Source: a virus
Virus record (IMG/VR): IMGVR_UViG_3300009182_000002
Coordinates: 1-64,000 of that record
Direction: 5' to 3' (one strand)
DNA length: 64,000 nt
Below the pieces are notes generated by a model. The model made no database searches. It worked only from the letters and a program-made list of their open reading frames with translations, and had not been told where the DNA came from. Positions within the stretch are counted from its first letter, which is position 1. Every line of letters starts with the position of its first letter. Position numbers and translations under genes: made by a program. Shown here one piece after another: positions 1 to 64,000 of this stretch.

Positions 1-141
1 GTGCCGCACCGTTAGGTGCCTAGCAATAGACGTGGGCCAGCCACTCCGGTACGCGGAGCGGCGGAGGCGGGAGGTCAGCCTGCGGGCGGTCTGCTCGCTG
101 GCCTGCACCAGTGCCTGCTCGTACTTCGTGGTATCGATCAC
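1..141 (-). CDS. phage structural-module protein, partial (runs off window start)
   Basis: GTG overlapping the upstream stop (GTGA) opens MIDTTKYEQALVQASEQTARRLTSRLRRSAYRSGWPTSIARHLTVRH, open to position 1; absent from the ORF track. Confidence 0.6.
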   Translation of the reverse strand, partial: MIDTTKYEQALVQASEQTARRLTSRLRRSAYRSGWPTSIARHLTVRH

Positions 142-320
142 TTGCCCTTAGCCTTGGATACGAGGGAACCCAAGGCGTAACCAGCCATCGAGGCGATGAT
201 CGGAACGAGGACATTACCCTTGTTGTCAGGTCGGTAGGAGTTGAAAATCTCTCCATAGAACAACCGACTGTCAGCAGAGGACTCAGTCTTCTCGTTGCGC
301 TCGTACCACGAACTACTCAT
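138..320 (-). CDS. small hypothetical protein with C-terminal hydrophobic helix
   Basis: 60 aa ORF with AAGGAG RBS, downstream of the promoter at 394-428. Confidence 0.6.
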   Translation of the reverse strand: MSSSWYERNEKTESSADSRLFYGEIFNSYRPDNKGNVLVPIIASMAGYALGSLVSKAKGK

Positions 321-393
321 AGCAAGGCTCCTTGCGGAGTGCAGGTCGGCCTTTCGGCCTAGGCAGGTTCCCCTTGGGAGGGGCGTCGATTCC

Positions 394-428
394 AGAGTAG
401 GAGCGGTATTGCGCTGCGTCCGTGTAAA
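394..428 (-). promoter_or_regulatory. putative late promoter (TTTACACGGAC-N18-TACTCT)
   Basis: one of 12 copies of a GAC-N18/19-NANNNT motif upstream of minus-strand genes. Confidence 0.55.
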
Positions 429-430
429 AA

Positions 431-1702
431 TCAGTACTTGATGATGTAGTTGACGACTACGTACGGCGGCAGGTTAGAGAAGGCAGAGCCTGATCCAGTC
501 GAGTCCGAAGTACTGGTTCCCGTGTAACTAATGGCGGGGATGGTGTGGGTGTGGCTGGACACCCCACCCGTGTTCATCTGGGCGTCGAACCTTCCGGTGC
601 TCGTGCTTCCCGCTTTCAGGTTGGCGATAGTCCCGGAAGTGGTCGCGTCCGCCAGAGAGAACGTCGGAGAGTGGTTGTGCGCTCCGTCTGAGCCGGTGAC
701 AGACCCAGACCCGTGAGTGTGGGTAAGAGAGACGCCGTGAGTGTGCGCTGGCAACTCGGTGGTTGTTAGGGTTGACGTGGCCGTACCGCCGCCGCTGTTT
801 CGGAGCGACGTAGCGCCAAAGTTGGTGTCTCCTGACTTGTACCCGAAAGGAACTCTGGTCCTCAGGTCAGGAACGTTGAACGTCGTGGATGCGTCACCGC
901 TGCCGTACTTCGTGCCCACAATGGCGTATAGCGCCGAGTAGGTCGTCCGGTTGATAGCAGACCCGTCGCACAGGAGCCATCCGTTAGGTGCTGTGTCCCC
1001 TCCGTAGGGGGAGATCATACCTACTGGCGTGGTGGCGTAGGTGACTGTGCCAGCATCAACGCGGGTGCTCAAAGTGGTTGTGCTGCTGGAGGTGACCGTG
1101 AGGTTACCGGTGACGCTCACGTCTGTTCCTACGTACAGCGACCCGGAAAGGCCTACGCCTCCGGTGACAACGAGAGAGCCCGACGTAGACGATGTAGACG
1201 CGGTGCCTGAAGTAAGGCTGGTGACCCCGGCAACGCTTAGCGCACCACCAAGGGCAACCGCCCCAGTGGACCGGGTGATTCGGACGACCGCACCCAAAGT
1301 GCTGCCCGAGATGATCCCCGTGCCGGTACGGGGCGAACCTGCGTCGTAGGCCCGGATCTCAAAGTCAGACCCGACCGCGCCGGACTCGGCTGTGGCGTTA
1401 GCCGTGAGCGTCCACCGGGCTGAGCCTGAGGTCGCAAGCGTGAAGTTGCGGTCGGTGCTGGCCCCTCCGTTGGCGGTGGCGGCAGATGCGGTGACGTTGG
1501 CCTCGATGGCGCTCAGCCGCGCACCCACGTTGGAGTAGGTGCTTCGGGGGTTCGTGCCTAGTTCCGTCTCGATCTTGTTGATCGCGTCGTTGACGTTGGC
1601 ATGCTGAGTGGCGTGCTTCAACCCAGTGGTGGCAGAGCCAAGAATGTCCGACCCAGTTGGGTTGCTGAACGAGTCAATGCCGGACGGGTAACTTGAGGCC
1701 AT
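431..1702 (-). CDS. tail fibre protein with phage tail-collar domain
   Basis: collar motif TPVGMISPYGGDTAPNGWLLCDGSAINRTTYSALYAIVGTKYG..TTFNVPDLR, HTH/HSH repeats, C-terminal NLPPYVVVNYIIKY. Confidence 0.9.
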   Translation of the reverse strand: MASSYPSGIDSFSNPTGSDILGSATTGLKHATQHANVNDAINKIETELGTNPRSTYSNVGARLSAIEANVTASAATANGGASTDRNFTLATSGSARWTLTANATAESGAVGSDFEIRAYDAGSPRTGTGIISGSTLGAVVRITRSTGAVALGGALSVAGVTSLTSGTASTSSTSGSLVVTGGVGLSGSLYVGTDVSVTGNLTVTSSSTTTLSTRVDAGTVTYATTPVGMISPYGGDTAPNGWLLCDGSAINRTTYSALYAIVGTKYGSGDASTTFNVPDLRTRVPFGYKSGDTNFGATSLRNSGGGTATSTLTTTELPAHTHGVSLTHTHGSGSVTGSDGAHNHSPTFSLADATTSGTIANLKAGSTSTGRFDAQMNTGGVSSHTHTIPAISYTGTSTSDSTGSGSAFSNLPPYVVVNYIIKY

Positions 1703-1880
1703 GTGGGCTTCTCCTAGAAATCAACGGCTAACAACGAGGTTACGGATCAGCGGCCCCGGTGTCTGGACAAGCCGAAGGCCCCGGCAGGGGGCGTTCCGCC
1801 GGGGCCTTCGTGGTGCCACTGAAACTGAAGGAAGCAGACTCAGCATACTTGATATGACACCTGTCAAGCAATTGGGTATG

Positions 1881-2573
1881 TCATTCAGCAAAGGCGTTGT
1901 ACTGGTCATCGTTGACGAGTTCATCCGGCATGACCTGATTGAGATCAATCGTTAGAACGGTGTACGAGGTCAGGACCTGACCTCGGAGGTACAGGCGGGT
2001 TGGGCTGAACACTGAGCCCCGATACAGAACCCGGTCCCGGATGTGAGCATCAGGATGCTTAACAAGCGTTGGCAACGCCCGGTTGACGTCGTCCATGCTC
2101 ACCGTAAGACGAAGCACATCGGTGTTGTAGAAGCCTCGCTCGTTCTGCACCGTCTGGCCTTGGAAGACCTGAGCCACGATCACCGGAAGTTGGAACGGTT
2201 TCTTCCAGCGCCTTCCGATGTTGGCGGAGCCGACGCTGTAGATGTCGTCCACCTCGGTGGTCTCGGCATCCCACAATGACCACTGGACCTGCATGCCGAC
2301 ACGGCGCTGAAGGTCGTCGCGCATTCCACGGAAGATTCCGTCCAACTCGAACTCGGTGGTGAACCGTCCCTGAGGCTGACCGACATGACCGTTGACGAAT
2401 ACCCGTGACGGGGTCACAACATTCGTTGCTAAGAATGGCTGAGCAGCAGTAACTGCCACGATGGAGTTACTCACCGTGACGGACGATGCGAAGGCCCGAG
2501 ACGCGGTGCTCGTCTTGCGAGCGGTCAACCCCGCTGTCACTGCATCGGTGATGCTTCTAGTCACTGCCGTCAT
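1881..2573 (-). CDS. putative neck/head-closure protein
   Basis: 230 aa ORF in the structural operon, leaderless start; N-terminus carries repeats like those of the 1638 aa protein. Confidence 0.55.
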   Translation of the reverse strand: MTAVTRSITDAVTAGLTARKTSTASRAFASSVTVSNSIVAVTAAQPFLATNVVTPSRVFVNGHVGQPQGRFTTEFELDGIFRGMRDDLQRRVGMQVQWSLWDAETTEVDDIYSVGSANIGRRWKKPFQLPVIVAQVFQGQTVQNERGFYNTDVLRLTVSMDDVNRALPTLVKHPDAHIRDRVLYRGSVFSPTRLYLRGQVLTSYTVLTIDLNQVMPDELVNDDQYNAFAE

Positions 2574-2603
2574 AGATTCAGTATCCCGGTATCACTAGAA
2601 GTT

Positions 2604-3446
2604 TCAGGCCCGAACCCACGCTGAGCCGTTCCAGATCTTCACCGTGTTCTTAGCGAAGGACGAGCCGTTGTACACCTTTCCGTATTGCGGCTGAGATCCT
2701 CCGGTATCGTTGGCTACATTTACGCTGCGCCAGTTAGTCCCGTCGTACATAACCCCGGCGTTCTGCATATCAATCAGCGCCGCCCTCTGGGCGATCTCAG
2801 TGGATGTCAACAAACGGTTGTATAGGGCCACATGCGAAACGTAGTCCCGGTAGGAAAGACCCCCGTACGATCCGTCATCGCCTACGGAAAAGGTGCTGGC
2901 GTCCATGTCTCCGCGACGGTAGACACCGCCAACGGCAACGAGCACACCGTCAACGTAGAGAGATGACGTTCCACCACTCGCCCTACTCGTCACGGCTACG
3001 TGGTGGTTTAGACCGTCAGTGACAATGAACGAGTCGATGGATTGGTAGGTGTTGTTGATGTCCCACGTTTGAAACCTGACTAGGCCGTTGACGTCACTTG
3101 CGGAGTGGGTGTTGGGCTCTATGCAGATGTTCCACGCCCAGAGGTACCCGCTTCCGCCAACGATTCCGTGAGCGTAAGGGCTTCCGAAGAAGTTGTACGC
3201 AGACTCATCGGTATTGATGACCATCTCCACCGACATCGCTGAGGTGTAGGGGATGGAGGAGTTGTACAGCGTTCCTCGCATTGAGGTCTGCCAGTGACCG
3301 CCAGCAACGTTGTGCCGGGGCAGCGTGATGCCTGCTCCCGGCGACAGCCCGGAAGTGAAGTAGTCGAAGTTGGCAGCGCTGTTACACAGCGCGTATTTGT
3401 GTGGGCTGGCAGAGGAGATAGCGTTTCCGAGGTGGTTGGCGCTCAT
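2604..3446 (-). CDS. LamG/concanavalin A-like domain virion protein
   Basis: true start MSANHLG at a TGATG overlap; LamG motifs HHVAVT..LYVDG and VALYNRLLTSTEI. Confidence 0.8.
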   Translation of the reverse strand: MSANHLGNAISSASPHKYALCNSAANFDYFTSGLSPGAGITLPRHNVAGGHWQTSMRGTLYNSSIPYTSAMSVEMVINTDESAYNFFGSPYAHGIVGGSGYLWAWNICIEPNTHSASDVNGLVRFQTWDINNTYQSIDSFIVTDGLNHHVAVTSRASGGTSSLYVDGVLVAVGGVYRRGDMDASTFSVGDDGSYGGLSYRDYVSHVALYNRLLTSTEIAQRAALIDMQNAGVMYDGTNWRSVNVANDTGGSQPQYGKVYNGSSFAKNTVKIWNGSAWVRA

Positions 3447-4597
3447 CAGGCTGCCTCGTAGGTGACCACGAAGTTGAAATGGTCGCCGTTGGCCCAAGTT
3501 CCGGGGGCGGTCGCGGTGATGCTGTTGAAGCCGATGTACCCCGGAGCCGCCGACAAATAATCGCCGCTCATCGCCCACGTCGTCGTGGACGGAAGCCACC
3601 CGGTTGCGAGGCGAGCCCCTCCTCCGGACAGCAGGAAAACGACGTGCGGGAAATAGTAGGAGCCTCCCGCCTTGGCGGTTACCGGGAGAGTCAGGGTTGG
3701 AGAACCAGACTGCGCTCCAGCGACGTTGAACTTGCACCGCCAGACGACTGTCTTCCCAATTTGGACGTAGTACGAGTCGAAGGTTCCGGCCCCCTGTGAC
3801 CATCCGGTCATCGTTGGAGTGAAAGACGTCCACGCATCCGAGGTGTCCAGCCAGATGTCGCCCGTGGTCGGGGACGAAGGTGCGGTGGAGGACACGGTCA
3901 CGCTGGGAACGTTGACGCCTCCTCGCGTCAGTGTCCCAGAGACGGCGAGATTCACGGCGGTAGCCGAACCAGTCAACGCGGGGCTTGCTAGAGGGGCTTT
4001 CAGCGCCAAGTCTGCAACCAGACTGGTGACGTCGCTCTCAGCGTGTGAGTGCGTGGATGCTGCACGGGTGGTGTCCGTCGGATGGACGTGGTCCTGACGG
4101 CTGGGGATTGCCGAGACTCCTGTCGCGGCGGTTCCGTTGATAAGCGGAGTGGACGTGGAAAGTAGCGACCCAGCCAGACCCGATGCCGAGACGGTGGATG
4201 TAGCAGTCAACGTTCCGGTGACGGATACGTTGCCGGTGAATGCAGCGCCAGACAGGCTCGCCTTGTTAGTTGACAAGGAGTTGACGCTGGAGGTTAGTGA
4301 CGTGACGTTCGATTGCAACGCGGCGATATCGCTTACCAACGAAGTGACATCAGATTCCGGGTGCGTGTGCGCTGAAGATGCCACGCTGGGCATGTAGACC
4401 GGGAACGAGATGTCGCCGCCCTCGAAAGTTGCCCATACTGGGCTTCCTACATTGGGCACTGTTCCTATTCCAACGGGGTACGCCCAACCGGTGGTTCCGT
4501 CCCCGAGAATCTGCGGGATCTTCAATCGCACTCGGGACAGGCCCTTGGGGTCGGCGTTGTCAACGACGACGGCTCGGTAGTTCGCTGAATAGTTCAT
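3446..4597 (-). CDS. gp5/Vgr OB-fold (baseplate spike-like) protein with fibre-like extension
   Basis: YRAVVVDNADPKGLSRVRLKIPQILG..WAYP..PNVGSPVWATFEGGDISFPVY, followed by HTH..SDVTSLV repeats. Confidence 0.8.
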   Translation of the reverse strand: MNYSANYRAVVVDNADPKGLSRVRLKIPQILGDGTTGWAYPVGIGTVPNVGSPVWATFEGGDISFPVYMPSVASSAHTHPESDVTSLVSDIAALQSNVTSLTSSVNSLSTNKASLSGAAFTGNVSVTGTLTATSTVSASGLAGSLLSTSTPLINGTAATGVSAIPSRQDHVHPTDTTRAASTHSHAESDVTSLVADLALKAPLASPALTGSATAVNLAVSGTLTRGGVNVPSVTVSSTAPSSPTTGDIWLDTSDAWTSFTPTMTGWSQGAGTFDSYYVQIGKTVVWRCKFNVAGAQSGSPTLTLPVTAKAGGSYYFPHVVFLLSGGGARLATGWLPSTTTWAMSGDYLSAAPGYIGFNSITATAPGTWANGDHFNFVVTYEAA

Positions 4598-4606
4598 CTC
4601 ATGCTC

Positions 4607-7600
4607 CTAGACCGGGATTCCCCAGCCGACGAAAGGTCGTCGGTAGACCCCCGCCACAACATCAGCGAGTTGCGTGACATCGGCACCTGTCCTCAAGTAC
4701 CTAGCAGATACAACAAGTGCCTCCGATACGGTCAGGCTATCCGCAGGGTTTCGTGGACGACTACCCAAACGTCCACCAATGTCGGACAGTGTGAGCGCAT
4801 CAGTGAGCCCGCGAGTTTTGGCAGACTTCGCTGAGGCTGAATCTGAAGACGTGGCGCTGTCGTTGACGAGCCTTATCATCGAGCGCGTACATGTGGCCGA
4901 ATCTGACGCTGTAACGGCGTCAATTGCTGCTCTCAAGAAACCACGGCTTCTAGCAACGGTGTCGCTAGAAGTAAGCGAGTCGCTGGCGGTACGTGCCCTC
5001 GTCATCGTGACTGTGATGACATCGCTCGTTGTGAAGATGTCAGCGGCGAAACTAGTGACGCCTCTGCTGCGCGAGATCGAGTCGGACGCGGTCTGAAGGT
5101 CCGTGGCGGTTCTTGAGAAGGAAGACTTTCGTGCAACTGACTCACTAGACGTTAGTGACTCGGCAACTGCGCGGCTTTGCGAGCGCGGTGACGTAAGTAC
5201 ATCTGAAGATGCAAGCACATCAGTAGCACTACGAACTCTAGTGTTCTGCTGAGTTAGAGCGTCAGATGCAGTTAGAGAGTCAGTCGCTGAGCGAGGCCGA
5301 CCGATGTTCGGGGTTCCGAGTGCATCGGATGCAGTGATCGAGTCTGAAACTGCGCGGCTGAGTGCTGATACAGCCGTGATCGGCAACGCCACAGTTGACT
5401 GACGTGTACCCGCTGCTGACTTGTTGATCGTAACTGTTTGGCCGGTAGCAGCCGTAAAAGTAGTCGCAGCCGTGGACGTGACCACCGAACAGTCTATGTC
5501 AAGAACAGTAGATCCGTCACCGATCACAACCGCACGGTAGACACGACCGCCGAGCGCATTGGCGCTACCGTCGGTCGCTCCAAAGTACGCGGTCCTCGTA
5601 TTCGTGATAAGTGGGAATGCGGCGAGGGTGTGCGTGGAGATGGTGGTCCACGTCGCACCATCTGGGCTCTTGTAGAAGGTGATGACACCAGACGCAGCAA
5701 TGCGCGTCACACGGAACCAGTACGGGGTTCCGCTGGGTACGTTGTGGGACGAACTCTGCTGTTCCACATAGGTCGTAGCGCCTGAGCCGAATACTGCATA
5801 GAGGGCGTTGTTAGTATTTCCCGTTGACAGAATCCAACCGCGTGCGCTTGCGTTCTGCTTGGCCGCGAGGCCAATGTATGTTCGTGTGCTCGTCTCAATA
5901 GACGCATAGACGCGAATATCAATATCGCCTGTGATATCGAGTGCTGACGAGTTCGGAACAGACAGTGAGTTGCCGTTTACCGGCGGGATATATACCGAAG
6001 CACGATTCTCGGAATCCAGACTTGCGGTAGCGTCCGTCGCAGGTCTACTCAGTGTTTGTGATCTAGAGAGACTGTCAGATGTAGTGAGCGAATCAGAAAC
6101 ATCACGGTTCTGGACGCGAGGACTGGTCAGGACATCAGATGATGCAAGTGTGTCCGATGCAGCCCTAGCCTTGGTGGTAACAGCGCTGCCAGAATCACTA
6201 GCACTAAAAACGTCGGTGATGTTGCGGCTAAGAGCGAGGTTGCTCTTTCCAACGCTCCCAGTGACAGCATCTGAAATAGTAAGAGAATCTGATGGGCTAC
6301 GAACTCGCCCAGCAACAACAGCACCTACTGTAGGAGCAATGAGTAAGGCAACGCTAAGCGCGTTTTGTCCACCGCTGGTTGTGAATGCGGTAGTTCCTGT
6401 CGAGCCAGTATTTACTATCTTGTAGCCAGTGCGTAGCCGAGTTCCATCGGAATATTGGTAGTTGATTGATGCGTCAGCGGGGCCAGCGGTAAGAGATCCG
6501 TACGAGGTAAAGGAACCGCTGGTCATCGCCGCAATTCCGATGAGCAGACATCCATCTTTTGGTACAGAGACGGAATTGATTGGCACAGAGGTGGCCGTGC
6601 CTCGTATCCAACTGACCGAGTTCAGGTCGTTGTCGTAGCCAGCATGTGAGATGGGGTTGATGCTACTAGCAGATCCTACAGGGACGATAGAACCGTAGTC
6701 GCCTCCTGAAATGACTACAGCCTGTAAGGCAAATTGGACATCGTCACTGGCTACGAAGTTATATGATGCACCAGAAGTCCATTGGACCGGATAGATACTT
6801 AGGGCAATGTCTCCGATGTAGGAAACGCCAGTGACGTAACTTGTTCCGGCGGAGGAAAAAAGATTGCTTGTTGACTGAATGTAATGATCAATAATTGCAT
6901 AGTAAGGATTCGGACCAACATTTGAGGTGCTGCTATCCCCTGTGATGTCGTGTGACTGAGCGCCGATAAACAGCACCGTGTCACCCGCAGCAGGAGCCGA
7001 ACCGACCCACGATGACGACGATGAAATCGTAACACCAGCAGAACCGTAACCAGTCCAAGAGAAAGTACCCTTGACTACTGGAAGTGTTGTAGTGCCAGTT
7101 CCGGGTGATGCTGCGGTTGTCGTCTCACTAAATGTGATGCTGTCCGAGATAGATTTTGGTCGTCCAACACTTCTAGAAATACTGTCTGCTGTTGTCAGTG
7201 CATCAGCGATGCTTCGTGCAGATGTCCTATTACGAGATATTGCGTCAGAAGTAGTAGTTGAATCTGCAAGTGCTCGTGACTTAGAAGATGATTGAATTAA
7301 CGCATCAGAGAGTGAGACTGAGTCGGTTACTGATCTGGAAAAACCGGGAACAGTTGCCGAATTGATCGTCGGCCAGTACTGCTGCTGGTTGGGCCTGTTC
7401 TGCGGACTCTCGAATCGCGTAGTAACGGTGCTATCAGTAAGTCCGCGTGTTTCAAACTCCGCAAACGACATATAGCAATAGATCGTTGCTCTTGCGTTGA
7501 GCGCTGCCACCATCGCCGCAGTTGCGTTGGCCGTGGTCTGGCTGTATGCCGTGATACCTGTGAAGGTGGCGGCGAGTGGGAGAGCGGCCATCTGCTCTGG

Positions 7601-9523
7601 GGTCTGCCAATCCGAAGTCTCAAGAGTTGGACCCCAAGAGCCGATTCTCAGATAGGTAGTTGGTAGATTGCTGTCCTGCGTAAACAAGGAGATTGTCGCA
7701 GAGGTGACGATCAGCCCATCCGGCAGCGTACTTGCATCAAACGCAAGTACCCCGATATTGACGTATCGGGCGGGGTCGTAATCAGCGGAAGGGGTATATG
7801 CTTTACCAACCTGAAACGGAACAGCGGTGTAAACCGAACTGGCAGGCGAGTATGTCCAATCGGTTGTTTCATTTGCCCCAGCAGTCATGCCTCCGACCAA
7901 AGTCGGGTAGAGAGCCAGCGGCGCGCGTACAACACTTCGAGTAATAGAATCACTAGAAGCAACGCTGTCCGAGATAAGTCTCGGTTGTCCAACACTTCGA
8001 GTAATAGAATCACTAGAAGCGGCGCTGTCAGAGATATTGCGGGATAAAGCAGACGTGAGGTAAGCCGCATGGGCAGCAATTCTTGTACTAGAAAGAGCAG
8101 TACTGTACCAAGCAACTTCATCAATTACGCCGTTAAAAAACTGATAAATACTTGCGTTAGAACCAACGCTAAAACCTTGAGTACCACCAAGTTGCATAGT
8201 GCCGGTGCGTGTCGCGCTTTGATCTAACACTCCGTTTATGTAAAGTCGCGTTGTTGTGCCGTCATGCGTTGCTGCCAGATGATATTTCTGTCCTACAACA
8301 AGGGTACTAACGCTTGTCGTTGTCCACAAAGCACCCGTGCTGTCCCAGAGGATGACTTCAAACTTGCCCGCGTTGATGCGGAACTGGAACACACGGTTTG
8401 GGTTGGACGTGGAATTGTCGCGGTCAAGGATCGAATAGACTCCGCTAACCGCGTTGGGTTTAACAATTGCCTCAAGCGTGATGAGGCTTGTTGCCATCCA
8501 TGATGCATAAGCAAGATCAACCCGCTGCGACGACGCAGTAGCAAACGTCATTGCCGTGTCGCTATCGTTAGACAACAATCCGGTGGTGCCGAGCGTTGGG
8601 CTGTTAACGGTTGTTCCGTTGCGACTGTTGCCAGAATAGTCGGTAACCGTCGTACCTGATGTTGTGTTCATTCGCCAATAAAGAATTGGCGAGGATGCAA
8701 GAACAGAATCAGCGTAATTAGTGGCAGGAGCGGGGTTTACATAAATCGTTTGGATTGCGTAGTAGCCTAGCGCCCCGCCGGTTGGACAACTAACTGTGAC
8801 TGATCGCGTCGAGGTGGCTGAAATGCCCGAGATGTGTTCAACCGATACCACGCCGCCAATGCACCCGTTACCACTGGCACTAGCACCACTTGCACGGTTG
8901 TAAACCGTCAGGCCGCTTGTCGCGTTAGTGAACGTGGCGTTGTTACCACCGCCGTTGTCTGTTGACGCCATAAACATGTTGATGGCGAGTCCTTCAACAA
9001 CCGAGGGACTGAATGTGACGGTCGTGTATGTCGCCGGATAACTGCCGGTGAATCCAGTAGTTTGTGAAACGTAGACGTTTCCCGTGGCTAGTTGAAACGG
9101 GTTAGTCGTGTCGGCACCAGAAATGATCATTGCGCCGATTGTTTGACCCAAATTGTACCCAGACTGAGCACCGGACACTGTGGTGTTAGTTTCTGCGCCC
9201 GTTGCGGCTTTCCAGAATAAAACCGCATTGGCTCCATTAGTTGAGCCAAAAGCATCCATCATTGGCACAAGTCCGGCGCTGGTAAAACCAGAGGGCGCAG
9301 TCAGGAATGTGCCATCACAAATCTGAAAAACCCAGATTAGAAGCAGATCACCGGCGGAGGGGGTCACACCATTCGTGAACCCAGACGACCACGGGATCGT
9401 ATAAGAGGCTTGCAGCGAAGAAGTTTGCTGCCACGAGCCTTTAAGGTTCGCGCCTTTTCTAGCAAGAGTCGCGACACTTCGTACAATCGCCGGATTTGGA
9501 TAACCGCGCCCTAGCCTGCTCAC
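4607..9523 (-). CDS. large fibre/adhesin-like virion protein with LamG domains and ~20 aa Ser/Thr/Asp repeats
   Basis: 1638 aa; LamG motifs (YWRMN, YHLAATHDG, FNGVIDEVAWY); three blocks of R-x-x-x-D-S-x-T-x-S-D repeats. Confidence 0.8.
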   Translation of the reverse strand: MSRLGRGYPNPAIVRSVATLARKGANLKGSWQQTSSLQASYTIPWSSGFTNGVTPSAGDLLLIWVFQICDGTFLTAPSGFTSAGLVPMMDAFGSTNGANAVLFWKAATGAETNTTVSGAQSGYNLGQTIGAMIISGADTTNPFQLATGNVYVSQTTGFTGSYPATYTTVTFSPSVVEGLAINMFMASTDNGGGNNATFTNATSGLTVYNRASGASASGNGCIGGVVSVEHISGISATSTRSVTVSCPTGGALGYYAIQTIYVNPAPATNYADSVLASSPILYWRMNTTSGTTVTDYSGNSRNGTTVNSPTLGTTGLLSNDSDTAMTFATASSQRVDLAYASWMATSLITLEAIVKPNAVSGVYSILDRDNSTSNPNRVFQFRINAGKFEVILWDSTGALWTTTSVSTLVVGQKYHLAATHDGTTTRLYINGVLDQSATRTGTMQLGGTQGFSVGSNASIYQFFNGVIDEVAWYSTALSSTRIAAHAAYLTSALSRNISDSAASSDSITRSVGQPRLISDSVASSDSITRSVVRAPLALYPTLVGGMTAGANETTDWTYSPASSVYTAVPFQVGKAYTPSADYDPARYVNIGVLAFDASTLPDGLIVTSATISLFTQDSNLPTTYLRIGSWGPTLETSDWQTPEQMAALPLAATFTGITAYSQTTANATAAMVAALNARATIYCYMSFAEFETRGLTDSTVTTRFESPQNRPNQQQYWPTINSATVPGFSRSVTDSVSLSDALIQSSSKSRALADSTTTSDAISRNRTSARSIADALTTADSISRSVGRPKSISDSITFSETTTAASPGTGTTTLPVVKGTFSWTGYGSAGVTISSSSSWVGSAPAAGDTVLFIGAQSHDITGDSSTSNVGPNPYYAIIDHYIQSTSNLFSSAGTSYVTGVSYIGDIALSIYPVQWTSGASYNFVASDDVQFALQAVVISGGDYGSIVPVGSASSINPISHAGYDNDLNSVSWIRGTATSVPINSVSVPKDGCLLIGIAAMTSGSFTSYGSLTAGPADASINYQYSDGTRLRTGYKIVNTGSTGTTAFTTSGGQNALSVALLIAPTVGAVVAGRVRSPSDSLTISDAVTGSVGKSNLALSRNITDVFSASDSGSAVTTKARAASDTLASSDVLTSPRVQNRDVSDSLTTSDSLSRSQTLSRPATDATASLDSENRASVYIPPVNGNSLSVPNSSALDITGDIDIRVYASIETSTRTYIGLAAKQNASARGWILSTGNTNNALYAVFGSGATTYVEQQSSSHNVPSGTPYWFRVTRIAASGVITFYKSPDGATWTTISTHTLAAFPLITNTRTAYFGATDGSANALGGRVYRAVVIGDGSTVLDIDCSVVTSTAATTFTAATGQTVTINKSAAGTRQSTVALPITAVSALSRAVSDSITASDALGTPNIGRPRSATDSLTASDALTQQNTRVRSATDVLASSDVLTSPRSQSRAVAESLTSSESVARKSSFSRTATDLQTASDSISRSRGVTSFAADIFTTSDVITVTMTRARTASDSLTSSDTVARSRGFLRAAIDAVTASDSATCTRSMIRLVNDSATSSDSASAKSAKTRGLTDALTLSDIGGRLGSRPRNPADSLTVSEALVVSARYLRTGADVTQLADVVAGVYRRPFVGWGIPV
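7930..8035. repeat. 60-bp tandem repeat within the large fibre gene
   Basis: caacacttcgagtaatagaatcactagaagc is identical at 7930-7960 and 7990-8020. Confidence 0.9.
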
Positions 9524-10344
9524 CAGCGACTCGCTTGAGTAACGCCACTAGCAGGAAGTGGCTGAGCGATAGGAGCGTACGGAGTACGGGCTGGACGGAC
9601 ATCTGCGGGCAAGGTTGCTATGACCCCGAAAGTCAACGCCAGCCCATTGCCGGGATTTGTCGCAGAGTATGCAACTGAGTAGTTCATAGAAACAACAGGA
9701 ATCTGTGTCGTAGTACCAAGCGTTGCTGATGTGGCGTACGCGACCATGTAACCCGCGTAATTGTACGAAAAATTATTGGCGTAGGACTGAGCAATAGTGA
9801 ACGGAGATGAAGCCGATATAGTTTCTGCGCGAGTGTTACCCGCTTGGTAGAAACACACTGCTACGGCCAGATCGTTCGTACTAGCCAGATAGCCCGAGGT
9901 TGGAACCGTAATGGATGCCTTATCTGCGTTCAGAGTGATGTTGTCTTTGCCAGCGAACCCATAGATCGGGTTGGTGGTTGCGGCTCCAGTAAACGCTAGC
10001 GTGGTCAGAATGACCCGCTCACCGCCGGAGTCGCTGGACCCCGGAGTGAAAGTAAAAACGGGAAGGTCTGTGGCTGTATTGTCGGATACTCGGTAAAACA
10101 CCTGTGTGGGGGCTGTCGCTGAGCCAAAGTCTGGGTCGGTGTAGTTAGCCCCATTCATAATGGGGCCAGCAGTCCATCCGGTAGGAGTGTTAAAGGTTCC
10201 GCTGTATACAGTTGCTGAGGACGGAGACATGGCTGTGACAACGGCTACAAGTAGATCACCTGACACAGACCCAGCGGGCCGTGTGACTGTAGCCCCTATG
10301 TTCGCAGGAGTGACAAGCGTCGATGATCGATACGCGACAGCCAC
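9520..10344 (-). CDS. virion structural protein (beta-rich, GDLL motif)
   Basis: 274 aa, T/S/A-rich; PAGSVSGDLLVAVV resembles the N-terminal domain of the 1638 aa protein. Confidence 0.65.
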   Translation of the reverse strand: MAVAYRSSTLVTPANIGATVTRPAGSVSGDLLVAVVTAMSPSSATVYSGTFNTPTGWTAGPIMNGANYTDPDFGSATAPTQVFYRVSDNTATDLPVFTFTPGSSDSGGERVILTTLAFTGAATTNPIYGFAGKDNITLNADKASITVPTSGYLASTNDLAVAVCFYQAGNTRAETISASSPFTIAQSYANNFSYNYAGYMVAYATSATLGTTTQIPVVSMNYSVAYSATNPGNGLALTFGVIATLPADVRPARTPYAPIAQPLPASGVTQASRW

Positions 10345-10370
10345 TTCCCCACCTCCTTACTAGGTAGGGA

Positions 10371-10838
10371 CTACGTCCGTCCGAAGATCATCGTGGCGCG
10401 ACAGTTCACGGCAGACGTAGGTGCCGTGCAGCGGATTACGAAGCCCTGAGACACAGCGGTGTCGTAGGTATCACCTAGGGGGATGTCGTAGATCGCGGTG
10501 CCGTTGTACGGGGACAGCAGGAACTGATCGATGATCGTCAGCACCGTGGGCTCAACCGTGTAGTTGTACGCGGTGGACATACCCGTAGTCGCGATAGTGC
10601 GCCCCGCGATCTGGTTGACGGTTCCGGCAGTCGTGGTTCCAGCCGTGGCGAACGTCGAGTAGCAGACATCAACTAGGACGGCCTTATCAGTGGACGTGAC
10701 GCCGTCGAAACCGATGCGGATCTTCTTCAGATCAACACCAAACTGCGCTCCGGACGTGACGCTGAGGACACTCTTCGCCGTGGCGGCTGTGAGAGCCACG
10801 GCTGCACCAGTGACCGCGCTATACAGGGTCTGAGCCAT
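10371..10838 (-). CDS. virion structural protein
   Basis: 155 aa Thr-rich ORF in the structural operon. Confidence 0.6.
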   Translation of the reverse strand: MAQTLYSAVTGAAVALTAATAKSVLSVTSGAQFGVDLKKIRIGFDGVTSTDKAVLVDVCYSTFATAGTTTAGTVNQIAGRTIATTGMSTAYNYTVEPTVLTIIDQFLLSPYNGTAIYDIPLGDTYDTAVSQGFVIRCTAPTSAVNCRATMIFGRT

Positions 10839-10844
10839 GACAGC

Positions 10845-11237
10845 CTACGAAAGGGTGACGGTCTGAGTGATCGTCAGGGTGTCGCCGACAGCCGAAAGGG
10901 TTGCAGTTGTTCCTAGCAACGTCTCGAAGACGAGCGAGCCCGAGGTCACGGCGTTGAAGATGCCGACCTTAGCAATAGTCACTGGCAGCGAATCGTTGGC
11001 GTTCGTGGTGAACGTGTTGCTAATGGTGTAGGTGCTCGTGCCGTTGGTGTGTGCGTACGTGCCTGCCACGCGGATGAGACCGCCAGAGGCAGTGACAATC
11101 TCACCCGTCAGCGTTGTGCTACTCGCAGAAGCGGCTGTTGAGTTTGCGGTAAGGCCGACCCACTTAGCAACTGCGGTGGCCGAGGCAGAGCCCGCTACCT
11201 GAGCAGCAACGTGATCTTTGCCAGCGTTGGTAATCAT
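10845..11237 (-). CDS. tail-fibre attachment-type protein
   Basis: MITNAGKD..LTGEI..KVGIFNAVTSGSLVFE..GDTLTIT pattern typical of phage fibre N-terminal modules. Confidence 0.65.
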   Translation of the reverse strand: MITNAGKDHVAAQVAGSASATAVAKWVGLTANSTAASASSTTLTGEIVTASGGLIRVAGTYAHTNGTSTYTISNTFTTNANDSLPVTIAKVGIFNAVTSGSLVFETLLGTTATLSAVGDTLTITQTVTLS

Positions 11238-11244
11238 TTCTCTC

Positions 11245-11508
11245 CTAGGCGTTCACGCCGGGTACGCTCTGTACCGGGCAGTCGTAGTGGGCGCACAGTT
11301 GCGCTTCGAGGTCGGGGTCCGAGCATGCGATCCACGACGGCGCGGCTGCGGACTGAGCGGTCCACACCCCCGAAGGATCAGTGACGGTGATGAACGCTTC
11401 GTCTACCGCGATCCCCTCAGGGAACTCGATGTCGGTGGTGTGCTCATCGGTAGAGTTGGGGTCAACGTCGTGTAGAGGCGCGACGTTGCCGAATCGTGCA
11501 GTGATCAT
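11245..11508 (-). CDS. hypothetical protein
   Basis: 87 aa ORF with TAGGAG RBS, tightly packed. Confidence 0.6.
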   Translation of the reverse strand: MITARFGNVAPLHDVDPNSTDEHTTDIEFPEGIAVDEAFITVTDPSGVWTAQSAAAPSWIACSDPDLEAQLCAHYDCPVQSVPGVNA

Positions 11509-11517
11509 GTTGTTCTC

Positions 11518-11955
11518 CTAGTAGAGGCGCTTGAGTCTTATTGTCGCGGTGAGGTCAGCGCCAGTCAGGCTCAAACCCGGCTGCACTACGTCAAGAGTTA
11601 GGTAGTCGCCTTTGATGAAGGTCGCGACGGAGATGTAGTTGTTGGCAAGGGCCGTGAACTCCCCCGCCGGGATTCGTGGCTGAATCGAGTAGATCGACGT
11701 CCCGTTCTTCTTCAGGTTCACAATCACGTCTCGGTCTGCCACGGTACCTACCGTGAGACGGACATTGGAGATGCTGTAGGGACCTTCCAGATAGAGGCGA
11801 CCAGTGCCTGTCAAAGTACGCAGATTTCCGTTCATGGTGAAGACGTATGCTTCAATTTGATCGACGGGGTAGCCGTCCACCACTGCGCTGGCGCTTGCAA
11901 GTGAGCCGACACTAATTGTGTCATTTCCGGTGACCGTAACTGTGAAATCACTCAT
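11518..11955 (-). CDS. beta-sandwich virion (decoration-like) protein
   Basis: 145 aa; visibly homologous to 27578-28027. Confidence 0.6.
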   Translation of the reverse strand: MSDFTVTVTGNDTISVGSLASASAVVDGYPVDQIEAYVFTMNGNLRTLTGTGRLYLEGPYSISNVRLTVGTVADRDVIVNLKKNGTSIYSIQPRIPAGEFTALANNYISVATFIKGDYLTLDVVQPGLSLTGADLTATIRLKRLY

Positions 11956-13121
11956 CAGATACCTCGACCCGTACCGTCATACGTTGTAAGCGCCGTGAAG
12001 CCTTCTTGCGCGTCTCCTCCAAGCAACGGCGGGTAGATGCCCGGAGTAGTTTGCGCGACGTAGTTGCCGTCACGAGTGACGTCACGCTGGGTGAAGACTT
12101 TGCCTTGCAGGAAGGTGCGAACGTCCTGCGCGTCGAGAGTGTTCTTGACTTGAAGGTCCCAGACCGCTAGCAGTGGGAGGAACCGGGTCTGGTCGGAAGT
12201 GAGAGACAGGGCGACTGTACCTAGAGTTGCGTTAACTACGTTTACGGCGATGACGGCAGCAATGACCGGGGATTCTGCAAACTGCCTAATTTGAGCGCTG
12301 ATTGTGTAGTTTGTGACGTCAAAGTCAAAGTCCACGGTGCTGGAGAACGAGTCTCCCTGACGAAGGACGAGGTCGTAGATAGCAGCCTTGGTAGGCAGGG
12401 CGTCTGCGCCGTAGGTGTTGGCAGGCAGGTAGACCCGCTGTGGCTTGCTGTAGTCATCGATCTCCTGCGCGATGTAGATCGGCACCAACTTGTTGGTAGT
12501 GCGGGAGACCCGGCGGAGGTTAAAGACCTCAATGCGGTTGAGACCAATGTTGAGCGCGGCGCACAGTTCCTTGTACTGCTGCTGGCGAGCGCCCATCATC
12601 TCCATCAACTGGCGGTAGCGCTCAGAGCGAGGGATGTTGACGCCGTCTGGGGCGGCGATGTCAATGTCGAACGAGGCATCCGTTGCTAAGGCCATCAAAG
12701 CCATGTAAGTGGCAAGGATGCTTACCGGGTACTCTTCGATGATTGCAAGGTTAGAAATCGTCATCGACCGCCCGAAGGCGTCGGTTCGATGGTAAAGGTG
12801 CTCCGCCACAGCGGCATCCACGAAGGACTTGAGGTCCGTGTACCCGAAGAAGCGGTAGCGGGTCCCAGCCACTCGTACGAGGGCATTTAGGGCTGGAGCA
12901 GAGGCAAAGGTGACTACGCCAGTACGTTCCGCGACAGTGACCTGTGCGGAGGTCTGAGCAGTCCCGTTGACGGAGACGACGAGGGTGCTGGTGTCCAGTG
13001 GGTACTGGTTCGTCTCAAACTTCGTGGTCACACCATCACCAATCACGGTGACGTCAAAGGCGGTCGCCTGATCACCCAATTCGAGACGGACTCGGTTCAT
13101 CAGGTCAGTTGTAGTCGCCAC
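11955..13121 (-). CDS. head-tail adaptor/neck protein with C-terminal BppU-like domain
   Basis: RVRLELGD, GDGVTTKF, IPRSERYRQL, YDLVLRQGDSF; leaderless GTG at 13121. Confidence 0.65.
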   Translation of the reverse strand: MATTTDLMNRVRLELGDQATAFDVTVIGDGVTTKFETNQYPLDTSTLVVSVNGTAQTSAQVTVAERTGVVTFASAPALNALVRVAGTRYRFFGYTDLKSFVDAAVAEHLYHRTDAFGRSMTISNLAIIEEYPVSILATYMALMALATDASFDIDIAAPDGVNIPRSERYRQLMEMMGARQQQYKELCAALNIGLNRIEVFNLRRVSRTTNKLVPIYIAQEIDDYSKPQRVYLPANTYGADALPTKAAIYDLVLRQGDSFSSTVDFDFDVTNYTISAQIRQFAESPVIAAVIAVNVVNATLGTVALSLTSDQTRFLPLLAVWDLQVKNTLDAQDVRTFLQGKVFTQRDVTRDGNYVAQTTPGIYPPLLGGDAQEGFTALTTYDGTGRGI

Positions 13122-13160
13122 GCTAACAATGTTCCCGTCTCGTTGGTAAAGCGTCACAGC

Positions 13161-13204
13161 AAAAGAGAGCCCGCGTCAGCGGGAGGGCGGGCGCTGACGC
13201 GGGC
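13161..13204 (-). terminator. intrinsic terminator after the capsid operon
   Basis: 13 bp stem gcccgcgtcagcg/cgctgacgcgggc followed by TCTCTTTT on the minus strand. Confidence 0.75.
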
Positions 13205-13226
13205 GGCTGGTGTAGACCGGCACTTG

Positions 13227-13592
13227 TTAGTGCCAGATCAAGCCCTTCTCCTCTAGGTGATCGGCCACAGCCTTCGGGACCTTGTACTTCTGGCCCATCT
13301 TGAAGGTGTAGAGCGTGCCGACCCCAAGGGTCATGTCGTCAATGTCCTCATTCACGCGGACGATGACGCTGTTCTCGGAGAGAGAGGCATCGACCTCTTC
13401 CACGGAGTCAACGACAACGGGTGCGTTCTGAGTGAGATCAGTGACCGAGGTAGCGTCAATCTCGGCCTGCACCGCTGCGGCGGTGCTGATTTCGTCGGCA
13501 CGGCGAGCGAGTTCCTCGGCGTGCTCCTTCTGCAACTTCTCGCGGTTGCGACCGGTGAGGTCTGCGGCGCGAGTCTTCGGTGCTGCTGCCAC
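13227..13592 (-). CDS. conserved phage protein downstream of the major capsid gene
   Basis: 121 aa; C-terminal FKMGQKYKVPKAVADHLEEKG; AAGGAG RBS. Confidence 0.75.
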   Translation of the reverse strand: MAAAPKTRAADLTGRNREKLQKEHAEELARRADEISTAAAVQAEIDATSVTDLTQNAPVVVDSVEEVDASLSENSVIVRVNEDIDDMTLGVGTLYTFKMGQKYKVPKAVADHLEEKGLIWH

Positions 13593-13707
13593 GGCATTTT
13601 CTCCTTGTTGTTAGTGGCTCGTTGTTTGTCCCTTGTGAGCCCTCCGGGGGCCGATCCTTTTGAGACCGACCCCCAGAGGAATCAGTTGCTTGAAACGTTA
13701 GATGTAA

Positions 13708-14739
13708 TCAGTTCGTTTCAGCAATTACGACAGATTGGTCGGTAATGAGGCCGAGACCCCAAATTGAATACCAAGCGAGAGCATGTTCGCGACCAAAATC
13801 GAGAATTCCGCCGTCACGCAACTCGACAGGAAGTGAGATAGCGTGTCCGAAAGCGTTGTCTCCGATGAAGATTGCCGAGTAACGGTCGTTAGAACCGTTT
13901 GGCGTGCTTCCCGTTCCGGCGGTGTCTCCGGTGTAGTTTGCACCGGCACCGTTAGTGACCTTCTTAACCTGCGTTGTCTCGATAAAGACCGTATCGTACA
14001 ATCTTCCGATTTCGCCGAGCATGAAATTACCGGGCGCAGCGTACTTTGTAACTTCGATGAATTCCGCGGTGTCACGAAGGCGACGCGACTGGTGAGGGTG
14101 AACGAAGCAGACGTAAGTCTCACCGAGACGGGGAACGTTCTTGGTTGCCAAAGTTTCGACGGCATCCTTAACGACAGCGGGCGAGAGATTGAACGCGCCG
14201 GTCATGTTGGCGCGCGAGGTGCCGACCGTACCGGTGTTGTAGAAACCGTTAGCGTTGGTGTAAACGCCGCCGCCGCTGTAACCGTAGATGGTCGAGGTTG
14301 CGGTGAGCAGGGTGTCGCGGGCCATACCGTCGAGGTACAGGGCCATGTTGCGGCCCAGCAGGCGCGAGGCCGAGGCCATCACGTCATCGAACGAGGCGTT
14401 CAGCAGCAACTCCGACACCGCGATGGCGTAGCCGTGCTCGGCCACCGTGATGGAGAACTGCGAGGCGGTCAGCGCGTTGGTGCTCAGGCGCACACCCTCA
14501 GTCAACTGCGAGGCAGCGCCAAGGTTGTTATACCGCATGAAATTGATCGTGAGACCGGGGGCGACACCCAACTCTGTCTTCTTAACAGCAAACTGCTCGA
14601 AACGAAGAATGGGCATTGACTGAAACAGGATCTCCTTTGACCAGATGGTCTGGATGGCCTGCGTGAGGTTGCTGTTAGCACCGCTGTAAGCAGTGGCGGA
14701 AGCGGAGAGTGCTCCGGTTCCGGTAATGGCGTTAGCCAT
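13708..14739 (-). CDS. major capsid protein (N4-gp56 family, HK97 fold)
   Basis: 343 aa; IWSKEIL, YVCFVHPHQ, GEIGRLYDTVFIET, DFGREHALAW. Confidence 0.92.
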   Translation of the reverse strand: MANAITGTGALSASATAYSGANSNLTQAIQTIWSKEILFQSMPILRFEQFAVKKTELGVAPGLTINFMRYNNLGAASQLTEGVRLSTNALTASQFSITVAEHGYAIAVSELLLNASFDDVMASASRLLGRNMALYLDGMARDTLLTATSTIYGYSGGGVYTNANGFYNTGTVGTSRANMTGAFNLSPAVVKDAVETLATKNVPRLGETYVCFVHPHQSRRLRDTAEFIEVTKYAAPGNFMLGEIGRLYDTVFIETTQVKKVTNGAGANYTGDTAGTGSTPNGSNDRYSAIFIGDNAFGHAISLPVELRDGGILDFGREHALAWYSIWGLGLITDQSVVIAETN

Positions 14740-14785
14740 GTCTTATCTCCTTGGGAGGACGTTGGGTTATGGGGTTGGTAAAGCC

Positions 14786-15550
14786 TCAGCCGAACAGACC
14801 CGTGTTTCGAGAGGCTGAGGCCTGCCCCAGCAACTTCGAGCGGTGCTTGGCGTAATCGCTGAACGACATCCCGGCAATCTGCTCCGGGGTAAACTGCTGG
14901 TTGTCCGAATTGGTGTCCAGAGGTCCGGCGGCGGGGGCGGTAACCCGCGAACCCGCCATATCGCGTCGTGCAGTTTGCATTGCAGACTGCGCTGACTCAA
15001 GGATGCGCGATGAGCGCTCCTTCAGTCCCGCGATACTCGACTCAATTTCATCTGGGCTGTTGCCCGAAATGAGATCGAGAAGTTCAGGGATGATGTTGTC
15101 CTGCTCTTCGGCAACTCGCTGCTGCCGGTAGGACATCACCTCTTGGAACTGGCGCTCGTGCTCAAGAAGGGCAAAGGCCTTCTCGCGCTCTGCGCGCTCC
15201 TGTTCCAACTGTTCGTGCCACTCTCGCTCCTTGTTCTCAAGGAGGGTGCGGACATCCATCTCCGCCTCAGCCTTGGCGCGGGCCTCTGCCTCTGCGTCGG
15301 CGCGGAGGCGCTCTTCCTCAAGTAGGCGCTCATCACGCTCGCGCTTCAAGAGGTTCAACTCCTCCTTCAGGCGCTCTACCTGCGGGTACAACTTGTCCTT
15401 CTCCTGAGCGCGGATGCGTGCGAGATCATCCTCGGTGTAGAACTTCTCGCTCACGCTCTCGTCCGGAACCTCGGGAGTAGGGATCTGGTCGGTGGTCGTC
15501 GTCGCTGCGGCAACCTCGGAGGCGAAAGCCTCAGTGTCAAAAGTGCTCAT
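14786..15550 (-). CDS. capsid scaffolding protein
   Basis: acidic coiled coil between portal and capsid genes; C-terminal MSFSDYAKHR. Confidence 0.85.
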   Translation of the reverse strand: MSTFDTEAFASEVAAATTTTDQIPTPEVPDESVSEKFYTEDDLARIRAQEKDKLYPQVERLKEELNLLKRERDERLLEEERLRADAEAEARAKAEAEMDVRTLLENKEREWHEQLEQERAEREKAFALLEHERQFQEVMSYRQQRVAEEQDNIIPELLDLISGNSPDEIESSIAGLKERSSRILESAQSAMQTARRDMAGSRVTAPAAGPLDTNSDNQQFTPEQIAGMSFSDYAKHRSKLLGQASASRNTGLFG

Positions 15551-15674
15551 TGCGTTCCTCTTGGGGTGTCAGTGGTCTTGTCCGAATGGCCGAAGCCGTG
15601 TCCCGTATGACCTGCCGTTTAGGTGGTAGTACAAGCAAATCCGTTGTTAGAGGCATTGTCTGGCTAAACAACTG

Positions 15675-17381
15675 CTAGTTGCGTGAGTCGGAAGAATCCG
15701 GGTTCTCCGGGTTCCGCCGCTGTGGCAACTTCGTTCCGTAGGCATCGGTAAGCAAGGTGCTCTGGAGGCCGAGAACTTCCTGCATGTTCATCTGCTGCGC
15801 CGGGGTCGGCTGCGTAGCAACGGGGTTGCCTTCAGCGTCCAACTCGGGGTTAGGAACAGCGGTGCCATCGGGTGAGACGAGCATGCCTGTGGCGTCGTTG
15901 ATCGCCTGAGTGATCTGCGCCTTCACCAAGTTCAGCGCACCGTCGGCCTTGGCGTCATCCATCAACTCGGAGCGGATCTCCGCGAGTTTCTCGTCGGGGA
16001 ACTCCTCGCCGAGAGTGCGTAGCGCACCTTCCTTGGACTCCAGACCGAGCGCCATCTTTGCCTGAATTTCGTTCAGGGCGATCAACTTGTCGAGCGGAAG
16101 CGGAGGTGGGAAGTGGCAGATGCTTCGGTAGGACACCGGGTCGGCAGGGTCCAACTGCGGAACCTGCTCGGGCTTGAGAGGAACGTTGTTGCTTGGGTCC
16201 CAACGAAGGGCGTCTGGCTCCTTGAAAGCCATCGTTAGCAACACGAGTTCGTTGATGCGCTCAAGACCCTCGGCGTACTGCACGATTTTCTGCTGGTAGC
16301 GGTTCATCAGCGGCTGGAACTGGATGCTCAAAGCAACGCCAGATGTATTGCTAATGGGCTGCAACTGCCCCAGCGCCGTCTCCGGCACACCGACCATCTC
16401 GTGCATCGAGCGCTTGATGACCTCTAGGTACTGGAGAGCACCCTGCAATCCGGAGCCGCCACCCTCAAGGTTGAAGACGGTGGCGTCTTTAGGCAGGCCA
16501 CCCCACACCTTCTTGGGGCCCTTCTCCAACTGCGATGCCTTGGCACCAGTGATGACGGTGACGGGAGCGGCGTGGTAATTGATGATGTCCGCGACGTCGG
16601 TGGCAACCTCGTTGTAGTTGCGGTTCAGAACGATGATGTCGTGACAATCCGCCAGACCCCATGGGGAACCCGACACACGCACGTTTGGGATGTGGATGAT
16701 GGGGACGACACCCAGCGGATTGGGGCGAGAATCAATCAACTCGTCGTTGATGTACTCCTCAATAGTGTCGTCAGTGAGAATCTCAGTGTAGGTGTAAACC
16801 TGACGTGTTCCCTCAAGTGAGGTGCCCCAAAAGCGGTACTTAAGTTTGAAACGAATGAGACGTTCTCTGTCATGTGGATGAAACTCAGGAAAACAGAATG
16901 AACTGTTAAGCGGCAAGATACGAACGCGGCCCGGGTGTACCCGACCAACGCTGTCCTCGTAGGCCTCCTCGTAAGCAACCTTGACAAAGCAGTCGCCAGA
17001 GACACCGCCTTGCTGGCCCATCTCCCACAAGACCTGAGCCTTGTCGTTGTCTACTTCCCACACTCGCTTGAGCACGTCGGGGACGATGGCTTCGGTCTGT
17101 TTTGGAGATTTAAACTGCACCCCACGACTGAAAGTGAAGTTAATGATGTAGTCGGTAAAGGCGCGGTAGTAGTTGTACACCATTTGAGACTCACCGGCTT
17201 CTCGCCGATAACTCCAATGATGACCAAGGTACATGGCCCAGTTCAATGAATATCTATTGAGACGCGGGCCGTGTACTTCAAATTCTTCATCGGCAAGTTC
17301 AACTAGACCGAGAGGGCTGATTGAAATCGTGAGGTCAGATGACGCTGCACGATAAGAGGGAGGTGCGAAGTCGATGGACAT
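15675..17381 (-). CDS. portal protein (SPP1 gp6-like)
   Basis: 568 aa; NPLGVVPIIHIPN, SNTSGVALSIQFQPL; position between terminase and scaffold. Confidence 0.9.
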   Translation of the reverse strand: MSIDFAPPSYRAASSDLTISISPLGLVELADEEFEVHGPRLNRYSLNWAMYLGHHWSYRREAGESQMVYNYYRAFTDYIINFTFSRGVQFKSPKQTEAIVPDVLKRVWEVDNDKAQVLWEMGQQGGVSGDCFVKVAYEEAYEDSVGRVHPGRVRILPLNSSFCFPEFHPHDRERLIRFKLKYRFWGTSLEGTRQVYTYTEILTDDTIEEYINDELIDSRPNPLGVVPIIHIPNVRVSGSPWGLADCHDIIVLNRNYNEVATDVADIINYHAAPVTVITGAKASQLEKGPKKVWGGLPKDATVFNLEGGGSGLQGALQYLEVIKRSMHEMVGVPETALGQLQPISNTSGVALSIQFQPLMNRYQQKIVQYAEGLERINELVLLTMAFKEPDALRWDPSNNVPLKPEQVPQLDPADPVSYRSICHFPPPLPLDKLIALNEIQAKMALGLESKEGALRTLGEEFPDEKLAEIRSELMDDAKADGALNLVKAQITQAINDATGMLVSPDGTAVPNPELDAEGNPVATQPTPAQQMNMQEVLGLQSTLLTDAYGTKLPQRRNPENPDSSDSRN

Positions 17382-17390
17382 CTACGCTCC

Positions 17391-17636
17391 CTACTTCCCC
17401 TTCTTCTTCTTGTCCTTCTCCTTGGACTTAGGGTCGTTATTGTCCTTGAAGCGGGGGTCAACCTTCTTCTGTGAATCCACGAAACGGCCACCGGCTTGCA
17501 CGTAATGGTCGTGGACCCACTTGGCTGCCGTGGGTGAAGGCCAAGTGTGGTAGCGCGCCTTGGCCTGCGCGACGTACATGTTCCAGAGCCTTTGGTTGGC
17601 CGGAATCTGCTGGCCTCTGTGCTCCTGCTGTGCCAT
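17391..17636 (-). CDS. small basic conserved phage protein
   Basis: LWNMYVAQAKARYHTWPSPTAAKWVHDHYVQAGGRF, Lys-rich tail. Confidence 0.7.
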   Translation of the reverse strand: MAQQEHRGQQIPANQRLWNMYVAQAKARYHTWPSPTAAKWVHDHYVQAGGRFVDSQKKVDPRFKDNNDPKSKEKDKKKKGK

Positions 17637-17657
17637 GGGTGCTCTCCTAGGTGTTCT

Positions 17658-17695
17658 TCCCCGGCCCAGCGCTGCTAGAGCGCTGGGGCCGGGGA
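17658..17695. terminator. strong intergenic hairpin
   Basis: tccccggcccagcgct/agcgctggggccgggga; no clear U-tract. Confidence 0.5.
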
Positions 17696-17709
17696 CGCAC
17701 AGACGAAGG

Positions 17710-18117
17710 TCAGTCAGTGACCAATGCGGGGTTCATGCGCTGCTGGCGACCGCCGCTACGGATGACCTCTTCGTAGGTCACCTCCGCGTAGTCAGCGAAC
17801 GAACCGTGGGCGAACTCGCCGAGGTACGCCGGGGCTTCAACCCACGCAGCAGAGCCGACGTGTGCCCGCTCCTGCATGGTCTCCTCGGGGTACTTCTCGA
17901 ACACGTTCATGTTGTGGTTCGGACGACCGGGCGGGGTCATCAGACCCTGCATGATGCCCTTCTGGAAGTCGTTGGGCACGTCCGTGTCAGTGGCGACGCC
18001 CTCCTCGAAACGAAGCGGGCCACGCTGACCGGGAACGGCAGCGGACATCTTGCGCTCGTAGTTGTTAGGGCTGCGCTCAGGGAACTGCGGAGCGGGGGCA
18101 ACCGTGGGAACGGCCAT
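17710..18117 (-). CDS. conserved phage head-module protein
   Basis: 135 aa; GPLRFEEGVATDTDVP; RBS and promoter at 18156-18190. Confidence 0.75.
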   Translation of the reverse strand: MAVPTVAPAPQFPERSPNNYERKMSAAVPGQRGPLRFEEGVATDTDVPNDFQKGIMQGLMTPPGRPNHNMNVFEKYPEETMQERAHVGSAAWVEAPAYLGEFAHGSFADYAEVTYEEVIRSGGRQQRMNPALVTD

Positions 18118-18203
18118 TTACTCTTCTCCTTCGGGATGAGGAATCCTCGTGATTAAGTCTGTTCCGAAGTTGGTAGCGCGTCAGCGTGAACTAACGTCTT
18201 TGT

Positions 18204-19796
18204 CTAGCGGCCAAAAAATGGGTTGCTAGAGACCTCTACCGTTGGCATGACGAGGTCTTGTGTGAGGGCGCATGCGATAGCAAGACTGTCCACGTAGTCG
18301 TCGTGAGCGTGAGCCTCGTCCGGGGCTGCGACCAGCATGTTCGGTCCCTTGAACACCTTCTCCGCATCGACCATCTGCTGGAAGAAGCGTTTCCATGTAC
18401 GCAGCCGCCGGGTCTTGGCATGGGCTGGCCAGCCAATCATCTTTCGCTGAATCAGGGCCTGAAGGTGCTTCCAACGCTTGGACTGGTCACTGGCGTTGCT
18501 AGAGATCGAGATCACCTCTGTCCTTGGCAAGAGGAGTTCGAGGCGCTGCGCGACCGCGTCTCCAACACCTTGCGCGTCAACGCCGACCGCTAGCACGTCG
18601 TAGTTGGAGAGGAAGTTGGTGATCTGGAAGTACTGCTCCTCCCAGTCATCCCCTTGGATTTCCATCCAGTTGAGGATTCGGTGGTCGTAGTAGCCGAACT
18701 CATCCGGCCTGTCCCAGTCCACCCACACCACGGTGACAACGGTGGAGTCCATCTTTCGGGCCGGGTCGATGCCGACGACAACCGGAGTGCGGTGCCAGAC
18801 CTTGACTATCTCCTGAGAGGTGTCACCTAGTTCCTCCATGATCGTCTGGGTGACGAACATGCCTCGCTCTAGCAACCACTTGCAGTTGTAAGACATCTGG
18901 AATTCGTCTGAGTCCTCCCCGATGCGGAGCATCTCCTTGCGGATGAACTTGTCATAGTTGCTGTTGGTCCTAGCAACATCTCGCCAATCCCACTGGTAGT
19001 GGTTCTGCCTCATGTTCCGGTTCGTCTGCCGACGCCGGTTCAGTTGGATGGATCGGTAGAAGTTGTTCTTCGAGGTAGTTGGGGTGCCGGTCTTAACAAT
19101 GGTGGCGTTGTAGTACGCACCCATGGGGCTGATGCTCTTAGCAACGACGAAGTCGTCCGCCTCCTGACACTCATCGATGACGATCAGGTGAAAGGACTTG
19201 GACTCGATCTTGGCTCGTGGGTTCGCGGTCATCATCAGGATCTGCGATCCTGACTTCTTCAACCTGATGCCCTTGGTGATTCCGGGTGTCCGGCCTGTTA
19301 TGTCATCGATTTCCGGATCTCCGAGAACCTCAAGGGCGCGCTCGGATGTGAGCCGGGAGACGGTACGGCCAAACAGGGTCTCAGCCTGCGACTCGACGGG
19401 GGCGAACATGCCTACCCAGAGCCCGTCCTTGAATTTGCCAAGCAAGTCGGGGTAGATGCGCGCTAGGCGCGGAAACAGAACCATCAACGTTGCAACGACG
19501 TTAGCAATGGTCTCTGACTTGCCAGACTGACGCGCGGCCAGTGCAGTGATCTCTTCACCATCATTGATGATGATTGATTCGATGATCCTGCGCGCCAGCG
19601 GCTTCTGGTAGGGGTGAAGGTCGTGGCCCACGAGGACGACCATGAACTGCATGGTCTTCTCTACCAACTGCTCCACGAACTCCTTGGAGAGTTGGTCGAG
19701 TTCCTCGTCAGGCTCGAATTCTTGATCGTTCCCCGGGTCCCCGTAGAGGTCGTCCGGAGTGATGTCGAGTTCTTCAAACTGCGGTTGAGTGCCCAT
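18204..19796 (-). CDS. terL: terminase large subunit
   Basis: Walker A AARQSGKSET, Walker B IVIDE, TGTP, nuclease GIDPA..D and HDDYVDS. Confidence 0.93.
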   Translation of the reverse strand: MGTQPQFEELDITPDDLYGDPGNDQEFEPDEELDQLSKEFVEQLVEKTMQFMVVLVGHDLHPYQKPLARRIIESIIINDGEEITALAARQSGKSETIANVVATLMVLFPRLARIYPDLLGKFKDGLWVGMFAPVESQAETLFGRTVSRLTSERALEVLGDPEIDDITGRTPGITKGIRLKKSGSQILMMTANPRAKIESKSFHLIVIDECQEADDFVVAKSISPMGAYYNATIVKTGTPTTSKNNFYRSIQLNRRRQTNRNMRQNHYQWDWRDVARTNSNYDKFIRKEMLRIGEDSDEFQMSYNCKWLLERGMFVTQTIMEELGDTSQEIVKVWHRTPVVVGIDPARKMDSTVVTVVWVDWDRPDEFGYYDHRILNWMEIQGDDWEEQYFQITNFLSNYDVLAVGVDAQGVGDAVAQRLELLLPRTEVISISSNASDQSKRWKHLQALIQRKMIGWPAHAKTRRLRTWKRFFQQMVDAEKVFKGPNMLVAAPDEAHAHDDYVDSLAIACALTQDLVMPTVEVSSNPFFGR

Positions 19797-20086
19797 GGTC
19801 TGACTAGCCTGTCAAGACCATGGGCACCCTGTCCGCATCAACTCCGCTTGATGGTGCGGTGGTCGGACTCTAACTGCGTGACTTGATTTCTCGGATGACC
19901 GCAAGAAGAGCCTCAGCGCTCGTCTCGGCCTCGTCAAGGTGCAAGGACTCACGGCTCTTCTGCCACTGGGACATCTCGCGTCCGAGTGCGAAGAGAGTCT
20001 GGTCTGCCCACAGCACGAGGTCCGGGGTCGAGATCTTGGCAACGCGGCGCTCTAGCCGGGTCTGCTCACGCTCTTCGCGCTGCCGC

Positions 20087-20362
20087 CTAAACAAGGTCGT
20101 CCTCAAAGCCAACGCCGTTGTCTTCGAGGATTCGCATACCAAGGGCGTGTTGGTAGACGGAACTCTCGTTCAGGCGGGTCTTCCAACGACCAACAACCAA
20201 CGCTCGGTTGGTAAAGGGCACCCGGAAGATGCGGCAACCTCCGGTGCGAAACGGCGGTTCCACTTCGGTGGTCGTGGACTTGTTAACAAGGGGTATGAGG
20301 AGACCGTCGGGGTACCGGATGGTGTGCCAGAAGACGGTCCCCACAGTGTGGGGTTCAGTCAT
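20087..20362 (-). CDS. hypothetical protein
   Basis: 91 aa; TAGGCT -10 six nt before the ATG. Confidence 0.65.
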   Translation of the reverse strand: MTEPHTVGTVFWHTIRYPDGLLIPLVNKSTTTEVEPPFRTGGCRIFRVPFTNRALVVGRWKTRLNESSVYQHALGMRILEDNGVGFEDDLV

Positions 20363-20384
20363 ACCAGCAGCCTACCGGCTGGTG

Positions 20385-21158
20385 TCACCCCTTGCCTTGT
20401 TTGCGGGTGTTGCCGCCGAGGTTGCCAGAGCGGTACTTGTACTGGCCGACACCGCTTCCACGCTTCGAGCCCAACTTCTGCTTGCCGGTGACACCCTTAC
20501 GCATGATCTGCCCTGTACGGCTGAGGCGGTAGAGGGTCTCACGGGCACCAGAAGGCAGGTGAGAGACGTCAGCGACGCCGCGCGGCTTCTGGTCAAGGTA
20601 GGTGTAGATGAAGCGGCCCTTGGACCGTGCGCGTTTGAAGTTCTGCCAAGTGCGGTTGTCCACCTCGTAGTAGTTGTAGAAGGTGCCGTCGCGGAACACT
20701 ACGGTCAGCGTTCCGCCGCCACGGTGCTTGTCGTACCCAGCGGCAACGGTTCGGGGACGGTTGACGTTCGTGGTTGACGTGGGAACCTCTGTCAACTGTG
20801 CGGGCTCGCCAGTGGACGAGTTAGGGCCGAGGCCCGGCAACGGAACGGCAGCGTTGTTGTTGAAATAGAACCCGGTGTCAGCGTCGTCGTAGAAGAAGTC
20901 TGACTCGTTCTCGTGAATCTGGATAGCCTCGTAATACTCCGAGGCGCTTGCCGCTACGGGGACCGCTTGGAAAGGGCTTGTCAACGGGTGCTCGATCATC
21001 AGGTCGGCACCCAAGTAGTCGGTTGGGTCGATTCCGTAGTTCACCTGCATCGACGCTGGGTCGTGCAGGAAGTCCTTGATGGTGTTCTGAAAAGGCTGAC
21101 TACGGTCCAGAGAGTCGAATAACTGCTTGGGGTCAGGCGGCGTCGGGGCCATCGTCAT
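20385..21158 (-). CDS. KTSC-domain protein
   Basis: AGYD..TLTVVFRDGTFYNYYEV..WQNFKRARSKGRFIYTYL is the KTSC signature. Confidence 0.85.
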   Translation of the reverse strand: MTMAPTPPDPKQLFDSLDRSQPFQNTIKDFLHDPASMQVNYGIDPTDYLGADLMIEHPLTSPFQAVPVAASASEYYEAIQIHENESDFFYDDADTGFYFNNNAAVPLPGLGPNSSTGEPAQLTEVPTSTTNVNRPRTVAAGYDKHRGGGTLTVVFRDGTFYNYYEVDNRTWQNFKRARSKGRFIYTYLDQKPRGVADVSHLPSGARETLYRLSRTGQIMRKGVTGKQKLGSKRGSGVGQYKYRSGNLGGNTRKQGKG

Positions 21159-21426
21159 CCTCCAGTTCTGAGCAGAAGTGGCTTTCTAGGTCGCTCTCCG
21201 CCACTGCATCCATGCAGAGTCGGCAGCGGTACCACTTGACCTGCTTGAAACCGTTCTGAGCCGTCCCTTCTTCAGGGATGACGTCACCGCCACCGTCAGG
21301 CTGAGATTCGTAGTCCGTGACGATGACGGTTGGCCTGAACAGGTCAGGCGGAAACGGCCCTCGCGGCTTCGTGACAGAGGCCGGTACTGAATGCCCCTGC
21401 TTGGTAGCCACCCTCACGATTCTCAC
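21133..21426 (-). CDS. hypothetical protein with C-terminal zinc finger
   Basis: CRLC..HFC. Confidence 0.65.
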   Translation of the reverse strand: MRIVRVATKQGHSVPASVTKPRGPFPPDLFRPTVIVTDYESQPDGGGDVIPEEGTAQNGFKQVKWYRCRLCMDAVAESDLESHFCSELEDDDGPDAA

Positions 21427-21665
21427 GACTTCTTGGCTCCCGAACGAGTACGACGCTTGGGAGCAGGAGCCTCCACAGCCGCCGCCTCTTCCCAGATCGG
21501 GCTAGTGCCGAGTTCCACAGGTGGGTACACCGGGCTCACCTGACTGCCGATGAAGGGGCGAAGGTGATCCGGAAGGCAGGTGGCACAGAACCCCTGACCC
21601 CCTGTGATGCCCGAAGCCGCGTAGAGCCACGCAGCAGGGGCACCACAGAGGTGGCAGAGGTTCAC
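21423..21665 (-). CDS. small zinc-finger protein
   Basis: CHLC..CATC, basic tail, 4 bp overlaps with neighbours. Confidence 0.65.
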   Translation of the reverse strand: MNLCHLCGAPAAWLYAASGITGGQGFCATCLPDHLRPFIGSQVSPVYPPVELGTSPIWEEAAAVEAPAPKRRTRSGAKKS

Positions 21666-21928
21666 GCGCCTGTGGAGCCGTCAACCGAAGGGTCGGTAGC
21701 GGCAGGGTCGGAAGCGGAAGAGCCCACGCCATACTGGGTCGTCCATGGAGTCACGTAGGCAACGACCAACGGCAACAGGATGGCGATGACACCTTCAAGT
21801 GCTGGGCCAAGGTTGAGGGTCGTGTAGTTCGCCTGAAGCCAGTTCAAACCGGCGAGCGACAGAATCGCGCCAGCGCTGAATAGCAGGTGACGAACAGGGG
21901 TGGGAAGGCGATCAAGCCAACCAGTCAT
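21662..21928 (-). CDS. putative holin
   Basis: two hydrophobic helices directly downstream of the endolysins. Confidence 0.75.
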   Translation of the reverse strand: MTGWLDRLPTPVRHLLFSAGAILSLAGLNWLQANYTTLNLGPALEGVIAILLPLVVAYVTPWTTQYGVGSSASDPAATDPSVDGSTGA

Positions 21929-21943
21929 TGTTTTGCCTTTCGA

Positions 21944-22792
21944 TTAGGGAGCGACAGTGAAGTGGTAGCGGCCACCGAGAGCGGTGAGCGAAACTTTGCC
22001 CGGCTTGCCGTCAGCATCGGCCCCGGTGTAGCCGAGGTTGCGCTGCCACGCGGCGTAGGCGGCAAGAGTGTTAGGGCCGAACTTTCCATCGACCGTGTCC
22101 TTGTAGTAGCCAAGAACTTTCAGTGCTTTCTGCACGATGCCGATTTCTGCGTTGCTCTTGCCCGGCTGCACGTTGGCGACGTGGACCGTGGTCGGCGTCG
22201 TCGGAGGAACCGGCTTGGGAGCAGGAACAGGAGCGGGCTTCGGCTTGATGATCTGCTTGATAAGCGTCGTTGTACCGTCTGACTTGATGCCAAGACGCTT
22301 AACAACGTTGTTAACGTCAGCAAGGGTGGTGTCGCGCTTAGCGCCGATTTCCCACGACTGATTCAATTCAGTGTGCATTTCGTCGCACTTACCCCATGCG
22401 TAACCATTACCGAGCACCCAATGTCCATCAGTAGTGACATAACGGCTGAGAATGCGCTTAAGAATTGTGCGCTCCTCGTCAGTCATATGACGCTGGTTAT
22501 CGGCGAGCAGCACCCTGTATGCAAGGTCTACCGCAGTCCCGGACGCATGATTGCTGTAAGCGTTCGCGTTTCGAGCCTGTCGCACTTCATGGCCGTCTAC
22601 TTCGTTAGCGTGGTTCGTCAACTTGAGACGAGCAGGCATCTCCTTGTTCCACGCCGCACAGAAGTGCAGAAAGAGTGGCAAACAAGCCTTGGCAAGGGTC
22701 ACGCGCCGGTCGGTGCCCGGGATAACTCCAGTCGCGATACGCGAGTCGCCATCATCGAGAACCGGCCAACCGTTCAAACTTACGTCTCCCAC
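21944..22792 (-). CDS. endolysin: M15-type peptidase plus peptidoglycan-binding domain
   Basis: SLNGWP, SNHASGTAVDL, DEMH; Pro-rich linker; DGKFGPNTLAAYAAWQ. Confidence 0.88.
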   Translation of the reverse strand: MGDVSLNGWPVLDDGDSRIATGVIPGTDRRVTLAKACLPLFLHFCAAWNKEMPARLKLTNHANEVDGHEVRQARNANAYSNHASGTAVDLAYRVLLADNQRHMTDEERTILKRILSRYVTTDGHWVLGNGYAWGKCDEMHTELNQSWEIGAKRDTTLADVNNVVKRLGIKSDGTTTLIKQIIKPKPAPVPAPKPVPPTTPTTVHVANVQPGKSNAEIGIVQKALKVLGYYKDTVDGKFGPNTLAAYAAWQRNLGYTGADADGKPGKVSLTALGGRYHFTVAP

Positions 22793-22855
22793 TGAGACTC
22801 CTTTCCTCTACATCAAGGGTGCTGGTGCAGAGGCTCAGCGTCAGCGTGAAGTAGG

Positions 22856-23620
22856 TCAGAGAACGGTGAAGCCGTACTTGGCACCTAGTGCAACGAGGCT
22901 TTTGCGGCCCGGAGCACCGTCTGCGGCGCTTCCGGTGTAGCCCAACTTGCGTTGCCACGCGGCGTACGCAGCCTGCGTTTTGGGGCCGAATGCACCATCA
23001 GCGGGACCGGGGTTGAGACCAGCCGCGATGAGCGCGTTCTGGACGATCTTGACCTCAGAGTTCTTTGCTCCGGGGTGGACGTCAACCAACTGAACAACCG
23101 GCTTCTTGGGCACAACCGGAGGCGGAGTCGGCTTGGGAACCGGCGCAGGCGCGGGAGTCTTCGAGTACTGCGGCCAGAGACCCCACCAGTGAACAAAACC
23201 TGCCTCACTGTCGGCGCTGTACTGAACAACCCAACTGCTGGGGTAACCGGACCAATCAAATTGATACCCGGTTGAAGTTGCTCGAAGACCCCAATCAAGG
23301 AAATACGTGCCGTGCTTCGACAGGTGGTTGTAGGTGTAGTCAAAGTTGTAGTCAGGATTGAGCATCAACGACATGTCTTTGTCGGCACCGTAAATTGACC
23401 TAATAGTTGATAGGTGACGATTGTTAATTTGCCAGACACCTGTGTCGAAATAGCGAGGACCTTCGTGAGCCCAGTCACCAAACGGAGCGCCAGACGGGTA
23501 CAAGTTGCTTGGGACGCCACCGCTTTCCCTCATGCCGAGGGACCAGAGGATGCGGAGGGCGGGCATCGGAACCTTCTTAGCAACGAGGAAATCGTGGAGC
23601 CATTGCGGTCCTGAACTCAT
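22856..23620 (-). CDS. endolysin: lysozyme/transglycosylase-like plus peptidoglycan-binding domain
   Basis: RESGG..DTGVWQIN; DGAFGPKTQAAYAAWQ. Confidence 0.8.
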   Translation of the reverse strand: MSSGPQWLHDFLVAKKVPMPALRILWSLGMRESGGVPSNLYPSGAPFGDWAHEGPRYFDTGVWQINNRHLSTIRSIYGADKDMSLMLNPDYNFDYTYNHLSKHGTYFLDWGLRATSTGYQFDWSGYPSSWVVQYSADSEAGFVHWWGLWPQYSKTPAPAPVPKPTPPPVVPKKPVVQLVDVHPGAKNSEVKIVQNALIAAGLNPGPADGAFGPKTQAAYAAWQRKLGYTGSAADGAPGRKSLVALGAKYGFTVL

Positions 23621-23955
23621 TTCAATCTCCTTGCAGATCTCTTCTCAGCAGCCTGATCTCGCATGCGCTGGAGGCTGTTGACGATGGGAGCAACCTCGCC
23701 GTCGTTGAACCCCGGTGCATCGGGGTGGTCGATGAGGTGGTTTACGCGCTGCGCCACGCGAGTGGGGCTCATGCCGTAACGGTTCAGGCCTTCCGCTTCA
23801 CGAGGACCGCTGTAACGAGATGGGTACTTCCTGCCCTGCATCTCGTAGGTCTCTCCTGACTGGTACTGCTTGTACCACCACTTGAGCAACTCAGCGTCAT
23901 CCGAATTGAACGCAGGACGTTCGTTGGCCCTGTCCTCAGGGGGATTACCGGCCAT
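23617..23955 (-). CDS. DUF3263-like protein with N-terminal MAGNPPEDR tag
   Basis: WW..GPRE..YGMSPTRVAQRVNHLIDHPDA..PIVNSLQRMR resembles DUF3263; start at a TGATG overlap. Confidence 0.7.
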   Translation of the reverse strand: MAGNPPEDRANERPAFNSDDAELLKWWYKQYQSGETYEMQGRKYPSRYSGPREAEGLNRYGMSPTRVAQRVNHLIDHPDAPGFNDGEVAPIVNSLQRMRDQAAEKRSARRLK

Positions 23956-24260
23956 CAGCAGTCCCAAGCACGCAGCGATTTGTTGATCCGCGAGTCAGGA
24001 TCGTTCGCGGTCTTGGAGGAGGTGTTGTGCTCCTTCATGCCCTCCATGCGGGCGCAGAAGGACTTGCGTCGGGCGGCGGACTTCTTGCTCTTGGACGCCT
24101 GCTCCTTCTTCACCGGGGGCTTGAGGTCGCTGCCGGGGTGCTGGCGCTCGTAAGACTCTCGGCCCTTCTCGTTCAGACCGCCCTCGGGGTCCTTGCCCTC
24201 AGAACGTGACCACGCGGCGGTGCGGTGCTTGCCACGGTCCTCGGGAGGGTTACCCGCCAC
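23955..24260 (-). CDS. DUF6321-like basic protein with N-terminal MAGNPPEDR tag
   Basis: AWSRSEGKDPEGGLNEKGR..RRKSFCARM..DPDSRINKSLRAWDC; GTG start at 24260. Confidence 0.75.
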   Translation of the reverse strand: MAGNPPEDRGKHRTAAWSRSEGKDPEGGLNEKGRESYERQHPGSDLKPPVKKEQASKSKKSAARRKSFCARMEGMKEHNTSSKTANDPDSRINKSLRAWDC

Positions 24261-24262
24261 GA

Positions 24263-24367
24263 CTACTTCTTCTTTGAAGCGCGAGCGGCCTTGCAGGTCG
24301 CACAAGTACACTTGCACCCCTTCTGCGGGGCACCCTTCTTGCACTTGCATCCACAGGAAGCACACAT
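24263..24367 (-). CDS. 34 aa Cys-rich metallothionein-like peptide
   Basis: MCASCGCKCKKGAPQKGCKCTCATCKAARASKKK, GAGGAG RBS; below the ORF-track length cutoff. Confidence 0.7.
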   Translation of the reverse strand: MCASCGCKCKKGAPQKGCKCTCATCKAARASKKK

Positions 24368-24368
24368 G

Positions 24369-24530
24369 TCATTTACTCCTCTTCTTCTTGGCGTTCATGT
24401 TGTCAACGAGGTTCGGGTAGGGACGACCGGCCTTCTTGGCGGCAGCCTTGGCCTTCGCCTTCTGCTCGGGGGTCAGGGGAGTGCTCTTCTTCTTAGGGTC
24501 GGGCGTATCCCACACCTTTTTAGCGGTCAT
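24369..24530 (-). CDS. small basic phage protein
   Basis: MTAKKVWDTPDPKKKSTPLTPEQKAKAKAAAKKAGRPYPNLVDNMNAKKKRSK; below cutoff; ATGA overlap. Confidence 0.75.
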   Translation of the reverse strand: MTAKKVWDTPDPKKKSTPLTPEQKAKAKAAAKKAGRPYPNLVDNMNAKKKRSK

Positions 24531-24727
24531 TTCTTCTTGCCCTTCGAGTGGTAGTTCTTGGTTGCCTTGACGCCCTGCTCGACGGTTTTGGACCCCGCCT
24601 TGTCAGTCAGGTTGATCACGTCCCACTTCCCGCCTTTCTTGCCTACGTGATCGACGTAGACGTCCCCATCTTTCTTGAAAACGCGGTGTTTCTCTCCGTC
24701 AACTGTGAACTGTCGCGAGCGATCCAT
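24527..24727 (-). CDS. small basic protein
   Basis: 66 aa, AAGGAG RBS, starts MDRSRQF. Confidence 0.7.
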   Translation of the reverse strand: MDRSRQFTVDGEKHRVFKKDGDVYVDHVGKKGGKWDVINLTDKAGSKTVEQGVKATKNYHSKGKKK

Positions 24728-24730
24728 AGG

Positions 24731-24889
24731 TCAGTGCTCCTTTGAGTCGCTAATTGCGTTCCGGTTCTGAGAGGAACGATCACGGTTCTTCTTGGTACGA
24801 CGGTCGTAGAAGATAGGCGCGTGCTGGTTAACCTTGGGACCAGTCCCTGTGCCCTTTACGAGATTGTCGTCAGGCTTTTTCTTGGCCAT
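24731..24889 (-). CDS. small basic protein
   Basis: MAKKKPDDNL..DRRTKKNRDRS; start at the internal ATG. Confidence 0.6.
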   Translation of the reverse strand: MAKKKPDDNLVKGTGTGPKVNQHAPIFYDRRTKKNRDRSSQNRNAISDSKEH

Positions 24890-24896
24890 GACTGAC

Positions 24897-25517
24897 TCAG
24901 GGGGTGGGGCTCGGCGGCGTTGGGGCCGAGGGCTTCTTCGCAGGAGTCTTCTTGGCAGGAGCAGCCTTGACAGGAGGCTGGAAGCGAAGGTTGACGCCAT
25001 CGGCGGTGTGCTCAAAGGACTCAACGCCAGCCTCACGCAGTCCCGGAGCAATCTTTGCCGCCGTACGCATCTGGCTCTTGTTTAGGTTTGAGTTGATCTT
25101 CGCCTGCTCGGTGGTGTGCAAATGCGCCTGATCAGCAGATGCAGTGGCGTGAAGGTGCGCCTGATCCGTCGCCGCCGTGTCGTGTGCGTGCATCTGGTCG
25201 AGGCGATCACTTGCGTGCTGGTTCATCTGGTCGGCCCGCGCGGTCTCTCGAACGTGGCCTGCCTGAGCCGCTTGCTCGCCCAACTGATGCTCCAACATCA
25301 TGTTGCCTCGGTACATCATGTTGTGCTGTCCGAGGTACTCAAGTTGCGCTCCGTACGCGCCCTTTTGGTACTCAAGGTAGCGACTCAGGGCGCGCTTGCT
25401 GGGGATGCGGCCAAAGCCGCCAGCGTTCCCGTTGTTGCCGTTGCCGCGATTACCTTCCAAACGGCCAATGAAATACGCGCCAAGAGCGTTGGCACCAGCC
25501 TGTTGTTTCTGCGTCAT
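24897..25517 (-). CDS. His-rich repeat protein
   Basis: leaderless ATG at 25517; 11 aa DQxHxH repeats; PAKK tail. Confidence 0.7.
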   Translation of the reverse strand: MTQKQQAGANALGAYFIGRLEGNRGNGNNGNAGGFGRIPSKRALSRYLEYQKGAYGAQLEYLGQHNMMYRGNMMLEHQLGEQAAQAGHVRETARADQMNQHASDRLDQMHAHDTAATDQAHLHATASADQAHLHTTEQAKINSNLNKSQMRTAAKIAPGLREAGVESFEHTADGVNLRFQPPVKAAPAKKTPAKKPSAPTPPSPTP

Positions 25518-25555
25518 ATCACAAGGGTGCAGCACTAGCCGCAGTTCGTCCGGGC

Positions 25556-25816
25556 TTACTTAGCCCGGTGCTCGTTCTCCTTGGCAACATTCTTTCCATG
25601 TTGCAAAGGCTGGAGATTTCGCATCGAGTCGTTGCTCTTGTTGTTGTCCTTGTGGTCCACATCAGTATCCCGCGACAACTTCCCGTGCTTGTCCTCGTAG
25701 TCCTTGCGCGCCTTGTTAACGGACGTGGTGGAACCATCGGCATGGCGGATCGCGTAGATAGGGCGACCACCGTTTTGCTTGCTGCCCTTGTACGGGCCGT
25801 ACACCTTGTCAGCCAT
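25556..25816 (-). CDS. HNH endonuclease-like protein
   Basis: DVDHKDNNKSNDSMRNLQPL..N. Confidence 0.75.
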   Translation of the reverse strand: MADKVYGPYKGSKQNGGRPIYAIRHADGSTTSVNKARKDYEDKHGKLSRDTDVDHKDNNKSNDSMRNLQPLQHGKNVAKENEHRAK

Positions 25817-26003
25817 CGCTGGGTACCTCCGGTAAGGCCCCTTGCTCAAGAAGAGGCTGCTCGTACGCGGTGTAGTGGTGGCGACAGAAAATAAGTTCCA
25901 AGTCGTTTGACATCCACACTCGCCGCTTTGCCGCTGCCCCGCATCGGTCGCACCTGTCGTGCGCTGTCAAGGGAGTGATCTTTCGACTCGTCGCGGTAGG
26001 CAT
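25809..26003 (-). CDS. actinobacterial small zinc-finger protein (DUF7455-like)
   Basis: LTAHDRCDRCGAAA..LIFCRHH. Confidence 0.75.
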   Translation of the reverse strand: MPTATSRKITPLTAHDRCDRCGAAAKRRVWMSNDLELIFCRHHYTAYEQPLLEQGALPEVPSDG

Positions 26004-26156
26004 AACAACATGCTGCCTTGCAGCAAGTGCAACTTCAGTGTGAAGCACTCTCGTGGGAGTGAATCTCCACCATGTCGTCGTACACCAGAACGTAAGGGTG
26101 AGGAGTGCTGTAACCATCGGACTTCAGAAGTTTCCAGAAGACGATTCTGGGACCGG

Positions 26157-26594
26157 TCACTTGACGCTCGCCCGCAACTGCCAGACCCACTTCTCGTGCT
26201 GGTCGATTCGTTCGGCGATGAAGTTGGCGATGCCCTGCTCGTCCGCTGCGTTGGCAACCTTGAACACGTTCTTGAGTCGAGTCACGAGGAACTCGTTAGC
26301 CGCTAGCAAGTCGTTGGCAAGAGACCGAGCGTCGTTAGCAACGCGGTTGGGCTCTGGCAGCGTCCTCAACTCGACCAAACGCTCAAGCCGGTACGGCGCG
26401 TAGTCACCCAACTTCCGGATGTTCTCGGCCAGCGGGTCGATGCTTTCGTAGATGTCGGTGTAGATCGTCTCGAACAGCGCGTGGTACTGCGCGAAGTCCG
26501 GACCCTCAACGTTCCAGTGGTACCCGTGAGCCCTGAGGTAGGCCGAAACGACGTCCGCGAATAGTGACTTCAACTCGCTCGTCAGGTCGCTCAC
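26157..26594 (-). CDS. dps: Dps / DNA-protecting ferritin-like protein
   Basis: HGYHWNVEGPDFAQYHALFE..DPLAENIR..HEKWVWQL. Confidence 0.92.
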   Translation of the reverse strand: MSDLTSELKSLFADVVSAYLRAHGYHWNVEGPDFAQYHALFETIYTDIYESIDPLAENIRKLGDYAPYRLERLVELRTLPEPNRVANDARSLANDLLAANEFLVTRLKNVFKVANAADEQGIANFIAERIDQHEKWVWQLRASVK

Positions 26595-27217
26595 TTCTGC
26601 GCCTTCCTAGACGCCATCTCCTCCATCGCGGAGGGAACGTCGATCTCATCAATGTTCTTGGCGTCGAACACCGCCCGCTCTCCGCGCTTGTCAGCGGCCA
26701 CAACAGCGTCATCTCGATTGCCGTAGACACTGGAGAAGTCGAGAACCGCCTGAGGCTGACCGGCGTTCTCGCCTTCCTTAGGCGTCTCGTTCCATCCCCC
26801 AGCAAATCCTCCGGGCCATGGCCGACCGGTCGTGGTACGTCCGGCACGGCGCTCGATATTGCGCCCCTCTGAACTGAGGATGTGGGCCAATGCGTGGTTG
26901 GTATTGAACTGGGCTTGGTTGTTATTCGGGTTGATTGGAATAACCGTCTCCGGAACTCGCTTCCCAGTGTGAGGGTCAGCAGCGCCTCCAACGCCGTACC
27001 AAGTCTCGTTTCCGACTTCCTCAGGATTGTTGCCCGGCTCAGGCCTCATCGTGATGCCGCCCTGACGGACACCCTCCTCAAAGGTCTTTGCGTGATTGAC
27101 GTAACTGTCCATCACCGCTGGGTCGTACGACTTCTGCAACGGAGAGTCGATGTGAGTGTGCATCAGCGCATGGAGCAGTGTGCCTGCAAGAGGATGATGG
27201 TGTGTGGTATCGGCCAT
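26591..27217 (-). CDS. hypothetical protein
   Basis: start MADTT; GGW..VLDFS..ERAVFD. Confidence 0.65.
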   Translation of the reverse strand: MADTTHHHPLAGTLLHALMHTHIDSPLQKSYDPAVMDSYVNHAKTFEEGVRQGGITMRPEPGNNPEEVGNETWYGVGGAADPHTGKRVPETVIPINPNNNQAQFNTNHALAHILSSEGRNIERRAGRTTTGRPWPGGFAGGWNETPKEGENAGQPQAVLDFSSVYGNRDDAVVAADKRGERAVFDAKNIDEIDVPSAMEEMASRKAQK

Positions 27218-27267
27218 GCGTCTATCGTCGCGTCTTGACACCCACACAGTGTGCTAAAGTGCCAGCC

Positions 27268-27519
27268 ATGGAGACCATTACCTTCGTAGCACACCCGCAC
27301 CCCAAGACCGACAAGACCGTGTGGTTCGGCGTCTGCCGCACCTGCGGAACGATGGACCCCGTCGATGGGACGCTGCTTGGCGCTGGGGACGACAGCAACA
27401 ACCCTCTGAAGAACCACTGGGCCGAGACCCACATCTGCAAGAAGACCCCGGACTACTTCGCGCTCAGCGAGTACGGCGACATCAACGAGTACTACGGGCT
27501 TGACCTAGAGTCCCTGTAG
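27268..27519 (+). CDS. isolated plus-strand hypothetical (CxxC) protein
   Basis: leaderless ATG 7 nt after TGCTAAAGT; high GC3; own terminator. Confidence 0.7.
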   Translation: METITFVAHPHPKTDKTVWFGVCRTCGTMDPVDGTLLGAGDDSNNPLKNHWAETHICKKTPDYFALSEYGDINEYYGLDLESL

Positions 27520-27530
27520 TACCTGACAAC

Positions 27531-27567
27531 GACAAAGCCCCCGGCAATGCCGGGGGCTTCGTCTTTT
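27531..27567. terminator. bidirectional terminator
   Basis: gacaaagcccccggc-aat-gccgggggcttcgtc followed by TTTT, between converging genes. Confidence 0.8.
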
Positions 27568-27577
27568 GGACCGAGTA

Positions 27578-28027
27578 TCAGACAGGGCGAACGAGGATGG
27601 TGGCCGAGAGGGCCGAGCCAGCCACGGTGCTACCGATCTGATCCACCTTGAGACCGATGGTCTGACCGGTGGTGAAGGTGCCGAGCACGTTGGCGTTGGG
27701 GAACGAGTTGGCAGCGTAGTAGTTGATACCCGAGGTCTGGTTCGACGGGGTCGAGGTGCTGGTGGCCGAGTTGGTGATCTTCAGAGTGCTCACGGTGCCA
27801 GCGGTGGCACCAGCGGTGAGGGTCAACTTGTTAGCAGTGGCGCTGATCTGCGAGGTACCTGCAACCTGCGTGTTGATGAGCAGGTCTGCACCAGTGTTGC
27901 CGGTACCGAGGGAGGCCGACACGGCCACGATCTCACCTGCGAAGGGCAGCGGAGTGCTGGTGAACGCAGACGAGGTAGTAAGAGCGCCCGAGATGGTCAC
28001 GGGGATGGCGACGACATTGCCGTACAT
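27578..28027 (-). CDS. beta-sandwich virion (decoration-like) protein
   Basis: start MYGNVV; similar to 11518-11955; own promoter at 28070-28097. Confidence 0.65.
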   Translation of the reverse strand: MYGNVVAIPVTISGALTTSSAFTSTPLPFAGEIVAVSASLGTGNTGADLLINTQVAGTSQISATANKLTLTAGATAGTVSTLKITNSATSTSTPSNQTSGINYYAANSFPNANVLGTFTTGQTIGLKVDQIGSTVAGSALSATILVRPV

Positions 28028-28095
28028 AAAACCTTCTTCCGGAAGTTTGACGGGATCTCCGTCAACCCAAGGATGGCTGTAAAGCAACCTTTTCG

Positions 28096-28287
28096 TCAGG
28101 GCGTAATGGGAGGAGAGATCTCTGTACCCAAGACGTCGGGATGAGTCTGGACGACCTTCGCCCACATGACTGCTTCGTAGGCGGTCTCGAATCCGAGGCC
28201 AACGTTGATGTCGATGTCTTGTGCAGTTATGAACTCAGGCACATCTGCGCCGGATCGAAGCACCGGTTTCACGTAATAGACGGTCAT
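28096..28287 (-). CDS. hypothetical protein
   Basis: 63 aa, GAAAGGA RBS. Confidence 0.55.
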   Translation of the reverse strand: MTVYYVKPVLRSGADVPEFITAQDIDINVGLGFETAYEAVMWAKVVQTHPDVLGTEISPPITP

Positions 28288-28306
28288 AAGAATTCCTTTC
28301 GTAAGG

Positions 28307-28378
28307 CTGACCCGGGTGGACTCGAACCACCAACCGGGCGATTAACAGTCGCCTGCGCTGCCATTGCGCCACGGGTCA
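28307..28378 (-). tRNA. tRNA-Asn(GTT)
   Basis: TGACCCG..GGCGA-CTGTTAA-TCGCC..GGTGG-TTCGAGT-CCACC-CGGGTCA-G; CCA not encoded. Confidence 0.92.
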
Positions 28379-28422
28379 TAGTGCCACGTTTCCGCTCGCG
28401 CCGTGGCTTTTGGTAAGCGGCG

Positions 28423-28504
28423 TGCCCCGAGTGGGACTTGAACCCACACTCCCTAAGGAACCGAATTTTGAGTCCGGCGCGTCTGCCAATTCCGCCAAGG
28501 GGGC
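28423..28504 (-). tRNA. tRNA-Leu(CAA), long variable arm, imperfect acceptor stem
   Basis: GCCCCCT-TGGCGGAATTGGCAGACGC..CCGGA-CTCAAAA-TTCGG..GTGGG-TTCAAGT-CCCAC-TCGGGGC-A. Confidence 0.85.
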
Positions 28505-28707
28505 TGAGACGTCGAGTGTACTAGAGAGTGTCAGTCATTGCTAGGAAGGTGTCGATGATCGAGACCTCGACCCCGTGGGCCTTGGCAAGGCTCATCGCCA
28601 GCCGCAACTGGCCCAACTCGTCCATGTTCATGGCAAGAAAGCACTCGTACTGGAGCCATCCGTAGGACTCCGAGACCTCAAGTTCCATCAGCCACCCCAC
28701 AGGACAA

Positions 28708-29223
28708 TCATTCGGTCCTCTCAGGGTGTGTGGTTCTTCTGGGAACCCATACTCCGGGGCTGAGGATGACACCGTAGTCGGCTGGGTCTCCGTGGTGGTT
28801 CTCCGTGACGTGCAGAAAATCCACGCCCTTCTGTCGTAGTGCGATGTTCCCTAGAGCCGCGTCGTGCAGGTAGGTCGAGACGCGAGGGTTCGCTTCTCGA
28901 AACTGTCTCCCGAGACGCTCTAGATGCCTGTGCGTGACGCTCATCGGAAAAGTCGGGCCTACATGACCGCTCTGGACTGCTGGATCGTCGTGAGTGCCGT
29001 CGGTGATGTCGAGAGCGTGGTCAATGGCGCTCTCGTGATCGCCGAAGACGTAGAACCCCGGTCCCTGCGTCTGAGGGTTGTCTGTGAAGGTAGCCCGCGC
29101 TCCCTTGGATCTGATACTCCTATCCCCTCTGACTGTGGTCCCGTGATGCCACTCGCGGTCGTTGACCTCATCAAATAGGCGGCTGCTGTAGTGAGCATCC
29201 TCAAACTCTTCGTTGCGGCTCAT
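28708..29223 (-). CDS. ADP-ribosyltransferase-fold protein
   Basis: WHHGT..GPGFYVFGDHESAIDHA matches the H-G-T / G-x-G-x-Y ART pattern. Confidence 0.65.
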   Translation of the reverse strand: MSRNEEFEDAHYSSRLFDEVNDREWHHGTTVRGDRSIRSKGARATFTDNPQTQGPGFYVFGDHESAIDHALDITDGTHDDPAVQSGHVGPTFPMSVTHRHLERLGRQFREANPRVSTYLHDAALGNIALRQKGVDFLHVTENHHGDPADYGVILSPGVWVPRRTTHPERTE

Positions 29224-29561
29224 CGGGGGGTCTCCATCGCTGGTATGTGCCGTAGCCCAAGTTGCAAGGCGGCGATAGCCCGGTGGTGGCCCTCGCGCAC
29301 TGCGTTTCCCCGGACGAGAATTGGCGTCAGCACACCGTTCTGGGAGATGTCGCCCTTGAGAGCCTCGATGTAGTTGTCAGGACCGCCATGGGCATGGTCG
29401 TTGCTATGGACCTTGTCAGGATCTCCGCCGCTTGCTTCCCAGTTGGCGCGCATGGCGTCGAGAGCCTCATCCATGTGAACGCCGCCGTACTCATCCGAAA
29501 CCATGTCCCGTAGGTGGCTAACAGGGAGATCAAACTGGACGCCGAGTGCTCGGTGGCTCAT
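29220..29561 (-). CDS. ParB/sulfiredoxin-domain protein
   Basis: LKGDISQNGVLTPILV..EGHHRAIAALQLGLRHIPA. Confidence 0.8.
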   Translation of the reverse strand: MSHRALGVQFDLPVSHLRDMVSDEYGGVHMDEALDAMRANWEASGGDPDKVHSNDHAHGGPDNYIEALKGDISQNGVLTPILVRGNAVREGHHRAIAALQLGLRHIPAMETPR

Positions 29562-29770
29562 GTCTTACGCCCCGGCTGAAGAACATGCGCGACCCACCAA
29601 ACGCACCCAGCAACGAGTGCGGCTCGGGTTACGTGGTTGCGGTCGAACAACAGCCGTGCGTGAGCAGACAACGTGGCCTTCTCGTCGCCCGAACGCAGGC
29701 TTGCCATCTCCAAAGCCAACGCGGCAGCCGATACAGCACACCAGCCTGCGGTGTAGTGGTTGGTGCTCAC
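29558..29770 (-). CDS. small membrane protein
   Basis: two hydrophobic segments; overlaps both neighbours by 4 bp. Confidence 0.55.
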   Translation of the reverse strand: MSTNHYTAGWCAVSAAALALEMASLRSGDEKATLSAHARLLFDRNHVTRAALVAGCVWWVAHVLQPGRKT

Positions 29771-30564
29771 TGCCCCTCCCGGGCCTTCTTCGACTCGGCC
29801 AGCCGCTGCCGCAGGAACTGACTGCCAATCATCGGATCAACCTCGGTGACCGGATGGGGACCCGTGGTAGCACCGCGCATACGCGCATCCGTGTAACGCT
29901 CAGAGGTCGTGCGGATGTGATGGCGCTCCAAGGCGACGACCTCGCTGGGGAAGTCGCGGTCGGACTCACGGTCAAGGCTGTTGGAAGGCTTCGACTCCGG
30001 ATTCTCTGGATTCGGGTCGATCACTCCGTGCTTGACAAGGCGCTGCACGATCCGCGAGGAGTCCTTGCTAAGGGATGCGTCGGGCATCGGCATGACCCCG
30101 TAGCGCCGCATCGACTCATGGCCCGCGAGGCCCAAAACTGATGGGACAAGGTGTGACTCTCCGACGGTTGACGCCAGTACACCAAGGGTTGGGGCCTTCG
30201 CTGGCTCCTCTGGGGCCACATCGAACAAGGTGGTCTGGTACGCCCGACGACCGCCAGTGTGGTTGTTCTCCCACTCGGATTGGGTGAGCATCTCTGGACG
30301 GCTCAAGGAAATGCCACTGCCTGCCTTCGTGCCTTTCACACCGGGGGCAAAGATCCTCTCGTCGGTGCCCTGATTGCGGGTGTTGACTACTGCCCTTTCT
30401 GGGAGGGCAGCACGACCGCCCTTGAGGGTTGCAACGGCACCTAGGGGTTGGGTGGAGTTGTGGTGGATGGCACTGAGGGTGAGTCCTTCGAGTTCCTCAC
30501 CGTTGACATCCCTATGGTGACTCTCCCGCATTCTGTACTTGTAGGGGTTCTCAGTTGTTTCCAT
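29767..30564 (-). CDS. hypothetical protein, paralogue A
   Basis: start METTENP; strong similarity to 30551-31351. Confidence 0.75.
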   Translation of the reverse strand: METTENPYKYRMRESHHRDVNGEELEGLTLSAIHHNSTQPLGAVATLKGGRAALPERAVVNTRNQGTDERIFAPGVKGTKAGSGISLSRPEMLTQSEWENNHTGGRRAYQTTLFDVAPEEPAKAPTLGVLASTVGESHLVPSVLGLAGHESMRRYGVMPMPDASLSKDSSRIVQRLVKHGVIDPNPENPESKPSNSLDRESDRDFPSEVVALERHHIRTTSERYTDARMRGATTGPHPVTEVDPMIGSQFLRQRLAESKKAREGQ

Positions 30565-31351
30565 CAGCGGCCTTCTGAGGCTGCTTCTTCGCCGCGACGA
30601 GACGCTCACGCAAGAACTGACTTCCAACCATCGGGTCAAGTTCTTTCAGGGTCGAGGAGTGTTGACCGTTTTCTGTGTATGTGACGTTCTTCTTCTCCTG
30701 CGATACCGCGATATCTGACCACAACGATTCCCCTGTAATCCCTCTACCGACGCTGTTGTTAGGGAGGGACTCGGGATTGTTGGGGTTTGGCGAGAGCGCG
30801 CCGTGCTTGACAAGGCGTTGAACGATCTTGGCTGAGTCCCCGCTCAACGAATCATCGGGAATTGGTAGGTGCCCGTACCTGCTCAAGGACTCAAGACCGG
30901 CGTGACCCAAGACTGATGGGACTAGATGCGACGTTCCTTTGGTGGATGCGAGTATCTTTAGGACTGGTGCTTTGCTCTCTTGAGGAGGGGCGTAGTCGAA
31001 GAGCGTCCCTTGTGACATAGGAAGTCCATCATTGTGTCTACGTTCAAAATCGCCTTGTTTCTTGTTGGCCTTCTTGAAGTCTTCGTAGGAAGAGTCGTCA
31101 CCCAAGACCTTCTTCTTGGTGTCTTCATCAATCCAGATCTGCTCCGGAGTGCCGAAACCGTCCCAGTGATTACGCTCGGCCCTACCGTTGTGGGCCTCTC
31201 TTCCACCCTCCAGATGCGCCACCACACCAGTAGGTTCGTCTGGATCGCGGTGGAGAGCGCTGACGGTCAAGGTCTCGTCACCACCTGTGCTTGTCCCGTA
31301 ACTTCTCCCGTAACGAGCCTTCCAGCGGTAGTTGTTGTCAACTGTTTCCAT
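30551..31351 (-). CDS. hypothetical protein, paralogue B
   Basis: shares SHLVPSVLG..DxSLS.DS..IVQRLVKHG..PNP.NPES with paralogue A. Confidence 0.75.
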   Translation of the reverse strand: METVDNNYRWKARYGRSYGTSTGGDETLTVSALHRDPDEPTGVVAHLEGGREAHNGRAERNHWDGFGTPEQIWIDEDTKKKVLGDDSSYEDFKKANKKQGDFERRHNDGLPMSQGTLFDYAPPQESKAPVLKILASTKGTSHLVPSVLGHAGLESLSRYGHLPIPDDSLSGDSAKIVQRLVKHGALSPNPNNPESLPNNSVGRGITGESLWSDIAVSQEKKNVTYTENGQHSSTLKELDPMVGSQFLRERLVAAKKQPQKAADGNN

Positions 31352-32168
31352 CGGTGATCTCCTTTTGCCCCTCTACCGCGTCGAACTGGGTGCTGAGATT
31401 GCGTCTGCGTGCGTAGGACCGGGAGAACCGACCAAGATTCCCCTCCGACTTCTGGTTCTCCTCGCTCGTGGTATCCCAGAACGACTTCCCGGCAGGCTCG
31501 GATCGACGGTCGTCGCGGTGGTGGATGTCTGCGTAGTCCTCAGCAGAGGCCTCTTTGGACGCCAGAGTGTCGGCATCCCACTGGGAACTGGTGCCAACCT
31601 GCTCCGCAGCCTCCGAAGGACCGGTTCCGGAGTCCCAGAGGCTCTGCCTCTTGTCGAGGACGGGGAGGTTCTCTGCGTGGTGCCCTAGGGCATGGATCAG
31701 TGCCCGGGAGCGCTCATTGCGGCTGGTGCCACTGCGGACAGTCACATGCAGCCGTGAGACCGGCAATTGCTCCTCAGAACCGTCCTTGAGCCGGTAACTG
31801 GCTGACTCCGTGTACTTTGCTGAAGGGTGAGGCTGTTCAGCCTCCATTCCCGGCTTGAACCAGCCGCTGACACCGGATTCGTTCACAGCGTCACTGGTGT
31901 TCCCTGCACGCACGATGTCGAGGTTTCGCAGGTCAGAGGCAGGGACAGTGGACCTAGCCACGTCCTCTTTCATCTGAGCGACCTCTTCAGGGTCACCGGA
32001 GAGCCTCTTGGTGCCCTCGATGGCCTCGCTAACCTCCCGCATCCGCTCAGGGTTGTATCCCCTCGGATACCTCTCGGAGTCCTGCATCCAGAAAGCAGGA
32101 CGTGCGAGCATCCCCTGATCCTCACCCGGGGCGAAGTAAGGCTCAGCAGCGTTCTTCTTCCGAGGCAA
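31338..32168 (-). CDS. zincin-like protein with degenerate HExxH
   Basis: ALIHALGHH..KEASAEDYA; TAGGAG RBS. Confidence 0.55.
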   Translation of the reverse strand: MPRKKNAAEPYFAPGEDQGMLARPAFWMQDSERYPRGYNPERMREVSEAIEGTKRLSGDPEEVAQMKEDVARSTVPASDLRNLDIVRAGNTSDAVNESGVSGWFKPGMEAEQPHPSAKYTESASYRLKDGSEEQLPVSRLHVTVRSGTSRNERSRALIHALGHHAENLPVLDKRQSLWDSGTGPSEAAEQVGTSSQWDADTLASKEASAEDYADIHHRDDRRSEPAGKSFWDTTSEENQKSEGNLGRFSRSYARRRNLSTQFDAVEGQKEITDGNS

Positions 32169-32949
32169 GACAGGGCTCCTAGATAACGGAAGCCCTCCGC
32201 CACTCCAGTATCCAAGGGGACTGACACCCTAGAAAGCGTCAAATGTACAAGTTTTCCTTTTCCCCCTTAGCAACGTTGTAAAAGGGGATGTGACAAGATT
32301 TAGGAACTTTAGTTTTGGGTTCCATAGCAACGGGAGGGCCCAGATGCTCCAAGCAACGCTTGCTAGGGCCTTAGCAATTATTTTAAAGATCGCTCGTCTC
32401 AACGAAGATTCTTGATCGAGAGCGAGTACAGCCCTCCCGCTCCCAAGTTCGGCACGCCATTTGGGCAACTGCCTGAGATTTCAAGGGCCACCTATGCCTG
32501 AGCACTGGCCCCGCGCTGGTGGCGCAAGCGCTTAAGGGTGGGCGGGTCGCTCTGGCTGGCAAGCCGTTAGCCACGCTAAGCAACGGAGCCCTGCCCGGAG
32601 GGCTTCGAGTCGCTCGAGCCCGCTCCGGGCCACTGCCTCGCGACGGGGTGGCGGCGTGGCGGTGCGGGCAGGCTTCGGGATGGTGGTCCGGTGCTGTGAG
32701 TAACCAGCAGCGCGCTGGTGGTGCTGGAGCGCTCACTGGCACCGGGCGAGGGGTCCGGCTTGCCAAGGTCTCAGAATGGCGCTGTGGGCTTGCTAGGGCC
32801 ATCCCAGCGTTGAGCCGGTCCGGTCTCAGCCCTTTCACAGCAGCGTGTTCCAGCGTTGGAAACTTCTTTGGTAACGGTTTGGTAACGAGGGCTGTTTACG
32901 GGAATGAACGCCTTGGCAACCGCGTTGTTGATCAAGCAACACGATCGAC

Positions 32950-33395
32950 ACGGCACCGCGCAGCGCAGGCCCCCGGCTCTCGGGGCGAGCCCCTCGCGAT
33001 GGCCACCACAGCGGGTGAGCGAGCGACCCTCGTACCTCCCAGCGCCACGACCACGGGCTGGGGAAGGGCGACGGTTAAGCAGCCGGACCCGTCCAAGGAG
33101 ACAACTCTGTCGTGCTTCGGTGCGGCAGACGGTCAACAGGGGCACGCCCCGGTCTCCAGATGAATCCGTTGACGTGTCCGGACCATCTGCCGGTCTACCC
33201 GTGAGTGACCGCGCCAAGAACAACCACGGGCCTACTGCATTGCCCATGAAGTGACCTGTGAAGCCCTTGTGGCTTCGCCGGGATTCCCGCCGTGTGCGGG
33301 GAGTGCCTGACACCCCAACGGAATGGCGGGGTGACCATGGGAGGCCAACAACTGTGGTGGGAGCGGGGTGGCCACGCCGCCCCGTTCCCCCACCA
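32950..33395 (+). ncRNA. candidate large structured ncRNA
   Basis: nested helices, a cUUCGg tetraloop, G-U pairs favouring the plus strand, no credible ORF. Confidence 0.55.
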
Positions 33396-33396
33396 A

Positions 33397-33469
33397 GAGC
33401 CGCTGATGAACTGGTCATCGACGGTCGGCAGGCCACCGACCTGACGGGGTTCGACTCCCCGGTGGCTCA
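33397..33469 (+). ncRNA. tRNA-like cloverleaf (non-canonical anticodon loop)
   Basis: acceptor GAGCCGC/GTGGCTC+A; D arm GATGA/TCATC; stem GGTCGG/CCGACC with loop CAGGCCA; T arm CGGGG-TTCGACT-CCCCG. Confidence 0.75.
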
Positions 33470-33504
33470 CGCTCCATACCCACAACCAACCACTAGGAGA
33501 GCCC

Positions 33505-33747
33505 ATGTCCATTCCCACAACCAACCACGACGACCTGACCACGATGCTGGACGGGTCAGTGCAGGTCACCCTCACCCGCGCGGCAGTCGTTGACCTGCTG
33601 AGCGCGCTGGGACGTTCACTCACTGAGAACACCGGCGAGGTTCACATCGTCCTTGACGTGTGCGAACACCGCGCGTGGTTCGACGTGCGCGGTACGTCTG
33701 GCCGCATCGGCGGGGCAGTCACGCACTGCTACTGCGTCATCAACTAG
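33505..33747 (+). CDS. early hypothetical protein
   Basis: 80 aa, CTAGGAG RBS. Confidence 0.7.
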   Translation: MSIPTTNHDDLTTMLDGSVQVTLTRAAVVDLLSALGRSLTENTGEVHIVLDVCEHRAWFDVRGTSGRIGGAVTHCYCVIN

Positions 33748-33806
33748 GCGAAACAGGGCCATCGCGGCCCTGTCCACGGGGTTGGCATCCCCGTGCTGAC
33801 GAGCCT
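33746..33806 (+). ncRNA. hammerhead ribozyme, type II
   Basis: AGGC-GAAA-CAGGGCC(atcgc)GGCCCTG-TC-CACGGGG(ttggcat)CCCCGTG-CTGACGA-GCCT: complete core and three stems. Confidence 0.92.
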
Positions 33807-33831
33807 GCCACCAACCTAGGAGAGTGAAGCC

Positions 33832-35280
33832 TTGACAACTGGACTGCCCACATTCGCCGCGCTGATTCGCAGCGCGCCGGGTCCTGACAACCGCTGGTGC
33901 GAGGTCCTCATCGTGAGGTCCTTCGACACCTTCTCACCGCTGCACGTTCCCGGCGTTGGACCAGCGCCGCTGTTCTACATCCGGAACACCGGGGGCGGTC
34001 GGGGACCGTCCAACGCATGGGTCGCCGTCACCGACGTTCCTGCTCAGGAGCGCGCTGCATGGTGCGGCAATGACCCTCTCGTCGTGCCGCTCACCACGCA
34101 CGACGTGACCGCAGTTGCTAGCGCTCGCAACTTGCCGCCCAAGTCGCTGCTCACGCGGCTCCAGTCGCGCATCGACCGCGTGCCGCTCAATCAAGCCGTT
34201 GGGCTAACCATTGGCAACGTCGTTGACGCTCTGGTGCAGGCCACCGACGTGTTCGCCACGGTCGTGCCTGCTGCTCCCAAGGTCGCCCCGGCTCAGGTCG
34301 TGGTGGCCGCGCCGGTCATTCCTCAGGTGTCGGCCATCCCGGCTCCCGTGCTGACAGTGCCGGTTGCCAGCACGGCACCGGTTGCCAGCGCTGGTCCCGT
34401 GGTCGTGCTTGACGACGACCAGCCCGACTCCGACGACGGCTCCGTCACGGTCGTCGTGCAGGACGGCGCGTGCCGCAAGGCCATCGTCCTGCCGCCGTCG
34501 TTCGCTGACTCGTACATCCACCGTGCGGTGTTCGGAGTCGATGACTTCACGGTGCTGGATGAGGCACGGGCCAAGGGCGACAGCGTCGGGCTGTACGGCC
34601 CCACGGGCTCTGCCAAGACCACCGTTGCCAAGGCTTACGCGGCAGCGCGCGGTCTCCCGTATGTGCAGGTCTCAGGCACCGCGACGATGGAAGAGTCGCG
34701 GATGTTCGGTCGCTGGATCGACCTTGGCCAGTGGCAGGACGGCGTCGTCAGCGAGGTGGTCCGCTACGGCGGTCTACTCATCCTTGACGAGATCAACATG
34801 CTCCCGCCGAACATCAGCGCGAGCCTGTTCCCGCTGCTTCGCGAGCGGGTCCTCACCCTGCACGACAAGGACGGCGAGACCATCACCGCCCACCCGTCGC
34901 TGATCGTCATCGCGACGTGGAACCCGAACTACTCCGGTACGCGCGAACTGAACGCCGCGCTCGCCAACCGGTTCGGGGTGCAGGTTGAGTGGGGCTACGA
35001 CGACCGTGTTGAGAAGGCGCTTGGCATCTGCAACAGCCTTCGCGCTGCTGCTGGTCGCCTTCGTGCCAGCGAGGTCAAGGGCGAGGTCAGCGCCCCCTGC
35101 CCGACCAACGCGCTGGTTGACTTCCAGCACTACGCCGGTCGGCTGGGGCTGGACTTCGCGGTTGGCAACTTCGTCGCCCGGTACCACGACGATGTTGAGC
35201 GCAAGGCCGTGCAGGCCGTGTTCGACACCTTCCGTTCCAGCATCGAAAACGAGTTGGGGCTGGCTCAGGCAACCGTCTGA
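33832..35280 (+). CDS. MoxR/CbbQ/CobS-like AAA+ ATPase
   Basis: GPTGSAKT, LLILDEIN, ATWNPNYSGTRELNAALANRF. Confidence 0.88.
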   Translation: MTTGLPTFAALIRSAPGPDNRWCEVLIVRSFDTFSPLHVPGVGPAPLFYIRNTGGGRGPSNAWVAVTDVPAQERAAWCGNDPLVVPLTTHDVTAVASARNLPPKSLLTRLQSRIDRVPLNQAVGLTIGNVVDALVQATDVFATVVPAAPKVAPAQVVVAAPVIPQVSAIPAPVLTVPVASTAPVASAGPVVVLDDDQPDSDDGSVTVVVQDGACRKAIVLPPSFADSYIHRAVFGVDDFTVLDEARAKGDSVGLYGPTGSAKTTVAKAYAAARGLPYVQVSGTATMEESRMFGRWIDLGQWQDGVVSEVVRYGGLLILDEINMLPPNISASLFPLLRERVLTLHDKDGETITAHPSLIVIATWNPNYSGTRELNAALANRFGVQVEWGYDDRVEKALGICNSLRAAAGRLRASEVKGEVSAPCPTNALVDFQHYAGRLGLDFAVGNFVARYHDDVERKAVQAVFDTFRSSIENELGLAQATV

Positions 35281-35344
35281 GCCAGCACCAGCACCACCTA
35301 GCAAGCCCTACCAACCACTACCAACCTCTAGGAGAGCGATCACC

Positions 35345-36271
35345 TTGGCAATCACTTCACCCCTCACCGCCGACCGCTTGCTTGGCCCCGGCGCTGAACG
35401 TGGCGAGCGGCTCGCACGCCTCGCCGCCATCTTCACCAAGTCCAACAGCATCCTGTCCGGTCAGTCGGTCAAGGTGCGTATTGAGACCAACGACTGGGCT
35501 TGCCCACCGGCCCCGGCATGGTCCGATGGCCAGAACATCTGGTTCAAGGGCAGCGACATTCGTGACGCTGACTTCGACTCCATCGTCAACCTGTACGGTC
35601 TCAACTACCACGAACTGGGCCACATCCTGTGGACACCCCGTCAGTCGCACCCGCTGGCGACTTGGGCTTGGCGCAACCGTCACTGGTCCACGATGAACCT
35701 CTTGGAAGACCAGCGCATCGAAACGGCGATGACCCGCCGCTGGCCTTCGACGGCACCGTGGCTCACCGCGTGCGTCCTGCGCTGGGTGCTGGCCGACCCC
35801 AAGACCCTCAGCACGTCCTACCTGCTGCTGCGTGGTCGTCGCTTCCTCCCGGCTGACGTGCGCGGACTGTCACGTCAGGCCTTCGAGCGTCAGGACCTGC
35901 TCCCTGAGGTTGACCGCATCGTTGACGCCTACCGGGAACTGCGCTTCCCAGAGAAGCCCAACCTGCGCCGCGTATCGGAGCGCAACCTGTACGACCGTGC
36001 TCAGGCGCTGATCACCGACTACAGCGCGCTGATTGCCAGCCTTAACAACCAGCCCACGTCGTCGCCTAACCACGGCAACGACGAGACATCACCGGTAACC
36101 AACGGCTACCCAGCGCCTCACGATCCCAATGAGGCCAACACCGACGACCAGTACGACGACGAGCCCCAGCCCGGTCAGGGTAGCGACGGGGACCAGAACG
36201 ACCAGCACGACGACACCAACGACAGCGGCGCGGGCACCCCGTGCTGCTCCTGCGACGGAGGCAGCCACTGA
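35345..36271 (+). CDS. CobT/vWA-partner N-terminal metallopeptidase-like protein
   Basis: AWSDG, NYHELGHIL, NLLEDQRIE; TTG start after CTAGGAG. Confidence 0.8.
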   Translation: MAITSPLTADRLLGPGAERGERLARLAAIFTKSNSILSGQSVKVRIETNDWACPPAPAWSDGQNIWFKGSDIRDADFDSIVNLYGLNYHELGHILWTPRQSHPLATWAWRNRHWSTMNLLEDQRIETAMTRRWPSTAPWLTACVLRWVLADPKTLSTSYLLLRGRRFLPADVRGLSRQAFERQDLLPEVDRIVDAYRELRFPEKPNLRRVSERNLYDRAQALITDYSALIASLNNQPTSSPNHGNDETSPVTNGYPAPHDPNEANTDDQYDDEPQPGQGSDGDQNDQHDDTNDSGAGTPCCSCDGGSH

Positions 36272-37464
36272 TGAACGACGACACCATGCCCAACACAAGC
36301 GCCTGCTCCTGCGGTTGCCACGGTCCTGCCGCTGGCAACGAGCCTGCCAACGACCAGCCGGGTGGCTCTGGCAACGAGCCGGGTCAGCCCCAGCCCGGCA
36401 ACGAGCCGGGTCGGCCCGGCAACGGCGACCAGCCCGGCGACCAGCCCGGCGAGGGCGAGGGTCAGGGCGAGGGCGACCAGCCCGGTGAGTCCGACGGCGG
36501 CGGCGCGAACGGCGGCGCTGGCTCCGACGGCGAGACCGGGCTGGACGGCGGCGAGGCCAACGGTGCTGGCACCGGGGTTACCAACGCCCCCGACATTGCC
36601 AAGGCCTTGCAAGACGCTGCTAGCAAGGCTCTCGACAACATCACCAACGACGTCGATATCGCTGGCGAGGCCAGCAGCGCTGTCAACGCTGTTGTCAAGG
36701 GCGGCGGTCACGTCCAGATCCTGCGCGACTCCCGCTTCGACACCTTCGCCCCCAGCGACGAGGCTCGCCTCGCTGAGCGCCGCGCGGTGCGGGAGTTCAA
36801 CACCCTCCGCGCAGACGCTGAGGAGGGCTGGGACCGCGCCCGTCCGCAGGGTCGGCTGAACGTCGGTCGCTACATCTCTAGCAACGGGGACCTTGACGTG
36901 GCCTTCGACCAGTGGCGTGACCGCAAGGGTGACGCCTCCGACCTTGAGGTTGTGCTACTGCTGGACGACTCAATGTCCATGGCTTCCTACCGCGTGGTCA
37001 GCGCGGAGGCCATGTGGGTACTCAAGCGTGGCCTTGACGCCATCGGTGCCAACACCACGGTGGTCATGTTCCACTCCGAGTCCCGCGTCCTGTACAAGCC
37101 GACCGACAAGGCTGAGGCGGGTCGCCTCCGCTGCTCAACTGAGAGCGGCGGCACTGACCCCAGCGAGGGCATCGCTCAGGCGGCGCGCATCTTCGCCGGG
37201 AGCCGCAAGGGTCAGAAGGTGCTGATCACCATCACCGATGGCGACTACTGGGGTGAGTCTGTCCCTGCCAACTGCGACTACAACATTGACGACATTGTCA
37301 AGGCCATGACCAACAGCGGCGTCGTCACTGCTCAGGTCCTGTTCAACCACGCGAGCGAGCAGACTCACGGGCACGCGATCAGCACTCAGGTCTCGCAGGT
37401 TGAGGAGATCGCGTCCTTTGCCAAGGAACTTGTCAAGGCTGCTATCAAGTCTCGCCAGCGCTAG
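36271..37464 (+). CDS. von Willebrand factor A domain protein
   Basis: GRLNVGR, LLLDDSMSM (MIDAS), GGTDP, ITITDGD; GGAGG RBS and TGATG coupling. Confidence 0.88.
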   Translation: MNDDTMPNTSACSCGCHGPAAGNEPANDQPGGSGNEPGQPQPGNEPGRPGNGDQPGDQPGEGEGQGEGDQPGESDGGGANGGAGSDGETGLDGGEANGAGTGVTNAPDIAKALQDAASKALDNITNDVDIAGEASSAVNAVVKGGGHVQILRDSRFDTFAPSDEARLAERRAVREFNTLRADAEEGWDRARPQGRLNVGRYISSNGDLDVAFDQWRDRKGDASDLEVVLLLDDSMSMASYRVVSAEAMWVLKRGLDAIGANTTVVMFHSESRVLYKPTDKAEAGRLRCSTESGGTDPSEGIAQAARIFAGSRKGQKVLITITDGDYWGESVPANCDYNIDDIVKAMTNSGVVTAQVLFNHASEQTHGHAISTQVSQVEEIASFAKELVKAAIKSRQR

Positions 37465-37473
37465 CAACGGGCT

Positions 37474-37506
37474 AACCCAGCAGGCCCCAAAGGGGCCTGC
37501 TGGGTT
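37474..37506 (+). terminator. 15 bp hairpin after the vWA gene
   Basis: aacccagcaggcccc-aaa-ggggcctgctgggtt. Confidence 0.7.
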
Positions 37507-37534
37507 GCTTCCCAACACAAGCAATTACCAACCC

Positions 37535-37578
37535 CAGCGCGACTAGCAGCCACCCCGGTGCAAGGCCGGGGCGCGCAC
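37535..37578 (+). repeat. 44 bp tRNA-minihelix-like element, copy 1
   Basis: identical to 38595-38638. Confidence 0.85.
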
Positions 37579-37610
37579 TGGTGCGACGAGCGCACCTAGC
37601 AACGAGAGGA

Positions 37611-37808
37611 ATGCCAATGCCCGAGATCAACGCCACCTACACCGTCGATGTTGACGGCACCCTTCACATCACACACCGCGAGTGCGGCGTCGTTCAAGAA
37701 GTCAAGCCGGTGCGCGAGTTCGCTGACGGCACCTGCTCGTTCGGTTCCGATGCCGACGTGTGCCTCGCCTGCGAGAACGAGGGTCGCCCGGCGACCCTCA
37801 ACTACTAG
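37611..37808 (+). CDS. small zinc-binding protein
   Basis: HREC..CLAC; GAGAGGA RBS. Confidence 0.55.
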   Translation: MPMPEINATYTVDVDGTLHITHRECGVVQEVKPVREFADGTCSFGSDADVCLACENEGRPATLNY

Positions 37809-37953
37809 GGGGCTGGCTCATGCTGCACAGCGCACGATCCCGAGCCCACCACGGCCATCGCGGTTGCTACTGCTGCGACTGGCCCGTAAGCAACCGCACA
37901 CTTCGCCAGCGCGAGAGGCGCGCTTGGCAACGACAGATTGAGAGGGAGTACGC

Positions 37954-38199
37954 ATGACCCACATCCCGGCGCAGGACGCCAACAACGCAACCGTCATCCG
38001 GTTGCTTGAGGAGATCGCCTCGCTTCAAGCAACCATCGACTCGCTCATCCCACGCGAGGACCCCGAGGTTCGGGCCGAGCGTTACCGCACCACGGCGAGC
38101 GACCGCTTCCAGTACAGCGACGGCGCTGACGCTGTCGGCTTCCATCTTGAGCGCATGTCCGCGCCCGACTACGACCCCTACTACGACGAGAGGTACTGA
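37954..38199 (+). CDS. hypothetical protein
   Basis: GGGAG RBS, ATGA overlap. Confidence 0.65.
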   Translation: MTHIPAQDANNATVIRLLEEIASLQATIDSLIPREDPEVRAERYRTTASDRFQYSDGADAVGFHLERMSAPDYDPYYDERY

Positions 38200-38201
38200 C
38201 C

Positions 38202-38513
38202 ATGACCACGATCACCATCACCATCCCGACCGACCTCGCAGACGCCATCGCAGATGCGCTGACCAAGTGCGTGCTGCGGGCCAGCGCTGACGCTGAACGG
38301 ACTGTCGCAGGGCCAGCGTACGAGCGAGCAGAAGAGGCAACCCGGTACTTCGGGGACGCGCTCGTCGCCTTCAACTACGCCCGCGACATTGACCCTCTAG
38401 CGCGAGAGTGCGGGGCATGCGGTGCGGAGTCAGGCGAGGACTGCCGGTGGCACTGCACCGCGCGGCCCGACGATGACAACGTGCCCAACACAAGCAATCT
38501 CATCGACGCTTAG
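38202..38513 (+). CDS. hypothetical protein with C-terminal zinc finger
   Basis: CGACGAESGEDCRWHC. Confidence 0.65.
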   Translation: MTTITITIPTDLADAIADALTKCVLRASADAERTVAGPAYERAEEATRYFGDALVAFNYARDIDPLARECGACGAESGEDCRWHCTARPDDDNVPNTSNLIDA

Positions 38514-38594
38514 GGCTTGGCTTACCCACTGCGGTTGTCCAAGAATGTTGTCGGAGGCAGGAATACCAAGATCAACTAAGGGTGTTGCCACACT

Positions 38595-38638
38595 CAGCGC
38601 GACTAGCAGCCACCCCGGTGCAAGGCCGGGGCGCGCAC
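38595..38638 (+). repeat. 44 bp tRNA-minihelix-like element, copy 2
   Basis: identical to 37535-37578. Confidence 0.85.
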
Positions 38639-38683
38639 GCTCACGACGAACCGTTCGTCGTATGTAGCCAAAGGAGGGCCAAC

Positions 38684-38968
38684 ATGGCCGAGTACATCTT
38701 CATTGAGGAAGAACCGCAGGTTAGTTCAGGACCACGCCTCAACCACCAGCAGGTCACGCTCGCGCGTCGTGTGCGTGACGCAGGCGGCTGGGTTGCCGTC
38801 ATTCGCTTCGACAAGAAGTCGGCGGCGAACGTCGCGGCCTCCCGCATCCGTCGCGGCAACGCGGCGTCGTGGGCGTACGTCGGCACCTTCGACACCAAGG
38901 TCGGCCAGCGCCCCGGCGAGTCCGAGTGGACCGTCTACGCGCTCTACACCGGAGAGGCAAGCAACTGA
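38684..38968 (+). CDS. hypothetical protein, paralogue of 40284-40616
   Basis: AAAGGAGG RBS; GWVAV..A.RI..G..A.W..VGTFD..V..VYA. Confidence 0.75.
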   Translation: MAEYIFIEEEPQVSSGPRLNHQQVTLARRVRDAGGWVAVIRFDKKSAANVAASRIRRGNAASWAYVGTFDTKVGQRPGESEWTVYALYTGEASN

Positions 38969-39489
38969 TGACTACCACCAACCAACCCACCGTTGACGAG
39001 CAGCGCGCACAGGTCTTGGCTGACAACCCCGGCCTTGACAAGGCGTTGACAACCAACCACCACATCGTTGAGGACATCTCCGCCCGCTTCGCTGCGACCG
39101 GTCGCCTTTCCGAGAAGCAGATCGCGCTCGTCTTCAAACTCGCCAAGCAAGACGCTGCCGCTAAGCAGCGTGAGGCTGAGCGCGAGGTAGCAGACATGCT
39201 GGTCCGCGAGTCTGGCATCACCATCACCCCCGGCAAGCAGGTCATCTTCGGAAGCGTCGTGTCTCTCAACCTGAAGGACAGCGGCTTCGGCCCGACGTGG
39301 AAGATGATCGTTGAGCACCCCAGCGGTCTGAAGTACTGGGGCACCGTCCCTAGCAACCTCGTCGGTGCTCTTGCCAAGGGTGATCAAGTTGAGTTCACCG
39401 CAACCGTGTCGGTCTCCGACAACGATCCAAAACCCATCTTCGGGTTCTACAAGCGCCCGACCAACGCCGCACTTATCAAGTCGGCCTGA
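38968..39489 (+). CDS. hypothetical protein, C-terminal OB-fold-like
   Basis: GRLSEKQIA, KYWGTVP, FGFYKRPT. Confidence 0.7.
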   Translation: MTTTNQPTVDEQRAQVLADNPGLDKALTTNHHIVEDISARFAATGRLSEKQIALVFKLAKQDAAAKQREAEREVADMLVRESGITITPGKQVIFGSVVSLNLKDSGFGPTWKMIVEHPSGLKYWGTVPSNLVGALAKGDQVEFTATVSVSDNDPKPIFGFYKRPTNAALIKSA

Positions 39490-39505
39490 CAAGGAGGAAC
39501 ACAGA

Positions 39506-39859
39506 ATGATTGACAAGAAGCAGGTAGTGATTCCAATTACCGTTGATGCCGCCGAGTTCTGGTCGGCCATCTTCGGAGCCGAGCCGTTCATCTGGCCATG
39601 GTGGGTCAAGGTGGACTACGCCGAGGGCTGCGACTGGGAGACCCCCGGCGAGGTCACCATCACCGTCGCTGACCCCGACGACGCTGAGGACAGCACGACC
39701 AAGACCCTCACGCTTGAGGATCTTGTCGCCGCGTACCTCATCGCGCTGGAGCAGTATCCGCGTTCTGTTGGCGTCGGCTGGGAGACCCCCGACTTCGACT
39801 CTGAGAGCAGCGACCTCATCCTCCAGATCGCAGTGCAGGGTGAGGTGGTGTTCGGATGA
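39506..39859 (+). CDS. acidic hypothetical protein
   Basis: AAGGAGG RBS; C-terminal D..D.ILQIAVQGEVVFG. Confidence 0.7.
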   Translation: MIDKKQVVIPITVDAAEFWSAIFGAEPFIWPWWVKVDYAEGCDWETPGEVTITVADPDDAEDSTTKTLTLEDLVAAYLIALEQYPRSVGVGWETPDFDSESSDLILQIAVQGEVVFG

Positions 39860-40283
39860 GCATCTGCCAATGGTTCGCCTTGTGCGACCGAGAGGCCACG
39901 CAGTCTGTCCCTCACCCCGTGCTGGGTGATGTCCCGACGTGCGACCGCTGCGCGTCGTTCGCCAATGGGGGTGCCTGACATGGAGCAGGTCATCAACATC
40001 GACTTCACAGACCTTGACGACGCTTACCACAAGATCGTCAAGTTGCTAGTAGACAACGGAATGGTTGACCGGGAGGCGCGCGTTTCGGCGCGCTTCCTGC
40101 TCGCCGGAGTGGAGGACAAGTGAGACTCACAACCCGAGGCTGGGTCTGCCTGTGGACGTTGGTATGCGTGCTTGCTATCGCTGTCAACGCTGCTTTCGCA
40201 GACAAGCAGGTCGAGTGCCGCGTCGAGAACCTCTCGACATGCCACATAACAACAACCGCTAACAACATCGGAGGCAACTAACA

Positions 40284-40616
40284 ATGACTGTCAAGCACAT
40301 CTTTGAAGTCGGCGACCCGACGTCCAACACAAGCGCATCAATCTTCGCTCTCAACCAAGAGACCATCCAAACAGCAGAGCGAGTGGCCGCAGCCGATGGC
40401 TGGGTGGCTGTGCTGGAGTACCCCGAGCCTGAGCGCAGTACGGCAGCAACCACAGCGCACCGGATCAAGCACGGCAAGAGCGCCGCGTGGAACAGCGTGG
40501 GCACCTTTGACGCCACAGTGCGGAAGACCAACTGGGGAACCGTGAAGGTCTACGCACGCTGCATCACTCGCTGGAGTGATCGTGATGACCCTTCAATCGC
40601 ACCATGGGATAGGTGA
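40284..40616 (+). CDS. hypothetical protein, paralogue of 38684-38968
   Basis: GGAGG RBS; shared motifs. Confidence 0.75.
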   Translation: MTVKHIFEVGDPTSNTSASIFALNQETIQTAERVAAADGWVAVLEYPEPERSTAATTAHRIKHGKSAAWNSVGTFDATVRKTNWGTVKVYARCITRWSDRDDPSIAPWDR

Positions 40617-40623
40617 TGTACCG

Positions 40624-41043
40624 ATGCAGACATTCCTGCCGTACGCAGACTTCGTTGACAGCGCCAAGGTGCTAGACAGACAACGCCTTGGCAAGCAACG
40701 AGTTGAGGCCTACCAGATTCTTCGCACGCTTCGGGGTGAGTCCAACGGCTGGTCTCATCACCCGGCAACCCGCATGTGGAAGGAACACACTCAAGCGCTC
40801 GCCGCGTATGGGTTCGTAGTGTGCAGCGAGTGGATAGCCCGTGGTTATAAAGACAACCTGCGTCTCTACTTCGCGCAGCGTCTGGCGCAGCCCAAGGCTC
40901 TTGTCATGCCTGAGTGGTTAGGTGATGAGGCTTTCCACCTGTCACACCAGAGCAACCTCGTTCGTAAAGACCCGCAGCACTACGGCGCGTTCTTCCCTGA
41001 CGTACCGTCTGACCTTCCCTATGTCTGGCCCATCTGGGCCTGA
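40624..41043 (+). CDS. pyrimidine-dimer DNA glycosylase / MSMEG_6728 family
   Basis: MQTFLPY.DF..SAKVLDRQRLGKQRVE..HPATRMW..SHQSNL.RKDP.HY..LPYVWP. Confidence 0.88.
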   Translation: MQTFLPYADFVDSAKVLDRQRLGKQRVEAYQILRTLRGESNGWSHHPATRMWKEHTQALAAYGFVVCSEWIARGYKDNLRLYFAQRLAQPKALVMPEWLGDEAFHLSHQSNLVRKDPQHYGAFFPDVPSDLPYVWPIWA

Positions 41044-41138
41044 CGCGCACCACCAGCCGTGAAGTAGGGGCAACAAGGCCCTGACGCCACACCGCTCGCA
41101 GGAGAGGGCACGGCAACGATCCCTTAGGAGGGGACAGC

Positions 41139-41579
41139 ATGGAGACAACCATCTACAACGGCCCTGCCCGATTCATTGGATACCGTGGTCGCGAGTGCAA
41201 GACCGACCGCATCCGCGAGGTCGTGATCCAACTGTCTGACGGCACGCTCCACACCGAGTACTTCTGTGAGCAGTGCGACTATCGCGCGGCTAAGTCCGCG
41301 TCGGTGCGCGGTCACTTGTCGCTGCACCCACTGCCGGGTAAGCCCCGCAGTGGCCGTCCTGTCGGGTCGCGCAAGCGCTCGCGCCACAGCGACGAGGTCA
41401 ACGAGGCGATTGAGCGCGAGATCGCTCGTCGTGTTGAGCGAGAGTTGCAGCGCGGTGCAAGCAAGCGCTCGCTGGAGCGAGAGGTTGCTAGGCAGAGGTT
41501 GGCGGAGGTTCGCCGCGAGAACCGCGAACTTCGCAAGCGCCTCAAGAACATCCGGGCAGCCATCGTTGGCAACGTTTAG
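41139..41579 (+). CDS. C2H2 zinc-finger/coiled-coil protein
   Basis: YFCEQCDY..GHLSLH followed by a coiled coil. Confidence 0.7.
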   Translation: METTIYNGPARFIGYRGRECKTDRIREVVIQLSDGTLHTEYFCEQCDYRAAKSASVRGHLSLHPLPGKPRSGRPVGSRKRSRHSDEVNEAIEREIARRVERELQRGASKRSLEREVARQRLAEVRRENRELRKRLKNIRAAIVGNV

Positions 41580-41861
41580 CAATTCCTAACAACAGGCGTG
41601 GCCCCGGCCTGACACCTACGGGGCACTTCCGAATGTCAGACCCATCTGCAACACTTCGTTCACACCTAACACCTTGGAGGGGAATCCGGTGGATCACACC
41701 ATCAACGTCGGAAAGACCAGCAAGTGGGAGACAACGCACGCCTACCGCATGCGTTGCTCATGCGGAGCAGCGTCCTACGTCCACACGCGCAAAGACGCTA
41801 ACAAAAGCGCGCGCGAACATCTCGCTCATGTTGAGAAGCGCGCTGCTGCCGAGGTGAAGCC

Positions 41862-42035
41862 ATGAAGGTTTGCCCAGAGTGCAGCGGGCGCGGCTATCAC
41901 TACATGCCGGGCCCAACTCCTGACGACATTGACGCCGAGGGTTGCCAAGACTGTCGTGGCACCGGCATCCAGTTTCTAACCACTAACCGTATTGCACCGC
42001 CCGTTGATTACGACCCCGATGAAAAGGAGGACTAG
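41862..42035 (+). CDS. DnaJ-type CxxCxGxG zinc-finger peptide
   Basis: MKVCPECSGRG..CQDCRGTG; below the ORF-track cutoff. Confidence 0.6.
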   Translation: MKVCPECSGRGYHYMPGPTPDDIDAEGCQDCRGTGIQFLTTNRIAPPVDYDPDEKED

Positions 42036-42039
42036 CACC

Positions 42040-42378
42040 ATGCACGATGAAGACACCGAGTTTGAACCGACTGCTTACGAGATTGTGCATTGCATGCACG
42101 AGGACAACGAGCCAGTTGTTCACCTGACGCTGTCTTACGCCGAGGTCAGTCTCATTGCCATGGCGTTGACAGAGTTCGTTCCCGGCGAGATTGAGCGCGC
42201 CCGCCTTCAATTCCTCAAGAGCGACGACCCATCGCTCAAGGCTTCGCTCTGCCGCATCGCGGGGTACGGAGAAGCCGCCCTCATTCAATGGCAGGAGATG
42301 GAGGAGGTCATGGCTGAGCCGATGGCCGAGTACATCGACTGGCATGAGTGGACGCATGAGATGGAGGCCGAGGCGTGA
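42040..42378 (+). CDS. acidic hypothetical protein
   Basis: AAGGAGG RBS. Confidence 0.65.
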   Translation: MHDEDTEFEPTAYEIVHCMHEDNEPVVHLTLSYAEVSLIAMALTEFVPGEIERARLQFLKSDDPSLKASLCRIAGYGEAALIQWQEMEEVMAEPMAEYIDWHEWTHEMEAEA

Positions 42379-42617
42379 ACGCCCCGTCCTTCGACGGCTC
42401 CCAGCCGTGCGCGCAGTCGGGTGGGGACTCATGGTTCCCCGATGACAACTCGTCTTTCACGACAGAGAACAGGATCGCCGCTGCTCTCTGCCAGACATGT
42501 CAGTTCAGAGTTCCTTGCTTGGAGTACGCCGTTGCTAACAACGTCGATGGCATCTGGGGAGGCACCACCCGCAATGACCGAAACGCTATTAAGCGGCAAA
42601 GGCGAGGTTCCGCATGA
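42375..42617 (+). CDS. whiB: WhiB-family transcription factor
   Basis: C..WFP..CQTC..CLEYA..GIWGGTT..R. Confidence 0.9.
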   Translation: MNAPSFDGSQPCAQSGGDSWFPDDNSSFTTENRIAAALCQTCQFRVPCLEYAVANNVDGIWGGTTRNDRNAIKRQRRGSA

Positions 42618-42913
42618 CCGCCGCCCGCGCAAGGTTGCAGGACTACCTGAAGCCCGGTCGTTCCGCGTGGAGCGATGACTACCACAACTCGCCTCACGCG
42701 AACACAGATGAAGGGTGTGTGGTGTGTGGCAAGCGCACGACTCCTGAGAAGCGGATTGTGGTCTGCCTGACAGGTGGTGGCGACGTGCTGGTGCGTCCAG
42801 AGGATGAGGAGCGTGAGGAGCGTGAGGACGCCGATGGTGGCTTCATGGGCCGCTGGTCGGTTGGGCCTGAATGTGGCCGAGCCATCCCGCAGGAATACAG
42901 GGTGTCAGCATGA
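42614..42913 (+). CDS. hypothetical zinc-binding protein
   Basis: CVVCGK..VGPECGR. Confidence 0.65.
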   Translation: MTAARARLQDYLKPGRSAWSDDYHNSPHANTDEGCVVCGKRTTPEKRIVVCLTGGGDVLVRPEDEEREEREDADGGFMGRWSVGPECGRAIPQEYRVSA

Positions 42914-43089
42914 CCGATCCCTATCCGCCACCGCCTCGCAAGAGAGGTGACCCGGTCACCCGTCTTGGTTGGTGCGTTGATAACCACCACGACGAATGCC
43001 CGGTGAAGGCGGGTAGGGATCAAGAGTGGGTGTGCGAGTGTCCTTGCCATCCCGTTGCCAAGAAGAAGAAGACCCGGAAGACCGGCTAG
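42910..43089 (+). CDS. small Cys/His-rich protein
   Basis: GWC..HHDECP..CECPCH. Confidence 0.6.
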   Translation: MTDPYPPPPRKRGDPVTRLGWCVDNHHDECPVKAGRDQEWVCECPCHPVAKKKKTRKTG

Positions 43090-43105
43090 ACTTCGTAGCC
43101 ACACT

Positions 43106-43200
43106 GTGAAAGAGCGACTGGGGCACGCCAGTATCACGACAACAGAGCAGTACCTCCACCGGATGCGGATGGAGGATGACAACATCAGCAGTGTCATCGG
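43106..43200 (+). pseudogene. tyrosine recombinase C-terminal remnant
   Basis: VKERLGHASITTTEQYLH, with the rest of the catalytic domain missing. Confidence 0.75.
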
Positions 43201-43227
43201 GACCTGCTGTCAGACAAGGAGTAACGA

Positions 43228-43461
43228 ATGGCCACCAAGCCCGTCTGCCCACGCTGTGGGCACTTCATTCCCAACGACGAACAGCCGGGGGCCTACCCCG
43301 GCGCTCTGAGCCGAGCGGACAACGAGACTGAGGTCTGCTCCGACTGCGGCACCCATGAGGCGCTGGAGCAGTTCTTCAACGCCAACGGGGATCACCGCCC
43401 CACTCCTGTCAGCCAGTGGCCTGTCACGGAGTACCGTCCCCTGTTTACTGCTCTTCACTAG
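43228..43461 (+). CDS. zinc-finger hypothetical protein
   Basis: CPRCG..GALSR.DN.TEVCSDCG..EA. Confidence 0.75.
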   Translation: MATKPVCPRCGHFIPNDEQPGAYPGALSRADNETEVCSDCGTHEALEQFFNANGDHRPTPVSQWPVTEYRPLFTALH

Positions 43462-43565
43462 ACCAGAACGACCGTAAGCCGTGAGTGCGTGGGAAACCGA
43501 CTCTCAACCCTAACCACGGCAGCGTGAGGCGAGGCACCCCCTTTCTACCTCGTTGATCACGCAGA

Positions 43566-43600
43566 GAAGCCCCCGGCCTGAACACTAGGCCGGGGGCTTC
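43566..43600. terminator. hairpin between converging transcription units
   Basis: gaagcccccggcctg-aacac-taggccgggggcttc. Confidence 0.75.
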
Positions 43601-43658
43601 CCTCATCGACTGTACTGCTGGAGCCTCAGTGCTACATCGTCCACCGTCATGTAGGGCG

Positions 43659-45677
43659 TCAATTCAACGGCACCTCACAAGCATCGGTCGTGCAGTAGGC
43701 CTCTCCAACTGCGTCTAGGGCGTTGCCCTTGTAGACGCTGTTTAGATTGATCTTCTTCAACTTCCGCTTCCAAGCGTCGTACTCGTCTTTGCTGATCTGG
43801 GTGTAGGGCTGCTGCGGATAGACCTTGTTACCCATTGGCAAGAACGAGACGGTCTTAAGCCGACCCTCGTACATGTGGAGCACAGTGCCGACATGCTTTG
43901 CCTCTGTCTCAGAGTCGAACGACAGGGTGACGCTGACGCTGTTGTCAGACCAGTATTGCTGGGCCAACGCGGCGAGGTTCGCTTTCTCAAACAGCGACAC
44001 GTCCTTCTCCGCGCGCACGGGAACGCTCTTCACTGGGAAGTAGACCACCGACGTGTTGGAGTCAGTCACAGCGTCTTCCACCGCGTAACCGGCGTCGATG
44101 AACTTGGCGACCATGGGGTCGCTTTTGGCAAACCGGATGGCCCGCAGAACATGCTCGCCACCGGGGGGCCAGTGGACGCCCGGTGTCTCACCCGCGAGGA
44201 TGCTCACCGTTCCCGAGGGTTTGACTGTCGTGGTCTTGATCGACTCACGGACGCAGAGCCACTCCGAGTAGATGGAGTCCCAGCGCTGGACCTCGCCGTA
44301 GCCGGTGTCGAGCCACTCCCTAAGCAACGGGAGTGAGCGGGAGTCCGCGAAGCCTGCGAGTCCCGAGACGCTCGTGCCGATGCGGCGGTTGCGCTGCATG
44401 ATCGCGTTGGTAGTGGGCCAGTGCGTTGGAATGAGAGTCACGGTCTTGGCGTAGAGGTAAGCAAACTTGAGAGTCCTCAAGAAATCCTTGAGGTCGTCAT
44501 GCCTATTGATATACGTCTCTACCAACGTGCAGCACTCGTATGACTCCAACGACTGCTCAGCGCAAGGGTTGTAACCGGCTACGCGATAGTCCTTGTTGTT
44601 AACGGGATCGTTCAAGCGACCGTACTTGCGAGATACATCCAGCCAGATGAAACCCGGCTCACCATTCAAAGCAATGTTCTCAACGAACGGCGAGTAGTCC
44701 ATACCAACGGTTGCTTCCAATGAGTTGTTAGACATCCAACCCCATCCCGGATTGTCTGGGGAGTAGGAGTTTCGTTCGGGGAAGGTTTCCGGATTCTTTA
44801 AATTCACGAAGTCGTTGTCAACGGGCTTGCCAAGAGCGAGTTCGGCAGAGCGACGCACGTTGCCGGAGACCACGCAGACGCCGATCAGGTTGGCGATGTC
44901 AACGATGGTCTTGCTATCAAGAGTCTTGCCAACCATCGGATCGAGAACCGCGCGCAACTTGGTGTGCAGTCGGATCAACGGCTCGGGACCTGCCGCCGTA
45001 CCTCCGAAGGTCTTGATCGGTTCACCCGCAGGACGAATCAATCCGTAGTCGAAGACGTACGTTGGCTGGTTGTTCTTGAGGTATGAGTCCAGCAGCATGC
45101 CGACGCTCTCCACCCAGCCCTCACGGGTGTCGGGGATGACGAAGTCCACCTTGTTGTCAGTGGGGTGGCTGACCTCAATGGCACGGCTCACACCATTTGT
45201 GTCGAAGCCGACCCCGATCCCCAGCATGCTCGCCTCCATGAGGAACAGGAACGGGGCGCTTGGGTTGTTCTTGGTCATGTCAGCGGTAGAGACGAAAGCG
45301 CAGTTCTGGAGCGCGGCGCTGTTGCGTCCCTCCATCACCAACGGAGTGCCCATCATCCACAGACCACGACCGGGAGGCGTCCACTTCAGATTGAAGAGGC
45401 GGTCGAATGCTTCCTGAGCACTGGCCTGCGCTTGGTGCCCGTTCCATGGGAGACGGTTCTCCTTGCAGTGGTCTTTCTGGATGCTGTACATGCCGTTGAT
45501 AACACGTTCGCACACATCGACCCACGTCTCCTTGGAGCCGTCCTCCTTCAGGCGCGAGTACGTTCGCATGAAGGTGATCTCACCAACGCTGTTGCCAGCC
45601 ACGTCGGTGTACCCCCACGGCACAGGCTGGGTTCGGTAGTACGAGACGAAGTCATCCGTCAGTCGAAACGAAAACAA
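43659..45677 (-). CDS. nrdJ: class II (B12-dependent, RTPR-type) ribonucleotide reductase
   Basis: PPGRGLW, LQNCAF, GNVRRSA, NPCAEQ, TTVKPSGT, C-terminal CTTDAC. Confidence 0.93.
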   Translation of the reverse strand: MFSFRLTDDFVSYYRTQPVPWGYTDVAGNSVGEITFMRTYSRLKEDGSKETWVDVCERVINGMYSIQKDHCKENRLPWNGHQAQASAQEAFDRLFNLKWTPPGRGLWMMGTPLVMEGRNSAALQNCAFVSTADMTKNNPSAPFLFLMEASMLGIGVGFDTNGVSRAIEVSHPTDNKVDFVIPDTREGWVESVGMLLDSYLKNNQPTYVFDYGLIRPAGEPIKTFGGTAAGPEPLIRLHTKLRAVLDPMVGKTLDSKTIVDIANLIGVCVVSGNVRRSAELALGKPVDNDFVNLKNPETFPERNSYSPDNPGWGWMSNNSLEATVGMDYSPFVENIALNGEPGFIWLDVSRKYGRLNDPVNNKDYRVAGYNPCAEQSLESYECCTLVETYINRHDDLKDFLRTLKFAYLYAKTVTLIPTHWPTTNAIMQRNRRIGTSVSGLAGFADSRSLPLLREWLDTGYGEVQRWDSIYSEWLCVRESIKTTTVKPSGTVSILAGETPGVHWPPGGEHVLRAIRFAKSDPMVAKFIDAGYAVEDAVTDSNTSVVYFPVKSVPVRAEKDVSLFEKANLAALAQQYWSDNSVSVTLSFDSETEAKHVGTVLHMYEGRLKTVSFLPMGNKVYPQQPYTQISKDEYDAWKRKLKKINLNSVYKGNALDAVGEAYCTTDACEVPLN

Positions 45678-45848
45678 AGGTAGTCCTCCTCATTGACATC
45701 AGTGGGTAGGTCGAAGGTACCAGTTGGTAAGCCGCGCGGACAACCGCCTGACTCAAGTTCAAGTACCGTTTTAATCGAGATCACCAAGTACGCAGGGCCC
45801 AAATCGAAGGAGATCCTGTTCCACGCCCTTGGCAAGCCTTGTTAGCAA

Positions 45849-47411
45849 CTAACTGCCGATAGATCCATCGATGATTCGGTTGGTCTGCTCGGCGTCCAAA
45901 CCACCGTTGGGAAGATCCCGAAGCGAGGCGGCTCGGTCTCCAAACAACGCACTCAACACCCCACCTGCGGTCTGCCTCTCGACCGTCATACGAACGAACT
46001 CGTTGTTGCTTTCGAGGTCTTTGAGGATCTTTACCAACTTGAAAAGCCGGTCTATTTCTAGACCGGTGTTCGGATCTGGGTATCCGCCGTTCAATTCCTC
46101 GCTGAACCGGGCGAAAGCAACCCTTTGCCCTTGCATTTCAACGATTGCATTGAGGAGAGACCGCAACTGCTCCTTGGTCTTGACCTCCACCGGGAGACCG
46201 AACGCGCACATCGATTCAGGCTTGTAGGCAGGGCAGTTGCTAGCCACGAAACAGGTGTCGCACTGGCGCAGCGACTGCGAGTTCGACTGCATGACCGGCA
46301 CATCGCGGAGGACTTGATTGCCGTTCTCATCGGTGTCAACAATCGTCTTGTACTGAACCCCCAGCACCGGCAAAGTAGCGGTCTCCTCGGGAGTTCGGGG
46401 CTCCGGAAGTTTCCGCATCGAAGCATCCCTGTTGGCAACTACGGGAGGGGGGTTTTCCTGACTTTGGCTTGGTACCCCATTTCCGCTCTTAGCAACTAAG
46501 AAGTCATTGCTAGAGGCGTTGCTAACGAGGTCCGGGTCTGACTTATAAAACAATTGCTCATCAGATTCGGGGACAGACTCCGATCCGAAGTTCTTCTTTC
46601 GCGGGTCTTCCATCTGCATCTCCATCTGTTGGTATGACCAGATCGCCAGTTTGGTGACCTCGTTGGGGTCGTCGTTCACGACCTTTCCGAAGTCAATCCC
46701 GGCCTTCTCGCAGACCGACCGATACCTCATTCGCGCTTGGTCCTTCATCCGCTGTGGGTAGCGAACGAGGCGAGTGCCGTCCCAGACGATGGTCTCGCCA
46801 CGACGCATCGGAGAGAGCCATGACAGCGTGCTGACGGTCTCCCACCGGATGGCTCTCAAGTTGTCTGGCTTGGCGATGGAAAGCCCGTGAAAAGACGTCT
46901 TGTGCTGTATCGCGAGGGCGTTGGTCCTGCTTGCAAGCGTGCTGTCAGACTCCACAGTCTCGTACGGGATGGCGATGTGTGAATACCGATCCGCGAGCGC
47001 GAAGAGAGCCGGGTAGCCCAGCGAGGATTCCCAAATGGGCCAGAACAATTCCTCACCCAACTCGGCCCAGAACAACTCGCGCTGCTCCTTGAGCCACGCA
47101 ACTCCAAGCGGCGGGCAGACCAGTTCGGTCGCTCCGGAGATGCGATCCCCGTTCTGAACTACGAAGTCCTGATACTCGGCGGCGTAGTCTTCCAACTCAG
47201 CAACAGACAAGCCAGCCTTGGCAACCTGCTGCGAACCGGCATCGAGGTAGACGCGCACGTCGTCGGGGAACCGTCCGGCAAACAAGTAAGGCTTGTTCTT
47301 GGGCAGTCCGCGCTTCCACAGTCGAAAGAACGACACTCCGACATCTTTTACGCCCATGTCGGTTAGCAAGATGCGATTGCTCGGGACCTCGGCACCGTCA
47401 AAGACCAGCAT
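45849..47411 (-). CDS. TGT/DpdA-like TIM-barrel fused to a Cys-cluster helical domain
   Basis: VYLDAGS, FHGL, STLSWLSPMRRGET; C-terminal CDTC..C..CAF. Confidence 0.5.
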   Translation of the reverse strand: MLVFDGAEVPSNRILLTDMGVKDVGVSFFRLWKRGLPKNKPYLFAGRFPDDVRVYLDAGSQQVAKAGLSVAELEDYAAEYQDFVVQNGDRISGATELVCPPLGVAWLKEQRELFWAELGEELFWPIWESSLGYPALFALADRYSHIAIPYETVESDSTLASRTNALAIQHKTSFHGLSIAKPDNLRAIRWETVSTLSWLSPMRRGETIVWDGTRLVRYPQRMKDQARMRYRSVCEKAGIDFGKVVNDDPNEVTKLAIWSYQQMEMQMEDPRKKNFGSESVPESDEQLFYKSDPDLVSNASSNDFLVAKSGNGVPSQSQENPPPVVANRDASMRKLPEPRTPEETATLPVLGVQYKTIVDTDENGNQVLRDVPVMQSNSQSLRQCDTCFVASNCPAYKPESMCAFGLPVEVKTKEQLRSLLNAIVEMQGQRVAFARFSEELNGGYPDPNTGLEIDRLFKLVKILKDLESNNEFVRMTVERQTAGGVLSALFGDRAASLRDLPNGGLDAEQTNRIIDGSIGS

Positions 47412-47880
47412 CTACGTCCTCCTGCGTGGTTACTTCCAAAGCAACTTTCTGCCTGCGGTCAATCTCGGCTTGGATGTCGTCCCAAGAACGGCGACCCTTG
47501 TTGCTATCGCGTCTCGATACTGGCGCGGCGAACTGCGGGTGCGCGAACAGCAGCGAGCAGATCCCCTCGGAGACAGCCCAAGCAACGTTGCTTGGATCGC
47601 CATCAACAAAGAAATCGATGCGACCTCGGGATCGTTCAAGCGCGACTTGCCGACGGCGAAGTTCGTTCGAGGTCTCGTCCTCGGCAACTTCCTTGCCAAG
47701 GAGATTGTCATAGATGATGTTGTTGGTACGGAGCCAGTGCTCCGCCTCGGCGATGCTCTTGTTGGCAAGAAGCACGACCGGCCCGATCCGCTTGAGTCCC
47801 TCCAAGAGGGTCTTGCCCTCTCGGATTGGATTTCCGGTCGCTGCCCGAAGTACTCCGTCTATTGCTACGAGTGTGGTCAC
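47398..47880 (-). CDS. HAD-superfamily (PNKP-phosphatase-like) protein
   Basis: VAIDGVL (first Asp absent), FFVDGDP. Confidence 0.65.
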   Translation of the reverse strand: MTTLVAIDGVLRAATGNPIREGKTLLEGLKRIGPVVLLANKSIAEAEHWLRTNNIIYDNLLGKEVAEDETSNELRRRQVALERSRGRIDFFVDGDPSNVAWAVSEGICSLLFAHPQFAAPVSRRDSNKGRRSWDDIQAEIDRRQKVALEVTTQEDVDAGL

Positions 47881-47882
47881 GT

Positions 47883-48818
47883 TTACTGCCTGTAGATCGC
47901 TGCCCTGCGGGTGAGGACATCTGCGGATGGGAGGTCTACGCCGTAGGTCTCTGCCTCGTGTGACTCACGAGCGGACTCGGCGTACTGCTTGATTTGCTTG
48001 AGAGCGCCAACTGCGCCGGACTGCTTTCCTGCTTGCCAACGGTAGTTGTTGAAGTCGGAGTAGCCGCTACCAGTCATGGAAAACGCGATCTTCCTACCGT
48101 GATGAATCTCGTCGTAGAGAGACTCTGCCGCTGAGATGGCGTGCTGGAGTCGAGACTCCGCGTTCACCCGGTACGCAGGGTTGCTAGTTGCTCGTACATC
48201 CGTGAGCGCCTGCGAGTACCGCTTTACCAACTCCGTGGTCGTGTCGTAGTCACGCTGTGACTTCTGCTCCCATGCACGGCTGAACGGGGCGTGGGCAGAT
48301 TGGTCGGGCTCTACGGTCCACTCATCGGCGGTCAGGTTGTACGCGGCGTACGGGTTGATGGCCCGAATGTCGGTAGCGCCGGGGTTTACGTAGAAGGTGA
48401 CCTCGTACCCGTTCCAGTCAGCGGTGTTGGGCATCAAGTTCTCGTTGAAGTCCTCGTTCATCAACTGAGAGATGTCAGTGTCCGAGAACCCCATGAACTC
48501 CATGTTGCACTGACGGAAGATCGGGTAGTCGATGCCAACAAGCACGTCGAGATCCCCGGGAACCCTCGTTGCTGACCATTGGTAAGAGACCCCGGAGCCT
48601 GCGATCCAAGCAACGGTCCACCTCTCCGGGGCAACGTAACTGTGGGCAAGGCTGTTGATAAGCATGTGCAGAAGAGTGTTGCGGACCCATGGGCGAAGAT
48701 GGCTACCCACGAAAAGCCGGGGGTCCAGTTCGCCAGAGGGGTCCGAGAAATACGAGGTTGACGACGGACTAACACTGACCGGCCTACTGGCCTTGGAAAG
48801 TTCATCCGCGTAACTCAT
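47883..48818 (-). CDS. Pol-beta-superfamily nucleotidyltransferase
   Basis: AGSGVSYQW..GDLDVLV..YEVTFYV..YAAYNL. Confidence 0.7.
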   Translation of the reverse strand: MSYADELSKASRPVSVSPSSTSYFSDPSGELDPRLFVGSHLRPWVRNTLLHMLINSLAHSYVAPERWTVAWIAGSGVSYQWSATRVPGDLDVLVGIDYPIFRQCNMEFMGFSDTDISQLMNEDFNENLMPNTADWNGYEVTFYVNPGATDIRAINPYAAYNLTADEWTVEPDQSAHAPFSRAWEQKSQRDYDTTTELVKRYSQALTDVRATSNPAYRVNAESRLQHAISAAESLYDEIHHGRKIAFSMTGSGYSDFNNYRWQAGKQSGAVGALKQIKQYAESARESHEAETYGVDLPSADVLTRRAAIYRQ

Positions 48819-48859
48819 ACCCCCATTCTTTCTGCTGAATGGGTGTACGTCTTGCCCTA

Positions 48860-49093
48860 CTACTCGTCCTCGTCAACCATTCGGGACTTCTTGATAACCC
48901 GACGACGAGGAGAACTCACGCTGGTTGTCTTGGTTGTCTCGTTCTCGGTGATTGGAGCCGGGGGCGATACGAATCCGCATGCCGAGTGAGCGTTTGAGAA
49001 CCGGTGGACCAGCATCCAGACGCCTGAGTTGTTGTCATCGGAGTCCATCATCATCTGGCTCTCGCACATCCCGCAGTGAAGATCTACGTACAT
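48860..49093 (-). CDS. small zinc-binding protein
   Basis: CGMC..HSACG. Confidence 0.6.
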   Translation of the reverse strand: MYVDLHCGMCESQMMMDSDDNNSGVWMLVHRFSNAHSACGFVSPPAPITENETTKTTSVSSPRRRVIKKSRMVDEDE

Positions 49094-49096
49094 CTG

Positions 49097-49360
49097 CTAC
49101 TCCTCGTCCTTCTTGGTCGAGCGGCGCTTGGCAACAGCCTTGGCAACCTTTTCAGCAGGCTTCTCCTCCTGCTGATCTCGCAAATAAGCGCTGGCGTACT
49201 GAGCCGATGCCTGTGCGGCTAGGTCTGCCGATAGGTCAAGCAACGAGCGGCGAACATCGCGCAGAGTGGGCTGCCGCTCGATATCGAGGACGTCGTTGGG
49301 GATATCCATGATCAAAGACGGCGATCCCTCGCTGTCCACAACGACTACGAAAGCGGTCAT
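49097..49360 (-). CDS. hypothetical protein
   Basis: MTAFVVVVD..; start uncertain. Confidence 0.55.
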   Translation of the reverse strand: MTAFVVVVDSEGSPSLIMDIPNDVLDIERQPTLRDVRRSLLDLSADLAAQASAQYASAYLRDQQEEKPAEKVAKAVAKRRSTKKDEE

Positions 49361-49371
49361 GGGTCGGTCGC

Positions 49372-49908
49372 TCACTTGTACAGTCCCTTCTCCTCGCGAG
49401 TCTTGCGCTCGTTGAACACCCGAACAGGGCAGAAGTCGCACAAGTAGACTCGGGTGGCGTTCGACTGGGTCGGGCTATCCAGCCCCGCGTCCTTACGCTC
49501 AACCGCAGTCTGGGGCAGTAGGCGCTTCTTCTCTGCACGGAAGTCTGGGCATTGGCCTTTGGGCCGGTTGTACGCAGCCCAGCAGGCCATCGCGTCCTCA
49601 GCGAACTGCATTTTGGTCTCGTAGAAAGCAGTACCAAACACATCAAGTCCAGAAGACCCCTGATGGATCTGTTCGATGATTGCTTCGCGCATTGTTTTCG
49701 ATTGCCAGTGGATAGCGCCCACGTTGATAAGGAGCCCAACGTGCTCTGAGCCGTGGCGCTCAATTGTCATCTGGAGTAGGACATCTCCCTCGGGTGGACC
49801 CGAATAGGGAGGCAACTCATCAATGGTCTTGCAAGTACGGCAAACCATGAGCCGCACGTACGGCTCTTGCTCCGTGGACTCAGCGAAATTGCCAAGATCA
49901 ATGGTCAT
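49372..49908 (-). CDS. Cys-rich conserved phage protein
   Basis: CRTC..YLCDFCPV; own promoter at 49937-49963. Confidence 0.7.
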   Translation of the reverse strand: MTIDLGNFAESTEQEPYVRLMVCRTCKTIDELPPYSGPPEGDVLLQMTIERHGSEHVGLLINVGAIHWQSKTMREAIIEQIHQGSSGLDVFGTAFYETKMQFAEDAMACWAAYNRPKGQCPDFRAEKKRLLPQTAVERKDAGLDSPTQSNATRVYLCDFCPVRVFNERKTREEKGLYK

Positions 49909-49971
49909 CGTCAGTGCTCCTAGTGGTGTCAGTACGACGCTAACAAGGAGCCGCTGGCCTGTCTCGGTGTA

Positions 49972-50340
49972 CTAACCGCCGGGACGGTAAGAGTTGAACA
50001 TCCCGGTTTGGTTAGGCGATCCGCTACCCATGGCGAAGTTTGAAGATCGGCTTTCGTTGCCTCCGGGCTGCTGCGGAGTCTTCTTCATCATGTCCTTGCC
50101 AGCGTTGCCAAGGCCTTGCTCTCCTGCGCCAGACTCTCCGGCGGAGGCAGCCCTCGAAGCCGCGCTCGTGGCAGCGTTCTTAGCAGCGAACGACTCGGCC
50201 AAACCACCCGCTCCAGCCTCTACTGCCCCAGCAGCACCAGCGGCTTCGGCTGCGCCAGCCGCACCAGCCACTGCACCCGCGCCTTCAACAGCAGCGCCCG
50301 CAGCAAGAACCTCGGGGATTAATGCAAGTGGAGCCATCAC
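49972..50340 (-). CDS. Ala/Gly-rich protein (ejection/pilot-like composition)
   Basis: LAAGAAVEGAGAVAGAAGAAEAAG. Confidence 0.6.
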   Translation of the reverse strand: MMAPLALIPEVLAAGAAVEGAGAVAGAAGAAEAAGAAGAVEAGAGGLAESFAAKNAATSAASRAASAGESGAGEQGLGNAGKDMMKKTPQQPGGNESRSSNFAMGSGSPNQTGMFNSYRPGG

Positions 50341-50693
50341 TGTTCTCCGGGATCGTTAGCGGCACTGGGGCGTCGGGTATAGCCGGGAAGATGAGCAAAT
50401 TGATTCTTGCCAAAGTTGTCAGCGCCAGCACTCTCCCAGCGCCCAGACTTCTCCAAAGCGCCCGCTAGGAAATCGTGAGCGGCATGCGTCCGCAACGTCT
50501 TTCCGTTGATGTCGGCATCTCGGCCTGCCATGGATGCCACGGAGAGCATGTGCCCTTCTCCACGGAACTCAGGCTTCACGAAAACCGTGTGCATGTACCC
50601 CGTGGGGTCAACTCGGACAGAACCAAAGTCGTTGAAGTACATGGCACCGCCGTCGAACTGACGGCTGTGCGTGCGGTGGATGCGCTCGGCCAT
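50337..50693 (-). CDS. GNAT acetyltransferase-like protein
   Basis: HTVFVKPEFRGEGH (acetyl-CoA motif A). Confidence 0.6.
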   Translation of the reverse strand: MAERIHRTHSRQFDGGAMYFNDFGSVRVDPTGYMHTVFVKPEFRGEGHMLSVASMAGRDADINGKTLRTHAAHDFLAGALEKSGRWESAGADNFGKNQFAHLPGYTRRPSAANDPGEQ

Positions 50694-50695
50694 GA

Positions 50696-50908
50696 CTACC
50701 GACCGGGGTTGACCCGCTGAGTTGCCGGGTACTCGCTGTTGACGTAACCCCAGTTGTAGTCAGGGTGCAACGAGGCGCGGTTGGCGTAGACCTCGGAGTC
50801 GCCGCTGGCAGGCTGGACCTCAGTGTCCGGCCTGCGCTTGCGGTACTTACCGTCCGTGGAACCCTCATTGAGGGACTCGTTCTGGCTGCGGCTGATGTTA
50901 ACGGTCAC
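50696..50908 (-). CDS. small hypothetical protein
   Basis: EGSTDGKYRKRRPDTEV. Confidence 0.65.
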   Translation of the reverse strand: MTVNISRSQNESLNEGSTDGKYRKRRPDTEVQPASGDSEVYANRASLHPDYNWGYVNSEYPATQRVNPGR

Positions 50909-51255
50909 TGCTTCTTCCTCTCCTGCTGCTTGACGTATTCGCGGGTACGGATCTGGTCCATGTCGCTCGACATCAAAGGGGTGTACTTGGTGCCCGGAAG
51001 ACGACCCTCCTCATGCGGCATGGTGAACTCCATGCGATGCGGTAGGTACCCGTCACCGGCTGAAGAAAGCCCCGCAGCCAACTCATGGGCTGGGTCATGC
51101 TCCCCGTGCCAGTTTCCAGCCATGGAACCCGCGAATACGACCTTCTGGTGGCCTGTATCGGGATGCCGATAGGTCACGGCGGCTCCGGTGTAGGCGTCCC
51201 CGGGCATGATGGAGCCTCGGTTAGCGGATCGATCCTCAGGCGGGTTACCAGCCAT
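50905..51255 (-). CDS. hypothetical protein with N-terminal MAGNPPEDR tag
   Basis: TAATG coupling; shared N-terminus. Confidence 0.7.
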   Translation of the reverse strand: MAGNPPEDRSANRGSIMPGDAYTGAAVTYRHPDTGHQKVVFAGSMAGNWHGEHDPAHELAAGLSSAGDGYLPHRMEFTMPHEEGRLPGTKYTPLMSSDMDQIRTREYVKQQERKKQ

Positions 51256-51515
51256 TATGAGTTGTCCTCTTTCGGTTTAGTCGGTTCTACAAAACGAACA
51301 GTGACCGCGCCACCATCTGGCGGCGTAGCCTTCAAGCGCGGCTGACGACGACCGCCCTTCTTGACGTTGGGGCCACGGTTCGCGGTGCGCTTCTGCATCC
51401 CCTTGGCGTTAGTACCAGAGATGTCGCCCTTGTTTCCGTCCTTCTGAGCGGCTTCCTTGCCGCCGGGATGAGCGCCGCCACGGCCACCCTTGTTCCCGTT
51501 AGGTGTTAGGTCCAT
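51255..51515 (-). CDS. basic disordered protein
   Basis: 86 aa, G/K-rich. Confidence 0.55.
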   Translation of the reverse strand: MDLTPNGNKGGRGGAHPGGKEAAQKDGNKGDISGTNAKGMQKRTANRGPNVKKGGRRQPRLKATPPDGGAVTVRFVEPTKPKEDNS

Positions 51516-51518
51516 GGC

Positions 51519-51743
51519 CTACCTTCCGCTCATACGCGACTTGATGTGCTTGTGGTGCTTCTTCTTCCGACAGTTATGGCAATGCCGGTCGTTCGAGTAG
51601 ATGGCTGCAACAGGGCTAAGCAACGTCCCGCACCCACCCGCGCAAGGCTCTGACCCGTTGTAAACCGTTGTTATGCTGTCTTGGGGCTGATTGGCACTAT
51701 CACCAGCAGTGCCGGTGTCACTACCTGCGTCACTACCTTCCAT
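51519..51743 (-). CDS. zinc-finger protein
   Basis: CAGGCG..CHNC. Confidence 0.6.
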   Translation of the reverse strand: MEGSDAGSDTGTAGDSANQPQDSITTVYNGSEPCAGGCGTLLSPVAAIYSNDRHCHNCRKKKHHKHIKSRMSGR

Positions 51744-52081
51744 CACCAAGTCCCCGTTCCTTGCGAATTTCGTGAGGTACCGGAGTAGCCGCCGGGTCCA
51801 CCCGAGTAGTTCTGAGACGGGAAAGACACTGCGTCTATATCTGTAATGATGTCTGTAATGCTTAATTCTCGGGTCCTATACCCGAACCGAGGAGGGAACG
51901 GATTGACCTGCGGGAGAGGCGGTCGAACCATCTCTTGCAACTCAGCACCCGGAACTAGGGCGGCCTCTAAAGCCAGCGTTGTTAGGCGCTCTTCGTTGCT
52001 AGCAAACGGGCGGTTCTGAGACCACGGCGGCAACTGATTCCACGGCTTGGTGTGGTCGTACCTACCATCGGGCTGGCTCAT
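51743..52081 (-). CDS. hypothetical protein
   Basis: DGRYDHTKPW..PPLPQVNPFPPRFGY. Confidence 0.65.
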   Translation of the reverse strand: MSQPDGRYDHTKPWNQLPPWSQNRPFASNEERLTTLALEAALVPGAELQEMVRPPLPQVNPFPPRFGYRTRELSITDIITDIDAVSFPSQNYSGGPGGYSGTSRNSQGTGTW

Positions 52082-53370
52082 TTGCCTTTACCGCCCTTGG
52101 CTTTCTTTGGAGTGAAAAGCGCCAATTGACCCGTAACCTCAGAAGGCTTCTCCTCTGGTGGCTGCGTCGGTCGCACATAGGCGTCATGCTCGTTAGTCTC
52201 ACCCGCGTGCAAACGCTGTTGGCCCCACTGAGCGGCCTGAGTCCAGTGAACGTTCTTGAGTCCGTGCTCCTGCATAACGTTCCGACCAACATGGTCAAAG
52301 AAGGAGTGAACACCCGAAATGCTCATCATCTTGTCCTTGTCTTCCTTGGACAGATGAGGAGCAAATCCCATGGCCGTATGAGTGTCTACAACCATGTGAC
52401 CGTTGCTTGCGTTGGGGTCTAGCCACGCATGCAGATATGGACCAGTCTTGGGGCCGAACGGGTCCTTGCCCTTACGAGTGCGGACTTCGCTTAGGTCTGA
52501 TCCGTTCATCAACTGGCGTGAGACATGGACTGTCTCCTTCATCTTTTCAACGCTTCTAGCGCTGGGATGAAAAGATCCCAAGTCGTCTTCAGTGATGGCA
52601 TCAATGTCTCGGTCGCTCTTTGCGTAGTTCAACGCCCACTGAGCGGCTTCGTCGTTGTGATGCACCGTTCGGTTCTTGTTTCGCTCTTCAAAAGGCAACT
52701 GAGGACTGAGCATTGCGTGCGCTGCGGCGGCAACATGGAAGCCAACCCCAAACCGGCTCGCAGTGTCCATCACCTGCTGTCGCGGCTTCGGGCTGCCGTC
52801 CCTGTGGTACCCAGTATCAAAGTAGAAGGGGGCGGCGTAAGGCTGGTTGGTTCCAGTCTTCTCCGACATGTCCTTGCCCTTGGCAACAGCCTGAACCACC
52901 TGTGAAGAGAACGATTTGTGCGCCGAGTCGGAAGACACTCCGTACTTCTTCAATGCGCCTAGAACCCGCTGCTGTTGCTGCGGCGAGAAGTCTTCCCACT
53001 TCGCTCCGGGGCTACCAAGAGACTCGGCTGCTCCTCTGGTTTCGGCGATACGTCGGCGCGACTCGTGCTCGATAGAAGAGCCAAACGCATCCTTACCCTC
53101 AGGAGTTGCTAGGAACGACATCTGATCACCATCGTGCTCAGACCGCATCGTCTTACCCGACAGGTAATCCTCGAAGTGAGTGGCAGCCTGATTCTCGGCA
53201 GCCCTAGCAACGCTCATATCAACGTCTGGGGTTTCAAAGCGACCAGTGTCGGCACCCTTGCCAGTTTCAAAGGCGTTTCTACGTCGAGTACCTGCTGAAG
53301 CCTGTTGAGGTGAGACGCCGGACTTGCGCTTTGTCGTATCGGAAGCCTGACGCTTGGTGTATCTGGGCAT
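52078..53370 (-). CDS. HhH-GPD DNA-glycosylase-related protein (DUF7178-like)
   Basis: AAAHAMLSPQ, GPKT, VVDTH, QAAQW motifs. Confidence 0.5.
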   Translation of the reverse strand: MPRYTKRQASDTTKRKSGVSPQQASAGTRRRNAFETGKGADTGRFETPDVDMSVARAAENQAATHFEDYLSGKTMRSEHDGDQMSFLATPEGKDAFGSSIEHESRRRIAETRGAAESLGSPGAKWEDFSPQQQQRVLGALKKYGVSSDSAHKSFSSQVVQAVAKGKDMSEKTGTNQPYAAPFYFDTGYHRDGSPKPRQQVMDTASRFGVGFHVAAAAHAMLSPQLPFEERNKNRTVHHNDEAAQWALNYAKSDRDIDAITEDDLGSFHPSARSVEKMKETVHVSRQLMNGSDLSEVRTRKGKDPFGPKTGPYLHAWLDPNASNGHMVVDTHTAMGFAPHLSKEDKDKMMSISGVHSFFDHVGRNVMQEHGLKNVHWTQAAQWGQQRLHAGETNEHDAYVRPTQPPEEKPSEVTGQLALFTPKKAKGGKGK

Positions 53371-53376
53371 GGGCTG

Positions 53377-53892
53377 TTAACTCCAAGCGGGACGAAGGTG
53401 AGAGAATTGGGCAGACCGCTTGGGGTCGATTGCTATGGGGCTGTTGCTACGAAGATCGGCTTTGCCGTCGTTGACCAGATGAGGTGCCGGTGCAAGTTCC
53501 ATCAGAGGTGCGGTCTTAACACCCTTGGATTGGTTGATAAGCCCGCGCTGCGGGCTGAACATCGGACTCCAGAAATAATCCGACTTGTCGATGCGCTCGC
53601 CTTTGTGGACTCCCCGGTCATAACCGCGCTGGTTCTGGCGGTTCTTGAGAGAATCAAGGACGGTGTCGGAAACCGCGTAGGGCTTGCCCTTGTCGTCTCT
53701 GCGGCTACGTATGGGGCCTAGATAGCCATCGGGGTACTCAGCCTCAGGGGTACGGCCCATGGCCATACGAGAGGCATCCAGCACAGAACGAGGCACTGGG
53801 GCCATACCGGCGGAACCGCCACCACCAACAGCGGTATCAGTGCCGTACATGCCTCCAGCGCCCAGAGACATCATGTTCTGGGTGTTGGCCAC
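53377..53892 (-). CDS. conserved phage protein
   Basis: PEAEYPDGYLG..RGVHKGERID..YFW. Confidence 0.7.
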   Translation of the reverse strand: MANTQNMMSLGAGGMYGTDTAVGGGGSAGMAPVPRSVLDASRMAMGRTPEAEYPDGYLGPIRSRRDDKGKPYAVSDTVLDSLKNRQNQRGYDRGVHKGERIDKSDYFWSPMFSPQRGLINQSKGVKTAPLMELAPAPHLVNDGKADLRSNSPIAIDPKRSAQFSHLRPAWS

Positions 53893-53939
53893 TTACCAAT
53901 TGTCGGGGCCTCTAGGCACCCTGTACTGCTGTAGTGGTG

Positions 53940-54215
53940 CTAGTCGATGTCCGTGATGCAGGTATGCCAACCGTTGATCTCGCGGGTATGGCGCGGATAA
54001 TCCGGATTGCGCTGCCACTCGTCCTTGTTGTCCCAGAACCCGATTCGCACCGGTACTCCACAGCCCTTGGGGCAGTACTCCGTCTCTGCCGACCACATCT
54101 CCTCAAGAGGGTCTGACTCGGAGTCGGGACAGGGCCACGGCTTCTGGCACTTGAGGCACCACCACATGTTGTTGGGCAGTTCCAAGACCGCGCTCGGTCG
54201 GTGTCCGTTGTTCAC
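53940..54215 (-). CDS. Cys-rich hypothetical protein
   Basis: CLKCQKPWPC..CPKGCG. Confidence 0.55.
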   Translation of the reverse strand: MNNGHRPSAVLELPNNMWWCLKCQKPWPCPDSESDPLEEMWSAETEYCPKGCGVPVRIGFWDNKDEWQRNPDYPRHTREINGWHTCITDID

Positions 54216-54433
54216 GTCGTCTCTTTACGCCAGTACGTCTTCTCAAGCCACTGAACGTAGTCGTCCTCGTCACCCAAGGTGACGGACATAGCAGCAACCA
54301 AGCGCGGGTTGCTAAGAGTCGCCTCTCGACGTCGCTCAAGGAACTCGCTCAAAATCAGGAACACGAGCAGAGCAACCGTCGTGCCGACGCACAGTGCCCC
54401 GACGATTGCCAAAGCCCAAAAGAGGATGTTCAT
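54212..54433 (-). CDS. membrane protein
   Basis: start MNILFWALAIV; N-terminal TM helix. Confidence 0.6.
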   Translation of the reverse strand: MNILFWALAIVGALCVGTTVALLVFLILSEFLERRREATLSNPRLVAAMSVTLGDEDDYVQWLEKTYWRKETT

Positions 54434-54510
54434 CCTGAAAGCACCACCGATACGACGAAGAGGAAGAAGATGACCACGAAGACCCAGAGAAACCGTTCGA
54501 TGGTGGTCAA
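54430..54510 (-). CDS. 26 aa single-TM peptide
   Basis: MTTIERFLWVFVVIFFLFVVSVVLSG; overlaps both neighbours by 4 bp; GGGAG RBS. Confidence 0.5.
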   Translation of the reverse strand: MTTIERFLWVFVVIFFLFVVSVVLSG

Positions 54511-55688
54511 AGTTGTACTCCCGTGAACTCATGGCCGTCGAAGACAGTCCAGCCGTCCATGATGTGAACCGGGATGATGTGGAACCTGCCATCGGGGTGG
54601 TACCAGACCACGCCCATGCCCTGCTGCCAGTTCTCCCAATGGATCGCTGGACGGCCATCAAGGTGCGTGGCGCTGTGGAAAGACGGCACGGCTCCGTCCA
54701 CACGGCTAAGGCAGCCGGGGCTGAAGCCGACAGAGCGGACGGGTCCGCTGCGGTCGTGGATGGTTCGGTACTGCATCTCAATCCTGTGAATATGGCCGAA
54801 GATCGTGGAGATGTTCGGGCTGTCTTTGACGGTGAGATTCGCCGTAGAGCCGCCGCTGGTGATCTTGTGACCGTGGATCGCTCTGAGGCGGTCGTTAATC
54901 CAATACTCACCGGCTGGCCAAGCGTCGATGTACTCAATGTCTAGTTCGTCAAGCCTTAACAGGTAAGGAACCGAGAGCACGGGCCAAGATTCCGGAGTGT
55001 CTGCTCGCTTGAGACCGAAAGAGGCCATGGCGTTTCGCTTGCTGTAGTCGCCCATCCTCTTGTCGTGGTTGCCCTCGACCAGAACATGCTTGGCATCAGG
55101 TGCCAGCGCCCGGGTCTCGGCTAGCAACTGATAGCCATATTCCAAGGACATCTGCGTGGTCCTTGCAAAGGAAGGTTCCTGAGCCCATCGAGACTGCTCC
55201 GGCAGATCGAGGTAGTCGCCGAGCCAGATGACCTGATCGATTCCGTGCTTGCGCTGGAGGTAGTTAACAACGGCCAAAGCACAAGCAATGGCCTCGTTGT
55301 CATGGAACGGGTCAGTAGTTCCATCGTCGTAGTGATAGAAGCCAATCTGGGTGTCGGGAAGAATTACCGCCAGTTCCCACCCGTCCAACTTCTTGGGCTT
55401 CGAGGGGTTCGACTTGATTGTGACAGGAGCAGGCTGCTGGATCACGGGCCACTCAGGGCCGGATTCCCACCTCGGGGAGATGACGATGCGAGCGGCCTCC
55501 AAGTCAATGACCTGAGGGTCTCCGTTGTCGTCTTTCATCATGCCTTGGTACTGGGACAGCGTGATCCTGCTGACGCTGCCAAGGTCTCCGTGCTCTAGCC
55601 CGTTCTGCTCCATGACCTCAGCCACCTTCTTGATGATGGCTTGGCTGGGCTGAGACTTGGCTTCTTCGATTCGTTTTTTTAAGGACAT
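54507..55688 (-). CDS. calcineurin-like metallophosphoesterase
   Basis: PDTQ, GDYLD, EGNHD, HGH, GHIH. Confidence 0.85.
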   Translation of the reverse strand: MSLKKRIEEAKSQPSQAIIKKVAEVMEQNGLEHGDLGSVSRITLSQYQGMMKDDNGDPQVIDLEAARIVISPRWESGPEWPVIQQPAPVTIKSNPSKPKKLDGWELAVILPDTQIGFYHYDDGTTDPFHDNEAIACALAVVNYLQRKHGIDQVIWLGDYLDLPEQSRWAQEPSFARTTQMSLEYGYQLLAETRALAPDAKHVLVEGNHDKRMGDYSKRNAMASFGLKRADTPESWPVLSVPYLLRLDELDIEYIDAWPAGEYWINDRLRAIHGHKITSGGSTANLTVKDSPNISTIFGHIHRIEMQYRTIHDRSGPVRSVGFSPGCLSRVDGAVPSFHSATHLDGRPAIHWENWQQGMGVVWYHPDGRFHIIPVHIMDGWTVFDGHEFTGVQL

Positions 55689-55912
55689 GAACAGCCTCCT
55701 CCGCGATGACGAGTGATCTGCGTAGGACTCAGCAGAACGTCGTACTCGTCCTTCACGGCAACGCGGATGGAAGGAGCCGAGAGATCTAGATCAGCGAGAA
55801 TGTCCGCGAACTCCTTGCGCTCCTCAGGAGAGAGGAGGTCTCTAATGAACAGTCCGACCGAGCACTTCTTGCGGTCGTTGACGTCATGCGCCTTGCTTAC
55901 AACGTTTGCCAT
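55679..55912 (-). CDS. small zinc-binding HTH-like protein
   Basis: CSV..ITRHRGGGCSC. Confidence 0.6.
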   Translation of the reverse strand: MANVVSKAHDVNDRKKCSVGLFIRDLLSPEERKEFADILADLDLSAPSIRVAVKDEYDVLLSPTQITRHRGGGCSCP

Positions 55913-56031
55913 CTTCCCCACGGGCAGCACTCCGGAAGATTCACTTGATCAGGGACTTTCCCCACAATCAGGCTACCGGGTGTAAGCACGCCGTGTCTAC
56001 TCTTGACACACCTAGAGATGCCAGTTCGTTT

Positions 56032-56295
56032 CTACTCAAAATTGAGATACGAGCCAGCAGTGTTCTTGGAATAGGGGGCAGGGGCCTTGCCGCCGGGGAC
56101 ACGCCACGCGGTGGTACGACCGTACGTCGTAGAGTTCTTGGACTGAAAGCCGACTACGCCGGGAGTATCGAAGTCCGCGTGCTCGTGCGGCTTCATCGCA
56201 TGGGCTTCCGGAACGTTGCCAACGCCGTAGGTGCTTGGTTGACCGTTGTTAGGCCCGCCAAACTGAACCGACGACAGGCTCTGCACCGCTGCCAT
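56032..56295 (-). CDS. hypothetical protein
   Basis: starts MAAVQSLSSVQF. Confidence 0.55.
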   Translation of the reverse strand: MAAVQSLSSVQFGGPNNGQPSTYGVGNVPEAHAMKPHEHADFDTPGVVGFQSKNSTTYGRTTAWRVPGGKAPAPYSKNTAGSYLNFE

Positions 56296-56300
56296 GTCGA

Positions 56301-56747
56301 TCAGCCCATCGAAGACTGCGAGCCATCCCAGAAATTGGGGGACGACTTGCCTGCAACCGAACGGATGATTCGTCCGTTGGCCTGAGTGGCACCGGCCTCG
56401 GGGGAGGTCTGGGCGATGTAGTTCACGACTACACCGTAGTGAGCGCCGTTTCGGTCATAGGAAGCATACTGGTGCGTTCCCGGCTGGCCCGGCATCAAAT
56501 TCGGGTTATTGTCCTTTGACTGATGCTTAGGCATGAACGTCGTGTTCTTCGACGGCGCGCTCGAAGCGTCGTTGAACGTGTAGCCGTCGTTGCCCATGGG
56601 CTGTCGCGGGTTTCCGACCTTGGCCATACCGGCCAGAGCCTCAGCGGGGTCAGGAATGTTGCTCTTAGCCACGACACCTCCAAGGTGCGAGGACGGAGAA
56701 CCCGTGCGACGACGCTGGCTTGCTCCCTGCATGCGCCAATCAGACAC
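56301..56747 (-). CDS. hypothetical protein
   Basis: first gene after the promoter at 56792-56826; ATQANGRII. Confidence 0.6.
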   Translation of the reverse strand: MSDWRMQGASQRRRTGSPSSHLGGVVAKSNIPDPAEALAGMAKVGNPRQPMGNDGYTFNDASSAPSKNTTFMPKHQSKDNNPNLMPGQPGTHQYASYDRNGAHYGVVVNYIAQTSPEAGATQANGRIIRSVAGKSSPNFWDGSQSSMG

Positions 56748-56805
56748 GAGAACCTCTCAAAAGGGTTGAAATTGCGGGACCACTGAGTACAACGGTACGG
56801 TCTTG

Positions 56806-57087
56806 TTAAAGAACCGTCACCGTAAAAACAATGGCGCTGATGCTTCCATCACGGCTCTCAATGGTGGCAAACCCGGGTTTGAAGATCAGGTCCAATCCGC
56901 GAGGAGCGGTGTACCCGCGAGCGATGGCCATGGCCTTGACGGCCTGATTGACTGCGCCAGCCCCAACGGCCCGAAGGGTTACCTTTCGGGTGTCGTAGAT
57001 GGCGTGGGCGATTGCGCTGGCAACCGATTGAGGGTTGCTACTGGCGCTGACCCGGAGGAAGTTTTCCTCCTCGTGAGGCTTATCCAC
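56806..57087 (-). CDS. spoVS: SpoVS family protein
   Basis: LRVSASSNPQSVASAIA..AVGAGAVNQAVKAMAIARGY..PGF. Confidence 0.9.
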   Translation of the reverse strand: MDKPHEEENFLRVSASSNPQSVASAIAHAIYDTRKVTLRAVGAGAVNQAVKAMAIARGYTAPRGLDLIFKPGFATIESRDGSISAIVFTVTVL

Positions 57088-57193
57088 TTGGTGATCCTTG
57101 GCAAGATGTGATGCTCCGTTTGCCCTCGCCAAGGTCAACGGTAGATGTGACACCCCCGGGTGTACTGCTAAATCGACTCGTAGTAGTTCTGCA

Positions 57194-57517
57194 TTAGGGC
57201 TGGCCACGGTACTTCAAGATTTGCTTTCGGCTCATTGCGCTAATCGTCGCCGAGACCGTGTCCACCGCCATGCTCACAGAGACACCGATGTCTTCAGGAT
57301 GTCCCGGGTTCTTATCCCAATGAGAAGTCCATGGAAGTGACATGACTACTTCTGTAACTAGGTCCATGAACTGACCCGTGGTCAAGTACCACTCAGGGAC
57401 CCGAGGAGGCGTGTAGTTCGCGCGAAGTTGATCAATTATTTCTTGGGTCAACGGTGAACCCGTTTCCTCCGTCTCGGTACTTGTCGTCTTGAAGTTTTCT
57501 GATGACTTCTTGCTCAT
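57194..57517 (-). CDS. hypothetical protein
   Basis: 107 aa; start uncertain. Confidence 0.5.
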   Translation of the reverse strand: MSKKSSENFKTTSTETEETGSPLTQEIIDQLRANYTPPRVPEWYLTTGQFMDLVTEVVMSLPWTSHWDKNPGHPEDIGVSVSMAVDTVSATISAMSRKQILKYRGQP

Positions 57518-58049
57518 ACGCTGTGTCTCCTAATCCGGCGGCAATACGGGCTAGCCCGTAACTGTCTGCCGCGTTGTCGTCTGTGAATTCGACCCCCCAC
57601 TTCTTGTAGGTGTGGAGGAGGATCATGTTCTTCTGAATTCCGGTGCCCTTGCCCGTCACGTATTTCTTGAGCGAGGCCGGGGCGACTTGCAGTGGGTACT
57701 GTCCTGCGCTGTCTAGCAACTCGCACAAGCAAGCAAGCCGAACGACGCCCCACAACTCCCCGGAGATCAGCGCGCTGTGGCTCATACGCACTGGGGACTC
57801 TGCGGCTACGTCGAACACGACGTTGCCTTCACGTTGTAGGTCGCTGAACTCGTTCATGGTCCATACCCAGATGTTGCACAGACGGTCGATACCGCTACCC
57901 GGCGCGCGATACACGCGGGTACGGTGCTGGAGACCGTCGATGCTGAGCACGGTCATGGCGAATCCAGTGTATGACTGGTCGATTCCGATGGCTACGATTC
58001 CCGGGCTGTCGAGAGCCCCCCACTCTCGTACCTCAGACCGCACAGCCAT
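57432..58049 (-). CDS. RuvC-like resolvase/nuclease
   Basis: IGIDQSYTG, AAE, PASLKKYVTGKG..K, DNAADSY. Confidence 0.8.
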   Translation of the reverse strand: MAVRSEVREWGALDSPGIVAIGIDQSYTGFAMTVLSIDGLQHRTRVYRAPGSGIDRLCNIWVWTMNEFSDLQREGNVVFDVAAESPVRMSHSALISGELWGVVRLACLCELLDSAGQYPLQVAPASLKKYVTGKGTGIQKNMILLHTYKKWGVEFTDDNAADSYGLARIAAGLGDTAYEQEVIRKLQDDKYRDGGNGFTVDPRNN

Positions 58050-58171
58050 CGCAGAGATACTCACTGCCTCGCCACAGGACCCCTGCCTTCAGGGTCTTGC
58101 AAGAAGAGCACAGTCGGTACTCCTCTTCCTCTGTCTCACCGTTGTCGTAAACATCGAACTTGTCTGTCATC

Positions 58172-58627
58172 TCAGTTCTCCTTCCGAGTGCGCTTGGCAC
58201 GTTCTGCCTTGATCATCGGGATGGTCAACCAATAACCAATCCCGTCTAGCGGATTGTCTTCGGTAGGTCGGTTGAGTTCGCGGGCGATCTTCACGCAGAC
58301 CATGGCCATGGCAACCTGCTCTGGGGTCACCGGAACTCCAAAGATGACGCTCCACATCGTGGCCTGCTTGGTGAAGTCGTCCAGTGGGTGACCGTAGTCG
58401 GTGTTTCTGTCGCCTGCGACTAGGTCAGCGGCCTTGTTAGCCACGATGTGCGCGATTTCTTTGGTGTCATCGGGGTAGATAATCCCACCGGTAGGAGTCA
58501 CATCGAACAAAGTTCCCTGCACCCACTTCGGTTTCTCTTCGGCACGCTTCTTCTCGTATGCGTGCGGAGGGTCGTTGTAGTTGGTCCCTGTGAACGAGTA
58601 ATTCTGCTGGGGGTTCAGGGGCTCCAT
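58172..58627 (-). CDS. DUF6378 / dATP-dGTP diphosphohydrolase-like protein
   Basis: [36 protein letters not shown]. Confidence 0.8.
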
Positions 58628-59112
58628 CGGCTGCTCCTCCTAGTGATGGGTGTCGATCCGGACGTGCGTCGAGTGAGTTCTCGGGAGATCAGCGCGGCGT
58701 CGCGCTCAACGTTCGTAGCAATGGCCTCTACCAAAGTCCGGTAGGCGTGCTTCTCATCAAGTTCTTCCCGCGCTTTCTCAACTACGGGATCGGAAGCAAC
58801 CTTCGCCTTGGTGATAGCAACCCGGTCGTCTCGCCCTCCCGACCAGTTGACCGCGACGGCCTTGGCCTCTGCCATGTCGAGAGTGCGCTGGGCCGACCTC
58901 TCGTCCACCCGCGCGAAAGCAACCTGCACAGCGGTGTAGTCGTTCCACGACGTGTACGCGACGAAGAGGTTCATCAAGTCGTCATCACCCACGTCGGTGA
59001 TATCCGGGGGGAGAGTCGGGATGTCCTCATTCGGCTTGTTCGGGAGAGCGATGCCCTGAGTCGTCGTTCTGGCGACAGCGTCTCGGCTGGTCTGCCCCAT
59101 GAAGTAGTTCAC
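58615..59112 (-). CDS. helical hypothetical protein (possibly a recombination mediator)
   Basis: [15 protein letters not shown]; in the recombination cluster. Confidence 0.6.
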
Positions 59113-59333
59113 AGCGGATCACTTCCAATGTGGGCACGATCCCCGTCGATAGATACGACTCCACGTCCTGCCACCACGATGTGTGGCTGAGCGCTTCTTT
59201 CACGGGTATACGTGGGTACATCAATGGACAGACTTCGCACGTAGTGGCATTTGCCTTCGTAGTGAAGCGTCAGAACCGGGTGCCCGATGCGCTTGCTCTC
59301 AGGCTTGTTGTAATGAAACCAAAACGACTTCAC
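59109..59333 (-). CDS. hypothetical protein
   Basis: FWFHYNKP..QPHIVVAG. Confidence 0.65.
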   Translation of the reverse strand: MKSFWFHYNKPESKRIGHPVLTLHYEGKCHYVRSLSIDVPTYTRERSAQPHIVVAGRGVVSIDGDRAHIGSDPL

Positions 59334-60166
59334 GACTCCTCCTCAAACGCGAGGCACTTCTTGCAACCACCCTTGTCGGGGCTGACGTTGCACTCCGGAG
59401 CGTCTGTCATCGCGAGGATGCGAGCGCACGTCTGGAGGATGTCTTCCAAGTAGTCCGGCGAATACTTGACACTGAACTCCTTCGCGTCTTGGTTTGCCTT
59501 CCACTCGTAGAGGAAGACGCACTCGTTAGGAGCCGGTCGGGAAAGCAGACCGTCAGCATCCATAACGTGCAGGAGGTGGAGGTACATCTGACCTTGAAGG
59601 AAGTGGGTCCTGAACGGATTGCGGATCTGGTCCCACGCTTTGTCAGCGTCGTTGTTCGTCTTGGCAAGGAGATGCGGAGCCTCGTGGCGCAACGTCCCCG
59701 AACCGACGCTCTTGATCTCGATGATGAAATCGTCACCAATTCCGACAACCCATCCATCGCAATGGCCACGAATGCGGAGGCTGTTGTCCCGCAGCGGTAC
59801 CTCTAGATACTTGCCCCCGAGGGATAACCCCCAGTAGTCGGTCTTCTCTTCGCCCTTCCACAGCCCATACAAGACGCCCATCTCCTCAAGACGGGACTGC
59901 CACTTGGCGTGGATGTAGTGGCCCTCATCGAAGATGTTGTTGGTGCGGAGGTTGTGGCGCTCAGGGAGAGGCTTCTCCCCCGCCACGACCGCGAGCCACG
60001 ATGCGCGGTGGCACCAGTCGTCGCGCACCATCTCGCTGGGGTGGAAGACGTCCGTGCGTCTGGACGTGTCCGGTGGCCGCGTCAACATGTGCTTCTCGAT
60101 TGGACCTAGGAGACGGGTCTCCCGCTTGCTCGCCTCAAGGTAGGCCTTGAGTGCAGATTTTGCCAT
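59330..60166 (-). CDS. Cas4-like PD-(D/E)XK exonuclease
   Basis: HPSE..WC, FDEGH.IH, GHCDG, EIKS, Q..Y, C..CKKC. Confidence 0.85.
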   Translation of the reverse strand: MAKSALKAYLEASKRETRLLGPIEKHMLTRPPDTSRRTDVFHPSEMVRDDWCHRASWLAVVAGEKPLPERHNLRTNNIFDEGHYIHAKWQSRLEEMGVLYGLWKGEEKTDYWGLSLGGKYLEVPLRDNSLRIRGHCDGWVVGIGDDFIIEIKSVGSGTLRHEAPHLLAKTNNDADKAWDQIRNPFRTHFLQGQMYLHLLHVMDADGLLSRPAPNECVFLYEWKANQDAKEFSVKYSPDYLEDILQTCARILAMTDAPECNVSPDKGGCKKCLAFEEES

Positions 60167-60196
60167 GTGCCCTCCACATGCTCTCAGGGTGCCAGT

Positions 60197-60403
60197 CTAG
60201 CCGTCATAGTCCGGATGATCAACAGGACACGGGACTGTGACGGGAGACCCGCACGAATAACACTCTCCATTCAACGCCCACCACGAGACGTCGTATTCCT
60301 CAAATGCGACCGCTATGAGGAAGACGTTGTAGCCGCAGTTGAGGCACTCATGGGTGGGGATGCCAGTGGCGTCGATCCCGAGTCCTGCTTCTAGAGGTTC
60401 CAC
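60197..60403 (-). CDS. zinc-ribbon protein
   Basis: GIPTHECLNCG..ECYSCG..PCPVD. Confidence 0.7.
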   Translation of the reverse strand: MEPLEAGLGIDATGIPTHECLNCGYNVFLIAVAFEEYDVSWWALNGECYSCGSPVTVPCPVDHPDYDG

Positions 60404-60702
60404 ACGTACTCCTCAAGATCAGAGTCATCATCGAGGCGTTGCCAACGGCGAACCAAGGCATTCCGCTCACGATGAGACATTCCGCCTCGGATACCGTGCA
60501 ACTCGTCGGTCTCAATGGCGTCTAGCAAGCACTCGCGCCTAACAACGCACTCGTCCTCACCATCCCGACCCCAGCAGACCGCTTTCGCTGAATCAGCAAT
60601 CGGTTTGTACAAAGACTTGTCACGAGGTGGAAAGAAGATCTCGGTGTCCATGCCACGACACTTCGCCTCGTAACGCCATGAATAATCAGGTTTCTGGCTC
60701 AC
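60391..60702 (-). CDS. whiB: WhiB-family transcription factor
   Basis: WRYEAKC..FFP..AKAVC..C.VRRECL..GIRGGMSHRER. Confidence 0.9.
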   Translation of the reverse strand: MSQKPDYSWRYEAKCRGMDTEIFFPPRDKSLYKPIADSAKAVCWGRDGEDECVVRRECLLDAIETDELHGIRGGMSHRERNALVRRWQRLDDDSDLEEYVWNL

Positions 60703-61021
60703 TGTTCTCCTGCACCAATCGGCGGCGCAGGTCTAAGAAGTCCTCCTCGTCAAGCACAACATAGTTATGCCCGTTGAGATGGATACCGAGAACAGGAATA
60801 CGACCATCGAGGAGAGCCTCGGTCATAATCTTCTCCAGTACCTGAGCCGAAAGGGAAAATGACTTCTTGCCCGTCCACTTATGCTCAATGAGCAAGTCCG
60901 TGGTACGGACATCTCCCTTACGGCTCCAGAAGGCACCGGAGGCGGCGGTTCTTGAACCACCTAGGACCTTCGCGAGTCTCTTTTCATGTCGCCCAGACTC
61001 ACGCTGGCCTTCACTCTTCAT
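60686..61021 (-). CDS. Holliday junction resolvase-like PD-(D/E)XK nuclease
   Basis: HEKRLA..ASGA..KGDV..IEHK. Confidence 0.75.
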   Translation of the reverse strand: MKSEGQRESGRHEKRLAKVLGGSRTAASGAFWSRKGDVRTTDLLIEHKWTGKKSFSLSAQVLEKIMTEALLDGRIPVLGIHLNGHNYVVLDEEDFLDLRRRLVQENSEPET

Positions 61022-62063
61022 TGCTGTCGGGTGAAACCAGAGCGACCTTGTGCTTCAGAGTGCCAAGGACGCCGGACTCCAGATCTTCGCGAAGATCGAG
61101 TTCTTCTCGAATAGAGTTTAGCAGATTCTCTGCACCTTGCCACTTACGGTCCCCGTAAAAGAACCAGCCACCACGACGTTCAACAATTCCGTTAAGAATG
61201 CTGATAGCAACAATCTCTTTGCCGAAATCGTAATCTCCGGGAGGAACCGCTCCGCCGTTCTCGAAGTAGAAATCGAAGTAGGCGGTCTGCTGTGGAGGAG
61301 CGGTCTTGTTCTTGATGGTGCGTACCCGGATCGTCTGCCCGATTCGTTGCTTGTTGCCAGACGAGCCGATCTCAATCCACTCGTCTCGCTTGACCTCACA
61401 GCGAACTGCCATTGCGTAGTCCTTGCCAAGACCACCGGGGGTGGTGCGAGGGTCTCCGTGCATAACGCCAATCTTCATGCGGAACTGGTTGATGACAATT
61501 CCGGTGACGCCGCGCTCTTCTTCAGTAAGAGAACGCTTGGTCGCCTTGCCGACTTTCCTGAAGAACTTGTTAGTGAGAAGGGCTCCACGACCAACTGTCG
61601 ATTCCTCCATCAATTTTTGGTCCTCTGTGCTTGGGACAAGGGCCGGTAGGGAATCAAGGATGACGAGGTCCACGGCCTTGCTCTCACAGAACTGGATGAC
61701 GGCTTCGTAGGCGTCCTCCATAATGTTGGTCTCCACGACCAACACGCGAGACGTGTCTACCCCACACAGTTCGGCGTACTGAGGGCTCCATGGCTCGGCA
61801 GCAACCCAGACAGTAATGAACTCTGGATTGGCCTGCTGGTTGGCCGCAATGGTCTTCAGCGCAATAGCGGTCTTTCCATGCGAAGCCTCACCAACGACCT
61901 CGGTCCACTGGCCGACAGGCCAACCTCCTCCAAGGACGACGTCCAACGACAGCGACCCGGTGGTAATGCGCTTCGGTAGCAACACATCACTACCAAGCAC
62001 CACAGTCCCGTCACCCATCTTCTTGTTAAGAAGAGCGGCAACCTTCATCACGTCCGTGTTCAT
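61011..62063 (-). CDS. recA: RecA recombinase
   Basis: TGSLSLDVVLGGGWP, GEASHGKT, ILDSL, INQFRMKIGVMHGDP.TTPGG, KNKTAPP. Confidence 0.93.
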   Translation of the reverse strand: MNTDVMKVAALLNKKMGDGTVVLGSDVLLPKRITTGSLSLDVVLGGGWPVGQWTEVVGEASHGKTAIALKTIAANQQANPEFITVWVAAEPWSPQYAELCGVDTSRVLVVETNIMEDAYEAVIQFCESKAVDLVILDSLPALVPSTEDQKLMEESTVGRGALLTNKFFRKVGKATKRSLTEEERGVTGIVINQFRMKIGVMHGDPRTTPGGLGKDYAMAVRCEVKRDEWIEIGSSGNKQRIGQTIRVRTIKNKTAPPQQTAYFDFYFENGGAVPPGDYDFGKEIVAISILNGIVERRGGWFFYGDRKWQGAENLLNSIREELDLREDLESGVLGTLKHKVALVSPDSNEE

Positions 62064-62455
62064 TCGATTCTCCCGACGATGTTGCTTGGGTTGTAGCCTG
62101 CTCCCTGAATCTGCTTAGCGGGAGTGACTGCACCACCTGAGTTGCTAGATGGCATGGTTGGACCGGAACCGGACTGCATGACTGGATACCCGCAGTCATA
62201 GCATCGCTGGTATGAGGACCCGGGGGCTGAGAAGTAGTTGCCGCTCATGCACTCGGGGCACTGCGACGTCTGGCGTACGCTCTGTGCCTTCGTTGTAGTG
62301 AGAGTGTCCTGCTCAGCGTCGTACTCAACAGGCATGCCGTGCGCCTGCTGGGGCGTTACCTGTAACGGCTGACGAGGAGGACTGGACACCGGAGGTGTCG
62401 AGGGGCGAGGGCCGGGGTTGCCCAACTTATTGGCCCACCAGTTGCTGTTGCTCAT
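62060..62455 (-). CDS. Pro-rich zinc-ribbon protein
   Basis: CPECMSGNY..CYDCGYP. Confidence 0.7.
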   Translation of the reverse strand: MSNSNWWANKLGNPGPRPSTPPVSSPPRQPLQVTPQQAHGMPVEYDAEQDTLTTTKAQSVRQTSQCPECMSGNYFSAPGSSYQRCYDCGYPVMQSGSGPTMPSSNSGGAVTPAKQIQGAGYNPSNIVGRIE

Positions 62456-62868
62456 TAGTCACCTGCCATGTGGATGATGTCTAGATCAAGAAGGTTGCTA
62501 AGGACCGCGAGAGCAGCGCTGAAGGCGACCGCTGAATACGCATCTTGCATTGCACTCATCACGCTTTCGGGGTATTCGGTTTCGGAGTAGGCATTCTGGA
62601 ACTCGACCGATGCCCTAGCAATAACCTGACTCTGAACCGAAACGATGGGCACGAAGATGGAGACTCGGTCCAAGCGAGCGATGCTTGCCTCCCGCTCCAT
62701 CTGGGCGACTTCGTCGCTGATAGGCGGGAATTCCAGCAACTCCGCGACTTCCTCGGGGTCTCCGATCATGGAGTCGTAGAGGGTCTTCCTCGCCAAGGTC
62801 CCGATGGGAACCTCAAAGACAACGAGGCTCGGGTCCTCGTCCTGTCTCTTCTTCCACGGCCATTTCAT
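62455..62868 (-). CDS. hypothetical protein
   Basis: starts MKWPW at an ATGA overlap with the polymerase stop. Confidence 0.65.
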   Translation of the reverse strand: MKWPWKKRQDEDPSLVVFEVPIGTLARKTLYDSMIGDPEEVAELLEFPPISDEVAQMEREASIARLDRVSIFVPIVSVQSQVIARASVEFQNAYSETEYPESVMSAMQDAYSAVAFSAALAVLSNLLDLDIIHMAGD

Positions 62869-64000
62869 TTGGCCTCTCCCCACTTGTTCACGACCTTCAC
62901 GTCGGCAAGCAGGGGGACGTCTAGCAGATTGATCCCCTCCATAGCCTCTCGGATGATCTCGGCGGTTTCTTGCGCGATGCTGGTTGGAGTAACCGTCACC
63001 AACTCGTCGTGGACGGTGAGGATCAGGCTGCTGTCGTCTGAGATCATCCTGTGGGCGCGAACCATTGCGACCTTGATGATGTCTGCGGCAGAACCTTGGA
63101 TCTTCGTGTTAAACGCCTGCCTCTCAGCCTGCGCTCGGAAACCGACCTCCTCGCTCCGCAGATTCGGAAGGTACCTGCGACGACCGAACATGGTCGTGAC
63201 ATACGGAACCGGACTTCGACGGCGGGACTCGTTGACAACCTCCGCCTTGTACTTCGCCACTGATCGAAACTTCGCGCTGAAGTCTCCAAGCAACTTCTTG
63301 GCCTCAGCGGCAGAGCAACCAATCTGGCTAGCGATCTTCTCCGGACCAACCCCGTAGGCCATGGACAGGACGAGCACCTTTCCGGCTTTGCGGTCCACAC
63401 CCATGACGTCGCCCACCGTCGTGTAGATGTCGTCGCCGTCAAGGTAGTTGCGGACCATCGTCTTGTCGCCCGACAGGCTGGCAATCACTCGCGGCTCGAT
63501 CTGGCTGTAGTCGGCCACGACGAGTTGGTAGCCCTCTGGTGCTGCGAACAGATTTCGGATGGCGCGACCACGGTCGGTGCTGGGTGACGGAACGTTCTGC
63601 ATGTTGGGTCGCCGAGATGAGAACCTTCCGGTCTCTGCACCGCACTGGTCAAAATCGGTGTGGATCTTGCCGTCGGTGAGCAAGGCCTCCTTGGCAACGA
63701 CCTTCGACTTGCCGTTGACCGTCCTAGTAACGTTCCCGCCTTGGTAAGGAATCACGTAGGTCGAGAGCAACTTGTTGAGATCCGCATACTCCAAGAGACC
63801 ATCGACCACGGCGTGCCTGCCGCGCAGTGCCTCCAGCGCGTCAGCAGCCACAGAAGGCTGGCCTCCCGGCGTCGTCTTACGCGCCTTCAGACCCAGCCCA
63901 CCATCTTTCTTGGAGGAGAACAGCAGGGCCTGCTTCTCACCGTTGGAGTTGATGTTGAAAGCGCGCCCTGCGGCCTTGTAGATCTTGGCCTTGGTGCTCT
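62865..64000 (-). CDS. polA: family A DNA polymerase, C-terminal part (5' end outside window)
   Basis: TGRFSS..PNMQN, ADYSQIEPR, RKAGK..YG, IQGSAADI, VHDE; frame open to 64000. Confidence 0.93.
   Translation of the reverse strand, partial: STKAKIYKAAGRAFNINSNGEKQALLFSSKKDGGLGLKARKTTPGGQPSVAADALEALRGRHAVVDGLLEYADLNKLLSTYVIPYQGGNVTRTVNGKSKVVAKEALLTDGKIHTDFDQCGAETGRFSSRRPNMQNVPSPSTDRGRAIRNLFAAPEGYQLVVADYSQIEPRVIASLSGDKTMVRNYLDGDDIYTTVGDVMGVDRKAGKVLVLSMAYGVGPEKIASQIGCSAAEAKKLLGDFSAKFRSVAKYKAEVVNESRRRSPVPYVTTMFGRRRYLPNLRSEEVGFRAQAERQAFNTKIQGSAADIIKVAMVRAHRMISDDSSLILTVHDELVTVTPTSIAQETAEIIREAMEGINLLDVPLLADVKVVNKWGEAK

Follow-up and report, generated by a model that had tools for sequence, protein, structure and literature searches.

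An 84-nt gap separates two plus-strand genes of a phage genome, one of them small (33505-33747) and the other beginning with a TTG codon (33832-35280), and the question raised by this locus is what the RNA transcribed from the gap might do to the message in which it lies. The stretch of DNA that we analyzed, referred to here as the window, comprises the initial 64 kb of an IMG/VR virus record of 97,729 bp that has direct terminal repeats and is rated complete; the record represents an uncultured 97.7-kb phage whose host probably belongs to the Actinomycetota. A first-pass annotation made from the letters of the window had placed a complete type II hammerhead ribozyme directly upstream of a set of genes that it called MoxR, peptidase and vWA. 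Our analyses indicate that a ribozyme fills the gap, and sequence comparison leads us to conclude that positions 33746-33813 constitute an evolutionarily conserved type II hammerhead situated between phage genes. The genes concerned, together with the ribosome-binding site that follows the ribozyme, are these:

33505..33747, plus strand: upstream small gene of 80 aa, with an ATG start, an AGGAGA Shine-Dalgarno sequence and a TAG stop at 33745-33747 (from the ORF list)
33818..33824, plus strand: Shine-Dalgarno sequence AGGAGAG of the ATPase gene, 8 nt past the pseudoknot tail; GGGGAG in L046, the related contig described below
33832..35280, plus strand: AAA_5 (MoxR/CobS-like) ATPase gene of 482 aa, with a TTG start
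35345-36271, plus strand: second gene of the ATPase unit, with a weak 'peptidase' PHROG match (E 8e-5 over 47 residues)
36241-37464, plus strand: third gene of the ATPase unit, with a vWA domain

The G+C content of the small gene is 0.76-0.84 at third codon positions versus 0.40-0.54 at second positions, and the gene is without a Pfam or PHROG family. The TTG-initiated gene matches Pfam AAA_5 (E 6e-22), Pfam AAA_3 (E 6.5e-8) and phrog_249 (E 1e-37). The MoxR-like ATPase and the vWA protein named in the first-pass annotation are therefore borne out, whereas its 'peptidase' has only the weak PHROG match behind it. The second gene after the ribozyme has a Shine-Dalgarno sequence and a TTG codon at 35330-35347. 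No ORF of at least 60 aa overlaps the ribozyme on the minus strand. A scan of the region from 32 to 38 kb for promoters and terminators returned no sites, a result that is uninformative for an actinophage; because neither kind of element was detected, the transcript discussed below is assumed from the orientation of the genes. We also considered a read-through fusion of the small ORF to the ATPase, the two sharing a frame in the window with a TAG, 23 codons and another TAG between them. This candidate was rejected because the frames differ in L046 (ATG at 157, TTG at 551) and because each gene has its own Shine-Dalgarno sequence.

To identify the element we relied on the Rfam covariance model of type II hammerheads, a search that the first-pass annotation had put forward as a check on its proposal. 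The match to Hammerhead_II (RF02276) scored 42.1 bits against a gathering score of 37, with E values of 3.2e-5 (64-kb window) and 1.1e-8 (genome), and the same search of 14 control genomes gave no match. Scanning the whole window at curated thresholds yielded three Rfam matches, namely two tRNAs and Hammerhead_II. We found no further ribozyme of any Rfam class, either at gathering scores over all 97.7 kb or at E values up to 5 over the region from 28 to 46 kb. The ribozyme match is far beyond chance. Its parts are as follows:

33746..33813, plus strand: type II hammerhead, whole Rfam match (RF02276, model positions 1-66 of 66)
33747..33749, plus strand: stem II 5' strand GGC, pairing with GCC at 33803-33805; invariant between the two lineages compared below
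33750..33753, plus strand: core GAAA (G12 A13 A14 A15.1), the same in contigs L046 and L166
33753..33773, plus strand: stem III hairpin, 8 bp including A15.1:U16.1, with loop AUCGC
33774..33775, plus strand: predicted cleavage site, after C33774 (H17), at the H17 position of the Rfam alignment
33775..33795, plus strand: stem I hairpin, 7 bp, with loop UUGGCAU
33783..33787, plus strand: pseudoknot strand UGGCA in loop I, pairing with UGCCA at 33806-33810
33796..33802, plus strand: core CUGACGA (C3 U4 G5 A6 N7 G8 A9, with N7 = C), the same in the second lineage
33803..33810, plus strand: stem II 3' strand GCC (33803-33805) followed by the pseudoknot tail UGCCA (33806-33810)

The invariant catalytic core is complete, comprising CUGACGA, GAAA, the 15.1:16.1 pair (A33753:U33773) and, at H17, a base other than G (C33774). 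The order of elements is stem II-5', GAAA, stem III, cleavage site, stem I, CUGANGA and stem II-3', and both the Rfam structure line and the minimum-energy fold have stems I and III closed by loops and stem II open, which is the type II topology. The strands of stem III are CAGGGCC and GGCCCUG (33754-33760 and 33766-33772), and those of stem I are CACGGGG and CCCCGUG (33775-33781 and 33789-33795). The same three-way junction is recovered as the minimum-energy fold of 33740-33815 (-33.4 kcal/mol, z -2.6). All of the positions given in the first-pass annotation proved right in the sequence (GAAA at 33750-33753, GUC at 33772-33774 and CUGACGA at 33796-33802), its 7-bp stems I and III are present in a fold that reproduces the junction, and its identification of a complete type II hammerhead agrees with the Rfam alignment and the sequence and is backed by the covariation described below. 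The cut that it predicted after C33774 likewise falls at the position that the alignment assigns to H17, and in the geometry that it had outlined cleavage would give a 3' product headed by the stem I hairpin, with C33775 as its first base, 57 nt ahead of the TTG at 33832.

In two respects the earlier reading of the structure required revision. It had ended the element at 33806, a limit that takes in the core and stems and misses a pseudoknot; because loop I pairs with the 3' tail, the element extends to approximately 33810-33813. The contiguous pairs between loop I and the tail number five in the window and six in L046. [quoted passage not shown] The earlier reading had also drawn stem II as four pairs, AGGC/GCCU at 33746-33749 and 33803-33806, overlapping the TAG stop codon of the small gene. 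The bases are as described and the overlap is present, G33747 of stem II being the last base of the TAG, but the fourth pair (A33746:U33806) is unlikely. Where the base after GCC is U, the loop base opposite it in the pseudoknot is A in 67 of 69 cases and the base before GGC is A in 45 of 69 (among the matches listed from the wider family described below). U33806 thus covaries with the loop A and less with the position of A33746, which argues that U33806 belongs to the pseudoknot, and we set aside the 4-bp form of stem II because the family statistics favor this assignment. Stem II therefore probably consists of 3 bp (GGC/GCC) and, judging by these sequences, shares a single base with the stop codon. 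Across 175 unique related hammerheads among the matches listed, loop and tail complementarity averages 4.62 contiguous pairs, compared with 4.18 +/- 0.05 pairs once the tails are shuffled among members.

To determine whether the element has been maintained by selection, we compared it with its counterpart in a second lineage. The ATPase has few close relatives in the protein database. The nearest, P0002, is 62% identical, shares the TTG start and N-terminus of the window protein, and is encoded on L046, a GTDB contig of 2,676 bp assigned to the bin of a Delaware Bay Actinomycetota MAG; a JGI metagenome contig, L166, has the same sequence and represents the same phage as L046. Further full-length homologues of the ATPase (P0003-P0017) are 36-43% identical, and neither a viral contig search nor blastn against cultured phages found close relatives of the window phage. 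At the equivalent gene junction, L046 and L166 each match Hammerhead_II with a score of 41.9 bits. The L046 ribozyme begins at the AG of a TAG stop codon and ends 19 nt ahead of a TTG start codon; the spacing to the stop codon and to the Shine-Dalgarno sequence is kept within 1 nt of that in the window. The upstream gene is also present at the same place in L046, as a 102-aa ORF whose product is 36% identical over 56 aa (E 1e-9) to that of the small gene.

Of the 68 bases, 10 differ between the two ribozymes, and eight of these differences make up four compensated pairs, of which stem I has three and stem III the fourth (A-U to G-C). Of the remaining two, one lies in loop III and the other, in the tail, makes the pseudoknot longer. 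No difference affects the core and no pair is broken; core, pseudoknot pairing and stem II are all kept. All helix cells are paired (100%), as opposed to 35-44% when the partners are slid relative to one another. In simulations with 10 random substitutions all pairs survived with a probability of 5e-4, and none of 200,000 trials produced as many as four compensated pairs. This covariation, which comes from two independent lineages only, indicates at the level of sequence that the ribozyme RNA is under selection for its fold, and it makes the L046 orthologue a set of natural compensatory mutants.

What would such a ribozyme do here? Cleavage by hammerheads occurs 3' of H17 and yields ends with a 2',3'-cyclic phosphate and a 5'-OH (PMC3088659, PMC8782182), and prophage type II hammerheads cleave both in vitro and in vivo (Perreault et al. 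2011, PMC3088659; D. vulgaris, PMC8782182). The pseudoknot between loop I and the 3' tail is typical of type II and is needed for fast cleavage (Perreault et al. 2011, PMC3088659). Motif, fold, conservation and gene context having been observed directly, we infer cleavage in vivo and an effect on expression. Specifically, we consider it likely, on the strength of these sequence features, that the ribozyme is active and that it separates the small gene from the ATPase, second and vWA genes by self-cleavage of a polycistronic message. The rightward (plus-strand) transcript would fold into the stem I and stem III hairpins, the open 3-bp stem II and the 5-bp pseudoknot between loop I and the 3' tail, and the folded RNA would then cut itself after C33774. 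Because stem II is an open helix, the cut would fall between two closed hairpins. On the upstream product the stop codon would be followed by 27 nt, the last element being the stem III hairpin (8 bp) and the 3' terminus a 2',3'-cyclic phosphate. The 5'-OH of the downstream product would sit on C33775, which opens the stem I hairpin (7 bp), and this end would lie 43 nt ahead of the Shine-Dalgarno sequence and 57 nt ahead of the TTG. After the cut only the three pairs of stem II would join the two pieces.

The hairpins at both new ends should resist 3' exonucleases and the 5'-monophosphate-dependent RNases E and J. When the cleaved RNA is folded in silico, stem I is found at the extreme 5' end and the Shine-Dalgarno sequence, which lies outside the ribozyme, is without strong pairing; the translation start of the ATPase gene would be insulated from upstream sequence. 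With shielded products and an insulated ATPase start, the parts of the operon could differ in stability and in yield. By analogy with engineered ribozyme insulators, then, it is probable that the stability and translation of the small gene are uncoupled from those of the ATPase, second and vWA genes. One insulator of this sort, RiboJ, was engineered from the sTRSV ribozyme, and in it a hammerhead just 5' of the Shine-Dalgarno sequence removes upstream RNA, leaves a 5' hairpin and standardizes translation; synthetic RiboJ-type ribozyme insulators were reportedly the work of Lou et al. (2012, Nat Biotechnol). The resemblance of the window element to RiboJ is one of function only and, for the natural element, is one that we infer.

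To determine how widely the arrangement occurs, we searched 40 more distant phages with homologous ATPase genes, namely 37 IMG/VR records, Brevibacterium phage Cantare and the Gordonia phages Hanem and GMA6. None of the 40 contains an RF02276 match above the cut-off anywhere, the best scores being two at 16 bits, far from the ATPase gene, and in the 23 of the 40 that were scanned no Rfam ribozyme of any class lies within approximately 3 kb of the ATPase gene. These findings indicate that the ribozyme is not needed for expression of the ATPase module in general, and that its link to the ATPase characterizes a small lineage and not the module as such. The ribozyme itself belongs to a subclass with a wide distribution. 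Searching IMG/VR with the exact pattern of this subclass (GGCGAAAC ... GUC ... CUGAYGAGCCNGCC) placed it on at least 119 phage contigs, many of which have two to five copies. For 172 unique copies with enough flanking sequence, among the matches listed, an ORF of at least 40 codons ends no more than 40 nt upstream in 156, and an ORF of at least 50 codons lies downstream in 149, starting a median of 21 nt past the motif (interquartile range 18-24) and preceded by a Shine-Dalgarno-like motif in 84% of the 149. Like the window copy, 133-156 of these 172 listed copies lie on the coding strand between genes of like orientation. The stop codon of the upstream ORF is 0-2 nt from stem II in 59 of the 156 listed cases and no more than 6 nt away in 97 of 156; since, counted from the other side, it is 3-40 nt away in the 97 listed cases other than those 59, overlap with the stop codon is common and not required. 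The layout of the family is nearly always stop codon, ribozyme, Shine-Dalgarno sequence and start codon, and the window copy, with its stop at offset 0 and its start at +22, falls within this pattern.

Two further conserved elements lie upstream of the small gene, one of them an 18-bp GC-rich hairpin (approximately 33354-33393, in the conserved stretch 33352-33396; L046 1-46) and the other, immediately 3' of it, a cloverleaf:

33397..33470, plus strand: tRNA-like cloverleaf, called as tRNA-Ala(ggc) by ARAGORN in the window only; positions 46-118 in L046

The cloverleaf sits 276 nt upstream of the hammerhead. It has no Rfam tRNA match at E values up to 5 and is not called by ARAGORN in L046, yet between the window and L046 its acceptor-like and D-like stems keep eight pairs through changes on both sides, and no change is seen in its T-like arm or in its anticodon-like arm, whose loop is CAGGCCA. 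The hairpin is identical at 44 of 45 bases, a degree of conservation much above that of the coding DNA (the neighboring proteins are 36-62% identical); the L046 contig begins at this hairpin and the comparison covers the sequence from there on.

These upstream elements bear on a different view of the ribozyme, according to which its main job is to make the 3' end of the small-gene message, host RNase P and RNase Z acting at the tRNA-like fold (33397-33470) and the ribozyme acting at 33774 to release an RNA of approximately 300 nt. The cloverleaf is a possible 5' boundary of such a message, and the fact that cloverleaf and hammerhead bracket the small gene suggests leader processing of the punctuation type. 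Both elements flank the small gene in both lineages, both have been kept through compensated changes, and both are far better conserved than the 36%-identical protein encoded between them; the near-identity of the 18-bp hairpin further upstream points in the same direction. Against this, the tRNA-like fold is without an Rfam tRNA match, goes uncalled in L046 and is seen in two lineages only. We regard this reading, which is compatible with separation of the operon parts by self-cleavage, as possible though doubtful, and it is with some hesitation that we would go on to describe hammerhead and cloverleaf as a two-part system that excises the small-gene message from the leader of the ATPase/vWA operon. 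A further view concerns translation: because the stop codon overlaps stem II, ribosomes finishing the small gene would unfold the 5' half of the ribozyme, and the level of small-gene translation might in this way set the extent of cleavage and the fate of the ATPase message. Both lineages have the TAG overlap, despite differences between the C-termini of their small proteins, and the closeness of stop codon and stem II in many of the listed family members (0-2 nt in 59 of 156, no more than 6 nt in 97) fits such a switch. In the remaining 59 listed cases, however, the stop is 8-40 nt away and overlap is not a requirement of the family; moreover, tight spacing is usual in phage genomes, and the A that precedes GGC belongs to the ribozyme consensus, which alone favors TGA, TAA or TAG at this position. 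Modulation of cleavage by terminating ribosomes is plausible and fits with the conserved overlap of stop codon and stem II, but a switch of this kind we consider unlikely.

The absence of the ribozyme from the 40 distant relatives with the ATPase module, and of any Rfam ribozyme near the gene in the 23 scanned, together with its single copy in the genome, might instead be taken to mean that the element is a leftover or a selfish insertion that cuts, or formerly cut, without benefit to the phage. The near-identical stem I and tail found in unrelated Streptomyces phages (see below) are compatible with horizontal spread. Purifying selection speaks against such a passenger, as the core, the pseudoknot and stem II have stayed the same, with compensation at four stem pairs, over a span in which the small protein has fallen to 36% identity (in its aligned core) and the ATPase to 62%; the spacing to stop codon and Shine-Dalgarno sequence, kept within 1 nt, speaks against it as well. 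We therefore judge it very unlikely. It is more improbable still, to the point of being hardly credible, that the element arose by chance or is non-catalytic, with two GC-rich hairpins stabilizing or insulating the RNA without cutting it. A GC-rich genome does form hairpins readily, and the z-score of the fold is only -2.6, but all of the invariant core bases, the pseudoknot and the exact architecture of the family are present and conserved, and the E value of 3e-5 in the window is set against the lack of any match in the 14 control genomes. Self-cleavage that separates the small gene from the ATPase unit thus remains the reading that we favor.

The element closely resembles the type II hammerheads described in bacteria and prophages (PMC3088659; RF02276), with which it has in common the permuted topology, the invariant core and a Watson-Crick pseudoknot, as well as a location between phage genes on the coding strand (PMC3088659). 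Position 7 is C in the window in place of the consensus U, at a site that is variable in the class. Whereas the hammerheads of PMC3088659 are clustered around single small genes, the window element is the one copy in a 97.7-kb phage; clustering around single genes, a frequent though not defining trait of phage hammerheads, is thus not seen in this genome. Also unlike the hammerheads of PMC3088659, the window copy precedes a long AAA+ ATPase/vWA module. The type II hammerheads of Desulfovibrio vulgaris (PMC8782182) belong to the same Rfam family and lie near phage-like genes, and cyPhyRNA-seq of D. vulgaris detected cleavage products with 2',3'-cyclic phosphate and 5'-OH ends in vivo (PMC8782182), although that host is of a different phylum and the window ribozyme is known from its sequence. 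Type II hammerheads with a pseudoknot have been known between prophage genes since 2011 (PMC3088659), so the window element is an ordinary new example and opens no new kind of biology. Later reviews have noted the link to phages, the biological benefit being unproven for any bacterial or phage hammerhead. Against this background the locus offers a clean, conserved example, with a single hammerhead at a defined operon junction and at a fixed distance from a stop codon and a ribosome-binding site.

Cultured phages also carry the subclass, as BLAST searches with the element matched Streptomyces phages. Streptomyces phage Andris (OP751147) has nine RF02276 matches, six of them above the cut-off, and these belong to the subclass of the window copy (GGCGAAAC ... 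CUGAYGAGCCUGCC). In the copy at 43622-43691 the stem I, its loop (UUGGCAU) and the tail are nearly identical to those of the window, and this copy occupies a gap just before a Shine-Dalgarno sequence and start codon. Unlike the window phage, Andris has several copies that precede small early genes, in an unrelated genome of 50 kb. The presence of the subclass in a cultured Streptomyces phage, together with the layout of the family, suggests a tractable system in which to study ribozyme function. The Andris hammerheads (OP751147.1, 41477-48962, minus strand) occupy the early-gene arm, where the record annotates none of them; the one at 45075-45137 is just upstream of gene 70 (CDS 44655-45059), which encodes an OCR-like antirestriction protein.

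We made several additional observations on the surroundings of the locus. The start regions of the ATPase gene (33810-33834) and of the gene that follows it (35319-35347), both on the plus strand, have in common the motif ACCAACCU, the sequence AGGAGAG, the sequence CCUUG and TTG start codons; the 64-nt C/A-rich spacer 3' of the ATPase gene was searched and no ribozyme was found in it. Two contigs with homologous ATPase genes, L020 and L022, each contain at 730-811 a match to the tmRNA model (64.7 bits, 82 nt), which could represent a fragment of a tmRNA gene at an integration site. The Gordonia and Brevibacterium phages encode a single vWA protein of 580-640 aa after the ATPase, in place of which the window has two overlapping ORFs (35345-36271 and 36241-37464) with a vWA domain in the second only. 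Upstream, approximately 1.3 kb (32168-33505) lies between divergent gene arms of the window, with no convincing coding signal before approximately 33250, and a comparable unannotated gap of approximately 1 kb between divergent genes is found upstream of the ATPase operons of Gordonia phages Hanem and GMA6. Lastly, the G+C content is 62-66% from 32000 to 40000 and 57-60% elsewhere in the window, and the ATPase/vWA module with its RNA-rich leader may have an origin separate from that of the rest of the phage.
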